Source: Leucoraja erinacea (Eukaryota). Taken from it: a stretch of DNA of 64,000 bases. Shown piece by piece: positions 1-64,000 of the stretch. Each line of letters starts with the position of its first letter. Positions within the stretch are counted from its first letter, which is position 1. The notes under the pieces were generated by a model. It did not search any database, was not told the DNA's origin, and worked only from the letters and a program-made list of their open reading frames with translations. Made by a program: the position numbers and the translations under genes. The stretch spans positions 5,208,001 through 5,272,000 of the forward strand of contig NC_073410.1 of assembly GCF_028641065.1 (NCBI RefSeq), given 5' to 3'.

Positions 1-1139
1 CAATTTCGTAAGTGATAGGCCATTCCGGCCCATCAAGTCTACAACGCCATTCAATCATGGGTGAGCTATCTCTCCCTCCTAACCCCATTCTCTTGCCTTC
101 TCTCCATAACCCCTGGCACCCCGTCTAATCTGCCTACTGATTTACAATGGCCAATTGAACCACAAAAGCTGCACATTTTTTTAGCATGTAGGGGGAAGCC
201 AAAGCACCAGGAGGAGATGTTTATGGTCTAAAGAAAATTGTGCCATCACCACTTACAGCAACGTAGGTCAGGAATTAACCTGTGTCTGTCAAATCGTGAG
301 GCAGCAACTCAACTATACACGTTATTGTGAAGCTTCTGGTTGTCAAGAACGTGCTTTTCTCGAATAAGTGAAACACCTTTTGATATTGTTCTCCCACAGA
401 GAATATATTAAATTAACGGCTTACGAGATGCTGATGTAGCAAAGTTTTCTTCAGGCAAGATTATTATCCTTAAATATGAAAGCCACTACTAATTCCAGCA
501 AGGAATGAAAGAGAGAATTAGTTAAAGGAGTGGAACTAATCGATGCATGTGGAGGAACACGAGAAACAAAGACAACTGTCTTGCAACATAACATGCACAG
601 TGGATAGTTGGAATTATGTCAGGCGAACACAAATTGATTTTACAGTCTATTTAGTCACATTTCCTAAAATAAACTAGCAATAAATGAATAATTGCTCTTG
701 GAGGTCAGAATATGTTCATACTGTAAGACATAAAATATACAGAGGGGAGAGATGAGCATGTGACTGTAGGTAAGATTTCCTTGCATCCATAGACTGCTAA
801 AGACAGTGCAGCAGGTAGAGCTGCTGCTTCCCAGCTCCAGGGACTAGGGTCTGATCCTGACCTTGGGTGCTGTCGGTGTGGAATTTTCAGGTTCTCCCTG
901 TGACTCATGGATTTAATTGTGGATTTACAAATTGTGGACCCAAGCTCGGGATTCTCACACGTCTCGGAGATGTGCGTTTTGATGAGTTGTAAATCTTCCT
1001 CACTCAGGTGGGTGGCAGGATCTGATTCGGTGGCTGAGAGTTGTGGAGGGTTCCATATTCTCATTCTCCCAAAGTGTTCTAAAGCCTATGAAATAAGCTT
1101 TGAAGGACTCTGGATAAATTATTTGCACTTTAACACATT

Positions 1140-1675
1140 ATTACATTTTATTTAAAATATTTTTATTTATTAGAAGCAAGTGTACAAAAATATAACCAAC
1201 GGCATATGAAATAATGTTTTTAAGAAGGAACTGCAGATGCTGGAAAATCGAAGTTACACAAAAAAGCTGGAGAAACTCAGCGGGTGCAGCAGCATCTATG
1301 GAGCGAAGGAAATAGGCAACGTTTCGGGCCAAGACCCTTGTAACAGCTTCAATTTTGACTTTTAGCTATAGTTAGAAGAAAGGAAAGGGGAAAAAGCAAA
1401 AGAGAGAAAAAGTGAAATGTGCAAAGATAGAACTCCTAGACTACCAAAGTAGTGTCGCCAGAGAGTGAGGAAATAAAAGAAAGAAGTAAGGAATCGAAAA
1501 ATAAAAAGAGAAAGAAAGAAAAAAGATGGTGATATACCTGCCTCGCTTCCCTCCACACCCATCACCCAACCCGTAATTAGACTTAACTCCAAAATTGTGT
1601 TGTACCAAACTATCCTTGTAATAAATCAATGAATGGTGTCCATGCCTTCGAAAAATGATCTGTTTTTTCTGCATT
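1140..1675 (-). mobile_element. L1/Tx1-like 3' fragment interrupted by a Penelope arm (~1220-1340)
   Basis: Minus strand DHFSKAWTPFIDLLQG*, T-rich UTR and A-rich tail. Confidence 0.45.
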
Positions 1676-2239
1676 ATTACATTATATTGTGAAGAAGGGT
1701 CCTGATCTGAAATGCCACCTGTCCATTTGCTCCAGAGATTCTTCCTGACCCACTGAGTTACTGCCACACTTTGTGTGTTTTGTTTTGTAAACCAATATCA
1801 GCAGTTCCTTTGGTGTACACTACATTCAGCTCTCTGCTTATTTTCTCTTTTGCTGTAGTTGTCGTACTTGTGTTTGGTATCATTGTGTCTGGATATCACA
1901 TTAAATCAAAGCTTTGGTACACATGACCAGAGTAAAACAGCACCAATACCAATAGATGGAGCTTTGCTCTCGCTCCAGACAGATCTCTGGCAATGTAGGC
2001 TCACCAGCTCAACGCAGCAACAGCATCATCAGAGCTCTGATGCACAAGTCTTTGGAGAAGGACTGATTCTCCCCAATCTTCCAGCTCTGGCTTGCACATC
2101 ACCCACTGAGCCTGGCTGACACCACTTGCTACCTGTCCTCAGTAATTTTATCCTTCCTCCCTGTGGATTTGTGCTGGAGCTCCTCCAAGGAAGGTTACGT
2201 CCATGAGTTGTGGTGCCTAAATACAGAAATCTTAACCAG

Positions 2240-2556
2240 GTGCCGCAGTCTTAGAACCAGGGGCCACACTTGGAATAAATGGGAAGCCATTTAAGACTGA
2301 GGTGAGAAAAAACATTTTCACCCAGAAAGTTGTGAATTTGTGGAATTCCCTGCCACAGAGGGCAGTGGAGGCCAAGTGACTGGATGGATTTAAGAGAGAG
2401 TTAGATAGAGCTCTAGGGGCTAGTGGAATCAAGGTATATGGGGAGAAGGCAGGCACGGGTTATTGATTAGGGACGATCAGCCATGATCACAATGAATGGC
2501 GGTGCTCGCTTGAAGGGCCGAATGGCCTCCTCCTGCACCTATTTTCTTTGTTTCTA
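2240..2556 (+). mobile_element. CR1 LINE 3' fragment
   Basis: FFTQKVVNLWNSLPQRAVEA motif and GGGCCGAATGGCCT tail. Confidence 0.8.
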
Positions 2557-5500
2557 AAGCAGATTGAGTTGAAACAGAGGTACAAGGAATTGTGGATGCT
2601 GGAATCTTGAGCAAAACACAGCGCTGAGGAACACAATAGGTTGGGACCCAATGTTTTGGGTCAGGGCCCTTCTTCAGACTGATGTTGAAGCAGAGTTTTA
2701 CATGACCATAAAGTACCTTTTATTCCCTTTGAAACATTTTAAATAAAACTGGCAGATACTGGAAGTCTGAAGTGAAAGCAGAAAATTCTTAGCGGGTGGT
2801 GGAGACTCTATTAAAGGCAAATCAGAATTAACATTTCATGTTGAAGTCCATTTGTCGGACTCTGTCCCCTTTCTAAGTCTCTGTCAAAGAGTCTTCAAAC
2901 TCAAAACCATAACAATAAATGTGTAGGATATAAAAGCAGATGCTGGTTTAAATTGAAGATAGACACAAAGTGCTGGAGTAACTCAACGGGACAGGCAGCA
3001 TCTCTGGAGAGAGGGAATGGGTCGAGATCTTGGAGTCTGTAGAAGGATCTCGACCCGAAACATCACTCATTTCTTCTCTCCAGAGATGCTGCCTGTCTCG
3101 CTGAGTTACTCCAGCATTTTGTCTCTAACAAAGCAGTAAATGCACTTCACAGAAGCTGCCTGTTCCGCTGAGCGTGGCTCGTGTTTTCCGTGTTTATATC
3201 GAACTCTGTTGTTTGAGATAAAGGCTACCATCTTATTAGCATTTAAATTGTTTCTCCAACTTGTATTCATGCCTCTAGAGGTCGTTTAACTGAGCTCAAA
3301 GAAAAGCTGTCGTTTTTGCTTAGCTGCTGTTCAACTTGCAGATGATGTAATGTGGCTGTTGTGTGTTTTATAGATCAGGAGCCAGAATTCTGAACATTTG
3401 ATGAAAAGATGCATTCAAATCTCACAATGGAGACTGCAGAATTTAAATTCAATAATTGAATGAGTGGGGAATTAAAGTTAATTTCAGTAATTACATCGAC
3501 CTGATGGGTGACAAGAGTCCAGAGGACCAATGTCCAGATTCAGTCAGACAAAAGGTTTTGACATGAAATGTCGCCTATCCATTTCCTCCACAGATGCTGC
3601 CTGACCCATTGAGTAAATCCAGCATTTTGTGTTCTCCTCATTGCAAATATGTTTCTTTGGTAATCTACTGCAAGTGAAACAGCTGGACAAAATTGTTAGA
3701 GGAGGACCCAGAATAAAACATAGATGCAGAATGGTGTTCTATAGACAGCAGGCTGTACCTTAGCACAATTCCATGGCTGCAGCTCAGACTCCTGAATTTA
3801 CCGAGGCCTCTCAGGAAACTTGCAGATTATATTCCGTGATAGCCATCTGGCAGCTTTCGTCGGATGTAATGAGCTTGCATTTCACACCTGAATTCACGGA
3901 GCCAGTTCCGACGCAGTGCTTACCAGATGGCAACAGGAAACTTGATTACTTTCTGATACACTAAACCCTGATTCAACTCGGCTAACCAGTGGATCTGCGC
4001 ATCTGCGGTGCATGCTATTATGCACGGCTTATAACAACGCATTCTTGAGGTTTGAGGATAAGCCTCTATCCGAATCTGAACAAAACAAAATAGCCTGCTC
4101 ATACTCCAACAGGTACATTCCTTTAAGAAAATCCAATCCTGCACTTCAAAAAATGGAGCAAATATTTCCCCAGATGCCAATGAACAGGAGATTTTAAATT
4201 ACCAAAATAATTAAGCTTACATTTTAAAGCCCTTACTTTTAATTTGTTGCTCTGTCGCTTATTCTCAGAATCCTAGCAAAGTGCACGCTTGGGACAACAG
4301 CAGGAATTACATTTATAATTCAGCCTTTCTTTCCAATATTCTGCGATGGTTCGCTGTCCCAGTTCATCATGGTGAAATGTTGTTTCCATGACTGCACTTC
4401 CAATGGTCCTGAAGTGGGCTGGCACCGTGGGACTGGTTAAGATTTCTTTGTAAGCTTAGAGAGCTGGGTGGCCAAGATAGACATACTGTCAGGTAGATGA
4501 GCATTTTGACCGGCTGTAGGTCAGATAAAACGTAGGGCTTGACCCTGGCATTAAAAAGATACAAGGTCAATTATTCCAACAAACCCACTCTCTTCAATGC
4601 CAAACTTGGATCCTTGATCATGGGCTGCCTAAATTGCACTTGATTAAACTTTGGAGAAGAGAAAATTGGATAGGAAAAGATTAAGAGGATATGGGGTAAA
4701 TATGGGCAAGTGGAGATGGGGCATCTTGGTTGGCGATGGGCCAAAGGGCCTGTTTCCATGCTGTATGACTAAGATTCTGGCTTTTCCTTACTAAATAGTC
4801 AATTATATTATCCAGAGTGGCTTGTTGCTTCTGCTCCCTGTTACAACAGTAACATTACTTACTTTGAGAATAGGTTGTGGGCTCATGTTGACATATCTGT
4901 AAAAACGTTCTGCATTGTCAGAGATACTGTCCTTTGATGGAGCCAATCAACCACGATCTCCCAAATGGAGACACAAGAAACTGCAGATGCTGGAATCTTG
5001 AGCAAAACACAAAGTGCTGGATAAACTCAGTAGGTCAGGCAGCATGTGTGCAATGAATGTTTCAGGTTGGGAGAAGGGTCCATCCACAGATGCTGCCTAA
5101 CCTGCTGCGTTCCTTCAGCTCTTTGTATTTTGCTCGTGATCCTGAAAATGTCAATAATTCCAAGGAATTGTATGAAGATCGGACAAGTGGCCAAATTCAT
5201 TATTTTACAGATAATGGTGTTTCCCAGAAACATCAGCTGGGTCCATGCATTACTTCAGCGGCATATTCAAGACTTTTGTATCCTAAGATATTTTATTACA
5301 TTCTTAGAGCTGTACTAGAGGTTGTAATGTGTGAATAACAATGTACTGTAGAGATTTGCAAAGTGCTGACTATTGTGTGCAGGTGAAAGATGATCTAAAA
5401 TACATGGTGTCCATACTGGAACAAGGTGTTCTTGCTCCGGTGTACAGTATTCATTGTTTGCTATATTATGTAATGGAATCTACAGTGCATGGTTGACCAT

Positions 5501-6529
5501 GGTGAGAGTATTTTAAGGGATTGTTTCCATTTTATGCTAGACAAAAATGTTGTTATAGTGTTCATGGTTTCATACACAATCTGGCTAAGAGTACAGAAAA
5601 TATGATTTAAAATGTGATAGCCCAAAAATTCTTGAATTACTCCAGCATTTAGCGTCTATTTTAGACCAGCATCTGCAGTTCATTTTTATTGCAGACTGTA
5701 CTTGATTCATTTTACACCAAGTGGTCAGTTGTATTATCAATGCACGGCACATGTTTTTATTGAATTTTTGTTTTCAGGCGTTATTGATAAGGTTAGCATT
5801 TATTGGCCATCTTGATTACTTTGAGAAGGCAGTGGAGATCCACCTCCTGGAACCTTTGCAGTTCTTCTCTGATACAGAGCCCCCCACTGTGCTTTTGGGC
5901 AGTGAGTTCCAGTGCTTGTCTTTATCAGTGATGAAGGAATGAAACTATATTTCCGAGTGAAGATGTTATGCAATTCTGAGGGGTGGTGCTGCTATGGCCC
6001 AACTCCCCTTGATCTGTTTTTGTCGGTAGTGGTTGAGGAAAGTGCTGTTGGAGTCATCTGGAAAAGTATCAGTTTTAACATGTTGTATGTAATACACAGA
6101 GCAGCCACAGTGTGCCAGTGTTGGGAGGGAATGACTGTTCAGGGTGCTGGATGGGGTGGCAATCAATCAGTTATGGATGTTGTTACTCTTCATAAATGTT
6201 GCACCCAACTAGACAAGAGGAGAATATTTTAACTGTTATTAACATGTGTTGGACATAGTGAATAGGCAACAAGTCAAGAGGGTGAGGAGCCATTTGCTAC
6301 AGGATACCCAGCTAATGACTTGTTCTTGTTGCCACAGTATTTATTTGGCTCATTCAGATCAGTTTCTGGACAGGGAGACTCCCAGGATGTTGTTGATGAT
6401 GATTCGATAATGGTAACAGCGTTGAATATCAAGGATAGGTGATTAGATTATCCCTTGTTCAAGTGATCATTGTGGTCATTTTGTGGTACAAATCATTGTT
6501 GTTGTTTATCAGCCTATGCCTGTACCTTG

Positions 6530-8000
6530 TCTAGTTTTATACACCAGCTTTGCATTGTTTATGATCCAGCATATACTGTGTTGGTTTATGTGCAATATAC
6601 ATGGTGCCAGATTGTGCTTGCTGCATGTTCCGATCTATTATATGCTATTTCCAAATGCATTGTGCATACATAGTCCGGTATGCATTGTGTTGGGGCAATG
6701 GACACTGCGCATTGTCTAATGTATTGTGCCCTTCATTTACCGGATAGCAAATGGTACAAGCAGCATTGAGGTTGTTTAATACGTACAACATGGTCTAATT
6801 TAATGTGTAGGTAATTCAGTTTACACCCTTAGTCTAAAATCCACTGTAAGATGCAAGGTACAGTATGGAATTTATCATGTGCTGTTAATGGTCCAACATG
6901 TTTAATATGTATAGCATAGACTACTGTACAATGTGCTTTGTTTAATATGCACTGTGTGATCTATTATATATTGTCCTGGTTTACTACAGAATATCCTGCA
7001 TTGTTTGTTATACTATATACTGTATACTGTGTATCCACTGCATTGTGCAATGTACAGTGTATGTGGTTCAGTACTTGCTGTATAGTGCAGAATACAATGT
7101 TCTGGTTGAATAAGTCCCTATGCAGGGACAAGTTCTTGTTTTAATATGCACTTTGGAGTTAGATATACAGAAGACACTGTGTGGACCAATGTGCAACATA
7201 CTATTATTTTGCACTGCATAATCAAGTAAATAGTGTGCTTAGTTTAATATGAACTGTAAAGACCAGTATATAAAGTATTGGTTCAAATGTACTGCATTGT
7301 CTTGTATATACTTTGTGAAGGTACGATATGGCCCAGAATCGAATGATACTGGATTAATATTCACTGATTGGTCTAGTGTTCTTGGATTAATATGTACAGT
7401 GGGCTGGATTAAAATGTGCTATATGAACCAGCATATGGAGTTCCTCAGTTCAATGTGCAGAGGACTTGTTTAAATCTATTTGCATAGCCCAGCATAGTGT
7501 GTACTAAGATTACTGTATACTCTGTACGCAATTTTCCGGTTCAACACACATTGTACGTATTCCTGTATCGTAAGAAACTGCAGATGCTCGTTTAATCCGA
7601 AGTTAGACACAAAATGCTGGAGTAACTCAGCAAGACAGGCAGCATGGGTGACCTTTCGGGCTGTGACCCTTCTTCAGAATTTTGTGTCTATCTTGTGCAT
7701 AATCCTGTATGTAATGGGGCTGGTTTAATATATACTGTGCAGAGTTTAGTGCACAGTGAGTTTGGATTACGGTGTATTATGTATGTATATAGAGCATGTG
7801 GGTTTGAAATGCATCGTATGGTGCAGTGTACAGGAGGCAGATTGATATGCACTGTGCATAGTCTGGTATTTGGCGCTTTGTTTAATATGCATTGTGCATG
7901 GTTCAGCTTGCAGTGGGCTGGTTTAATATACGTACTGCAAATAGTAAAGCATGAAGTGGCTTGGTCCAGTATACAGTGTATTCTCTCAAGGATACTTTGA
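6530..8000. repeat. Highly degenerate tandem repeat, ~35-45 bp units with a TTTAATATGCACTGTG core
   Basis: Recurrent TTTAATAT(G/A)(C/T)ACTGT variants from about 6775 to 7935. Confidence 0.55.
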
Positions 8001-8999
8001 TCATAGTCTACCGAAAGAACATGTTACGGACTATGAAGATAATAGAGAATTAATTGCAAGCATTAGCCAGTGTTACTTGCATCTCAGCTGTGTTTCTGAC
8101 CCACACTGTTTCCCATTAAATCAGGCTTGATACAACATTCTCATCCTTGTTTTTCAATACACTTTGCACTTGCATCGCTCCTTGGTGCCTTATTCTTTTC
8201 CACCTCAATAACGTCCAAGATGGTGAATGATTCAAGTATATGGGTGCTTAGTATTTGCCTGGATTAGGAGGGTTGGAGGTCCTGCTTCTCTTCTTATCCT
8301 CAATGACTGTATAATTCAACATCTCCGACCCCAGTCTCCTGCTCATCCAGGAATATAATAACCCCAAGTAAAGGTCCTGCCTTCAACCACCTGCAGAATT
8401 CATTCCCTCTGTTTCAGAAGGAACTGCAGATGCTGGAAAATCGAAGGTAGACAAGTGCTGGAGAAACTCAGCGGGTGCAGCAGCATCTATGGAGCGAAGG
8501 AAATAGGCAACGTTTCAGGCCAAAAGCCTTCTTCAGACTCTGCCCCTTTAATATGCTCCTGCAAACATTGGCCTTTGCAACAAAGGCTTTTGGCTGGGTA
8601 AACCTTTACTTGATAACCCTCCATGAGAAATTTATAAAAAAAACTTAAAAATGGTTTTAAATAAAAGATTTTAAAAAAATGATAGGTACAAAAAGCTGGA
8701 GTAACTCAGTGGGACAGCCAGCATCTCGAGAGAGAGGGAATGGATACAATAACATGTGATAAAAGCAGAAATAGCTGGAAATATATATATTTAATTGCTA
8801 GAAATCTAAAATAAAACTGAAATTACTGGAACTACTCTGCAGGTCAGGCAGCGTCTGTGGAAAGATGAACAGTTCTGCCGAAGGGTCCCACACCATGGAC
8901 CCTAATTGTTTCTCCTCCCATAGATGCTGGCCGGCCTGATGTGTTTCGAGCATTATATGGATTTACTTAATAGGGTTTAAATAAAAATGCCTTTTGATG

Positions 9000-9543
9000 T
9001 TGTAACTCTGGAGGTGGGGTTGTGAGAGGGAGGGGGGAGGAGCACAGGTTGCTGGAGGTGGCTTTTAAATGTAGAACACTCGGCACTTAGAGTGTGGGTG
9101 TTCGTTCCAAAGAAAACACATCACTTGTAAATCTGCCTGTAAATGTTTTTTTTCCCCCCTTAAAATTTCCAACCTACGTACGAAGGCAGATGTTTCTGTA
9201 TTAAGCTCACAGCATTGGGCAGGGTGCTAATTAAGTGCTGACACTTCTTGCCTGTGGCAATGCAAACACCCTGTGCCGACTAAACAATCCCTGCCGTGTG
9301 GGAGTTAACAGCCTCCCTTGGGATGTGACTGACTCCCCTTGCCTCTCTCTGCAGAGGTAGGGAGTCAGTTGTTGGGCAAGGGGCCAACGCCGCCACTACA
9401 TGCTAATCCCACACAGAGGCAACTGCCACGGGAGATAAAGGGGTGTGAATCACACCGCACCGCCTGCGATTAGAAGGCATATCCAGAGAGAGAGACACAG
9501 AGAGAGAGAGAGAGACCTCGGCTCGGTGCAGAGACTTGCAGAG
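9000..9543 (+). promoter_or_regulatory. Putative internal promoter and 5' UTR of the short PSD isoform
   Basis: Repeat-free; G-rich tract at 9025-9040; (GA)n at 9485-9514; CpG density rises through about 10600. Confidence 0.5.
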
Positions 9544-9711
9544 ATGATCGGGCTCAACAGTGTGCACACAAGCGGCAGTCTGCAGCTCCGCTCGGGAGGA
9601 GCCCGCTACAACCGCGACTACTATGGGGCTGACACCTTTCGCTACCGACCTCCGCAGCGCTCCAAGTCGCTGGGACCACAGGGAATGGCCAAGATTCATG
9701 GCAAGCAGAAG
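9544..9711 (+). CDS. PSD: Alternative first coding exon of the short Sec7-less PSD isoform (EFA6As-like): MIGLNSVHTSGSLQLRSGGARYNRDYYGADTFRYRPPQRSKSLGPQGMAKIHGKQK
   Basis: ATG at 9544 with G at -3; CpG-rich open frame; donor AAG|GTAAAC at 9712 is phase 0 and matches the phase-0 acceptor at 14723. The peptide resembles my recollection of the mammalian EFA6As N-terminus (MIGVNSIHS...GAET...PQRSRSL). Confidence 0.8.
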
Positions 9712-11258
9712 GTAAACAGTGTTTGCAGATGCTGCCTGAAAGCAGGGAGCGCTGGAGGCTTAAGAAAAAATCCGTTCTGTGTGTGTGTGTGTGTGTATAT
9801 TTCTTTCTCCTGGTGGATTGCAAAGTCTGGTTTTGGGGGGAGGGGATGGAATGGGGGTACAAACGTGCCAGCCGTTTATTGCTGCCCCGCGTAAATAATT
9901 GTAAGTCTCTCGGCTGCAAATATAAAACTAAAATCAGATTTGAGTTGTCAACCGACCGACGGATTTTTGCGCCTGCTTCCTTGCGCCAGAGATAACATTC
10001 CCCAGGCTCTCGCCCCTGGAGGGAGGGGGGGGGGAGGGGGGCAGCGTGGGCTGGGGGTGTTGATGTGGGGGAGAAGGTGAATCACTTTGCTTTGCTGCAA
10101 TGCAGCATTTATTGGGAAGGGCAGGGGCTAGGGAGTCAGGAGCCGGGAGCGGACACTAGTTGGGATACAGCACCCCCCCTCTTCCCCGTTGCAACCTCCC
10201 CCCAAAGCTGCAACTGAATATTTTATTTCATTTGCCCCCGTGAGCACCAGTACATGCAACAGCAACAGCAGTGCAGGATCCAGCGATTGATAGATAACAG
10301 TGCCATTGCCAACCCTGGGGTTGATAAGGTAGTGTAGTCTCAAGGAACCACAACACGTATCTTGGTGACTGTGAACTCCAGGCTTCCAACTCACTGCACC
10401 CGTCTTACACACAGCAGCTATTAAACATATTGTTGGTCGTGGCAGTGGTTCATGTTGTGGCGTGCGAGAACTAATGTCCTTCTCTCGCCCAACACAAGAG
10501 AACGATGGCGACGTGTGTGGGACATATGGCGATGGAGGCGCGGGCATGCAGGCAGTCACACTGCTGGGTTGTGTCATTCTGCTACCAGTCCACGCGTTGC
10601 CTTTATCTAATCTCCAAGCAGCGCTTGTTCATCTCACAACACAAATTGCTTGAGTAACTCAGCGGGTCAGGCAGCATCTAGATGAATAACATGGTGACAT
10701 TTGGGCGCTACTCAGGTCCAGGAGTGGCAGATTATTGGGCGCTGGGGTCCAGTGTTGGTTAAGTCATGGTGATATGGAGATTTGCCACGAATTATTTGTG
10801 CACAGCATCCCTTGTGTTTGGTGCGTTCCATCACCTAGAAGTTCATTCCACTTTCATATATCAGCACAGTGTTGTTTGCAGCTCTTTGATGCTAAAAATA
10901 CTTGAGGTGCTGTGATCGATGCCTCTGTTAAATGGTTGAGACCGTTCAAACTCATGACTATCATGGAATGACTCCTGCAGTGTTGTCAGTGCAGACTTGA
11001 CAATGAAATGTAGCCTCATCCCATTGACAATGTCCGTGGTAACATTAAGCGCTCATTACTTAGTACGTGCGTGTTATTTTGCATGCTCATTGAATGAAGC
11101 ATTGTCTATTGATTTCATAAAGCCGTGCAGATGGGGTGTGATGCATGGAATAAAACCTGGAAATGCTCTGCAGGTCAGGCAGTGTACATGGAAAGACAGA
11201 GTGAGTTAATGTTTCAGGTCAGCAAATCTTTTGTCAAAACTAATATGATAGCATGTGT

Positions 11259-11465
11259 AGGAAGGAACTGCAGATGCTGGTTTAAACCGAAGATAGGCAC
11301 AAAATACTGGAGTAACTCAATGGTACAGGCAGCATCCCTGGAGAGAAGGAATGGGTGACGTTTCGGGTCTGAAGAAGGGTCTCGACCCGAAATGTCACCC
11401 ATTCCTTCTCTCCAGGGATGCTGCCTGTGTCCCGCTGAGTTACTCCAGCTTTTTGTGTCTATCTC
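11259..11465. mobile_element. Penelope-derived foldback with a 16-bp TSD (ATATGATAGCATGTGT)
   Basis: Inverted arms; direct repeat at 11243-11258 and 11466-11481. Confidence 0.8.
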
Positions 11466-11654
11466 ATATGATAGCATGTGTTTTCAAAGGGATAGACCAT
11501 TGAATCTGAGACTTTTAAATGTGGATCCCAGCTTATTTGGATTTAAGTTTGTAAATCCATATTCAAGAATTTCTATCTGTAATAATGATGAATTAGCAAA
11601 GAAAATCTGCTCTCCTAACCCAACATGGCCAGTGCGATCACTGACCCAGAGCTA

Positions 11655-13289
11655 CAGTGCCCTCCATAATGTTTGGGACAAAAACCCATCATTTATTTAT
11701 TTGCCTCCATATTCCACAATTTGAGATTTGAAATAGAAAAAAAATCACATGTGGTTAAAGTGCACATTGTCAGATTTTATTAAAGGCCATTTTTATACAT
11801 TTTGGTTTCACCATGTAGAAATTACAGCTGTGTTTATACATTGTCCCCCCATTTCAGGGCATCATAATGTTTGGGACACATGGTTTCACAGGCATTTGTA
11901 ATTGCTCAGATGTGTTTAATTGCCTCCTTAATGCAGGTATAAGAGAGCTCTCGTCACCTAGTCTTTCCTCCAGTCTTTCCATCACATTTGGAAACATTTA
12001 TTGCTGTTTATCAACGTGAGACCACAGTTGTGCCAATGAAAGTCAAAGAAGCCATTTTGAGACTGAGAAACAAGAATAAAACTGTTAGAGACATCAGCCA
12101 AATCTTAGGCTTACCAAAATCAACTGTTTGGAACATCATTAAGAAGAAAGAGAGCACTGGTGAGCTTACTGATCGCAAAGGGACTGTCAGGCCAAGGAAA
12201 ACCTCCGCAGCTGATGACAGAAGAATTCTCTCTATAATAAAGAAAAATCCCCACACACATGTCCGACAGATCAGAAACACTCTTTCTGGAGTCAGGTGTG
12301 GATTTGTCAATGATCTCTGTCCGCAGAAGACGTCATGAACAGAAATACAGAGGCTACACTGCAAGATGCAAACCACTGGTTAGCCAAAAATATAGGATGA
12401 CTGGGTTACAGTTTGCCAAGACGTACTTAAAAAAGCAACCACAGTTCTAGAAAAAGGTCTTGTGGACAGATGAGACGAAGATTAACTTATATCAGAGTGA
12501 TGACAAGAGCAAAGTATGGAGGAGAGAAGGAACTGCCCAAGATCCAAAGTATACCACCTCATCTGTGAAACATGGTGGTGGGGTGTTATGGCCTGTGCAT
12601 GTTTGGCTGTTGAAGGTACTGGCTTACTTATCTTCATTGATGGTACAACTGCTGATGGTAGTAGCGTAAATGAATTCTGAAGTGTATGGACACATCCTAT
12701 CTTCTCGTTCAAACAAATGCCTCAAAACTCATTGGCCGGTGGTTCATTCTACAGCAAGACAGTGATCCCAATCAAAGGAGTTTTTTCAAAGCTAAAAAAT
12801 GGTCAATTCTTGAGTGTCCAAGTCAATCACCCAATCTGAACCCAATTGAGCATGCCTTATATATGCTGAAGAGAAAACTGACGGGGACTAGCCTCCAAAA
12901 CAAGCATAAGCTAAAGATGGCTGCAATACAGACCTGGCAGAGCATCACCAGAGAAGACACCCAACAACTGGTGATGTCCATGAATCACAGACTTCAAGCA
13001 GTCATTGCATGTAAAGGATATGCAACAAAATACTAAACATGACTACTTTCATTTACATGACATTGCTGTGTTCCAAACATTATGGTGCCCTGAAATGGGG
13101 GGGGGGGGACTATGTATAAACACTGCTGTAATTTCTACATGATGAAACCCAAATGTATAAAAATGGCCTTTATTAAAATCTGACAATATGCACATGATTT
13201 TTTTTTTCTATTACAAATCTCAAATTGTGGAGTACAGAGGCAAATAAATAAATGATGGATCTTTGTCCCAAACATTATAGAGGGCACTG
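11655..13289 (+). mobile_element. Full-length Tc1-like DNA transposon (~1.63 kb) with long IR/DR-type TIRs
   Basis: TA|CAGTGCCCTCCATAATGTTTGGGACAAA ... TTTGTCCCAAACATTATAGAGGGCACTG|TA; TIRs about 11655-11880 and 13067-13289, each with an inner CATAATGTTTGG repeat. Confidence 0.95.
12036..13036 (+). pseudogene. Tc1 DDE transposase, disrupted
   Basis: HTH region, RPRK, WTDETK, QQDSDP and SPNLNPIEH motifs spread over several frames; TAG at 12448-12450 and a deletion after the second Asp. Confidence 0.92.
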
Positions 13290-14084
13290 TATTTCACCTT
13301 TGTTGTTCATAAAACACAACACAGTACAGCACAAGAACAGGCCCTTCGGCCCACAATGTCAATTCTGAATCAGCAATAAATGTCACTTGAGACACTAGGA
13401 GCCTCAGATGATGGAATCTTGAGCAAAACACAAAGTGCGGGAATAACTCAGCAGATCAGGCAGAGGGAATGGATGGGTGACATTTTGGGATGCGATCCCA
13501 CAGAATCAGTCTGAAGAAGGGTCTAAACCCGAAGCATCGCCTGTCCATTTGCTTCCCAGTACTGCCAGACCCACTAAGTACCTCCAACACTTAGTGTTTT
13601 GCTCAATAAATGTCACTGGCATTAGCAGAATGTCCACAAGATATGAACATATAAAAGAAATGGCGGAAGGCACGACGGCTATGCTTAGCCAGGCTGACCC
13701 TGTAATGCCGACAGGACAACATGTCTTCATGGTCGGGTCAAGAACCCTGCACTTACAACAATTGGGACTTGAGAATGGAGCCAAATCTGGCAACTCCGTA
13801 TACTGTCTCAGTATACTATTACTATACTCTTGTACTGTATATGAGATGCTTATCTAAGATGTGTCTATGTACAGTGATACTTGTACTGAACTGTATGCAG
13901 AAATAAATTTCACTGAACCTCGTTACATGAGATAATAAAGTACCATTGAATCATTGAATAAAATGATACAAACTCTGCAATGATCTTCTTCATGGAAACT
14001 TGCCTTCAGAAAGAATGTTGGAAATTATATTCCTTTTTCAAAATATACCAATGAAAGATAGATAATCAAAATAAACGCCACTTT

Positions 14085-14410
14085 GGGCGGCCAATGGTAC
14101 AATTGGTAGTGCTGCTGCCTCACAGCACCAGAGTCCCAGGTTCGATCCTGACCTCGGGCACTGTCTGTGTGGAATTTGCATGTTCTCCCGCAAATTCCAC
14201 ATTGATTCCTTCTGGCCGATCCTATTTCCGCCTACATCCCAAAGACGTGCAGATTTGTAGGTGGATTGGACTTTGTATATTGCCTGTGAAGTGTGCTGGG
14301 AGTGGATGGGGAAAGTGGGCCAACATGGAACTCATGTGTAGATGGATGATCAATGTTAGGCATGGACTCGCTGGGCTGAAGGGCATGTTTTCACACTGTA
14401 ACTACCGTTT
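14085..14410 (+). mobile_element. tRNA-derived SINE (V-SINE/HE1-like)
   Basis: A-box/B-box head (GGTTCGATCC), TGTGTGGAATTTGCATGTTCTCCC core and CR1-like tail. Confidence 0.75.
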
Positions 14411-14722
14411 GTAAGATAAATAGGATGATAAATGTCCAATAGGTTTTTTTATTTTATTGGAGTAATCAGCAAGCCAGCTCCCAAATATACACTGGTTCAT
14501 TAGATATATCTCTAGTTTAACACCTTTCTAAGAAGGCAATGTGTCCAAAGACATGATCCTCCTCAACATTGTGCTCCTAAGTAGCTCAGCTCTTGCAGTG
14601 AACTCCAACCTCTGAACAATTAGCCAAACAGATAAAAAAAATGCACAATTTTATTCTTGTAAGAACCTCGTTGCTGATTATGACTCTTATTCTGATCTTT
14701 ATCCATCTTTGTGTCTCTGCAG

Positions 14723-14766
14723 GTCTTGTACAGTTCTATAAAAAATGAGAAATTACAGTGGACAAT
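14723..14766 (+). CDS. PSD: PSD 44-nt exon VLYSSIKNEKLQWT(I), end of the Sec7 region
   Basis: Acceptor ctctgcag|GTC and donor AT|gtaagt; matches the PSD motif ALYSSIKNEKLQWAI; phase 0 to phase 2. Not listed in the ORF track. Confidence 0.93.
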
Positions 14767-16324
14767 GTAAGTATAAAACATTTGTCTTGCTTGCTTGATG
14801 TTATGCAAATTGATTCGTTAAGGTAGAGCTCCATCTTGATAACCAGCGACTTTCACCAACTGGAAGACAAGCATTGGAGACACATAAAAGAGCCACATCC
14901 TACACATACGATATCGTTCCTGAGCAGGGGATACATGAGCAATTCATTAACATTGGGCCAATGTACTGGAGGTATCCATACAGTGTCACTGGGAGCTACA
15001 CCATGTGGATGGCAGTGATTCAGGAAGGTAATTCGCCACCACTTTCTTGGGAACATTTAACAATAGGCAATTAATTCTGGGCTTTCCAACATCATCCACA
15101 TGTAAGATTTTCCTTTAAAGTCAGTAATTCACTGTTACGAGCAATTAAGTGATTTGTAGATATAACTGCAGCTTGTTCTGATATATTTGGCATGTATTGT
15201 CTGTTTTGGTGCAGTGAAGTTGCATCCGATCCAGTCTGTATACATTGTGAACGCTGACAAGTTCCTGTAGAACTGCAGTGAATAATTCATTCCCAGAGAA
15301 CCCGTGTGGATATGGACAGTTCCCCCTGTAAACCCCATCACAATCCCAAGGATCCACTTTAAAATCACACACCCTGAGACCCTCTGTGATTTTTTGCACA
15401 TCTCCACACATCCCAATCACCATGTACAATGCATGGATATTTTGTATATATTGGTACATTACTATGACTTCCGGCAAATACTGACACATACCCTGGGACC
15501 CCCCTCAGATACCTGCAAAGTCCGAGGGACCTCCGATAACACTGACACATCCTCAGCTAATACTCCCATTCTCTATGGGACTTCTTATTCACACACTGTG
15601 TGCCCTGCCTGTCTGGGTCCCCTGTGCAAATACTACCGAGGAGATCATCTCCCAACTGCTGAAATGACATTAAAATGAATTATTTAACACAAGCCAGTTT
15701 TATCCGTAACAAAAATCAGTCCAAAGAACTTCACCTTTCCATGTTCTCCAGGGATACTGCCTAACCCGCTGAGTTACGCCAGCACTTTGTATCTTTTAAA
15801 AAATTCAATACAAGTTGAATTACATCCTGATATTCCTAACAGTTGCATTCGTTTCCTTCACTCTTCATTACTATTTGCTGGAGTTTGTCAGAAAGACGCA
15901 GTCAATTTGTGATCCGCACCGCTTGCTTTCTGGAGAAAATAGTTCTTGTTAATTGCATTGTATCTCTCCCTTATACTCTTGCTATTGGTTTCAAATTACA
16001 GTTTTGAATTAGCATGTGCACACTAATTAGATGCATTACCGCCTTTGCAAATTGATTCAGGCAGTCAAACCATGTCGTACATAATGTTACTTGCCCTCAA
16101 CATCTAGATGTGTGTGGAAAGGTATGTATTCACCATAGCATCTCTCACGGGATAGTTGGTGGAGAGTGATGTCGAACCTTTAGCTGTGAAGCATGGAGAG
16201 ACATTGTGCTGAAGGATAGAATTTGAGCTGACTCGCCCATGGTTAAGAAATCCTTGCAATGAAGCATTTTCTGAGTAAAGATTCCGGTGAAACATTTTGT
16301 TATGTTTTCTTTTTTCTTTTATTG

Positions 16325-17415
16325 GGATCTGGACGCTGCATTGAAGGCAGCCTCTGCCTGCAGTCTGTTTGGTTTTTCAATCTTTTTTTTAATTTTTAGT
16401 CAGTTTTAAAGTTTGTTTTTGGGGATTCTTTAGCTTTTTTATGTGGGGGAGGGGAGGGGGGTAGGGTAACGGCCCTGTCCCACTGTACGAGTTCATTCAA
16501 GAGCTCTCCCGAGTTTAAAAAAAAATCAAACTTGTGGTAAGCGCGTAGAATGAACGTAGCGGGTATGTTGGAGCTCGGGGACGTCACTTAGCGTTGCGTA
16601 ACGCTAACGGCAGGTACTCGGGAAGAATCGTTAACGGCAGGTAAGCTCGGGAAGACTCGTGAAGATTTTTCAACATGTTGAAAAATGTCCACGAGAGCCC
16701 CGAGTACCAACGAGTGGCCTTTACCGTAAATCTCCAAGTATGAATCAGGGCAAACTCGGGGAAAACTCTTGAATGAACTCGTACGGTGGGACAGGGCTTT
16801 AAGGGGGAAACTGTTTCCCAGTCGCTTCCTGGCGAGGATGCGACTATTTTCTGAGTCGCGTCCTCGCCCCCCCCTCCTCACGGCCTACCACCTAGATTGG
16901 AGCGGCCTTTCCTTCCGGGGACTGTGCCAGAGCTTCAGCGGCGGTGCAGCGCTGGATTCACCGTGGAGCGGGCGATGCCTTACCTGGATCGCCGTTTGTA
17001 GCTCAGGAGCGTTGGGCCGCTGCTCCAACATCGTGGAGCTGTGGTTTGGAGAACTTCCAGCGCGGCCGGCACTGAACAACATTGTGTAGTCCTGGAGCAC
17101 TTTGCCGAGGGCCGCCAGCGTTGCATCTCCGCCCAGCGCGGCCTGCGGACTTCGGGAGCAGCGGACTCCGGTAGGAGGCGCCCAACTCGGATGTCCAAGC
17201 CGCTGAGGATATCCTCCAGTCCCGACATTGGACTTCCATCACCCCGGCGAGCGGGCCTGAGCATCGGGCCGCCCGTGGGAAATTGATTCCGCTGTGTGGG
17301 GATGTCTATGTAAAAAACGATCATGTTCTGTGCTGTTTATTATTCATATGGCTGTATGGCGACCACGCATTTCACTGTACCAATCTGCACATGTGACAAA
17401 TAAATGTATCTTGTA
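16325..17415 (+). repeat. GC/CpG-rich unclassified interspersed element hosting the MITE
   Basis: CpG-rich block 16800-17300 ending in a LINE-like tail (TTCACTGTAC...GTGACAAATAAA). Confidence 0.45.
16470..16799. mobile_element. PIF/Harbinger-type MITE
   Basis: TIR (G)GCCCTGTCCCACTGTACGAGTTCATTCAAGAG and its inverse; TAA on both flanks. Confidence 0.8.
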
Positions 17416-17442
17416 CTTTGACAAGTCAGGCAAGGCCAGCAT

Positions 17443-17742
17443 TTAGTTTAGTTTCAAGATAGACAGCTTGGAGACAGGCCCTTCTGCTCACCGAGTTGAT
17501 GCAGATCATCGATCACCCATTCACTGTCGATCTGTTATCCCATTTCCTCATCCAATGGGGACATTTTATTTGACATAGGCCAATTAACCTACGAACCCAT
17601 GTAGGAAGAAACCGGAGCACCTAGAGGAAGCCCACGCAAAGAAATCCACAGGAAAAGTGTGTAAACTCCATACATACAGCAGCCGAGGTCAAGATCTGAC
17701 CTGTGTCTGTGGCACTATGATATAGCAGGTTTACCAGCTATG
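17443..17742 (-). mobile_element. tRNA-derived SINE, minus strand (further minus copies at about 18400-18540, 24585-24875, 36316-36592, 50385-50665, 58890-59085)
   Basis: Reverse complement of the same SINE consensus. Confidence 0.65.
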
Positions 17743-18774
17743 ATGCCCTAGTTATTGCCCATCCTAGAGCACCCTTGAATAAGGAGGTGAGCTGTCTTAT
17801 TAGAACCACCGCAGGACTGCTGGTGAAGCCCAAAATAAAAAAATCAAATTGTATAAATACAAAATGTGAACACTTTTTGTTATTCAGCAGACTTGTCGCA
17901 GCTCATTAGTGTAAGTTTGGTGGTAGGCTAGCTGTTTCCACTCAAGCATCTGAAGGTGTCACATAATATTCGATGCTTCAGACTGCTGGGTATCAGCCAC
18001 TGTGCCCTCAGAGGACAATCAAGTCTTTTAAAAAGTCAATGTGCTGCAGAAGAACCTGGCATTTCCTCGACACTAACATAAATATTGTTGTTGGCTTCAG
18101 CTGCTGCTGAGGTCAGGTGTGGCTATTGATTGAAGGCAATGACTTCAATGTGAACAATTAAGGCTCATTCTGTTCCCAGCGAGGTGGGCAGTTCAGCTCG
18201 GATCCCTGCTCCAGTTATAGGTTCAATGAGAGCTGTATCAATCACTGCAGGGTCTATGAGCTGCTGTGTGGAAGATGCTAATTTGCAACAGTTAAACGCA
18301 AGCTCTATTCTTCTTCTCTTGCTCAAAAATCTGGGAGTCGGGCAAGGAGAGTGGAGTGGTGCTGGGCTTTGGGGTAAGGGGTGCAAGAATCACAGGGTGT
18401 TTAGTTTAGAGATACAGCATGGAAACAGGCCCTTCGGCCCACTGGGTCCGTACCGACCAGCGATCCCCGAACTACCTTGCACACTCGGGACAATTGTTAC
18501 ATTACTCGGTTTATCTCTAGACCAAATAAGAGCAAATCTCTCTTGTGTCTAGTGCAAATCAGATATCACAGTACTAAAGATTGAAAGGGCACATTTTTTT
18601 TAAAAGTTCACATTTGCTAGTTTTTGTTTTCTCTGGATGATTATCCCCAAAGTCAGGAAACAATGGCTAAAACACAAGAAGGTATTGGACCAAGGTACTT
18701 CTACTGAACCTCAGACACAATTAGTTCCATAATAATAGATCAAATTGTAAAAGAATGGTGACCAAAATGGAGAT

Positions 18775-18965
18775 ACACAAAAATGCTGGAGAAACTCAGC
18801 GGGTGCAGCAGCATCTATGGAGTGAAGGAACTCCAGACTGAAGAAGGATTTCGGCCCGAAACGTTGCCTATTTCCTTCGCTCCATAGATGCTGCTGCACC
18901 CGCTGAGTTTCGCCAACATTTTTGTGTACCTTCGATTTTCCAGCATCTGCAGTTCCTTCTTAACT
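18775..18965. mobile_element. Penelope-derived foldback with a 13-bp TSD (CCAAAATGGAGAT)
   Basis: Direct repeat at 18762-18774 and 18966-18978. Confidence 0.8.
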
Positions 18966-19906
18966 CCAAAATGGAGATGTCTGTTCCAGCACATATTCGG
19001 AACGAGCGACTGAGGACATAATTGTATCTACAGGTTTTACATCCATCTTGCAAGGTATAGAGACTTTCCTTTAGCAACTAAATAGACCAGTGTGTCCTTG
19101 CACATGAATTGCTAAATGTTAATGTGCAGATACACTGGCAATTAAGAAGGCAAATATTATGTTGGCTCCAAGTACAAGAAGACGCCCCAGGATTTTGGGA
19201 CTCACAAAATCTTTGCGCGACACGTAAATCACGCCCAAGTGGGACAGGCCCTTCAGTCACCTTAATGTTCTCTGCATAATAAAACCTTCCCACTTCACTC
19301 AATCAACATCAATGCGACAATCCCAAGTGTAATTATCCAATTCATTTTCACACCTCTGCACTTCAGTTTTAACCTCTGAAATTTTAATAAACCTCCAGTT
19401 ATCAGGAACGTGGCCTGCCAGGATATTCTGGAGCCCACGTTGTCAAGGTTACCGGGACCTGCAAGCTGTGATGGGTGTTGAGGGGTGAATACTAATGCCG
19501 AAAAATAATTTTTTACTGAATAACAAATGCCGCTGGAGCACCAGCCATCAGCATGTCTGTTTATCCTTCAATAAGTTACTCAACCAAATTCTGTTGTCCT
19601 TGAATTATGGATAAAGAATTGATATAATTTCTGTCTGTGCTCCTCATTTACATAAGAATAAGACAGAAATTACTCCAATGCTGTGAGGTGCCACCTGGAC
19701 CCTGGTTCTCCTGCCAGCAATTTGCTCTCTCAGTTGACCTTCACGTTGCATTACCATCATAGAGCATTGAACAGCGCAGCACAGGAGCCCTTCAGCCCAC
19801 ATTGTCCTTGCCCAACATAATGCCAAGACCAACTCTATCTGCCTGCCAGTAATTCATATCCCTCCATCCCCTGCATATCTATGTTCCTATCCAAATGACT
19901 CTTTAA

Positions 19907-20086
19907 CGGCCCATCCCACTTGTCATTTGCGCGTAATGTACGCAACATCAGTTGCACGTCGTTACGTGCGCATGGTGTGCAAAGAAATAGGCAGTGACGC
20001 GCGGCGTCGCAGAATTTTGTGACGTACAAAATCTTCGCTCGCCATCTGTGTGACTCGCAAATGACGGCCAAATGGGACAGGCCCTT
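19907..20086. mobile_element. PIF/Harbinger-type MITE
   Basis: TAA|CGGCCCATCCCACTTG ... CAAATGGGACAGGCCCTT|TAA; inserted in a minus-strand CR1 fragment. Confidence 0.7.
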
Positions 20087-20365
20087 TAAATGTCACTATT
20101 GTATCTACTTCCCCACCACAGACGGCAGGGTGCTCCATGCACTCACCGCCTTCTAGAAAATCGTACGCCCCCCCCCCCCCTCCATATTTCCCTTTAAGCT
20201 TTGCACCCTTCAGGTATTTACATTTGAACGGCAACAAATTAAATAACAACAGAACTCACCCCCCAGATTCGAACATTTGCCTGCATTAGGGAACATTTAC
20301 AGTAGCCAATAATACTACGTCTTGGGGGTATGGGAAGAAAACGGAGCCCCCAGTATGTAAAATGA

Positions 20366-20401
20366 CTGGAGGCGTGGGTTCGAATCCCACTTCTGACACC
20401 A
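20366..20401 (+). pseudogene. Retroposed 3' fragment of mature tRNA-Leu (CAG/CAA type) including CCA
   Basis: CTGGAGGCGTGGGTTCGAATCCCACTTCTGACACCA flanked by ATGTAAAATGACT at 20355-20367 and 20401-20413. Confidence 0.85.
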
Positions 20402-22029
20402 TGTAAAATGACTTGATTCCTACACAGAGTCTTTTACTAATTGTTTATTACAATCACTAACACACACTATGCAATAGCTGTCCGTGGTCATCACTGGAGC
20501 TAGAGAGCGGGCTGGAGGTGGGGACCTTACAATTAAACGAGAGACAATGGGGAGTGGTTAATAGTGGTGAGGTCACTATGTTAAAGGAACATGCACTGAT
20601 CTACACAGTAGAAACTCATGTGGTCACAGGGAGAAGTTGCAAACACTACACAGACAGCATTGAAAGTCAGGATGAAACCTGGGTCTCCAGCACTGAGAGG
20701 CCACGGCAATGTACTTGGTGAAATGATCATTCCTCATCTCTCCTCTGGGTTGTTTGCTAGTTATCACCCCTCCCCTCTCATTCATCCCCAATGTGCTGAT
20801 GGAAATAGTTTTCTCATTGATGATATTAAACTCCTCGTGCGCTTTTATTAATTGTTGTCACTGCTCCAACCCTTCTCCCAAAATGCTGGAGTAACTCAGC
20901 GGGACAGGCAGCATCTCTGGAGAGAAGGAATGGGTGACATTTCGGGTTGAGAAAGATCTCGACCCGAAACGTCACTCATTCCTTCTCTCCAGAGATGCTG
21001 CCTATCCCGCTGAGACACCAGCATTTTGGTATAATCCTACTGCGTTGGCCTTTATCTGTGACTTTGTGCCCTTGGTTCATAGCTCATCTCAGATAGTGAA
21101 AATAGTTGATCTACTTTGTCATGTCTGACCACTCTATGGAATTATTCTTAACCTCTTTGTAAGGAGAACGATTGCACTTTTGCCATGTCATATGGGTCAC
21201 TTCAACTCCTTCATCCTGGGACCCTTTGTTATTTACACAACCATTTTTTGGGCCTTCATATCCTCCCTAAAGAGCAGTGACGGAACCAGACGCTATACCT
21301 TAGTTGCAGCTTGCGATGTTCCAGTGCTCGGTGTAACAACTTTGCTTTTGTACTCTGCGCTACTGTTTATAGATTGCAGATCCCAAGCGATGGGCTCTAA
21401 TGACTGTATTCAGTATTAGGTAACCTGATAACCTCTAGTGTGGTTGAAATTGAGGTTATAATTAGTACTTCATCTAATGAGCAATGCTCTGGAGTCTTGT
21501 GTTGATGGGTGACATAGTGGTGTGGGTGCCTATCTATGTACTGGATGGAACTTGTTTGTTCCACGATTTTTGCTTGGGTTGTTTTGGAATTGTATCAGAT
21601 TTTCCCCTGATTCCTATCCTTCTGTCTTGGGAACTATCATGGCCCTTGATGGGAGTTGCTGTTATTTATGTTGTCCCGTACTGAAATGTATGACGTTTCA
21701 GAGAGACCTAGCTAACACCCTGGAGAAGGACTTGGTTGGGTTTTGTAAACCACATTGCCAAATGTTTACAGTGACTGATTGTTGGTTACAAGTTTTGGCT
21801 CAATGCTAACACTTCCACCTCCGTGTTAAAAGGCCGAGGGTTCAAACTCACCTCCAAGACTTGCTGTCAGAGTGCCCCTACAGACAAAATGTTGTTTTTG
21901 GCATCGTGAGGCAGGTGCTAGTGCTGTTGCTAGATATCACAGTGCTAGATATCCTGGTTCGATCTGGATGAATATATATCCTCCGGTGCTGTCTGTGTGG
22001 AGTTTGCGTGCCTTCTAGGGTTTGGTAAC

Positions 22030-22570
22030 ATACCTATTGAGGGTAGAATATCTCAAACCACTGGAGACTTAACAGCAATCCAGTCCCCATAAGTTCCTCC
22101 AAATCTACTGGTAGGACACGTACCAAATCAGTGATCTCAGCTCGGCCAGCATGCCAGTATAGATCTCAGCCACCTCTGTTGGAGTAGTCACATCATTCAC
22201 TTCTTCCCCCAACCAGCCTCTCAAAACATTATTCCCTCATGGGGGATACAATCTGGAGGACATCGAAAATGGATCAAAGGATATTCCCCAAAGCCTCCGT
22301 GAGAAAGTATAACATCCCCAGAGATTTATGTGAATCTCTGCCATTCTCAAATTGGTGCTCAGGGTGACACTAAGAACCTGGAGTCTTTGACAGGAGCAAG
22401 CAGAAGTCCGTTGTTGATAATGGTGAGGTGGGCCAGCTACTGGACCAAATCCACACCATCAAGCATGACCTGCCTCACCTGGAGAAGAGTCTGCCCATCA
22501 GCCGTTCCATAACCCACAGACCCTGAATGAGAGCACATCATCCTTGGCCAAGGGGCAGACTGAGAAGAAG
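22030..22570 (+). mobile_element. Degraded RTE-clade LINE 3' fragment
   Basis: Residual KDIPQSL / KYNIPRD-like motifs and a GAAGAAGATGAT tail; heavily decayed. Confidence 0.5.
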
Positions 22571-23440
22571 ATGATCACGGTGGCAACTCTTTTCCACCGT
22601 ACCATTAAGTTTTTAATTACAGAAGGAGAGGCATTACAATTATTGAAATCAAAATATCAGGCCATGTCCCCATTTATATACAAGTTAATTAGGAAGTGAA
22701 TCAAGCTAGATTGATGTAAGCTTTGTTGGAAATCGAGGGACAAATGCATGCATTGCAAACGTTCAGAAAGCTAATCTTTTAAATTATATTTTCATATTTT
22801 AGCTGCTTACGGTTAATTGCATTGATGTTTTTGTCAGCACCTGTTCTTTCCCCACCCCTCATTAACTACTGCGAAGGCTCATTGCAGCTGTGAGCTCTCT
22901 GCAAAGGTACTCAGCCAGAAGTAAGGAAGAACAAATTCTTGTGTGGACCAGTGGGACTGCACACTGTGGTGGGTCCACATGGTTTGTCCAGGAAAGCCAA
23001 ACTAGACCTCCGCTCTTGGTTTCAAAACTCATATGGCCATCTGCATTCAAGGCCATTGTTTGTCCGATGCTAAGCAAGGTGAGAAAAGGCTGAGATATTG
23101 GCAAATGGGCAAAATGATAGAGAACACGGTATTTTGTGGCCAAATTGCAATGTGTGTAGGTAACTTGTAGTGGTGTGTCTGCTGCCAATCTTGTGAACGT
23201 GAGCATTGGAAGTGATGTGGTCGAGGGTAATGATGATTCTGCTGCTTGCAGGATGTCTCATTCCCTTTTTCATCCATACACCCAGATGTTAGAGTAACAC
23301 TTACAAAAAAAAAGCCCATCTGGTTTCTTGTGTCTGCACCATCATTCAACAGGATCATGGCCAATCTTTTACCCCAGCACCACCTTCTTGCTTAAGTTAC
23401 ATATTCCTTGCTTCTATTAATATGGGCGAACCTGTCCCAT

Positions 23441-23775
23441 TGGGCACCACAGTGGTGCAACTGGTGGAATTACTGCCTCTCAGTGCCAGTGACCCAGATT
23501 CGATCCTGACCTCGGGTACTGACTGTGAAGTTTGCACTTTCTCCCCATGACCAGGTGGATTTCCTTCGGGTGCTCTGGTTTCGTCCCCAGTCTCGAAGAC
23601 GTGCAAGTTTGTAGGTTAATTGGCCTCTGTAAATTTCCCCGAGTATGTAGTGAGTTGATGAGAAATTGGGATAACATCGAACTAGCGTGAACAAGTGATC
23701 AATGGTTAGCATAAACTTGGCTTGTACTTGAAGGGCCTGATTCCATCCTGTATCTTCCAATTCAATTCAATTCAA
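23441..23775 (+). mobile_element. tRNA-derived SINE (V-SINE/HE1-like)
   Basis: Full head, core and tail with an (AATTC)n end. Confidence 0.75.
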
Positions 23776-25137
23776 TCAATAATGAAATTAGAATTAAGGG
23801 CCACTCACACCCACATATTTGCTCTGCCACTTAATACCTCCCAAGCCCCTGCATTAACCTCCTGGCCGTCATTTACTTTAATATGTTAAATTACATTGAC
23901 GTACGTCTCAACTATACTCGGCAACAGACTCAACACAAAACTCTCGGGAAGAGAAATCCAAAGATTCACACCCTTTTGAGTGAAGACATTTCTTCCACAA
24001 CGGCCAACTCCTTATTTTGAGACGCTGCTTCTAGACATCCCATCCAAAACATGGTGCTGAACGACACCACTCATGTCCTTGTTAGCAAAAGCCCTTTAAG
24101 TTAACACGTTCTCAATGTACTGTCCTGTACATTTTAACCCTTTAATAGTTTATGAAGATGGAAAGCATTTCTGCTTCCAAAACCCTTTTTGCCAGTGAGT
24201 TTCAGACTTCCGTCATTACCTGCATGATTTTGATTGTCCTGAATTCTCTTCTAATCCTATCAATTAACTCCAGTCTCTGTTACCTAGTTATTGACTTCTC
24301 TGTTGGAGAACATAGGCTCTTTTGATTCACGATATCCAGGTATCATTTAATTTTATACATCTCCATGTTCCAAAGGAAGCAGCATCAGCCATCTGGATTC
24401 CTCCTCCTCTAAGATTTATCAATCCTGGCTACAACTTTATAAAGCTCCTTTGCATCCTCTTGTGTCGTTACCTTCACTAGCTGGACTGTTGTGTGCACAT
24501 TTCCTGATCTTGTAATCCATGCTTATTACTGTGAGGGCAAGTGTTTTATATGACTTCTTTTTACCAACTTTTTACGTTCATGGAAACTAGATCTTTGGCC
24601 CTCCGTGTCCACGGCAGCAAATGATAACTCATTAGTTCTTTGTTATCCCACATTTGTATCCATTCCGTACACACAAGGGGCAAGTTACACTGGCTGATTA
24701 ACCTTCAATCCCGCATGTCTTTGGGATGTGGGGAGGAAAGCCACTCCTTTGGCACCTGGAGGAAACCTACCTACACGGTCACAGGGAGAAAGTGCAAACT
24801 CCACATAGGCAGCAGCCAAGATCAGGATTAAATACGGGTCTCTGGCGCTGAGAGTGCTGATATGCTGCCCAGCCCTGTAATCATTAGGAATGTGTGGACC
24901 CACACACTCGAAGATCCTTCTATTCCTTAACTCTCCTCGGTGTAATCTGGGTCTTATTTCTGCTGTCCCTGTCTACTGCAGCAGTTCGTGCAAAGACATG
25001 TGAAGGTGCTGACGATTTGGCGAGCGCCGCAGTAATCGGATAATGTGTGGGAGAACTACTGTGCCAAATTGGCTCTTAGTCTGATTGGGACAGGGCTTTG
25101 ATTATGCTTTGACAATGTGTGCTTCTTCTCCTGACAG

Positions 25138-25328
25138 TAATGAAGAGGAACTCCGCAAGTCCTTGTCAGAGCTGGCTGATGAAAGGACGAATCCGAGCTT
25201 GAAGACCATGAAACGCATCAGCAGTGGCAGTAACCCCTTCCTCGATATCATGCAGGACCCCACAGCAGCCACCTACAAGCATGGCTTCCTGGTACGCAAA
25301 GTACATGCTGACTCTGACGGGAAGAAAA
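25138..25328 (+). CDS. PSD: PSD exon NEEELRKSLSELAD...YKHGFLVRKVHADSDGKK, start of the PH domain
   Basis: ctgacag|T acceptor (phase 2) and A|gtgagt donor (phase 1); EFA6-family sequence. Confidence 0.95.
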
Positions 25329-26582
25329 GTGAGTGTCACCTACTCAAAAAAAAAATCACAGAACGTACATTGTTTAAACCTGGGCAAGGGGGCGGAGAGG
25401 TTAACATGCTGTGCAGCCTTGCCATAAGCTTCAGGGACTAGTAGCCACTTTCTTAAACTCAGTGAGGGTAGGACAGGCATTTATCAAAAGTGCCGTGTTT
25501 CAGTCCAAGAATCTGTCACCCAGCCAGCTGATGACCCACCGTTGAGTCTTTCTTCATCCTTTTATGAGATGTGAATGTCGTTGGTAACACCAGTGTTTAC
25601 TGACCATTCCTGATTCCCCCTGAACAGAGAAGGCAGCTAAGAATAAGTTTAAAACAAAAAGGGCACAGAGTGCTGGAGTAACTCAGTGGGTCAGTCATCA
25701 TCTCTGGTCAACATGGATAGGTGACGTTTCAGGTCCTGACCCCAAATATAATCATCTTCATCCTAAAAATAATCTTCTGGGCCAGGTATTTGGGTATCCC
25801 GATATCTCCCGTGAATCGATGTTTACCTTTCCCCCCCAAAACCACCGAGTCCATTTATTTGTGTTACATGCAGGTTGTTGCCGATGTTCTGACGAAGGAG
25901 AATGTGAATGGACTATGAAAGATTTTCCTACACATTAGGCTTCATTCTTAAGTAATGTGGACCTCCCATAGCAAAATCACACCCGAATAAGGCCCTTCGC
26001 ACGGAAAGTGTGTTAGTTTAGGGGTTTAGTCTTGATCAACGCAACAATGAGCTCGCACTGTGATGAAAGACACAGACTTGTCCAATCATAACCTCACAAC
26101 AATGTATTTGCTCCATCCACCATGGTTGTTCAGAATGTCGATGATGCCTCTCATGATGTCTTTAGTTGAGTTTTATAAGGCATTTCATTCTTCACATGTT
26201 TAAATTATAATGTTTTATTTTTAATTTTCTACTGTATATCGTGTTGCTACTTGCGAGCAAATTCCTTGTATGTATACATATTTCAAGAGAGAACTAGATG
26301 GGGCTCTTAAAAATAGCGCAGTCAGGGGATATGGGGAGAAGGCGGGAACGGGGTACTGATTGGGGATGATCAGCCATGATCACATTGAATGGCGGTGCTG
26401 GCTTGAAAGGCCAAACGGCTTACTCCTGCACCTATGGACTATTGGCCAATACAATATATTAAATTCAATTCAATTCAAACGTTCCTCAGTTGTGGGTTGA
26501 ACTTGATCCAATTCTTGGACAATGGTAGGAGCTGACTGAGGATATTGGGGTGATTAGTGCAGGGTGCAAATCATCAGTATAA

Positions 26583-26693
<111 letters not shown>

Positions 26694-27211
26694 TAAGAGG
26701 CAGTTTTAATATGACTCGCAGCTACACTGTTTAAGAAAGAACTGCAGATACTGGAAAAATCGAAAAAATGCCGGAGAAACTCAACGGGCGAGGGAGCATC
26801 AATGGAGAGAAGGAATTGGCGATGTTTCGGGTTGAGACCATTCTTCAGACTTCCTTTGTATCTAAGAAAAGGAACAAAAAGGAGGGGAAAACTGATACAC
26901 AAGTATCACTTATGAAGTAGTATGTTTGTCTAATGAAATTTGGCTAAGTGGAATTAAAAATGTGATGTTTTAAAATATTTATTGCTGAAATAAATATTTT
27001 CATACTTACCTATATTTGACTAAATGTAATACAATACAATTGTAAAACAGAACGATACATTATCATGGCATAAATAATGTTGAATTAGAATTTTTTTTCA
27101 TTATTAATCTAAAATTTACAGGGATTCAAGAACTAGCAGCCAGCAACAATCAAATGGGTGATCAGTCAATGATGTATGGGAAGAAAGCTAAACAAGGTCA
27201 TGTTTATTGTC

Positions 27212-27490
27212 AGGTACACAGAAATGCTGGAGAAACTCAGCGGGTGCAGCAGCATCTATGGAGCGAAGGAAATAGGCAACATTTCGGGCCGAGACCTTTC
27301 TTCAGACTGAAGAAGGGTTTCGGCCCGAAATGCTGGAGAAACTCAGCGGGTGCAGCAGCATCTATGGAGCGAAGGAAATGAAGGGTTTCGGCCTGAAATG
27401 TTGCCTGTTTCCTTCGCTCCATAGATGCTGCTGCACCCGCTGAGTTTTTCCAGCATTTCGATTTTCCAGCATCTGCAGTTCCTTCTTGAA
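27212..27490. mobile_element. Compound Penelope-derived foldback just upstream of the 27607 exon
   Basis: Two tandem arms followed by an inverted arm. Confidence 0.75.
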
Positions 27491-27519
27491 CACATGTTTG
27501 TTATCAAATGCATGATTAG

Positions 27520-27765
<246 letters not shown>

Positions 27766-28186
27766 TGAGTGACCAAACTGGCAGCGTTATGGAGATGGCT
27801 GGTGCTGATAACACTGGCAACGCTGACACAGGCGGGGAACACACAAGTAGCTCCTTATCTGGGCAAAATGTAACCTTGCTTTCACTCTCTCCCTCTCTCT
27901 CCGAACTTGAGCAAACAATTGACTATTTCCAAACTAGGTCATGAAAAATAACAAGTAAACCAATGTTCTAAATTAAACTGTGCTGTGAGAGAAGGGCGAG
28001 GCATCTGTAAAGTGAGAGATGGAAAGGAATGGGGCCAATTCATATAGAGGCAGAAAGCTTTCCATTTATACACTGCTTTTTATCATTGGAAACATCCCAA
28101 AGCAATTCACGGCCAATTAAATAATTTTGGTGCGTGCTTATTGTAATGTAGGCGGTTTGAGAGAGTAGCTGATGAGGAGGGAGCAA

Positions 28187-28555
28187 AGAAACATAGAAAC
28201 ATAGAAAATAGGTGCAGGAGTAGGCCATTCGGCCCTTCGAGCCTGCACCGCCATTCAATATGATCATGGCTGATCATCCAACTCAGTATCCTGTACCTGC
28301 CTTCTCTCCATACCCCCTGATCCCTTTAGCCACAAGGGCCACATCTAACTCCCTCTTAAATATAGCCAATGAACTGGCCTCAACTACTTTCCGTGGCAGA
28401 GAATTCCAGAGATTCGCCACTCTCTGTGTGAAAAATGTTTTTCTCATCTTGGTCCTAAAAGATTTCCCCCTTATCCTTAAGCTGTGACCCCTTGTTCTGG
28501 ATTTCCCCAACATCGGGAACAATCTTCCTGCATCTAGCCTGTCCAACCCCTTAAG
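28187..28555 (-). mobile_element. CR1 LINE 3' fragment
   Basis: ORF SRTRGHSLRIRG...FFTQRVANLWNSLP; (TTTCTATG)n tail. Confidence 0.85.
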
Positions 28556-29181
28556 AAGCAGGATTAAATGGATTGGGAGAGGGAGGGAGTGTGGAGTTAC
28601 ACCAGGGGCTGGTGTGGGGTAAACTGTTGTGGAATTGGTAAGTTTCTCTTGTGCCCCAAGATCTAGGGATGTCGTTTTTTTGTTCGAAGAACCCTGAATT
28701 GGTTTTATCTGCTAAGGAGATGCGAGAAAAATTCATCAGTAATTTCAGTGTAGCTGCTTCCAACGAAGGAGCCTTTATTAACTGTGGCTGACTCAACTGC
28801 AGGGAAATCCTTCACAATAGAAGATAGATACAAAATGCTGGAGTAACTCAGTGGGTCAGACAGCATCTCTGGAGAAAAGGAATAGATAACGTTTTGGGTC
28901 GAAACCCTTCTTCAGACAGAGTCAGGGGAGAAAGGATTCACATATCCCTACACTCTGGGACACACAGAAATCCTCCTTAGACTAATGTTATTTCTCCTTC
29001 AGTTAATGATCTAGTTGTCAGAGTTATAGAATCATACACTCAGAAACAGGCCCTTCAGCCTGCTGTGTCCGTTCTCACCATAAGAGGCCCTGTTGTATTG
29101 AGGTCCTTGTCCACCCCAAAGCTTAGATTTTGAGCTTGGATCTGAGCGCCTCTTGTAGACACGATTGTCTTTTGCTTCCAG

Positions 29182-29326
29182 GAGCTCGGACCTGATGCAG
29201 TCCTGGATCACCCGCATCAACCTGGTGTCGGCCATGTTTTCAGCTCCGCCGTTTCCCGCGGCCATCGGGTCCCAGAAGAAGTTTAGCCGGCCCCTGCTGC
29301 CCACCGCGGTGACCAGGCTGTCTCTG
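29182..29326 (+). CDS. PSD: PSD exon [48 protein letters not shown]
   Basis: ttccag|G acceptor and CTG|gtgagt donor; conserved EFA6 motif. Confidence 0.95.
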
Positions 29327-29504
29327 GTGAGTGACCCGTGTAACCAGAGAAAACACCCAGCCAAAAGATCAACAACCACCGCTTTCATTGTTATAGCTTC
29401 AACCTTAACTACAGCCCGACCTCAGTACCAACATACTATGGACTTTGCATATGGTTGCACTACAACTTTGACTTGTACTATTATGGTCTGGTACCTAGTA
29501 TAAA

Positions 29505-29950
29505 GTCAAGTCCAGTCACATTTATTTATATAGCACATTTAAAAAACAACTCTCGTTGGCCAAAGTGCTTTACATTTGTATAAGAATAGTACAACAAACC
29601 ACTACATACATATAGCCCTCGTTCAGAGGATGTCAAGAAAGGCTTGGGAGTACAGATGGGTTTTTAGTCTTGACTTAAAGGAGTCGATGGAGGGGGCAGT
29701 TCTGATGGGAAGGGGGATGCTGTTCCACAGTCTAGGAGCTGCAACCGCAAAGGCACGGTCGCCCCTGAGCTTATGCCTAGACCGCGGGATATTCGGCAAC
29801 CCCAAGTCGGCCGAACTGAGGGACCTTGAGGTGGTGTGGTGGGTGAGAAGACTTTTAATGTAGGTGGGGGCAAGCCCATTGAGGGCTTTGTAGACATGAA
29901 GGGGGATCTTGAAATTTATTCGGAAGAGCACAGGGAGCCAGTGGAGCCAA
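29505..29950 (-). mobile_element. L2-clade LINE 3' fragment
   Basis: RINFKI...YKALNGLAPTYI...GDRAFAVAAPRLWNSIP...FKSRLKTHLY. Confidence 0.85.
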
Positions 29951-30089
29951 AGGGGCTGTGTCCCACAGCGGCGACCTAATCCGTGCGTTATGAAGAGTGC
30001 CTTCGACCTTCAAGCTCGAGGGCACTCGCCTGAAAAGCCTCGAGCTGGATCGACAGTCCGCGTTGAAACCGCAAGCTGGATTGACCACA

Positions 30090-30142
<53 letters not shown>

Positions 30143-30178
30143 GCGCACACACACGCACACACACACACACACCCCCCC
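29950..30178. mobile_element. Partial Harbinger-type MITE end followed by a (CA)n microsatellite (30087-30172)
   Basis: AAGGGGCTGTGTCCCACAG terminus, CpG-rich body, then CA repeat. Confidence 0.5.
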
Positions 30179-30535
30179 CAGTTAAGACAGAGGCTTAACT
30201 CCAGCACTTTGTGTTTTGTTCAAGATTCCAGCATCTGCAGTTCCTTGTTTCTCCATTAGCACGTGTCAAACATGGCCTCGGGGCACAATTGGACAATGTC
30301 CCACACCGAGCCTCAGCAAAGAGATCAGTTGCCCAAACTACATGAACCCATAGAGGTGCCCGTCATGTTGTGGCACGGTGGTGGGCAGTGGCAGCCTCTG
30401 CTGGCCGATGCAGGGAATGGCAAGGATTTACCAGCTCCTGTTCTCAGTGAGCTACAGGTCAGCTTTGAGTGCATCATATACATGTGTGTGGGGGGGGATA
30501 GATTGAGAGCTTGTTCTTTGTTCACTGTCTGGCAG

Positions 30536-30679
30536 GAGGAGCAGATAAAGGCTCACGATGCCCGGCTGAAGGCAATGACCACCGACTTAGCCGAGCATCA
30601 CTCATTCCCCCCGGACAAGAAGGCGAAGGGGAAAGAGCTGGAGGAGTACAAGCAGAAGGAGGAATACTTGGAGTTCGAG
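30536..30679 (+). CDS. PSD: PSD exon EEQIKAHDARLK...KEEYLEFE, coiled coil
   Basis: ggcag|GAG acceptor and GAG|gtgggc donor; 144 nt, phase 0-0. Confidence 0.93.
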
Positions 30680-30689
30680 GTGGGCATTG

Positions 30690-31005
30690 ATGCAGGAGTA
30701 GGCCATTCAGCACCGCCATTCAATATGATCATCTAAAATCAGTATCCTATTCCTGCTTTTCCCCCATATCCCTTGATTCCTTTAGCCCTGAAAGCTAAAT
30801 CTAACTCTCTGTTGAAAATATCCAGTGAATTGGCCTCCACTGCCTTCTGCGGCAGAGAATTCCACAGATTCACAACTCTCTGGGTGAAAACGTTTTTCCT
30901 TATCTCAGTCCTAAATGACCTAGCCCTAATTCTTAAACTGTGACCCCTGGTTCTGGATTATCCCAACATTTTTCCTGCATCTGCAAGTCTGTCCAATCCT
31001 TTAAG
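30690..31005 (-). mobile_element. CR1 LINE 3' fragment adjacent to a PSD splice donor
   Basis: Same consensus as 28187-28555. Confidence 0.8.
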
Positions 31006-31520
31006 TATGGAGTGATGTTTGCCACGTACTCACTCAGTTTCACCCCTTAATTGCATCTTTAAACTTTATGTCAATCATTCCACATCTCCGCAGACGTGCA
31101 GATTTGTGGGTTAATTGGCCTCTATATAATTGTCCCTATCTGTGTGATCGCTAGTCAACATGGTCTCAGTGGGCTGAAGGGCCTGTTTCCAAGTTGTATC
31201 TCTAAACTAAACTAAACACAGGCCCAGACATCACTTATTCCTTTTCTCCAGAGATGCTGCCTGACCCGTGGAACTACTCCAGCATTTTGTGTCTATCTTT
31301 ACAGGAAAAGTCTCACACAAATTCCTTGGTTTTGTTATTGATCATCTTACATCTGCATTCCCCAAATGTAGGGAGTGTAGATGTCACCCTCTTGTGGTAC
31401 CACCAACCCTCCCCCAGTCGGTTCCTCTTGCCCTGCTCCTTCATCCTCCTCCCATGACCTCTGCGGTTGAGTCCAGCTCTGATGAAACAAGCCTCTTGTG
31501 CTCGCTCTTTTTCTCCACAG

Positions 31521-31763
31521 GAGATGCGGTTCTGTACCTACGTCTCACTGCTTCGGGCCAAGCTGAAGGCCGGCACCGATGACCTGGACAAATTTGATGC
31601 CGCCTTGTTTGACACTGCCGAGAACGAAGGGAACGGCCTGAAGAAGTCACACTCCAGCCCCTCCCTCAACCTGGAGCAGCCGGTGGTGGCCATCAGGATC
31701 AAACGCAATACCTCGGAGCGCAGGAATAATCGGCACCCTGCGAGCGCCAAGCACAAACTGTAA
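31521..31763 (+). CDS. PSD: PSD last coding exon EMRFCTYVSLLRAKLKAG...LKKSHSSPSL...KHKL*
   Basis: ttctccacag|GAG acceptor; stop TAA at 31761-31763; LKKSHSSPSL motif. Confidence 0.93.
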   Translation, partial: EMRFCTYVSLLRAKLKAGTDDLDKFDAALFDTAENEGNGLKKSHSSPSLNLEQPVVAIRIKRNTSERRNNRHPASAKHKL

Positions 31764-32739
31764 CGCACGGTTGGTCCAACCTTGCGCTGAGACTGCCGCG
31801 TGCGTTGTACGTTCGGCGGCAGCTTAAGGACAGTAGTGTAGAGCCATTGGTAGCTCCTCGTGCTGGTTGGTGAATGTCTGGCTCAAGCACAGAATGATGT
31901 AGATACGATTCCCTTTGCCAAGTGCAGACACTGTGACTGAGGATGGTAAGGACTGTGCCTCAGAGCAACACCATTGGGAAGGGCAGTAGCCAGCTGGCCA
32001 GGCCTCGCACCATCTGCCAAACAGCGAGTCCAAGCCCAACTTGTACTCTGAATCTGAACTAGGAGCCACTTCTTCCTGCAAAGGCCTCCGTACTTCCCCC
32101 TTGAGTGATGGGGAAGGAAGGACTGCCCTTTGCAGCGTCTGAAATTCTGGTGTCATTGTGTCCCCAATGGTGTGGCTGAACAAACACGTTTGTGTTGGAT
32201 AGGGTGGCATGGAGGCCGGGAGGGGCAGAGGTGAGGGGTGGCGCACTTTGGGTTGTGCTTCCCATATTTGGCAGGACCAACTGGAGAAGGCTTCACCCAG
32301 TGTGAACTAATGGACATGTTCTCCTGACCTGACTTTGAGCCGATAGCCTTGTCAACACAGCTGTCTTCAAAACTTTTATTTATGCTGTGTTTCTCTTCTC
32401 CACTCCTCACGCCTCAGCTGTTTGTACCTGCTCTCCCCCCCCTCCCTTGTGAATGTTAAATTATTTCCACAGTTTGTCAGTTGAATGTGTGTTTCATAAA
32501 ACAGGACCTCAGTATGAATAGGGGACTGGATTTATCAACTCTGTTAGTGCACATGATCACGTCACACTGCTTGCACCAGACTCCCGTCTGTCCAAGCCAT
32601 TCAATCCTGCTCTTCTCAGATATACTTTGTAGATGTTCCCAGACCTTGTCAGTGCTGGTTAATTCTAAAGGCAGAAACTCAAAAACTCTCCAAAAGTTTC
32701 AAATGGTGTAAGAGGGTGAGTGGGGGCGGGTGCACGCCC

Positions 32740-33085
32740 CGTGTGGCAGCGGCGCAGGTGTGCGCTCTGTGTCACACCACAACAGTGGTGACAGATGTGC
32801 AGTCATTGTGACAGTGTGACGACGGGCAGATGTGCACTCTGTGAGGCAGTGGTACACTGTAACAAAGCAGCAGTAAGGGCGGATGTGTGCTGTGCAACAA
32901 TGTGGGCAGATGTGCACTCTCAGCACGGGCAGATGTGTGGTCTGTATGACAATCTGTGTGCTCTGTTGAGATTGGATGATGGGCAGATGTGCGCTCTGCG
33001 ACTGAGTAGGTGTGGGCACTGTGACCTTGCGTTGGGCAGATGTGGGTTCTTCACACTTGCCCATCAGCAGTGCTCTGTGAAGTGT
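32740..33085. repeat. Degenerate minisatellite with a GGGCAGATGTGCACTCTG core
   Basis: About ten variant units in the probable 3' UTR. Confidence 0.65.
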
Positions 33086-34847
33086 GGTGGAATGGTTTCC
33101 CTTGCTGATCCTCGGGGACCAGTAGACTGGCTTGGAGCTCAGCCTTCCTCATTGGATTGGTGCAAGATGACCACAGACCTGCTGGTCACGTCACTCACAC
33201 CATGACAGACACTTGGACCCTGCGTCAGTGAGGAAGAAGTGATTTGGTGCATGTCTTACGCACGCAAAAATACAGAGGGATAAGGACTGAACCTCAGTGT
33301 CTATAGCCGGGTGCAGGGCGCTCAATGAAGCATGTTGAATTTTAATATTTTTTCTCCAGCATTTGGGCAATGTTTGGCCCCCATACAGCAAGACACCCCT
33401 GTCTTCAAATGCCTAATGTGCATGTTTTAAATTTTCTATTTTGATTGAAGGTAACCCACATAAAATGTGAAAAATGGGTTGGTAAATCCTTCAAAGCAAA
33501 GAGGATCTGTCACCCACTGTGGAATTTGAAGGGTTTTGGTGTTTGACCTGCTCAACATCCCACAGCTAAGTATAGAGGCCAAGAAATGGTGTGAGTGAGC
33601 ACCAAGATCTCACTCTGGATCAGCTGAGCTGGAGACATGGGATAGGAAGATGATAAGACCTTAAGAGCAGGATGTGGCCTGTCAAGTCTTCTCCACCAAT
33701 CAATCATGGCTGATCTATTTTTCCCTCTCAACCCAATTCTCCAGCCTTCTCCCCGTAACTTTTGTTGCCCCTACTAATCAAGGACTTATCAATCTCCACT
33801 TTAAAAATACCCAATGTGGGTCTCTGCAGCCTTGAAACCAAAGTCTAGTTCATGTCTGCCGACCTGTTCCTAAAAGCAGAGTCTATATTTACTCATCAGT
33901 CACAGCTTTCTGTTTGGAGGAGAGAGGGTGTACTTCAGCCACTGGGAAGACTAAGAGCAGAGGGAAATGGTGAGTGCTGATGGTAGCAGCTTGTCCATTA
34001 AGCTCAAGGCTAACAAAAGACAAGGGAGTTGACATTATAGTCGGGCGTTTGTGTTCAATGTGCCTGTCGTCGTGTTTCCCCATGTTGTTTCCAGCACGGG
34101 TTCCATGTCTCCCATATTTGTCCCAGCCGCTATCTCAATCCAATCATCAAGTGGCCCAAAGGTTCTCCCTCCTAAAGGTTAAGGTCCTAGGATCCACCCT
34201 TAACACCCATCGTATGTCGGTGCTGTTGCTTCCCTTCTCTCTCCCTCATAGCCTTGCTCGCTGCTGTTCCACATTTGCTGCAGTGCAGTCAGCACTTCTC
34301 CTTTGCTCTCCACCTCATCCACACCCCACTCATCTGTCCATCTGGCTTTCTTCTCTCTCTCTCTGCTGATCCATCCCATCATTGATTTAATCTTTTCATC
34401 ACCCCCTCGCTGGGTAGTTCCACTGATCCCACCCTCAGATACTGCTAAATGCTGGCAATCTCTCAGTCCTGATGCAGGTCTTGACCTGAAATGTTGGCTC
34501 TCGGCTTTTTGCCTCCACAGATGCTGCTTGACCTGCTGAGTTTCCACCAATGTTCCAATGTTGTTTCATCTCCAGGACCCGACCATGAATCTATTCCAGA
34601 GGAATCTTTAATAACAATAAAAAATGCTGGGCGGGTGGAAAGAGAAACAGTTAATGTTTCGTCTGAGCATTAACAATTATTTTCCCACAGATGCTGCCTG
34701 ACCTGCTGGGTGATTCGAGCATTATGCGTTTTTTATGTCAGTCTTTAAGCATCTTCAGTTTTTTTTTAATTTTCTATTGCAGGGTTGAAAATGCATAACA
34801 TTTCTGGTCACTGACCATTCTCCTGGCCTGCCCCAGGGAAGAGTCGT

Positions 34848-35335
34848 AAGATAGACACAAAATGCTGGAGTAACTCAACGGGACAGGCAGCATCTCTGGA
34901 GAGAAGGAATGGGTGACGTTTCGGGTCAAGATTCTGAAGAAGTGCCTGGACCCGAAATGTCACCCATTCCTTCTTTAGTTTAGTTTAGAGATAGAGCACG
35001 GAAACAGACCCTTCGGCCCACCGGGTCCGCGCCGACCAGCGATCGCTGCACATTAACATTATCCTACACCCACTAGGGACAATTTTTACATCTACCAAGC
35101 CAATTAACCTACAAACCTGCACGTCTTTGGAGGAAACCGAAAATCTCGGAGAAAGCCCACGCAGGTCACGGGGAGAACGTACAAACTCCGTACTGACAGC
35201 ACCCGTAGTTGGGATCGAACCCGGGTATCCGGCGCTGTGCCACCGTGACTCTCCAGAGATGCTGCCTGTCCCGCTGAGTTACTCCAGCTTTTTGTGTCTA
35301 TCCAGTTTAAACCAGCATCTACAGTTCTTTCCTAC
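34848..35335. mobile_element. Foldback with a nested minus-strand SINE (~34973-35247), in the probable 3' UTR
   Basis: The right arm is split by a SINE with a TTTAG tail. Confidence 0.7.
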
Positions 35336-35878
35336 ACAAAGATTCTTAAGAGTTCAATCAGTCCTGCGTCACTGCTGATGCTGACTTCAGTGAAGTGATT
35401 CGGAGATATTCTCATCCCAGTTTCATTATCTTCAGTCATCTCCATTTGAGAGTAAACTGGTGGCCTTAATGAGAGGGATGCAGTGAGGTTGCAGCAGGGA
35501 CAGAGCATGTGTATGTGGTGAAGAGATGGGTGGAGGGGTGAGAGCAAGTAGCTTGTTGAGGAGATCAAACGGGAGAAGGAGGAAGGACTTAGTGTAAGAT
35601 AGGAATGAGACTTGAGCTTTGGGGATTGAAATCTGTTGCATCTTGGAGCACCAAAACCCCCTTTTATTATGAAGAAGAAAAAAGTGACCCAGATCCTCAA
35701 AAATCAATTGAAGGAATGAATAGACTGATTCATACAAATGTCAGTGAACCTGGCGACAAGTTTTGCCGCAAGAGGAGCTGTCGCCGTTTTACGTCTTCGA
35801 CGAAGCGAGGAACCTCTTTGTAAATGTTGATAGCTATTTAATGATGACAACCAATGTAAAACTAAAGGAATACTGTTC

Positions 35879-35906
35879 AATAAACAAATGCTCCATTTAA
35901 AATAAA
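35879..35906 (+). terminator. Tandem polyadenylation signals AATAAA (35879-35884 and 35901-35906)
   Basis: Two canonical hexamers followed by T/GT-rich sequence. Confidence 0.55.
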
Positions 35907-36007
35907 GAGCCTGCTTCATTCTTTGTGAGTGATCCTCTAAAGTGGGGCAGCGTTTAGTGTGGCCGGTTGGGGAGATGTTAGCCAGTGTGCTGATTCTATG
36001 ATCGTAA

Positions 36008-36187
36008 TGCGGTTCCCGGAGGTTGCAGGGGGTTGCCGGAGGTTGCAGGTGGTTACCGGAGGTTGCAGGTAGTGGAAGCAGGTAAGGAGACTGACAAAAA
36101 CCTCCGGGAACTGCACGGAAACCTTGGGTGGGGTGCAGAGTCTCCAGAGGTTTCCGTTCAGGTTTCCTAAGTGGGACAGAGGCGTTA
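36008..36187. mobile_element. Truncated copy of the 40053-40278 MITE
   Basis: Near-identical core and right arm; one extra GGTTGCCGGAGGTTGCAG unit; left arm missing. Confidence 0.8.
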
Positions 36188-37004
36188 GGGTGCAGGGTTC
36201 AACAATCACAACTGATACATTGATCAGAATAATTGAACATAAATAATCATTTTGCAATTATTCCTGTCGATATTTGAGCGTGATAACTTGGGCTGGTTTG
36301 GTAATGCAACAGTCTAGTTTAGAGAGACGGCACGGAAACAGGCCCTTTGGCCCACTGGGTCCCCGCAGACCAGCGATCCCCGTACACGAACATCCCACAT
36401 ATGCTAGGGACAACTTACAAACCACTTAAACTACAAACTTGTACATCTTTGGAGTATCGCGTATGATTCTGTGACTCCACTTACAACATCACGGGGGACA
36501 AATGTCAGGTAGACAAGCACCTGTAGTCAGGTTTGAACCCAGATCTGTGGCGCTGTAGGCAGCAACATGACCGCTGTGCCATCGTGCTGCCCATATCTCA
36601 GGTACAGGGCTCTATTCCAATAGGGTTTGTAATTTCAATTGTGTTCCACAGTTTCCCAGCATGACGTTCATCCAACCAGTGGTAAAAGTAGAAGCCTAAA
36701 ATTGGATTCCATCCCCAATGGTGGAACATGGTCATAGTTTCTACTCAACCCACTTGTACATTTCTAGTCCAGGAGTTACCAACCAAAGCAACTATTGAGC
36801 AACAGGAACAAGACATTAGTGGAAGGTTATGCCTGAAGGTTTTATCTATCTGAAAGGTTTGCCTGAGATTTTATTCACATTCACGAACATGGAAAGTTTT
36901 CTTGTCAAATGGTTAATGATGACATCAAAGAGCCATTGCTTATAAAATGATTCCTTTTGTTTTTGGGCTGAAAGAAAAGCAGAGATGTTTCTCTTTTCAG
37001 AAGA

Positions 37005-37705
37005 ACAACAGCCCTCGAGTTGCAGGTACATAGTTCCATGAAAGTGACGATGCAGGTAGACAGGGTGGTGAAGAAGGCATTTGGCACGCTTGCCCTATAT
37101 CAGCCAGAGCAGTGAGTACATGAGTTGAGACATCTTGGTAAGACCACATTTGAATTACTGTGTACAGCTCCGGTCGACTGCTACAGGAAGGAAAGGGTAT
37201 GAAGAAGATTAACGAGGATGATACTGGAATTGGAGAATTTGGGTTATCAGGAGAGGTTGGATGGGCTGGCTTTTTTCCTTGGGACTTATGAGTGATGTAG
37301 GTGAGATGAATGGCCATAGTCTTTTCCCTAGGGTGGGAGAGTTTAAAGAGTTAAGGTGAGAGGGGAAAGATTTACAAGGGACATGATAAGCAACCTTTTC
37401 ACTCAGAGGGTGGTGCATACACAGAATGAGCTACCAGAGGAGAAGGTCATGGCAGATATAATCTAAAATATAAGGTGTACAAAAAAGCTGGAGAAACTCA
37501 GCGGGTGCAGCAGCATCTATGGAGCGAAGGAAATAGGCAACGTTTCGGGCCAAAACCCTTCTTCAGACTGAATCTAAAATATAATTTGGTTAGGAAGGAT
37601 TGGAGGAATATGGGTAAATGGGACTAGATCAGTTCAGCAATATGGTCAGCATAGGTGAGTTGGGCAGAAGGGCCTGTTTCCATGCTATATAATTCTGTTA
37701 CTCTA
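37005..37705 (+). mobile_element. Degraded CR1 fragment with a Penelope arm inserted (37474-37570, TSD AATCTAAAATATAA)
   Basis: GGGTGGTGAAGAAGGCATTTGGCACGCTTGCC and other CR1 ORF2 end motifs. Confidence 0.7.
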
Positions 37706-38624
37706 TCTCCACTTATAAATCCCTCTGTCGGTAAAGGTCTTAGTATGAAGAAGTATTTCAATCCAAATTGTCGATTGGCCATTCCCTCTGATGCTGCCTT
37801 TGTGTTTGGATAAGATCATCACTTCCTTTTGTCTCCCTCTGCAGGTCCTGCTTTGTGAATGCAAATCATAACTCTGGAAGAGTGAACAATCTGTTGCAAC
37901 ATGGGTTTCATCTGTCTGACAGCTACACCTCCCCGAAGCACAAGAGGCCACATGATTGAGTGAAGGTCAAACGGTCTCCATTTTTTCTCCTTCACACCAA
38001 AGACTGTGAAACCTGTCTCCTTGGCAAATTATGCATGTGCTCATATAATTTGAGATCAATTTAGCAGCCACAACGTTACTAGTACCGAGAAAAATTGAAT
38101 TGGTTCAGTTGAGAGTCTTAGAAATTCCCACTTATCCTTTTGAATTCCTAGCAACAGATATTGGACACTTTGCCGGAAGAGTGCATTCAGTCTGAGATTA
38201 TACAATCCCATAATCTGCAAACCAGAATTTAAAAGCAATTCCAATTGTGGGTGAGAAACCTTTACAAAAAAAGCCTTGCTCAATTGAGAGGAAAAGTCAA
38301 TTTGAGCTTACATGCTCAACTTCAGACGCCTGAAGAAGGGGCTCGACCCGAAACGCCACCTATTCCTTTTCTCCAAAGATGCTGCCTGACCCGCTGAGTT
38401 GCTCCAGCATTTTGTGTCTATCTTCCATGTTCAAGCATTCACCATGCAGAATGTAAATTCCAGATGTCCAACTTGCATGCTGTATGCACAGGGCAGTAGA
38501 AATTAGAAGTGAGTCCTATAAACTGCACACATGGAGACCTTCACCTGTGGAGATTGGGGTCAAGACATGTGTCCAACATCGTCAACATCTGTGCATGTTG
38601 GGACTCACATGCAAAGTAGAACTA

Positions 38625-38882
38625 AGGTACAGCCAGTGCCTCACAGCGCCAGAGACCCATGTTTGATCCTGACTACTGTACAGAGTTTGTACGTTCACCC
38701 CTGTGACCGTGTGGGCTTTCACAAGGTGCTCTGGTTTCCTCCCACATTCCAAAGACGTGCCGGTTTGTAGGTTCATTGGCATCTGTAAAATTGCCGCTCG
38801 TGTGTGGGATGCAAAAATGTGATAAGTAGTGTAGGGGTGATCGATGGTCGGCATGGACCTAGTTCCACACTGTATCTCTGAA
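38625..38882 (+). mobile_element. tRNA-derived SINE
   Basis: Same core; a shorter copy also lies at about 805-905. Confidence 0.65.
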
Positions 38883-40052
38883 ATAACCAGCACAAGCTCA
38901 ACATCTGCACACAGAGAGAACAACAGGTACCGTCTTTGAAACAAACACCTGCACACATGTAGTGACACTGTGTGCCCATTGGGTCCATGCTGATGACCAA
39001 CTAGCACTGTTGGTGCATCGTACCAATGCATAACGTAATAAAAAAAGGCCTGGTCCTGGACAATATTTATCCTCTACTCAAAACATCAAAAGATGTTTGG
39101 AACTTTCAGTGATCAACCTGGCTACCATGCTCCATACAATGCACCAAATGTACTTCATGGTATGTTTAGTTCCTGTGAGATGTTCTGAAAATAGATTTGC
39201 CTTTTAAAGAAAATCGAATTGCTAATTCAATCACTCTCCTATCTCCTTGCAGAGGTTAGGAAAAGATCGAGGCAGGGGGAATATAGAACTACAGGGAGGT
39301 GTTTGGGGTAGTGGCTAATGAAATATTATTTGAGGGCTGCCACAAGTGTTTGGTTACTTAAATTACGCTCAGTTAAATCATTGTGAGGAAATGTATTCTG
39401 CTGGTTAGATGACCTGTTCAATTTGCATTAGATAATTGGATCGCTGAGTGAATTTTTTCCCATTTACTTCCCGTGTTGATATTCAGCACCGAGGTGGCAC
39501 AATCTCGGACTGTTAATTATACAGCAGGCACCATGGGTCCAAAGTGTATTTCATAAATGGAGTATGTTTCAGCCTGTGTGAAATAATGCAGTGAGGTTTC
39601 GTGTACAGCATGTCCTCGGTACAACAATAACAGGGATAGGCCATTCAATCTCTACCAGCCCAAACAAGAAAGTGGTTGCAATCAGATTTGCTCAGCCCAT
39701 GTCTGCTTTAGTTATTTTCTGAATTTTCTAAATGAGGATGTGGCTTGGTGTGTGGGCAAAGGGATTGGCACATTACTGGGCATGCACACCACTCCCACCT
39801 CCCTCAATCAGTATTAGGAAAAAATAAGCACCATGCCACTTCATAGAGCCCAGTCCATACATGCCGACTGAAGTATCAATCTAAGCTAGTCCCCTTTGCC
39901 TGCTTTAGGCTAACCTTTTCCTGTCCATTCACCCGTCCTAGAGTCTTTCACATGCTGTTATAATACTTGCCTTAACTACCTCCTCTGGCAGCTCGTTCCA
40001 TGTACCCACCACCCACTGAGTGAAAAGGTTGCCCCTCATGTAATCGACTTAA

Positions 40053-40278
40053 TGCCCCTGTCCCACTTAGGAAACCTGAACGGAAACCTCTGGAGACTTT
40101 GCGTCCCACCCAAGGTTTCCGTGCGGTTCCCGGAGGTTGCAGGTGGTTGCCGGAGGTTGCAGGTAGTGGAAGCAGGTAGGGAGACTGACAAAAACCTCCG
40201 GGAACTGCACGGAAACCTTGAGTGGGGCGCAAAGTCTCCAGAGGTTTCCGTTCAGGTTTCCTAAGTGGGACAGGGGCA
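40053..40278. mobile_element. PIF/Harbinger-type MITE with ~85-bp near-perfect arms
   Basis: TAA|TGCCCCTGTCCCACTTAGGAAACC ... GGTTTCCTAAGTGGGACAGGGGCA|TAA. Confidence 0.85.
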
Positions 40279-40773
40279 TAATGCAACTGTACTGTAAGCC
40301 CTGCACTCAAAGATACAAAGACTGAGAGACACTTACAGAACTACTGAACTCCTACAACAGTGGAAGTCTAAAGGACAAAGAGCAAACTCTGCTGTTTCTG
40401 CCACTCCCCTGCCTTTCAAAGGTAGAAACAGTGAACAATTTTGTTTGAATATACAAACAGATGCTGGTTTACACAATAGGACACAAAATACTGGAGTAAC
40501 TCAAAGGGTCAGGCAGCATCTCTAGAGAACATGGATAGGACACGTTTCATGTCCTGACCTGAAACATCACCTATCCATGTTCTCTAGAGATGCTGCCTAG
40601 CCCTTTGAGTTTCTTCAGCACTTTGTGTCCCCAGTCAAAATCTTTGGCCACCAGATGGTGCTAGTGGTTTAAAGGTGAACTGAAGACTGCTTGCCATATT
40701 GAGATCCACAGGTTACAATTCCATTTAGTGGGGTCTGACGATGAGTCTCATCACTTCCTACACCCAGCTTCCT

Positions 40774-40912
40774 TCTTCTTCCTGCGTATGGCGTGCACAG
40801 CCTAAAGTTGTCAGACAACTTGTTCTATTTGATCTTATTTCACTGTGCACGCCGGGTTGATTGCATTTGTCGAAACAGGGCGGACCACATGAAGGTTGCA
40901 ATCTCGCACCCC
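40774..40912 (-). mobile_element. ~140-nt non-autonomous retroposon with an HDV-like ribozyme head, 11-bp hairpin and (GAA)n tail
   Basis: TSD ACCCAGCTTCCT at 40762-40773 and 40913-40924; see finding. Confidence 0.75.
40859..40912 (-). ncRNA. Minimal HDV/CPEB3-like self-cleaving ribozyme fold (this copy slightly decayed)
   Basis: GGGGUGC-GA-GAUUGCA-ACC-UUCAUGU-GGU-CCGCCCU-GU-UUCGA-CAAA-UGCAAUC maps onto P1, P2, P3, L3, P1', reduced P4, J4/2 and P2'. Confidence 0.7.
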
Positions 40913-42781
40913 ACCCAGCTTCCTCGACAACACAGACTTTCCCAATGGTTCCAGTCTCTCAGGGATGAATCTTTGGCCTGGGAATGTCAACTCGAAGAAA
41001 AATAATCCAAGCGGAATGTTTTTGTTTCGATCACACCTTTCATAAGTTCAGGGTCTGCAATATCTATTGCCATGGTGCAGGAAGTGTCGCAACAAATCTG
41101 TGCATATCAAGATCTCGTGAACAATATCGTTGCTGGATGATGGGGTGAGAACATTGATTCATCTCTGCCTTCTTTGAGGCACGTGCACACGCACACAAGC
41201 ACACACACAAAATCTCAGACATATATTCTCTCAGACACAGACACACAATCTTCCACACAGTCTCGGTCAGACACACTCCACGACACAAACACACAAACAG
41301 TTGTAGACACGACCAAATTGAGACACAAACATAATATCTCAGATACCAATACACAGACGCTCAGAGATGTACACAATTATACATTCACCCAGTTGTAATC
41401 AGGCAATTGAACCATCCCACCACAACCAGAGAGCAGTCCTGAACTACTATCTACCTCATTGGTGACCCTCGGACTATCCTTGATCGGACTTTACTGGCTT
41501 TACCTTGCACTAAACGTTATTCGCTTATCATGTATATATACACTGTAAATGGCTCGATTGTAATCATGTATTGCCTTTCTGCTGACTGAAAAGCACGCAA
41601 CAAAAGCTTTTCACTGTACCTCGGTACACGTGACAATAAACTAAACGAAAAAAACCTCAGCCTCACATCTAATAGGGAATGCATCTTTTAGCTGAGAGTT
41701 GCATTTGTACCTGTCAATCAGCCAGTTCGGGTGACTGTCACTAATTGCCGTGGCCCAGATACAGATGGGCTTTGATTTGAGCAGGTGTGTCACTCCTCAT
41801 TATCCACCAGGATTCCACCTCCAGCTGCAACTTCATAAACAATTAATTGAAGGGCCGAAACGCAGAAGGAGGGCAAATGATCACTCTGCTGCTAATGTGA
41901 TGTTCATCTGGATTTTTGCCCTGTGTTGGAGAAAGTATAGAACCTCCCAGCCATGAAATAAAGGCTGCACCTTAAAGGTAACCTCTTTCTCCAGAGGACC
42001 AATATATTGTCGGCTGCAATCCCAACCCAGACATCCTCTGTCTTTAAAATACTCTCAAAGTGATTCAGTTCAGTTACTCGTAGCTTCACCTCTGAAATAA
42101 ACAGAGTGGTTTTCTTTTTCTTTAACTGTGTAAAAAACACTCACATGACCTGCATTTGATGATGCATTTGACATATATTTTCACAGCATTTCTAAATATC
42201 CTGCAGCACTTCTGTGCGCCTGCAGGTGGCGATGTCTAACCTAAAGCGATGATTGGGATGTTGTTGGCACATCCTCTCTCCAGCCTTGGCACCATCCTGT
42301 GAGAATTTCATGGCTCTTCCAGGATTTGAAGATTGATGCCTCAGGATTAATCCATAGGAAAAATAATGTTGAATTAAAATTTGTTTTGATTTCTTTTGGA
42401 TACTCTCATCCATTAGTGTTTGGATGAGATGTCTCCCCGACCCTCTGGATCAGATGTCTATCTGACCCTCTGGAGTAACTCAGTGGGTCAGTCAGCATGT
42501 CTTGAGAACATGGATGTGACATTCCAGGTTAGTATTTTAGTGGATCTGAAGAAGGGTCCCGGGGAGAAACATCACTTATCCATGTTCCCCAAAGATGCTG
42601 CCTCACCCGGTGAATTGCCTCAGTGTTTTTCATCTTTAATCAAAATAATTGGAGAGGCGAAGATGGTTCATCCATTCACACAGTTTTTTCCATCACATTG
42701 GAGTCTCTTCTTAATGCTTCTTCAAATGTGTTGGGATTCATGAACTGAGTAGATGGCAATCAGTAGGAGATTTAATCATGT

Positions 42782-43176
42782 GTTTAAGAGGGAACTGCAG
42801 ATGCTGGAGAATCGAAGGTACACAAAAAAGCTGGAGAAACTCAGCGGGTGCAGCAGCATCTATGGAGTGAAGGAAATAGGCAACGTTTCGGGCCGAAACC
42901 CTTCTTCAGACGGATAAATCCAGGTCTGGATCCAGATAAATTCAGTAAAGTCCGATCAAGGATAGTCCGAGGGTCACCAATGAGGTAGATAGTAGTTCAG
43001 GACTGCTCTCTGGTTGTGGTGAGATGGTTCAGTTGTCTGATTACAACTGGGTGAATGTATAATTGTGTACATCTCTGAGCGTCTGTGTATTGGTATCTGA
43101 GATACCAATACACTGAAGAAGGGTTTCGGCCCGAAACGTTGCCTATTTCCTTCGCTCCATAGATGCTGCTGCACCC
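42782..43176. mobile_element. Penelope-derived foldback carrying a captured local segment, 16-bp TSD (GGAGATTTAATCATGT)
   Basis: TSD at 42766-42781 and 43177-43192; spacer is the reverse complement of about 41336-41497. Confidence 0.8.
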
Positions 43177-43194
43177 GGAGATTTAATCATGTTT

Positions 43195-43838
43195 GACCCT
43201 TCGCGGAACAGCCCACCTGAACCTACCTGATCTCCCGGTTGCTGGACACTTTAATTCTCCTTCCCATTCCTACACAGACCTTTCTGTCCCAGTTCTCCTC
43301 CGTTGTCAGAGTCAGGCTAAATGCAAATTAGAGGAATATCATCTCATATTTGGGCAGCTTACAACCCAGATGTATGAACAGTGGCGGACTGGGTCTAAAA
43401 ATATTGGTTGCCAGGAGACAAAGGGGGCCCACCCACAACTACAATGCTATCATTTAACAGGGGCCCATTTGCCATCACTTGCTATCACTTCATCAGGGGC
43501 CCACTTGCCTTCTGGCAAGCTGACACCCTGTCCATTCCGCCACTGGGTATGAATATTAACTTCAGTTAGCCCCGGCATTCCCTCCCTCTCTCTCTATCCC
43601 TCGCCCACCCAAGTCGCACCAGTTTCTCATTTTCACCCTACACACAACTTTATCATTGTTACTTTTTTGCATATCTTTCATTCATTGTTCTTTATCTCTC
43701 CACACCAATGTCTATATCTCTCATTTCTCTTATCCCTAACCAGTTTGAAGAAGGGTCTCGACCCGAAACGTCACCCTTTCCTTCTCCAGAGATGCTGCCT
43801 GTCCCACTGAGTTACTCCAGCTTTTTGTGTCTATCTTT
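43195..43838 (+). mobile_element. Penelope-like element 3' end (GIY-YIG C-terminus plus pseudo-LTR)
   Basis: Translates to LNLPDLPVAGHFNSPSHSYTDLSV...KLEEYHLIF, then a pyrimidine-rich UTR and the GAAGAAGGGTCTCGACCCGAAACGTC motif. Confidence 0.8.
43379..43545. mobile_element. hAT-type MITE inserted in a Penelope fragment
   Basis: TIR CAGTGGCGGA / TCCGCCACTG; 8-bp TSD TGTATGAA / GGTATGAA (one mismatch). Confidence 0.8.
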
Positions 43839-45384
43839 GCCATCAGACCTCATAGGGTCCAGATTCAATATTGAGGAACCCTGTCTCTGGGACCACTATT
43901 TCATCACCTATGATTAGAGATCTAGATGGAAGAATGGAATGGTACATTGCCCAAAAGCTATGATTTGATATCAGGCAGTTCAGTATGATCACTGGCTGAG
44001 TCAGCTCTCCTAACTTGGCGGTAGACACAGAATTCTGGAGTAACTCAGCGGGAGAGGCAGCATCTCTGTAGAGCATTCGCGAGCATTGCCACTTTCATTT
44101 CACTGCACATCTCGTATGTGTAAGTGACAAATAAACTTGACTTGACTTGACTTGACTTGACAAGGAATGGGTGATGTTTCGGGTTGGGACTCTTTTTCAG
44201 ACTGATTGACATCATTTAGCAGAGTGAACAAGGCTGGACAATACTTTATCATGTCTGAATCAACGTCGGGTCCAGCTAGTTGTATTCTTCCAGTATGTTT
44301 GCATCATGTTTGGGTGCAACTGAATGAGATGACAGCCATTTCAGCGTTATTGTTATGGTTGGCATCATACAGAAGTCCTTCCCTTGAGGGCATTTATGGA
44401 ACTAAATTTATTTTTAAGTAGTTTTAAATTCACCCCTCCTGATTGCCGTCTTTATTTCAGAATAGTCTGCCCACTAAATTTAATCCAGGGTGGGATTTGA
44501 ACATCGTCAGATCATGACGTCAGGGTTCAGGGTTACTAAATAGTGAATTTATTCATTGAATTTACTAATTTCTCTACTGGGGTTAGGAGGGAGAGATAGA
44601 TCAGCCATGATTGAATAGACTTGATGGGCCGAATGGCCTAAATCTACTTCTATCACTCATGAACTTGATATGCCACCACCACATATTCTTGGTTTGCATT
44701 ATCTGTAATTTTTTTTGCTGAATTTTGCAGCCATATCATGATCTATTTTTGACACACCAACGGTTAAATTTCTCTTTTTATTTCACATTCCAGCATCCAA
44801 TAGATTGGGTTTTTTTTTAGCATTACTTTCATAGTTGGGTGAGGAGAACATTGCACGGTATTGATTCACACTACATGCTCAATTCTGATCCATGTAATAC
44901 ACAGAACAGTAATTGCCTTGCACAAACTTACAATCATTCTGTTGAATGGGGACTTGTCGAATCTCATTTGTGCCACTTCTATTTTTAAAAATGTTGCTGC
45001 AGGCAAATCTTCCAAGGAGAAGGTGAACACTTTGAATGCAAAAGCATTTTTTCAATGGCATTAAACCTGCTGCAATATCCGGTGGTAACTCAGATGGAGG
45101 ACATCTAAGTATTAGTCCCTATGATGATCCTAGCAGGGCTGTTAACATTGAGCAATAAAACGACAATGTTGCATAAAACCTTTATAAACAACTGATTAGA
45201 AACCAGTTAGAGCTTAGCCTATAATATGGGATGTTACACCATTGGAATGGACATCAAAAACTTTGCAGTGGCCTAGTTATGAAGATAGGTCATTGGAATA
45301 AGGGACTTGTTTGTCATGGGGATGACCTTATTATCAATTCCAATGCCAGCATCCACTGTCCATCCCAGGGTGGGATTTGAACAT

Positions 45385-45690
45385 CTTCAGATCATGCTGC
45401 CTATCTAGCAGCCTTGATCCACTGCAGTTTGCCTTCCAGCACAACAGGTGCATGGCTGATGCCATCATCCTGGCTCTTCACTCATCCCTGGAACACTTGG
45501 ATAGGAAGGACATCCGCGTCAGACCAGACATGGATGCTGCCTCTGCTTTCGATACCATGATCCCAACTAAGCTCATCTCCAAACTCATGAAACCTTGAGT
45601 CAGGACACCGCTCTGCAAATGGATCCTCAACTTCCTGACCAGCAGACCACAATCGGTGAGGATAGGTGACAAATCATCATCTGCACACAT
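45385..45690 (+). mobile_element. Rex-Babar-like LINE RT fragment
   Basis: LDPLQFAFQHNR...DAIILALHSSLEHLD...SAFDTMIPTKLISKL. Confidence 0.75.
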
Positions 45691-48125
45691 GACGTTAATA
45701 AACTAAACTATTTATCCCTAAACTGTGGAGGCAATTAAGAGTTAATCATGTTGGTGGGTCCAGAGTCAGAACCAAAGGCCAAACCTGGTAAGGAAACCAT
45801 AGGATGCTGGAATTCTAAAATAAAATGTTGGATACACTCAGCAGGTCAGACAGCATCCATGGAGATAACAGCTCATGGATCTGAAACATTAACTACGTTC
45901 CTCTTCCCACAGATGCTGGCCGACCTGTTCTGTATTCTCGACATTTTTTTCCTTTATTATCAGACAGGGGAACTATATTTCCTTACTCGCAGCAAAACAA
46001 GACACAAAATGTTGGAGTAACTCAGCTGGTCAGGCAGCATCTATGGAGAACATGATTAGATAATGTATTGAGTCAGGACCTTGAAGGGTCCTGAACTGAA
46101 ATGTCACCTATCCATGTTCTCCAGAGATGCTGGCTGACAGATAGGCACTAACCCAAAACACTATTTATCCATGTTTTCCAGAGATGTTGCCCGACCAGCA
46201 GAGTTACTCTAGCCCTCTATATCTTTTTTTTTGTTAATCAGTATCTGCAGTTCCTTGTGTCTACATTTCCCTTCCTTGTATCTTGATGTAACAGATATAT
46301 TTTATGGCAATCCAGTATTTGCATGGATACCATTCCTGACTTTATACATTACTTCATTGTAAAGTTCCTAGGTGCCATGATGGGATTCAAACTCATGTCT
46401 ATAGATGAATGGTCCAGATCTTTGGCTGTTGCCCAGTAACTTAATAAATATATTGCTGTATTTTTAATCTATGTTGAGAGAATAAAGAAGCAGGTTTGAG
46501 ATAAACTAGAGTGAAGATTTGATTGAAAGATTCAAAATTTTAACAACTTTTGATAGCTAAATGAAACAACTGTTAATTCTGACACATCACAGGCACAATC
46601 CTTCCCTGCAGGGTAACAGGGAAGTATTTGGGAGGTAGGAAGGTAATTCCAAATGGATGGAATAATCACAATGATAGATAGAAAACGCTGGAGTAATTCA
46701 GCGGGACAGGCAGCATTTCTGGATTGAAGGAATGGGTAACGTTTCGGGTCGAGACCCTTCTTCAGCCTGAATGGGTGACGTTTGTCCCGAAACATCACCC
46801 ATTCCTTCTATCCAGAGATGCTGCCTGTCCCGCTGAGTTACTCCAGCATTTACTGCCTATTTAAACCAGCACCTGCAGTTCCTTCCGACATGAATAATCA
46901 CGATGTCTGTGTTGTGATATCCTCTGATTCCTTCTTTAAACAGTTGTGGCAATTCCACTAATTGGGGCACTGTTAGAGTATTGAAAAGAGTTGAGTTAAG
47001 ATAGTCATTATCCAAACTGTTTCAGCATAGGATGTACATGGCCAATCAGCACCACATTACAATTATATTAACTATAATAGCAATGCTTTGAAATATGATT
47101 TTAATGGGGATCTGTCATGATAGCAGCCATTAGCATAATAAAGTTAAGAATTCCATTTCAAGTAGATAATAACTTCAGTGCAAAAGCCTTCTAGCTGTGG
47201 GACCCAGAGGAATCTTATGTTTAGTCAGTTGCTTCAATTACCTCCTGTTAATCATATGAGAGGATGTTGTATCAGATTATATTGCCATTCAGGGTCCTTG
47301 CTTTCCACATCTATCAAAGTTAAGTCAATAAATCTATCTGATGTTCTCACCCAACAGATCATCAGTAATAAATCCAGGTCCTCAGCCAGGGATTTTTTCC
47401 CCCAAGTAAGATGGCAGTTAGATTTTCTCTGTTTTGTTTTTTTTTTATCACAAGACGCTAATTCTCTGAGCAATCGGCTGAAACATCTCTGATTTATAAA
47501 TCTTCTTTTGTATTCTTTTTGATTGTCAAATAATACACCTCCGCCAGGTAGCTTCAATTATGATACAACAACATTAGTTACGGTATTTATTGCATGCCAG
47601 TGTCTAACTTAAGCAATAATCTTAACTGAATCAAAACTGTTTCCAAATGTTGCCATTGTCTACTCTCAATCAAAATCTTAACAATTATTTCTATTATATT
47701 GAATTGCTTTGAATGTCATTTCCAATAAGACTAATAACTTGCATCCCAATAGATGAAATACTTATGATAGACACAAAATGCTGGAGTAACTCAGCGGGAC
47801 AGGCAGCATCTCTGGAGAGAAGGAATAGGCGACGTTTTGGGTTGAGACACTTCTTCAGCCTGAATACTTTATGCTCATTGTGCAGATTCCTCAATGGTCC
47901 TTTCATCCACATTATATCAACCAAAGAGTTAAGGGAGTGATACAGCATGGAAATGGGCCCTTTGGCCCACCAAGTACATGCTAGCACCAATTGACACTAA
48001 TCTTATCCGAATACCATTTTATTCTCACCACGTTTTCATCAGCCACCTGCAGATTATCGCACTCACCTACACACAAAGACCAATTGGTCCTAACTCACCA
48101 ACCTAATCATCTCTGGGATATGACA

Positions 48126-48330
48126 AATGCTGGAATATCGAAGGTAGACAAAAGTGCTGGAGAAACTCAGCGGGTGCAGCAGCATCTATGGAGCGAAGGA
48201 AATAGGCAACGTTTTGGGCCGAAACCCTTCTTCATACTGAAGTGAAGGGTTTTGGCTCGAAACGTTGGCTATTTCCTTCGCTCCATAGATGCTGCTGCAC
48301 CCGCTGAGTTTCTCCAGCATTTTTCTCTAC
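48126..48330. mobile_element. Penelope-derived foldback with an 18-bp TSD (CATCTCTGGGATATGACA)
   Basis: Direct repeat at 48108-48125 and 48331-48348; inserted in a SINE remnant. Confidence 0.8.
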
Positions 48331-51300
48331 CATCTCTGGGATATGACAGGAAGCCAGAACACCTGGAGGAAACCCTATTTGATCATCTCCAAATTATGAA
48401 TATCTGACATTTGGTACTTCCAGTCAAATCACTGATGTAAATTATAAATATTGGGGCCCCAAGTACCAAACAGTATGTGTAGGAAGGAACTGCAGATGCT
48501 GGTTTACACTGAAGATAAACACAAAATGCTGGAGTAACTCAGCAGGACCGGCAGCATCTCTGGAGAGGAATGGGTGACGTTTTGGGCTGAAGTGTCACCC
48601 ATTCCTTCTATCCAGAGATGCTGCCGGTCCCCGCTGAGTTTCTCCAGCATTTGTCTGCCTTCAGTATGATACCCTATTTGTGATTAGTGAACTAGCCTGC
48701 CAACATGAAAAATATTTAATTCGTCACTATCTTGCTTTCCAGGTGTTGATCAGTTCTACATCTATGATTGTTAATTTCACCCATTTCCACCCATCTACCT
48801 TTGTCCAAACTCTCGCATGGACTTTTATCAAAAGCCTTCTGAAAATCTAAATACTCTACATTCGTTGGTTCTCCTGAACGAGTGTAGTCCCATCTTATAG
48901 TGTGTCTGAGGAGTACCTTATGTGATGTTAAAAATGTTGAAGCAATGCAAAGTATTCTTGCTTTTTTCAACGTGCAGGTATCTGTCTTGCTTTGTGATTT
49001 AACATATCTGGAACCAAGAACAAACCATTTGATCTAGGTTTCCCACAGCTAGTTCTTTCAGTGCCAGATCTGCAGTAACAAATTCTTTGGAACTTTTACA
49101 TCTATGCATAAATGGAACCTTATGAGTTTTTTTGATTTCTGTTCTACAGATGTGAGATTTATATATTCACTAAAGGGCAACTTTCGATCGATTCAGTAAC
49201 ACAGTGCCCAAGTTTGTCAAAAATAATTCAGTGCTATTTGTAACTGGCAGGCAATTAAGCTAAATTGAAGTCATATAATGCCACAGATGTGATGTGAAAT
49301 TGCTCTGTAACACCAGAGAAACCAAGGCAATCTAAAGAAAATTGGTAGTCTTTGCATTCTATGAAATTCAAATGGATTGTGACAAACTACATAAATGAGG
49401 GACTGTCACAACTCCCTTCCAGGTTCTTTCAATCTCTGCCTTTGATGTATAGTAAAATTGAGCAATGTAATATCTGGCAGTCCAGAAACAAACATTACAA
49501 CAGATACAGAGGCTATTTGACCCAGTGCTTGATAAAGCCCTGCAATCAATTCCTTTCTCTCTGCTCCTTCCTTGCATCTCAAGGAGCAGGATGAAAGCAG
49601 CCAGCACAATTGAGGACTCATTTTCACCCCTGTCTTTATCTCTTCTCCCCTCCCCCGCAAGCAGAAGATACAAAAGCGTGAAAACATACACCGCAGATTC
49701 TGAAACAGCTGTTATCAGATTACTTAAAGAACCTCCTATAACCTGGATATAGTCCTGATCTTCCAACCTACCTCATTGCAGAACAACCATTTTTTTTAAC
49801 TGCGCTTTCTCAGTACCTGCAATGCTATTAGTCTGTAACACCTTTTTCTGCATACGGGTATTTTTCTGTGCCCTATTCGTATATGACTTGATTGTAGCCA
49901 AGTATAGTATTATTTTATTGGCTAGCATACACACAAAGCTTTTCACGGTATCTGAGTTTAGAAGAATGAGAGGCGATCTTACTGAAAATATAAGGTTCAG
50001 ATAATGGTTGATAGCATTTTTGAGAGGATTTTTTTCCCCTAGTTGGGATATCCAGGACTGGTGGGCATATGGCCAAAATATGACATTTCTTATTTCAGAT
50101 GAAGATGAGGAAGTATTTTAATTTCTGTGATGCTCATGAATATTTGGATCTCTCGACCCTAGAGAGCAGTGAAGACATCGTCATTGATGGTGTTCAGGGT
50201 GTATTGTCAAACATTTAACTTGCAAGGAGTCAAGATGAACGGAGAGAGTGGGAAAGTGGCATTGTTGAAATTAGATTGGTTGTGATCTTATTGAGGGCTC
50301 AATTAGATTAGTTTTTCCTCCTGTATCTCATGTTACTGTGAGGAGAAACTTATCATTAAAGGGTCTTTGTATATTTGAATGGCATTTGAACGATACAGCT
50401 TGAAAGCCTACCGAATCCATACTGGCTTCCGATCACCCATTCACACTAGTTCTATGTTATCCCAATTTCACATCCACTCCCTACATACTAGAGGCAATAT
50501 ACAGAGGCCAATTCACTTACAAACTTGCACTTCTTTTGAATGTGGGAGGGGGAAAGCTAACGCTTCTGGAGGAAACCCATGTGGTCACAGGCCGAACATG
50601 CAAACTCCACACAGACGGCGTCCGAGGACAAGATGGAACCTGGATCTCTGGTGCTGTGAGGCAGCAGAGGATATGAAGCTCTTTAATCTGTTCACCCCAC
50701 AGCATTGAAGATGCTCAGCCATTGAAAGACATAATTGGAAACAAAATAAATCAAGGGAAATGGAATTGGCTGAAGTACAGAATCAGCCATGACCGTATTG
50801 GATAGCATAACAATCTCCAGCAGACCGCTTCTATTTTGCAATTTCTTAAGCAAAAAATAACCAAAACTGATTTCTGAAAGGTGAACAATCTTACAACACC
50901 AGTGACTTGAGTAGAGTGTAGAATGATCTGAGTTGGTAACAGCAAGGACTTCACTTTGTTCCAAGTCCTTTATTGAGCGCGTGTTGCTTCGTCCTGCCCA
51001 AAGTGTTCCAGTTACCATAGCAGCCAACCTCCCTTGCATAACCAAATGGAGATGAAATGTGACTATGGCAACAGTTTCAGTTTTTGCTTCAGCACCAGAT
51101 TTTCACCACTCACAGCATAGTGCTTTCTCCTTTGTTATTATGTTTTAATTATTATTTGGATATGTTCCTTCATCCACACGACGCATTGAACATAGAACGT
51201 AGAAAATGGAAAAGTACAACACAGGAAAAGGCGCATCATCCCACAATGTTTGTGCTGAACATGATGCCAGGAAAACCTAATCTCCTCAGCCTGCTCATGA

Positions 51301-51390
51301 TCCTTCCCTCCATTTTTGCATAACCTTGGGCGTTTTTAAAAGCATCTTAAATGCCACTATCCATATCTGCCTCCATCATTAACTCTATTT

Positions 51391-52463
51391 GTAGTGTGTG
51401 TGTGTAGTGTGTGTGTAGTGTGTGTGTGTATCGTGTGTGTATAGTGTGTGTGTGTGTATAGCGTGTGTGTATAGTGTATGTGTATGTGTAGTGTGTGTGT
51501 AGTGTGTGTGTAGTGTGTGTATAGTGTGTGTGTATAGTGTGTGTGTAGAGTGTGTGTGTATAGTGTGGGTGTGTAGCGTGTGTGGATAGTGTGGGTGTGT
51601 AGTGTGTNNNNNNNNNNNNNNNNNNNNNNNNNNNNNNNNNNNNNNNNNNNNNNNNNNNNNNNNNNNNNNNNNNNNNNNNNNNNNNNNNNNNNNNNNNNNN
51701 NNNNNNNNNNNNNNNNNNNNNNNNNNNNNNNNNNNNNNNNNNNNNNNNNNNNNNNNNNNNNNNNNNNNNNNNNNNNNNNNNNNNNNNNNNNNNNNNNNNN
51801 NNNNNNNNNNNNNNNNNNNNNNNNNNNNNNNNNNNNNNNNNNNNNNNNNNNNNNNNNNNNNNNNNNNNNNNNNNNNNNNNNNNNNNNNNNNNNNNNNNNN
51901 NNNNNNNNNTAGTGTATGTGTATAGTGTGTGTGTAGTGTGTGTGTGTGTGTGTGTAGTGTGTGTATAGTGTGTGTGTGTGTAGTGTGTGTGTAGAGTGTG
52001 TGTGTATAGTGTGGGTGTGTAGCGTGTGTGGATAGTGTGGGTGTGTAGTGTGTGTGTNNNNNNNNNNNNNNNNNNNNNNNNNNNNNNNNNNNNNNNNNNN
52101 NNNNNNNNNNNNNNNNNNNNNNNNNNNNNNNNNNNNNNNNNNNNNNNNNNNNNNNNNNNNNNNNNNNNNNNNNNNNNNNNNNNNNNNNNNNNNNNNNNNN
52201 NNNNNNNNNNNNNNNNNNNNNNNNNNNNNNNNNNNNNNNNNNNNNNNNNNNNNNNNNNNNNNNNNNNNNNNNNNNNNNGCGTGTGTGGATAGTGTGTGTG
52301 TAAAGTGTGGGTGTGTAGCGTGTGTGGATAGTGTGTGTGTAAAGTGTGGGTGTGTAGCGTGTGTGTAAAGTGTGGGTGTGTAGCGTGTGTGGATAGTGTG
52401 GGTGTGTAGTGTGTGTATAGTGTGTGTATAGTGTGTGTATAGTGTGTGTGTATAGTGTGTGTG
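51391..52463. repeat. (TG)n/TAGTGTG satellite spanning assembly gaps 51608-51909 and 52058-52278
   Basis: Direct inspection; embedded in a minus-strand CR1 fragment (about 51190-53040). Confidence 0.9.
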
Positions 52464-53549
52464 AATAAAGATAACGCCCTGCACATCTCCTTTAAAGCTT
52501 GCCCTCTAAAGTTTGTTCCATTAAAGTATGCCCTCTAGTCTTTGACATGGGCCGGGGAAAAAAGCTTCTGACTGTCCAGCCTATCTATGTTTCTCATAAT
52601 TGTATATACGTCCATTGGACCTTCTCTCAACCTCCAGCATTCCTGAGGAAACAATTCAAGTTTGTCCACCATTTCCTTGCAGCTAATGAAGATAGACACA
52701 AAAGGCTGAAGTACATAACGCAGCGGGACAGGCAGCATCTCTGGAGAGAAGGAATGGGTGATGTTTCGGGTCGAGACCCTTCTTCAGACCTGAAGAAGAA
52801 ACTTGACCATTCTGACTGGAGTCTAACGAAGGGACTCGACCCGAAAAGTCACCCATTCCTTCTCTTCAGAGATGCTACCTGTCCCGGTGAGTTACTCCAG
52901 CTTTTTGTGTCTTTCTGGTTAAACCAGCATCTGCAGTTCCTTCCTACACATTCCTGTGGCTAATACCTTCTAATCCAGGTGACATCCTGATAAACCACTT
53001 CTGCATTCTCCAAAGGCTTCACATCCTTCCTGTAATGGCATGCATAACTCATATTTGCCCGCCCACAATCTTAGGAATTCATTGAAGGCGTGATGAAGAG
53101 ATGTTCATATTCTATCCAGATTGTACCCATGAAACAAAATGTTTCCTCAAACTGTGTCTTTAAACCTGTTGCAGCAGTGAAACCGTCCAACTTCAGAAAG
53201 GTGTTAAAGATGGGAATAAGGCACAAAATTGTCAAAACTGTTTAAGCTGAGAAAATTGCTGATAAGACTGCTTAAATGCATTCAGCCACTGCCTTATCAG
53301 TAGCATCGTGGAGAGCTTCTCACACATTTAATACCTTTCTGGTATAGTGACAAGCAGAGTCAGCAGTCATTTTCTGCATAAGATTGCCAATGATATGTTC
53401 TATTTATTGAATACGAATATATAAGACACTTCTTTTCTGGAATGTAGTCGAGTTAGATAAGATCATATTGAACCATAGAAAATTCTTAAGGAGCTGATCG
53501 GGAGGTTGCTGGAAGAACATTTCCACAACCTTGGCCAGACTAGAACAAT

Positions 53550-54085
53550 TCATAATAATAATAATAATATATTTTATTGTCATTGCACAAGTGCAACGAG
53601 ATTTGGGTTTGCAGCTTCCATTCGACATCATAACTTAAGTAACTACTAAAATTTAGGTTTAGATACCCCGAGAACATGGTTTGTACAAAGAACATAACAA
53701 CAGTAAATTGTCAAAACAGACTAAAGTGCAGATGTGTCTACGCAACGTGACCATCCAAGGGAGACAGTCCATGGGGGTGGGGGGGGGGCACTCAGCAGGG
53801 CCGGTTCAGAGCCGCTACAGCTCTGGGAAAGAAGCTGTTCCTGAGTCTGGAGGGGTGGGCGTAGAAGGCCTTGTAACGTCTGCCGGAAGGAAGTAGTTCG
53901 AACAGTCCATTACAAGGGTGTGAGGAGTCTTTGTGAATGCTGACGGCCTTCCTGAGGCACATTGTGCTGTGCGGTAGATGCCCTCCAAGTGCTGGTAGTG
54001 GTGTCCCATTGATCTTCTGCGCTCTGTGGACGACGCGCTGAAAAGCTCTCCTCTCCACCTCCGTACAGCTGAGATACCACAGCAT
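53550..54085 (-). mobile_element. Rex-Babar-like LINE 3' fragment
   Basis: KDSSHPCNGLFELLPSGRRY...RLRNSFFPRAV; (ATT)n tail. Confidence 0.8.
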
Positions 54086-54426
54086 GCTCTATGACCTCAA
54101 AGTAATTGTCAAAAGATAGTCATGACCTCAAAGTAATTGTCTTCAATTTAGCATTGAGGAGAATCTTTCATTCTTAAAAGTAGTAGTATTTTGGAATCCT
54201 CTACCTCGGAGGGCTGTAGATGCTCAGTCATTGAATATACCCAGATGGTAGCAATCAGCTGATTTTTCCATGCCAAGAGATATGGAGATTGGTTTGGAAA
54301 ATAAAGGAAGATGTTCAGCCAGGATCTTACTGATTGATGGAGAAACTAAGAGAGGCTTCGTCATATGCAGCTGTATTATTTTATCTGTTCTTGGAGTTAA
54401 CTATCCTAAAGCTTTCCTCTAGTGTG

Positions 54427-54752
54427 GGCAGCACAGTGGCACAACCAGCAGAGTTGCTGCTTCATCGCACCAGGGACCCGGGTTCAATCCTGACCTCGGG
54501 TGCTATCTGTGTGTGGAGTTTGCACTTTCCTCCGGTGACCATGTGTGTTTCCTGCAGGAGCTTCAGTTCCCTCCAACATTCCAAAGACGTGCGGATTTGT
54601 AGATTCATTGGATTCTATAAAATTGACCCTAGTGTGTAAGGAGCGGATGAGAAAATGGTGTAGTAGAACTAGTGTGAATGGGTGGTTCATTGTGTGGGTG
54701 GACTCGATGGGCCAAAGGGCCTGTTTCTATTTTCTACCCCTAAACTAAACTA
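54427..54752 (+). mobile_element. tRNA-derived SINE (V-SINE/HE1-like)
   Basis: Full copy with a (CTAAA)n tail. Confidence 0.75.
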
Positions 54753-54879
54753 ATAGATAGGTCATGCCAATTTTTTAATGGTGTCTGTGAAAAAAATAAA
54801 TATTATTATTAATTACTAGGCAAGTAGCCTAGTTTTGTTCCATTGTGTTAGATTTCTCTATCTCTTCAATACCTGAATA

Positions 54880-55530
54880 TAGTCAAGTCAAGATAGTTTA
54901 TTGTCATGTGTCCCAGATAGGACAATGAGATTCTTGCTTTGCATCAGCACGAGTACAGAACATAAAATATCAGTGAGTCCATATAACATTATATAAATAT
55001 ATACACACATCAATAAATAAGCAGATAAAGTGCAAATAAACAGATAATGGTCTATTAATGTTCAGAGATTTGTTTCAGTTGAGTTTAATAGCCTGATGGC
55101 TGTGGGGAAGTAGCTATTTCTGAACCTGGACGTTGCAGTCTTCAGGCTCCTGTACCTTCCACCTCAAGGTAGTGGAGAGATGAGTGTGTGGCCAGGATGG
55201 GTGGGTCCTTGGTGATACTGTCAGCCTTTTTGAGGCAGCGACTGTGATAGATCCCCTCAATGGATGGAAGGTCAGAGCTGATGATGGACTGGACAGTGTT
55301 TACTACTTTTTGTAGTCTTTTCCGCTCCAGGGCGCTCAAGTTGCCAAACCAAGCCACGATGCAACCGATCAGCATGCTCTCTACTGTGCACCTGTAGAAG
55401 TTAGAGAGAGTCCTCCTTGACAAACCGACTCTGTAATATTCTCAGGAAGTAGAGTCGCTTATGTGCTTTCTTAATAATCGCATCAATGTTCTCGGACCAG
55501 GAGAGATCTTCAGAAATATGCACGCCCAGG
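54880..55530 (-). mobile_element. Rex-Babar-like LINE 3' fragment
   Basis: LSNFYRCTVESMLIGCIVAWFGN...RKRLQKVV. Confidence 0.8.
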
Positions 55531-55612
55531 AATATAGAGCAATTGGTTGCCTACAAATCAGTATGGGATGTCCTGAGGAAGATTTGATGTCAACCAGTAA
55601 CTTGGTTCAGTG

Positions 55613-55893
55613 TTCAAGAAGGAACTGCAGATGCTGGAAGATCGAAGGTACACAAAATTGCTGGAGAAACTCAGCGGGTGCAGCAGCATCTATGGAGCAA
55701 AGAAAATAGGCGACGTTTCAGGCCGAAACCCTTCTTCAGATGATGGGGGGTGGGAGGGGAGAAGGAAGGAAAAAGGGGAGGAGGAGGAACCCGAGGGCGG
55801 GGGGATGGAAGGAGACAGCTCGAGGGTTAAGGAAGGGGAGGAGACAGCAAGGGCTAGCAAAATTTGGAGAATTCAACATTCATGCCATCAGGA
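55613..55893 (-). mobile_element. Penelope-like element 3' fragment
   Basis: Minus strand reads PDGMNVEFSKF, then a pyrimidine tract and the same terminal motif. Confidence 0.7.
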
Positions 55894-58224
55894 TGTATTT
55901 GAGTTATCCAATTTGCTGAAGCAGAGAGGACTGGTGGAAAAGCAGCAATACGAGCCAAGTTGTGACCTTATGCAGGTGGTGTTGTTGTGCCTTAAGGAAG
56001 GGCAACTGTTGAAACATGTAAAGAAACCTGTACTGAAATGCACTGAGTGGCATCGTAAAGGTGCATTGAGTCACGATAAAAACCCCACTAAAAAAATGAG
56101 TGAAAGGTAAATAGAAAATGTTGAAGTTGCCCAGCGGGTCAGTCAGCATCTGTGGAGAAAGGACCAGAGCTGACACTGAAGGTGAAAGATTGATGAGTTC
56201 CAACATAGGGCCTCTGATTTGACAGGTTCATTGTTTCTCTCACCTGCTGAGTGTTTTTGACTTTTTATTTCAGATTTACGATGTCTGCAGCTTCATTCGT
56301 TTTCAACGATGGGAGATATTGGATGAAGTGGTGAAACAGTCCCATTGGCAGCCACATGCAACAGATACACGATGGTAGGTTCAATGAACACTGTCCCTGA
56401 ATTGAATTATCATTTGGCAATAGTTTTTAGTGCAGAGTATTATCACAAAACATTAAGCATTATATCTCATGCAGAAGATCCGCAATTAAACAAATGATTA
56501 AGGAGTAGAATTGACTAAATTAAGCCCAGCAATGATTGTTTTGCAAATAGATTTTCCACAGGAAGTATGCAACATTAAAAGATCCTGTCAGAGGATGAAT
56601 CATGGGGAGTTTTGTAAATTATTTGACATTACCAACCAGAGCTGGCATTTTTTTCTGTTCCTATAAATATCAACACATTTACCAGGAGCCCTATAAATAA
56701 CTGTACAGTCCTGAGAGGCTCCTGCAAAGCTAACATACTTTGGGGACCCAAGCGACAGGCTCCAGGAGAACCCATGTAAGCTACAATCCTGGGGCACTCT
56801 TATAAAACTTGACTTGCCCTTGAGGGACCTTTCCTGATGCTGCCATACTCCTGGAAACCATCAATAAACTGGATAGATCACGGTTAATACTGACATCACA
56901 GTGGATACATCCTAAACATTGCTATACACTATAGGACTGGCTAAAAATCTGACATACTCCTCTGGACCACCTATCAATACTGCCACCATACCAGAGTCCT
57001 CTGCCAATATGGACGCACTCCAAGGACAAGCTGTGAACACCGACTCGCACCTATGGGCATGCTGGCACACCCACAGGAAGCATTTTATAATCACTAGCTG
57101 ACTCCTCTGGAACTCCCTGCAAATCCCAACAAACTCTTTGGAATCCTAAATAACCTGACCAGGATCTCAAAGATACCAAGATCCTTCTGGGGTCTCCTAA
57201 AGCTATCTACACATAATAAGGACCTTCAGGAACTGCTGGTGCATGTGTGGAGACGTGCAGATGATGGTGAACACTGTATCTATTGCCACCAGTGTATTGC
57301 ACAGGTATTTTTCCACATCCCCTTTGTGTTAATTATCATTGACCATCTTGTCCTGTATCAGCCTTGAAACCATCTTTTGCTAACCCTCTGAATCCCACAA
57401 AGAAGGGGTGATGTGTTAGTTTAGATGACCTATTCCTATTGCCGTTTTGAGAGATTCAACTTCAATGTTGTATCTCAATCCAAATAATGGCACTTCTGAC
57501 AATACAGTGGACACTTGGTGCTATGCCAGAATACCAGCCTGTGTTGGAGTTGAATTGGACTTGAATCCTCAATGAAGGAAAAATCCTTGCCTTTAATTTC
57601 TGACCATCAATGAAAGCTGAATCTTACAAATTACTAAGTACTGGTACACCACCGATCTTCCGGCAACTGATGGCTGGAGAAATTACCGATAGGAAAATGA
57701 TTTGTCACAGATGCAGTACATGTGAGTGTGCCCCCACTCCCCTCCCTCCCCGTCCTCCACATGTCTTTGGAATATCTGTGGAATCCTTGTCTTTCATGTT
57801 TAAAAAAAAAATCTGATTGGGAGCGTGTACGAGGCTCAGGGTTGTGAGTTACCTGATTCGAGATCAGATGAGTAGGCCTGGCTCAGGTCCAGATGGAGAG
57901 CACAGCTACACAGTCACCGAACAGCAGATGAGCTCGGTGTGTTGTGCCTTTGACTTTACATTATGTGCCAGTGACACTAGACAATAGATGCAGGAGTAGG
58001 CCATTCGGCCCTTCGTAGCCAACACCACCATTCATTGTGATCAAGACTGATTATCCACAATCAGTACCACGTTCCTGCCTTCTCCCCATATCCCCTGACT
58101 GCTATCTTTAAGAGCCCTATCTAACTCTGATTGTGATTGTGCTCTTGCATCTCCCATCATCTCCCTTGTTCTCTGGATAAATCAACATATCGATCAGACA
58201 CAACAATCAGCATTATTAATACTA

Positions 58225-58512
58225 NNNNNNNNNNNNNNNNNNNNNNNNNNNNNNNNNNNNNNNNNNNNNNNNNNNNNNNNNNNNNNNNNNNNNNNNNNNN
58301 NNNNNNNNNNNNNNNNNNNNNNNNNNNNNNNNNNNNNNNNNNNNNNNNNNNNNNNNNNNNNNNNNNNNNNNNNNNNNNNNNNNNNNNNNNNNNNNNNNNN
58401 NNNNNNNNNNNNNNNNNNNNNNNNNNNNNNNNNNNNNNNNNNNNNNNNNNNNNNNNNNNNNNNNNNNNNNNNNNNNNNNNNNNNNNNNNNNNNNNNNNNN
58501 NNNNNNNNNNNN
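58225..58512. other. Assembly gap (N run)
   Basis: Ns in the sequence. Confidence 1.
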
Positions 58513-59380
58513 TCCGGTAAAACAGATATCCTTGGTGGACCTATCATATCATCCATCACCAGCACTCAGTTGCATAATTGTTGGAGTAACTTGGTTTGAT
58601 ATTCCAACTCCCCAGGAATAATGCATCAAGAACATTGAAGTACTGATTGATAATCACCCCACTGAAAACTTTGTATGGCAGAGACACACTCACCTGATTA
58701 AAGCATTCTTACTTCACTGTCTCTTCACCACAGGTTCACCCAGGTAATGAAGCAACCCATCGAAGGTGCTGTGCCGTTACACAGGGGGGTAGCTCAACGG
58801 TGCGTAATTAGACCGCAGCCTTCGTTTTTACACTGCAGTGTGTTCCAGCGTTGATTTTACTCAGAGTGAATAATGCCACCATTCGTTGAGTTCAGTTTAA
58901 TTTAGAATTACAGCGTGGAAACTGGTCCTTTGACCAGCGATCCCCGCACACTAGCACACACTAGGGACAATTTTACATTTACACCAAGCCAATTAACCTG
59001 CAAACATGTACGTCTTTGGAGTGTGGGAGGAAACCGAAGATCTCGGTGAAAACCCACGCGGTCACAGAGAGAACGTACAAAGTCCACTTCCCGACAATTG
59101 TGCCTCGTATTGGTGAATCCATTTTAGTTTTTGACAAGGCTGTGTCCTTTGCTTGTTTAAGAGGAGTTTTCGGGGTAATCCAGTCACAAGCAACTTATTT
59201 TGTGAGATGTATTGAACTCCCTAGTGAGCTTAACAGCATTTGAACGAGGGACAGAATCATCAGTCACAATTTAAGCACATGTCCGTAATGATCACTCTTC
59301 ATCACTGTTCTCTGTGATTGCTCTCAGCATCCTGGGAGCCGATCAGTGCTTTCCAAGACTGTCAGCAGATCCAACTCCTA

Positions 59381-59740
59381 AAGGGCCTCTCCCACTGTAC
59401 GAGGTAATTCAAAAGTTTTCCCGAGTTTTCCCCGGATTCGAACTCGGAGAATGTCCGTAGCGGGTCCGTAGGAGTTCGTGGATGTCTCGTAGCGGCTCGT
59501 ACGAGTAACGGTAGGTACTCGGGAAATCCGGTAAACTCGTGACGTTTTTTCAAAACTGTGAAAAATGTCCACGAGTAAAAAAATACTCATGATGAAAAAA
59601 TGTTTTACTTTTTACTCGTACGAGCCGCTACGAGACATCCACGAACTCCTACGGACCCGCTACGGACATTCTCCGAGTTCGAATCAAGGGGAAAACTCGG
59701 GAGACCTCTTGAGTTACCTCATACAGTGGGACAGGCCCTT
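59381..59740. mobile_element. PIF/Harbinger-type MITE with ~130-bp arms
   Basis: AAGGGCCTCTCCCACTGTACGAGGTAATTCAA ... TTGAGTTACCTCATACAGTGGGACAGGCCCTT; related to the 16470 copy. Confidence 0.8.
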
Positions 59741-62700
59741 TATACAATTGTGGCCAAATGTCCTCTCCCAATGGATGTTCCCCTGCTGCAGAGACATTAG
59801 TCGTTTTCCTAGGTGAGCAGAGGTCTTGGCGGTACCAGCACAAAGCATCAATCTTCTTGTGGATCTCCTCATTTCACACACACAGGCGTTACTGCAATGT
59901 AAACACTGCCTCTCTATCAGTCTGGACCATATTCACCAACATTTACATTTCAATTGGCCATCTTCCAGAGCCATTAATCATTCATTTGGAATGAAGGCGC
60001 TAAGTATGTGTACTACTATTAGTTAGCAAAATAAAATATTATTTTTGTCTTGGACAATAAGTGATGATCAAGTTTTTTCAGAAAATATCACTGTGTTTGG
60101 ACAGATTTCTTCAAAGGGTTTATTTATAAAGCACTAAATAGCGGTTAATGCAATCACAAACTGTGTACACACTGTACAGGATGTTAAACACAGATGGGAG
60201 CATTTATAGAGGGGGAAAAAAGCTGTATATCACCTCTTACAACAATGACTTTGTGTTGATTGGCAGCACAAATCTACACATTGGATTTACTGAGAGTTAT
60301 ATAATCTTCAGTATTCAGCCTAGAATTAACCATTGATGATGAATAGTGTCTAATGCTTAAGAGCGAGCATCTCTTGCCTGTAGGATAATGCCTCTCATGG
60401 GTACAATCTGGCAGAACGTGAAATATTTCTGAAATGAGATATTTACAAAGGTACAAACATACCAACGAAGATGAGGAGAGGTGGAATAAACCACTCGGCC
60501 CTTCAAGTCTTCTGCATTAATCAGCAAACCTACGTCATGGCCAAATTGTGTGACACCTCAACTCCACAAGCTTGTCTACCCCAGTAACATTTCAGCCCTT
60601 TGCTGAGCAGGAATCTATCCCCCTCTGTCTTAAAAAGATTCAAAGATTCTGCATCCACTGTACCTCCCCTTTTGAGGACAAGAGTTCAAAAGATTCACAG
60701 CCCTGAGAGAAAAAAATTGAGTTTAGAGATACAGGGTGAAAGTAGGCACTTCAGCCCATCGATTACGTACCAACATGCCAAGTGATAGAATTGGGGGGGT
60801 GGGAAAGGGGACAGTTAATGGAAATATGGGAAGAAAAAAAGTAAAGGATTAGTGTCACCATGGTTGGTGTAGAGTTGTTGACCTTCCCCTATGCTATATT
60901 TCTCTATGACACCAAGTTTTCTTTTGTGATCTTTCATCATTTAGGCAAAATGCTTATTTCTTCTATTTTCCCTGTGAAAATGGATGGTATCATATTTTTC
61001 CACATTTTAATATTGGTTCATTTTTGCCCATGCTCTTTACCTCTCCCTATCTCCTTGTATCCTCCCTGATGCTGGATTTTTGCCCACTCCCCTTACCCAT
61101 CCATATCCCCCCTTGGAGCCTCCTCGTGTACACAATGCTGATTATCCACCAAGGTTGATTGTCGCAAATCTTTGGTAGCAAAGCAACCTGAGAAGACAGA
61201 GAGGAAAGAGTGTGGGATATTTAAATTTATTTTAAAAAGAAGCATGGAATGCATAAGCAAGCACCATGCCACACTAATCTCTGCTCTGGAGAACTGTGAC
61301 TGAATGTGAGCAGTATACTTTAGAACGGATCTGGGCCTAGAGAGCAGAACTATTTGTCAAAGATGCAGAAACACATTGCAAGTGCAGAACAGTAGACACG
61401 CTAACATCGCTCTCCTTTGAGCAGAGGAAGTCGGGAGAGACTCATTTAAGGTGTTCAACATTACAAAGATCTTGGATGGAACTGTTCAGCGTTTCAAAGT
61501 GGGTGGATCGCCAGATGTCGCAGACTTAAAATAATTGTGTAAGGAACCAAAGAGGAAACAAGCAAAAAGGTTCTTACTCAGAGAGTTGTTACATCTGGTA
61601 CCTGCTGTCAGAAAAATAGGTTGGAGCAGATTCCACTGAAACTCACTAAAAAGGCAATTAAGCATCTCCTGAAAATAGAACGGTATTGCAGGATTGTGGA
61701 GCATAAGCAGAGGTGAGGGACTTCTTTAGATAGTTCTATTAAAAACGACACAGGCATGATGGGCTGAATAGCCCAAAGCTGTGTTGCAACATGTTGCGCT
61801 TGATATATCATGATATGTTTACCTAATGCACCAGAAAGCCCCACGCCTGTCAATTATTTGGCTCAGGTGTTAACCAACCTACATTTAGTGTGTTATCATC
61901 TCACCTGAAGCAGCACTCCACAGACTTTAAACATCTTGCCCAAGGGATCATCGGGATATTTTATCTGGTTGGTGAATTCAGTGACTGATCTAGGTCAGCA
62001 GTAAACAAGAGTTTTTTTAAACCTCTCCAGAAGCAAGCAGATATTGGCCCTCATTCCTTTTACTTTCTGCAGTTATTTTTATTCTCTCACTTAGTCTCTC
62101 TCCCTCATTCTGAAATCATCACATTCAATTGTAGTATTCTCTCCCAATCAGCTTTCTCCCCTTCCCCCCCCCCCTCCCCTCCCCTCCTCCCCCTCTCCTC
62201 TCCTCTCCCCCTCTCCCTCTCTCTCTCTCTCTCTCTCCCCCTTTCCTCAAGATGTGAAACATCTTAGCATGCTTTATTCAACTTTAAAGGTGCTATACAA
62301 AGTCTAGTTGGTGAAGGGATGTGACACTCACCTAATCCTGTGATTATTTCTGGATAATAATAGCACTAATTAGCCATCTGGTGACTACCCATACATCACT
62401 GCAGCTGTTTCACTGCGATATCAACAGTAGATTAAATTAGATTTTAAGTCACAGAAACATGGACTAACATAGCATGAACATAAAAAGAGTTTTTGCTGTT
62501 GAATCCACCAAAAACATTGTTTCTCTTATGATGACGGTCAGAGTTTCTGCTGAAGCCCAGGCTTACTATGTGAAAGCAATTTAAAATCTTGCTCTACCAA
62601 AGACTTGTTTTCTTATTGTGTAGTCTAGTTTTTTTTCTGTACAGTCTTTTTCTCTTTACTGTCTTGAAGAATGTATGTATAATTATAATTAAGTACGGGT

Positions 62701-64000
62701 GTTGGAGGTTATGGGGTGAAGGCAGGAGAATGGGGCTAAGAGGGAGAGATAGATCAACCCTGATTGAATGGTGGAGTAGATTTGATGGCCCGGATTGTAT
62801 TGTATATCTTTATTGTCATTTCCTGAGTATTCACATACCCAGAGGAAACAAAAAAACGTTGCTCAACCAGTGTCCATTCAGTGTGCATTAAAAATAAATA
62901 GAAATAAAAATACATATATCATGAACAAATTTAACACTCTACTAAACATTCAACAGGCGTTCAGATCAGCAGTGGCACGACAGTGGCTCTGCTGCAGTGT
63001 GTCCAGGTTGGTGGTTGGTGCGCGATACTTTGGCAGGGGGCAAAGTCCGTTTAGCAGTCTTATAGCCTGTGGGAAGAAGCTGAGGAGCATCCTGCTGGTT
63101 TTGCAGCTAATTGCCTGGATTGCCTAATTGTACTCCGATCACTTATGATCTTCTGATTATTCATGTTTTTATGTGCTGTCTGAATCTAGGGCATGTGTTG
63201 TTACAAACATGATTTTCATTGTATTTCTTCCACACCACAGTTGTGCATAAGTCAGTGGGATTTTTTGGTGACAGTTCTAGCACCTCCAAAAAATCAAAAA
63301 CGCCATTGATGTAAAGCAGACTAGAGCTTTCTGTAAACAGTTATATACGTCCCGGCACTTTTATGTCTATAAAAAAACTGTGTATGTGACAATAAATGAA
63401 TTAAAGAAATGCAATATTCCCATTGAATCCAAGGACATCTCTGGCCCATGATCGCTCAAACTAGAGGCATATTCAGACTAGTAGTGAGAACCTTGAGTCC
63501 ATGCATGAGGAGCATACACATTGCATTAGCAGTGGAAGCGACATAACACCTCACATCCCGTCACCTACCACATGTTCCATCTGTGGAAGACTGTGATGTC
63601 CCCTCACTAAACTCATTCTCCACCTCAGAAACTACAAGACTGGAGGCCAGCCAACATTTATTGCTCATCCTTAATTGCTCTTGAGAAGATGGCTGTGAGC
63701 TGCTTGAGTGGGCCAGTTGGGAACTGGCAACAATACACTATTATTCATTGTTTATAATTTATGGAATCAATTTCTGGCCAAACTCAAGTTCTTCCCATAG
63801 ATGCTTCCAGACCCACTGTAAGAGTTTCACATTTTATGTTCTTATTTCCTATTTTTTAAATTATTCCCAAGTTTTTTTTTGGCATACCCCTTTGTGGGGT
63901 CAGAATAGTGCATTAAAACAAACACAGTCACTGTTAATAAAAACTGAGGTTGCTAGGACTCATGAAATTAGAGGTTCAATATCCCTTCTGGGAGCAAATA

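Follow-up and report, generated by a model that had tools for sequence, protein, structure and literature searches.

The question raised by this locus is what kind of mobile element left a 139-base insert whose first 54 bases can be parsed as a self-cleaving ribozyme, and how such an element would spread. The insert lies on the minus strand (40912-40774) of the window, the whole 64,000-nucleotide stretch of DNA that was analysed. Its letters agreed base for base with those given in the first-pass annotation, which had described a 139-nt retroposon between 12-bp target-site duplications. The duplications were exact: the upstream copy (40913-40924) is identical to the downstream copy (40762-40773), and a 13th base overlaps G1, the first base of the insert. 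Elsewhere in the window, 20 of the 25 long frames were compared, the five over masked stretches being left out, and none was recognisable as a host gene. The frame at 11943-12338 has helix-turn-helix matches, including a transposase HTH below cut-off, and is likely a Tc1/mariner remnant. A long inverted repeat at 40508-40600 is common in the genome, with many matches in other loci and with miRNA-model matches below cut-off.

The head of the insert (40859-40912, minus strand) was parsed, with the support of family counts, as a fold of HDV/CPEB3 type without P4. P1 pairs element bases 1-7 with 30-36 and contains one C-C mismatch, J1/2 is 2 nt, P2 pairs 10-16 with 48-54 over 7 bp, and P3 pairs 17-19 with 27-29; the loop L3 (UUCAUGU), GU, a 5-nt linker and CAAA make up the rest. 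The minimal HDV/CPEB3-like parse with a single P1 mismatch thus stood on re-reading. It predicts cleavage 5′ of G1 (40912), where G1 pairs with U, and a catalytic C at 40869, the first base of J4/2. P1, P2, P3 and P1.1 form a nested double pseudoknot in the right order, in which every pair is possible in intact copies, with one mismatch in the window copy. A structure descriptor tolerating one defect matched the window only at 40912 (minus strand) and had no match in any of 10 shuffles, and with two defects it gave 0-2 matches per shuffle; having been shaped on these same families, it serves as a chance control and not as a blind test. The Infernal-type check proposed earlier turned out negative: Rfam gave no ribozyme match on the window, the element included, at either threshold, and its CPEB3 model (RF00622, cut-off 35 bits) matched neither the element nor copy L210 of the parent LINE described below. 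Plain folding of the whole insert was unexceptional (z −1.63; 9 of 200 shuffles were equally good).

The insert belongs to a large family. An exact 20-base anchor of the element occurred 4,648 times in the genome (control, 0), and a genome search with the element gave 2,991 candidates, of which the 40 scored were all 94-100% identical over the full length. The 4,648 exact anchors, at a non-CpG divergence of about 4%, imply a family of about 10,000 copies; three element copies met in 478 kb of loci that partly overlap and had been retrieved for other ends give the same order of copy number. Sequence words were also common to the element and sequencing runs from eight organisms. Counts were made on 81 distinct near-full copies, 52 chosen for likeness and 29 unbiased. 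Target duplications were found in 71 of these, 68 of them 10-15 bp long; shuffled partners gave 0.25. Copies begin at a constant 5′ end, at position 1-2 in 30/30 copies picked by their 3′ half and at position 1-3 in 25/30 picked by a middle anchor. The annotated retroposon family, with its start at G1 as the insertion boundary, was therefore borne out, with at least 4,648 copies and 10-15 bp duplications. The base preceding G1 was T in 44 copies, C in 16, A in 15 and G in 6, a target preference that would also avoid G ahead of the cleavage site. Six loci (L006, L008, L016, L021, L025 and L311) hold one insertion inside another repeat that multiplied with that repeat, with identical flanks on several contigs.

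Comparison of the copies separated damage from family features in the head. G7 is present in 76/81 copies and C24 in 65/81, so that P1 and the loop UUCACGU are restored in the family, as had been proposed for checking, and the P1 mismatch (40906) and the L3 change (40889) are private damage of the window copy. Both UUCAUGU and CAAA had been attributed to CpG decay. For the loop this holds as damage, but CAAA is not private: the parent has U at the second position in 12/12 parsed copies, and the subfamilies have G, U, A or C. Among the 29 unbiased copies this base is G in 10, U in 8, A in 5 and C in 2, and the A travels with a second marker in 31/41 copies. The catalytic C before it is retained in 25 of the 29 and lost in 4, the losses being scattered. 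Only 7 of the 29 are intact in every pair, the catalytic C and the loop. In intact copies P1 plus P3 is the best fold of the 54 nt (−12.4 kcal/mol), and the full-length non-pseudoknot ensemble prefers P2 over P1 even there. With its P1 mismatch and UUCAUGU, the window copy forms a wrong hairpin in the folding model (−13.4 kcal/mol versus −8.1 for P1 plus P3) and is probably misfolded and inactive as a ribozyme. We regard it as likely that intact copies would cleave. In young classes an ATG overlapping P2 opens a 13-codon frame (element 48-86, window 40865-40827), and the parent LINE's own ORF appears to begin downstream of it.

The source of the element was found among the LINEs of the genome. 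A search with the 3′ half of the element returned further short copies only and no parent, exclusion patterns aimed at a parent mostly yielded interrupted or deleted element copies, and the first 122 loci contained no Vingi- or RTE-type motif. Two contigs seemed to hold a longer 3′ end, but both derive from a single truncated copy by segmental duplication. A protein motif used as query found 131 LINE copies (control, 0), including several families whose 3′ termini consist of an A(C/T)ACG-type motif and (GAA)n. Families A-E could be dismissed as parent, since their ends do not match the element. The endonuclease of one LINE family as query, with 150 of 367 candidates scored, led to L210 and L209. 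The first 68 bases of the element match L210 (689-756) at 88%, element 105-139 matches the end of L209 at 89%, and the two loci have about 2.7 kb in common at 79-86%. In L286 and L289 both element ends occur in one insertion, each between target duplications. The LINE sharing both ends, for which a search had been suggested, therefore exists in this genome.

This parent is about 3.1 kb long and encodes an endonuclease and a reverse transcriptase (RT). L286 matched Pfam RVT_1 (E 5e-28) and Exo_endo_phos (E 1.5e-6), and endonuclease/RT matches were obtained in L286, L273 and L282. The parent copies are broken, and the single ORF was read from the sister copy L273 (860 aa open). In sister family A, the 346 aa following the RT matched no Pfam family, RNase H included. 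Vingi has been described as a compact single ORF with APE endonuclease and RT and no RNase H (PMC13708176), and the Vingi-2_Gav 5′ end printed in the supplement of PMC5786205 is near-identical by eye to the heads of families A, B and E. A putative placement of the parent in Vingi is based on this architecture and on the one published 5′ end. The 14 PDB matches included no solved Vingi structure.

Element bases 1-81 (40832-40912, minus strand) are the 5′ end of the parent, and bases 95-139 (40774-40818, minus strand), as judged from 30 parent 3′ ends, are its stop-codon region, the 3′ UTR of about 35 nt and the tail. The 3′ part closes with the terminal A(C/T)ACG-type motif and (GAA)n tail (40774-40789, minus strand), a form common to the Vingi-type LINEs of this genome. 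Between the two parts lies a 13-nt junction (element 82-94; 40819-40831, minus strand) that partly repeats the preceding A-rich bases, is absent as such from the five parent copies compared, and helps to form a 7-bp inner hairpin (40805-40821). It is thus close to certain that the element is a two-ended non-autonomous derivative of a Vingi-type LINE. The idea of a SINE-like parasite with a head of its own has to be given up in favour of an internal-deletion derivative whose head is the 5′ end of its parent. Duplications in 71/81 copies, at least 4,648 copies and a variable tail show that it was amplified independently of the parent. Non-CpG divergence is 0.9-11% for parent 3′ ends (29 copies), 0-8% for the derivative and 0-4% for its youngest class (31 selected copies); because these ranges overlap, the parent could have mobilised all subfamilies. 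Parent copies are mostly 5′-truncated, with 662 3′-end candidates versus 47 5′-end candidates. A second short derivative of the same parent, with a different junction, was seen at G000:C4:59740408 (L071) and G000:C16:11476558, and L219 and L238 carry longer forward deletions.

The predicted ribozyme head is not confined to this parent. Ten LINE families with a recovered 5′ end, the parent included, have the same order of elements with different stems. When the descriptor was applied to 21 representative heads, 13 were parsed (two with the wrong P2 partner) and eight damaged copies were missed. P1.1 covaries between families, being C-G in most, U-A in family I and two pairs in H and J; helix covariation, which had been put forward as a check, is thus present across the LINE families and not within the element family. 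In a scan of 14 loci with the Rfam CPEB3 model, three sister heads exceeded the 35-bit cut-off, L282:3937-4021, L285:3902-3986 and L279:3846-3933 (all minus strand; 61, 56 and 44 bits), four heads scored 26-31 bits, and seven had no match, parent and element among them. The parent family alone, among those with recovered heads, has P4 replaced by 5 nt. Changes from parent to subfamilies fell at tolerated places, namely J1/2, the variable J4/2 base and a P1 pair that is U-A in the parent and U-G in most derivatives. These comparisons of sequence indicate that the predicted ribozyme head is a clade feature inherited from the LINE and not the element's own. As further observations, family H heads (L273-L277) start with A, not G; the P1.1 pair is swapped to U-A in the family I loci L199 and L206; and L197, L201, L203, L207 and L211 represent a LINE family with an HDV-type head and no recognisable tail, partly tandem or nested.

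A second feature common to the LINE families is complementarity between their two ends. The element contains an 11-bp inverted repeat (60-70/113-123; pair probability about 1.0) enclosing 42 nt. Its 5′ arm (40843-40853, minus strand) begins 6 nt past P2, and its 3′ arm (40790-40800, minus strand) stops directly before the terminal motif. The first-pass annotation had read it as a perfect 11-bp 3′ hairpin; the repeat is perfect, but its arms derive from the two untranslated ends of the parent, one in the 5′ UTR and the other in the 3′ UTR, where they are about 3 kb apart. Family A has the same end-to-end layout with unrelated arm sequence, which prompted a test in which the 25 bases after P2 and the 25 bases before the terminal motif were paired within their own family and in permuted assignments. 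Families C, D and K, each lacking one end, were left out. For nine families the own pairs had a mean of −12.5 versus −6.2 kcal/mol, and the own-family assignment was the best of 362,880; at other window sizes it ranked 2-11 of 362,880. It was also the best of 5,040 with 19 copies of seven families, and again the best of 5,040 after removal of A and F, the two families that had suggested the idea.

The geometry is similarly regular. In the standard geometry of the nine-family set the 5′ arm begins at +5 to +8. In six of the nine families (A, B, E, H, J and L) the 3′ arm runs right up to the motif, with 0 nt between them, and in the parent the gap is 1-2 nt. Two of the families, B and L, were obtained after the geometry prediction had been written down; both agree, B with a perfect 10-bp match. 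In family I the 3′ arm ends 6-9 nt ahead of the motif. Family G showed no pairing in the predicted window (−8.7) and pairs only if its 5′ arm is shifted by about 26 nt. The palindrome GTGCAC occurs in each of the two arms of family F. The families tested are related, and their arms have no sequence in common. The derivative itself gained one helix pair: A61 is found in 10/13 old-class copies, and G61 in 58/64 copies of the younger classes. In the alligator SINE2-1_AMi sequence given in the PMC5786205 supplement, a 5-bp hairpin can be made out by eye at the corresponding two positions. A functional end-to-end helix is probable from these comparisons.

Insertion sites of the parent bear on the same point. 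Twin-primed 5′-inverted L1 insertions have an inverted piece adjacent to the 3′ piece within one target duplication. Among 30 parent copies picked by their 3′ end, six have an inverted piece that begins at parent position 1-39, ends at 76-420 and meets, in head-to-head orientation, a 3′ piece from about 2-2.6 kb further on, and the duplications round the whole insertion are clear in four and degenerate in two. They resemble twin-primed L1 in having an inverted 5′ piece and a 3′ piece within one target duplication; unlike in L1, the inverted piece reaches the 5′ terminus and about 2-2.6 kb is missing before the 3′ piece. Four of the inverted pieces stop at 76-81, just past the 5′ arm, which is also where the element's own 5′ part ends. 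Such pieces would be expected if the ends were held together: with the RNA's own 5′ end kept at the site, the second nick would prime on it. One further inversion in the 30 copies lies at the 3′ end, and family A has an inverted head in 1/10 loci. Inverted 5′-terminal pieces with about 2 kb or more missing were also seen, within one target duplication, at L249, L251, L255, L264, L269, L270 and L133, and likewise at L215, L229, L230, L237 and L242.

We are fairly confident of the following explanation: the element is an internal-deletion derivative of a Vingi-type LINE that spreads by means of a self-cutting head and paired ends serving as the signal for RT. An element copy would be transcribed inside host RNA, for which read-through was seen in one sequencing run, and the 54-nt P4-less HDV-type fold would cut 5′ of G1 and so set the 5′ end. 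The 10-11 bases following the ribozyme could then pair with the bases before the terminal motif and (GAA)n tail; the complementarity is observed, and the pairing in the cell presumed. Endonuclease and RT of the parent, acting in trans, would prime at the tail and insert the copy between 10-15 bp duplications, a step in which the products are observed and the enzymes assigned by parentage. Extended to the clade, this would mean that Vingi-type LINE RNAs are closed loops, in which an HDV-type head sets the 5′ end and the ends pair across 3 kb as a recognition helix for RT; we lean only slightly towards this wider rule. If true, it would account for the two-ended mini-elements of the clade and for capture of the far 5′ end in inverted form, and the 139-nt family would be the minimal cis-acting unit. 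Within the same rule, and with the same slight preference, the 54-nt head would be a natural P4-less ribozyme in an animal retrotransposon, and the sister heads would suggest a Vingi origin of the mammalian CPEB3 ribozyme.

The strongest competing explanation, which we regard as unlikely, accepts the same origin and holds that the head no longer cuts or that cutting is dispensable. The head would be retained for another role, as an internal promoter, a signal for translation or a site of protein binding, and the precise 5′ end would reflect where transcription starts or the fact that a short RNA is copied in full. The first 77 nt of L1Tc are both promoter and ribozyme (PMC8256844), and some well-folded trypanosome SIDER ribozymes are inactive (PMC4035085). 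P4 is missing from the head, but in phages HDV-like ribozymes without P4 are active (10.1101/2023.06.13.544163). The catalytic C could be sequestered in a 2-bp UUCG mini-hairpin, but forming it is energetically costly. The poly(A) RNA run X24 of a related organism, about 6% of which was read, gave 1,270 reads on the element stretch; 285 continue past G1 into other flanks, which is read-through, and no pile-up of read starts at G1 was listed in this portion. Its strand counts (about 60-69% first mate on plus) are close to those of a neighbouring repeat (57%) and uninformative on strand. The run lends cleavage no support and fits copies that are mostly damaged and read through. Against a non-cutting head, no expanded subfamily lacks the catalytic C, though in the largest class this base lies in a CpG, and the base next to it changed three times whereas the scattered losses of C itself number only 4/29.

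Less likely again is that the end complementarity, though real, is a by-product or has a stabilising role, shielding uncapped RNA or promoting internal deletion, and is not a recognition signal for RT. The excess of 5′-truncated parent copies (662 versus 47 candidates), which means that full-length copying is not ensured, the departure of family G from the standard geometry and the GTGCAC palindrome in both arms of family F would all suit it. A fixed geometry maintained with unrelated sequences, the 3′ arm ending 0 nt before the motif in 6/9 families, and the capture of the far 5′ end at insertion sites speak against it. It is hardly credible that the element is a classical Pol III SINE with a tRNA or 5S head, or that the fold arose by chance: size and copy number are SINE-like, but the parent alignment makes the head the LINE's own 5′ end and rules out a tRNA-, 5S- or 7SL-derived one, the window has no tRNA gene, Rfam gave no match, and the fold was absent from the shuffles under the one-defect descriptor.

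The derivation from a Vingi-type LINE with a cutting head and paired ends would have several consequences. It offers a testable answer to a question raised in PMC5786205, namely why few LINE clades make two-ended elements. Vingi-1 is under development as a means of inserting genes from RNA alone, using templates with both UTRs (PMC13708176); for this use the end-to-end helix and the ribozyme head would have to be designed in, and insertions with an inverted 5′ piece would be a side product to expect. A 54-nt P4-less fold amplified about 10,000-fold, with J4/2 variants, is a test set for minimal ribozymes outside phages, and sister LINE heads near-identical to the CPEB3 model bear on the origin of the mammalian CPEB3 ribozyme. 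Among the paper titles and passages surveyed, none described a ribozyme in Vingi, a pairing of LINE ends or a derivation of the CPEB3 ribozyme from a retrotransposon. The element family may already be named in Repbase or Dfam.

A two-ended non-autonomous LINE is a known kind of element, as R2 SIDEs and NARTc illustrate. Such derivatives are known for four clades, RTE, Ingi, Vingi and R2, and ribozymes are listed for six clades, Vingi not among them (PMC5786205). Like the bipartite Vingi-1_EE deletion derivatives, RIME (Ingi), NARTc (L1Tc) and Bov-A (Kojima 2018, PMC5786205), the element consists of only the 5′ and 3′ ends of an autonomous LINE, with no ORF. Short derivatives headed by a ribozyme are established for R2 (PMC3414825, PMC6765202) and L1Tc (PMC4035085), and the element is like the R2 SIDEs (PMC3414825) and NARTc/SIDER with L1TcRz (PMC4035085) in combining an HDV-like 5′ head with a LINE 3′ end. 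Those elements are mobilised in trans and ribozyme activity has been shown for them, whereas the ribozyme of the present element is predicted from its fold. It also differs from R2 SIDEs and NARTc in its roughly 10,000 dispersed copies in a large animal genome and its predicted 54-nt P4-less head; the trypanosome ribozyme constructs were 78-126 nt (PMC4035085). In its short loop in place of P4, short J1/2 and catalytic C as first base of J4/2, the head resembles the minimal HDV-like ribozymes without P4 and the theta ribozymes, which come from gut phages and metagenomes and for which a screen that included human, mouse and protist genomes is reported to have given matches only in phages and a few bacteria (10.1101/2023.06.13.544163). 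Unlike these, it heads a retrotransposon and has L3 and GU of CPEB3 type. With the mammalian CPEB3 ribozyme (RF00622) it has in common the family L3 UUCACGU, GU after P1 and CNAA before P2; unlike that ribozyme, which is a single intronic copy, the element has no model score, no P4 and other stems.
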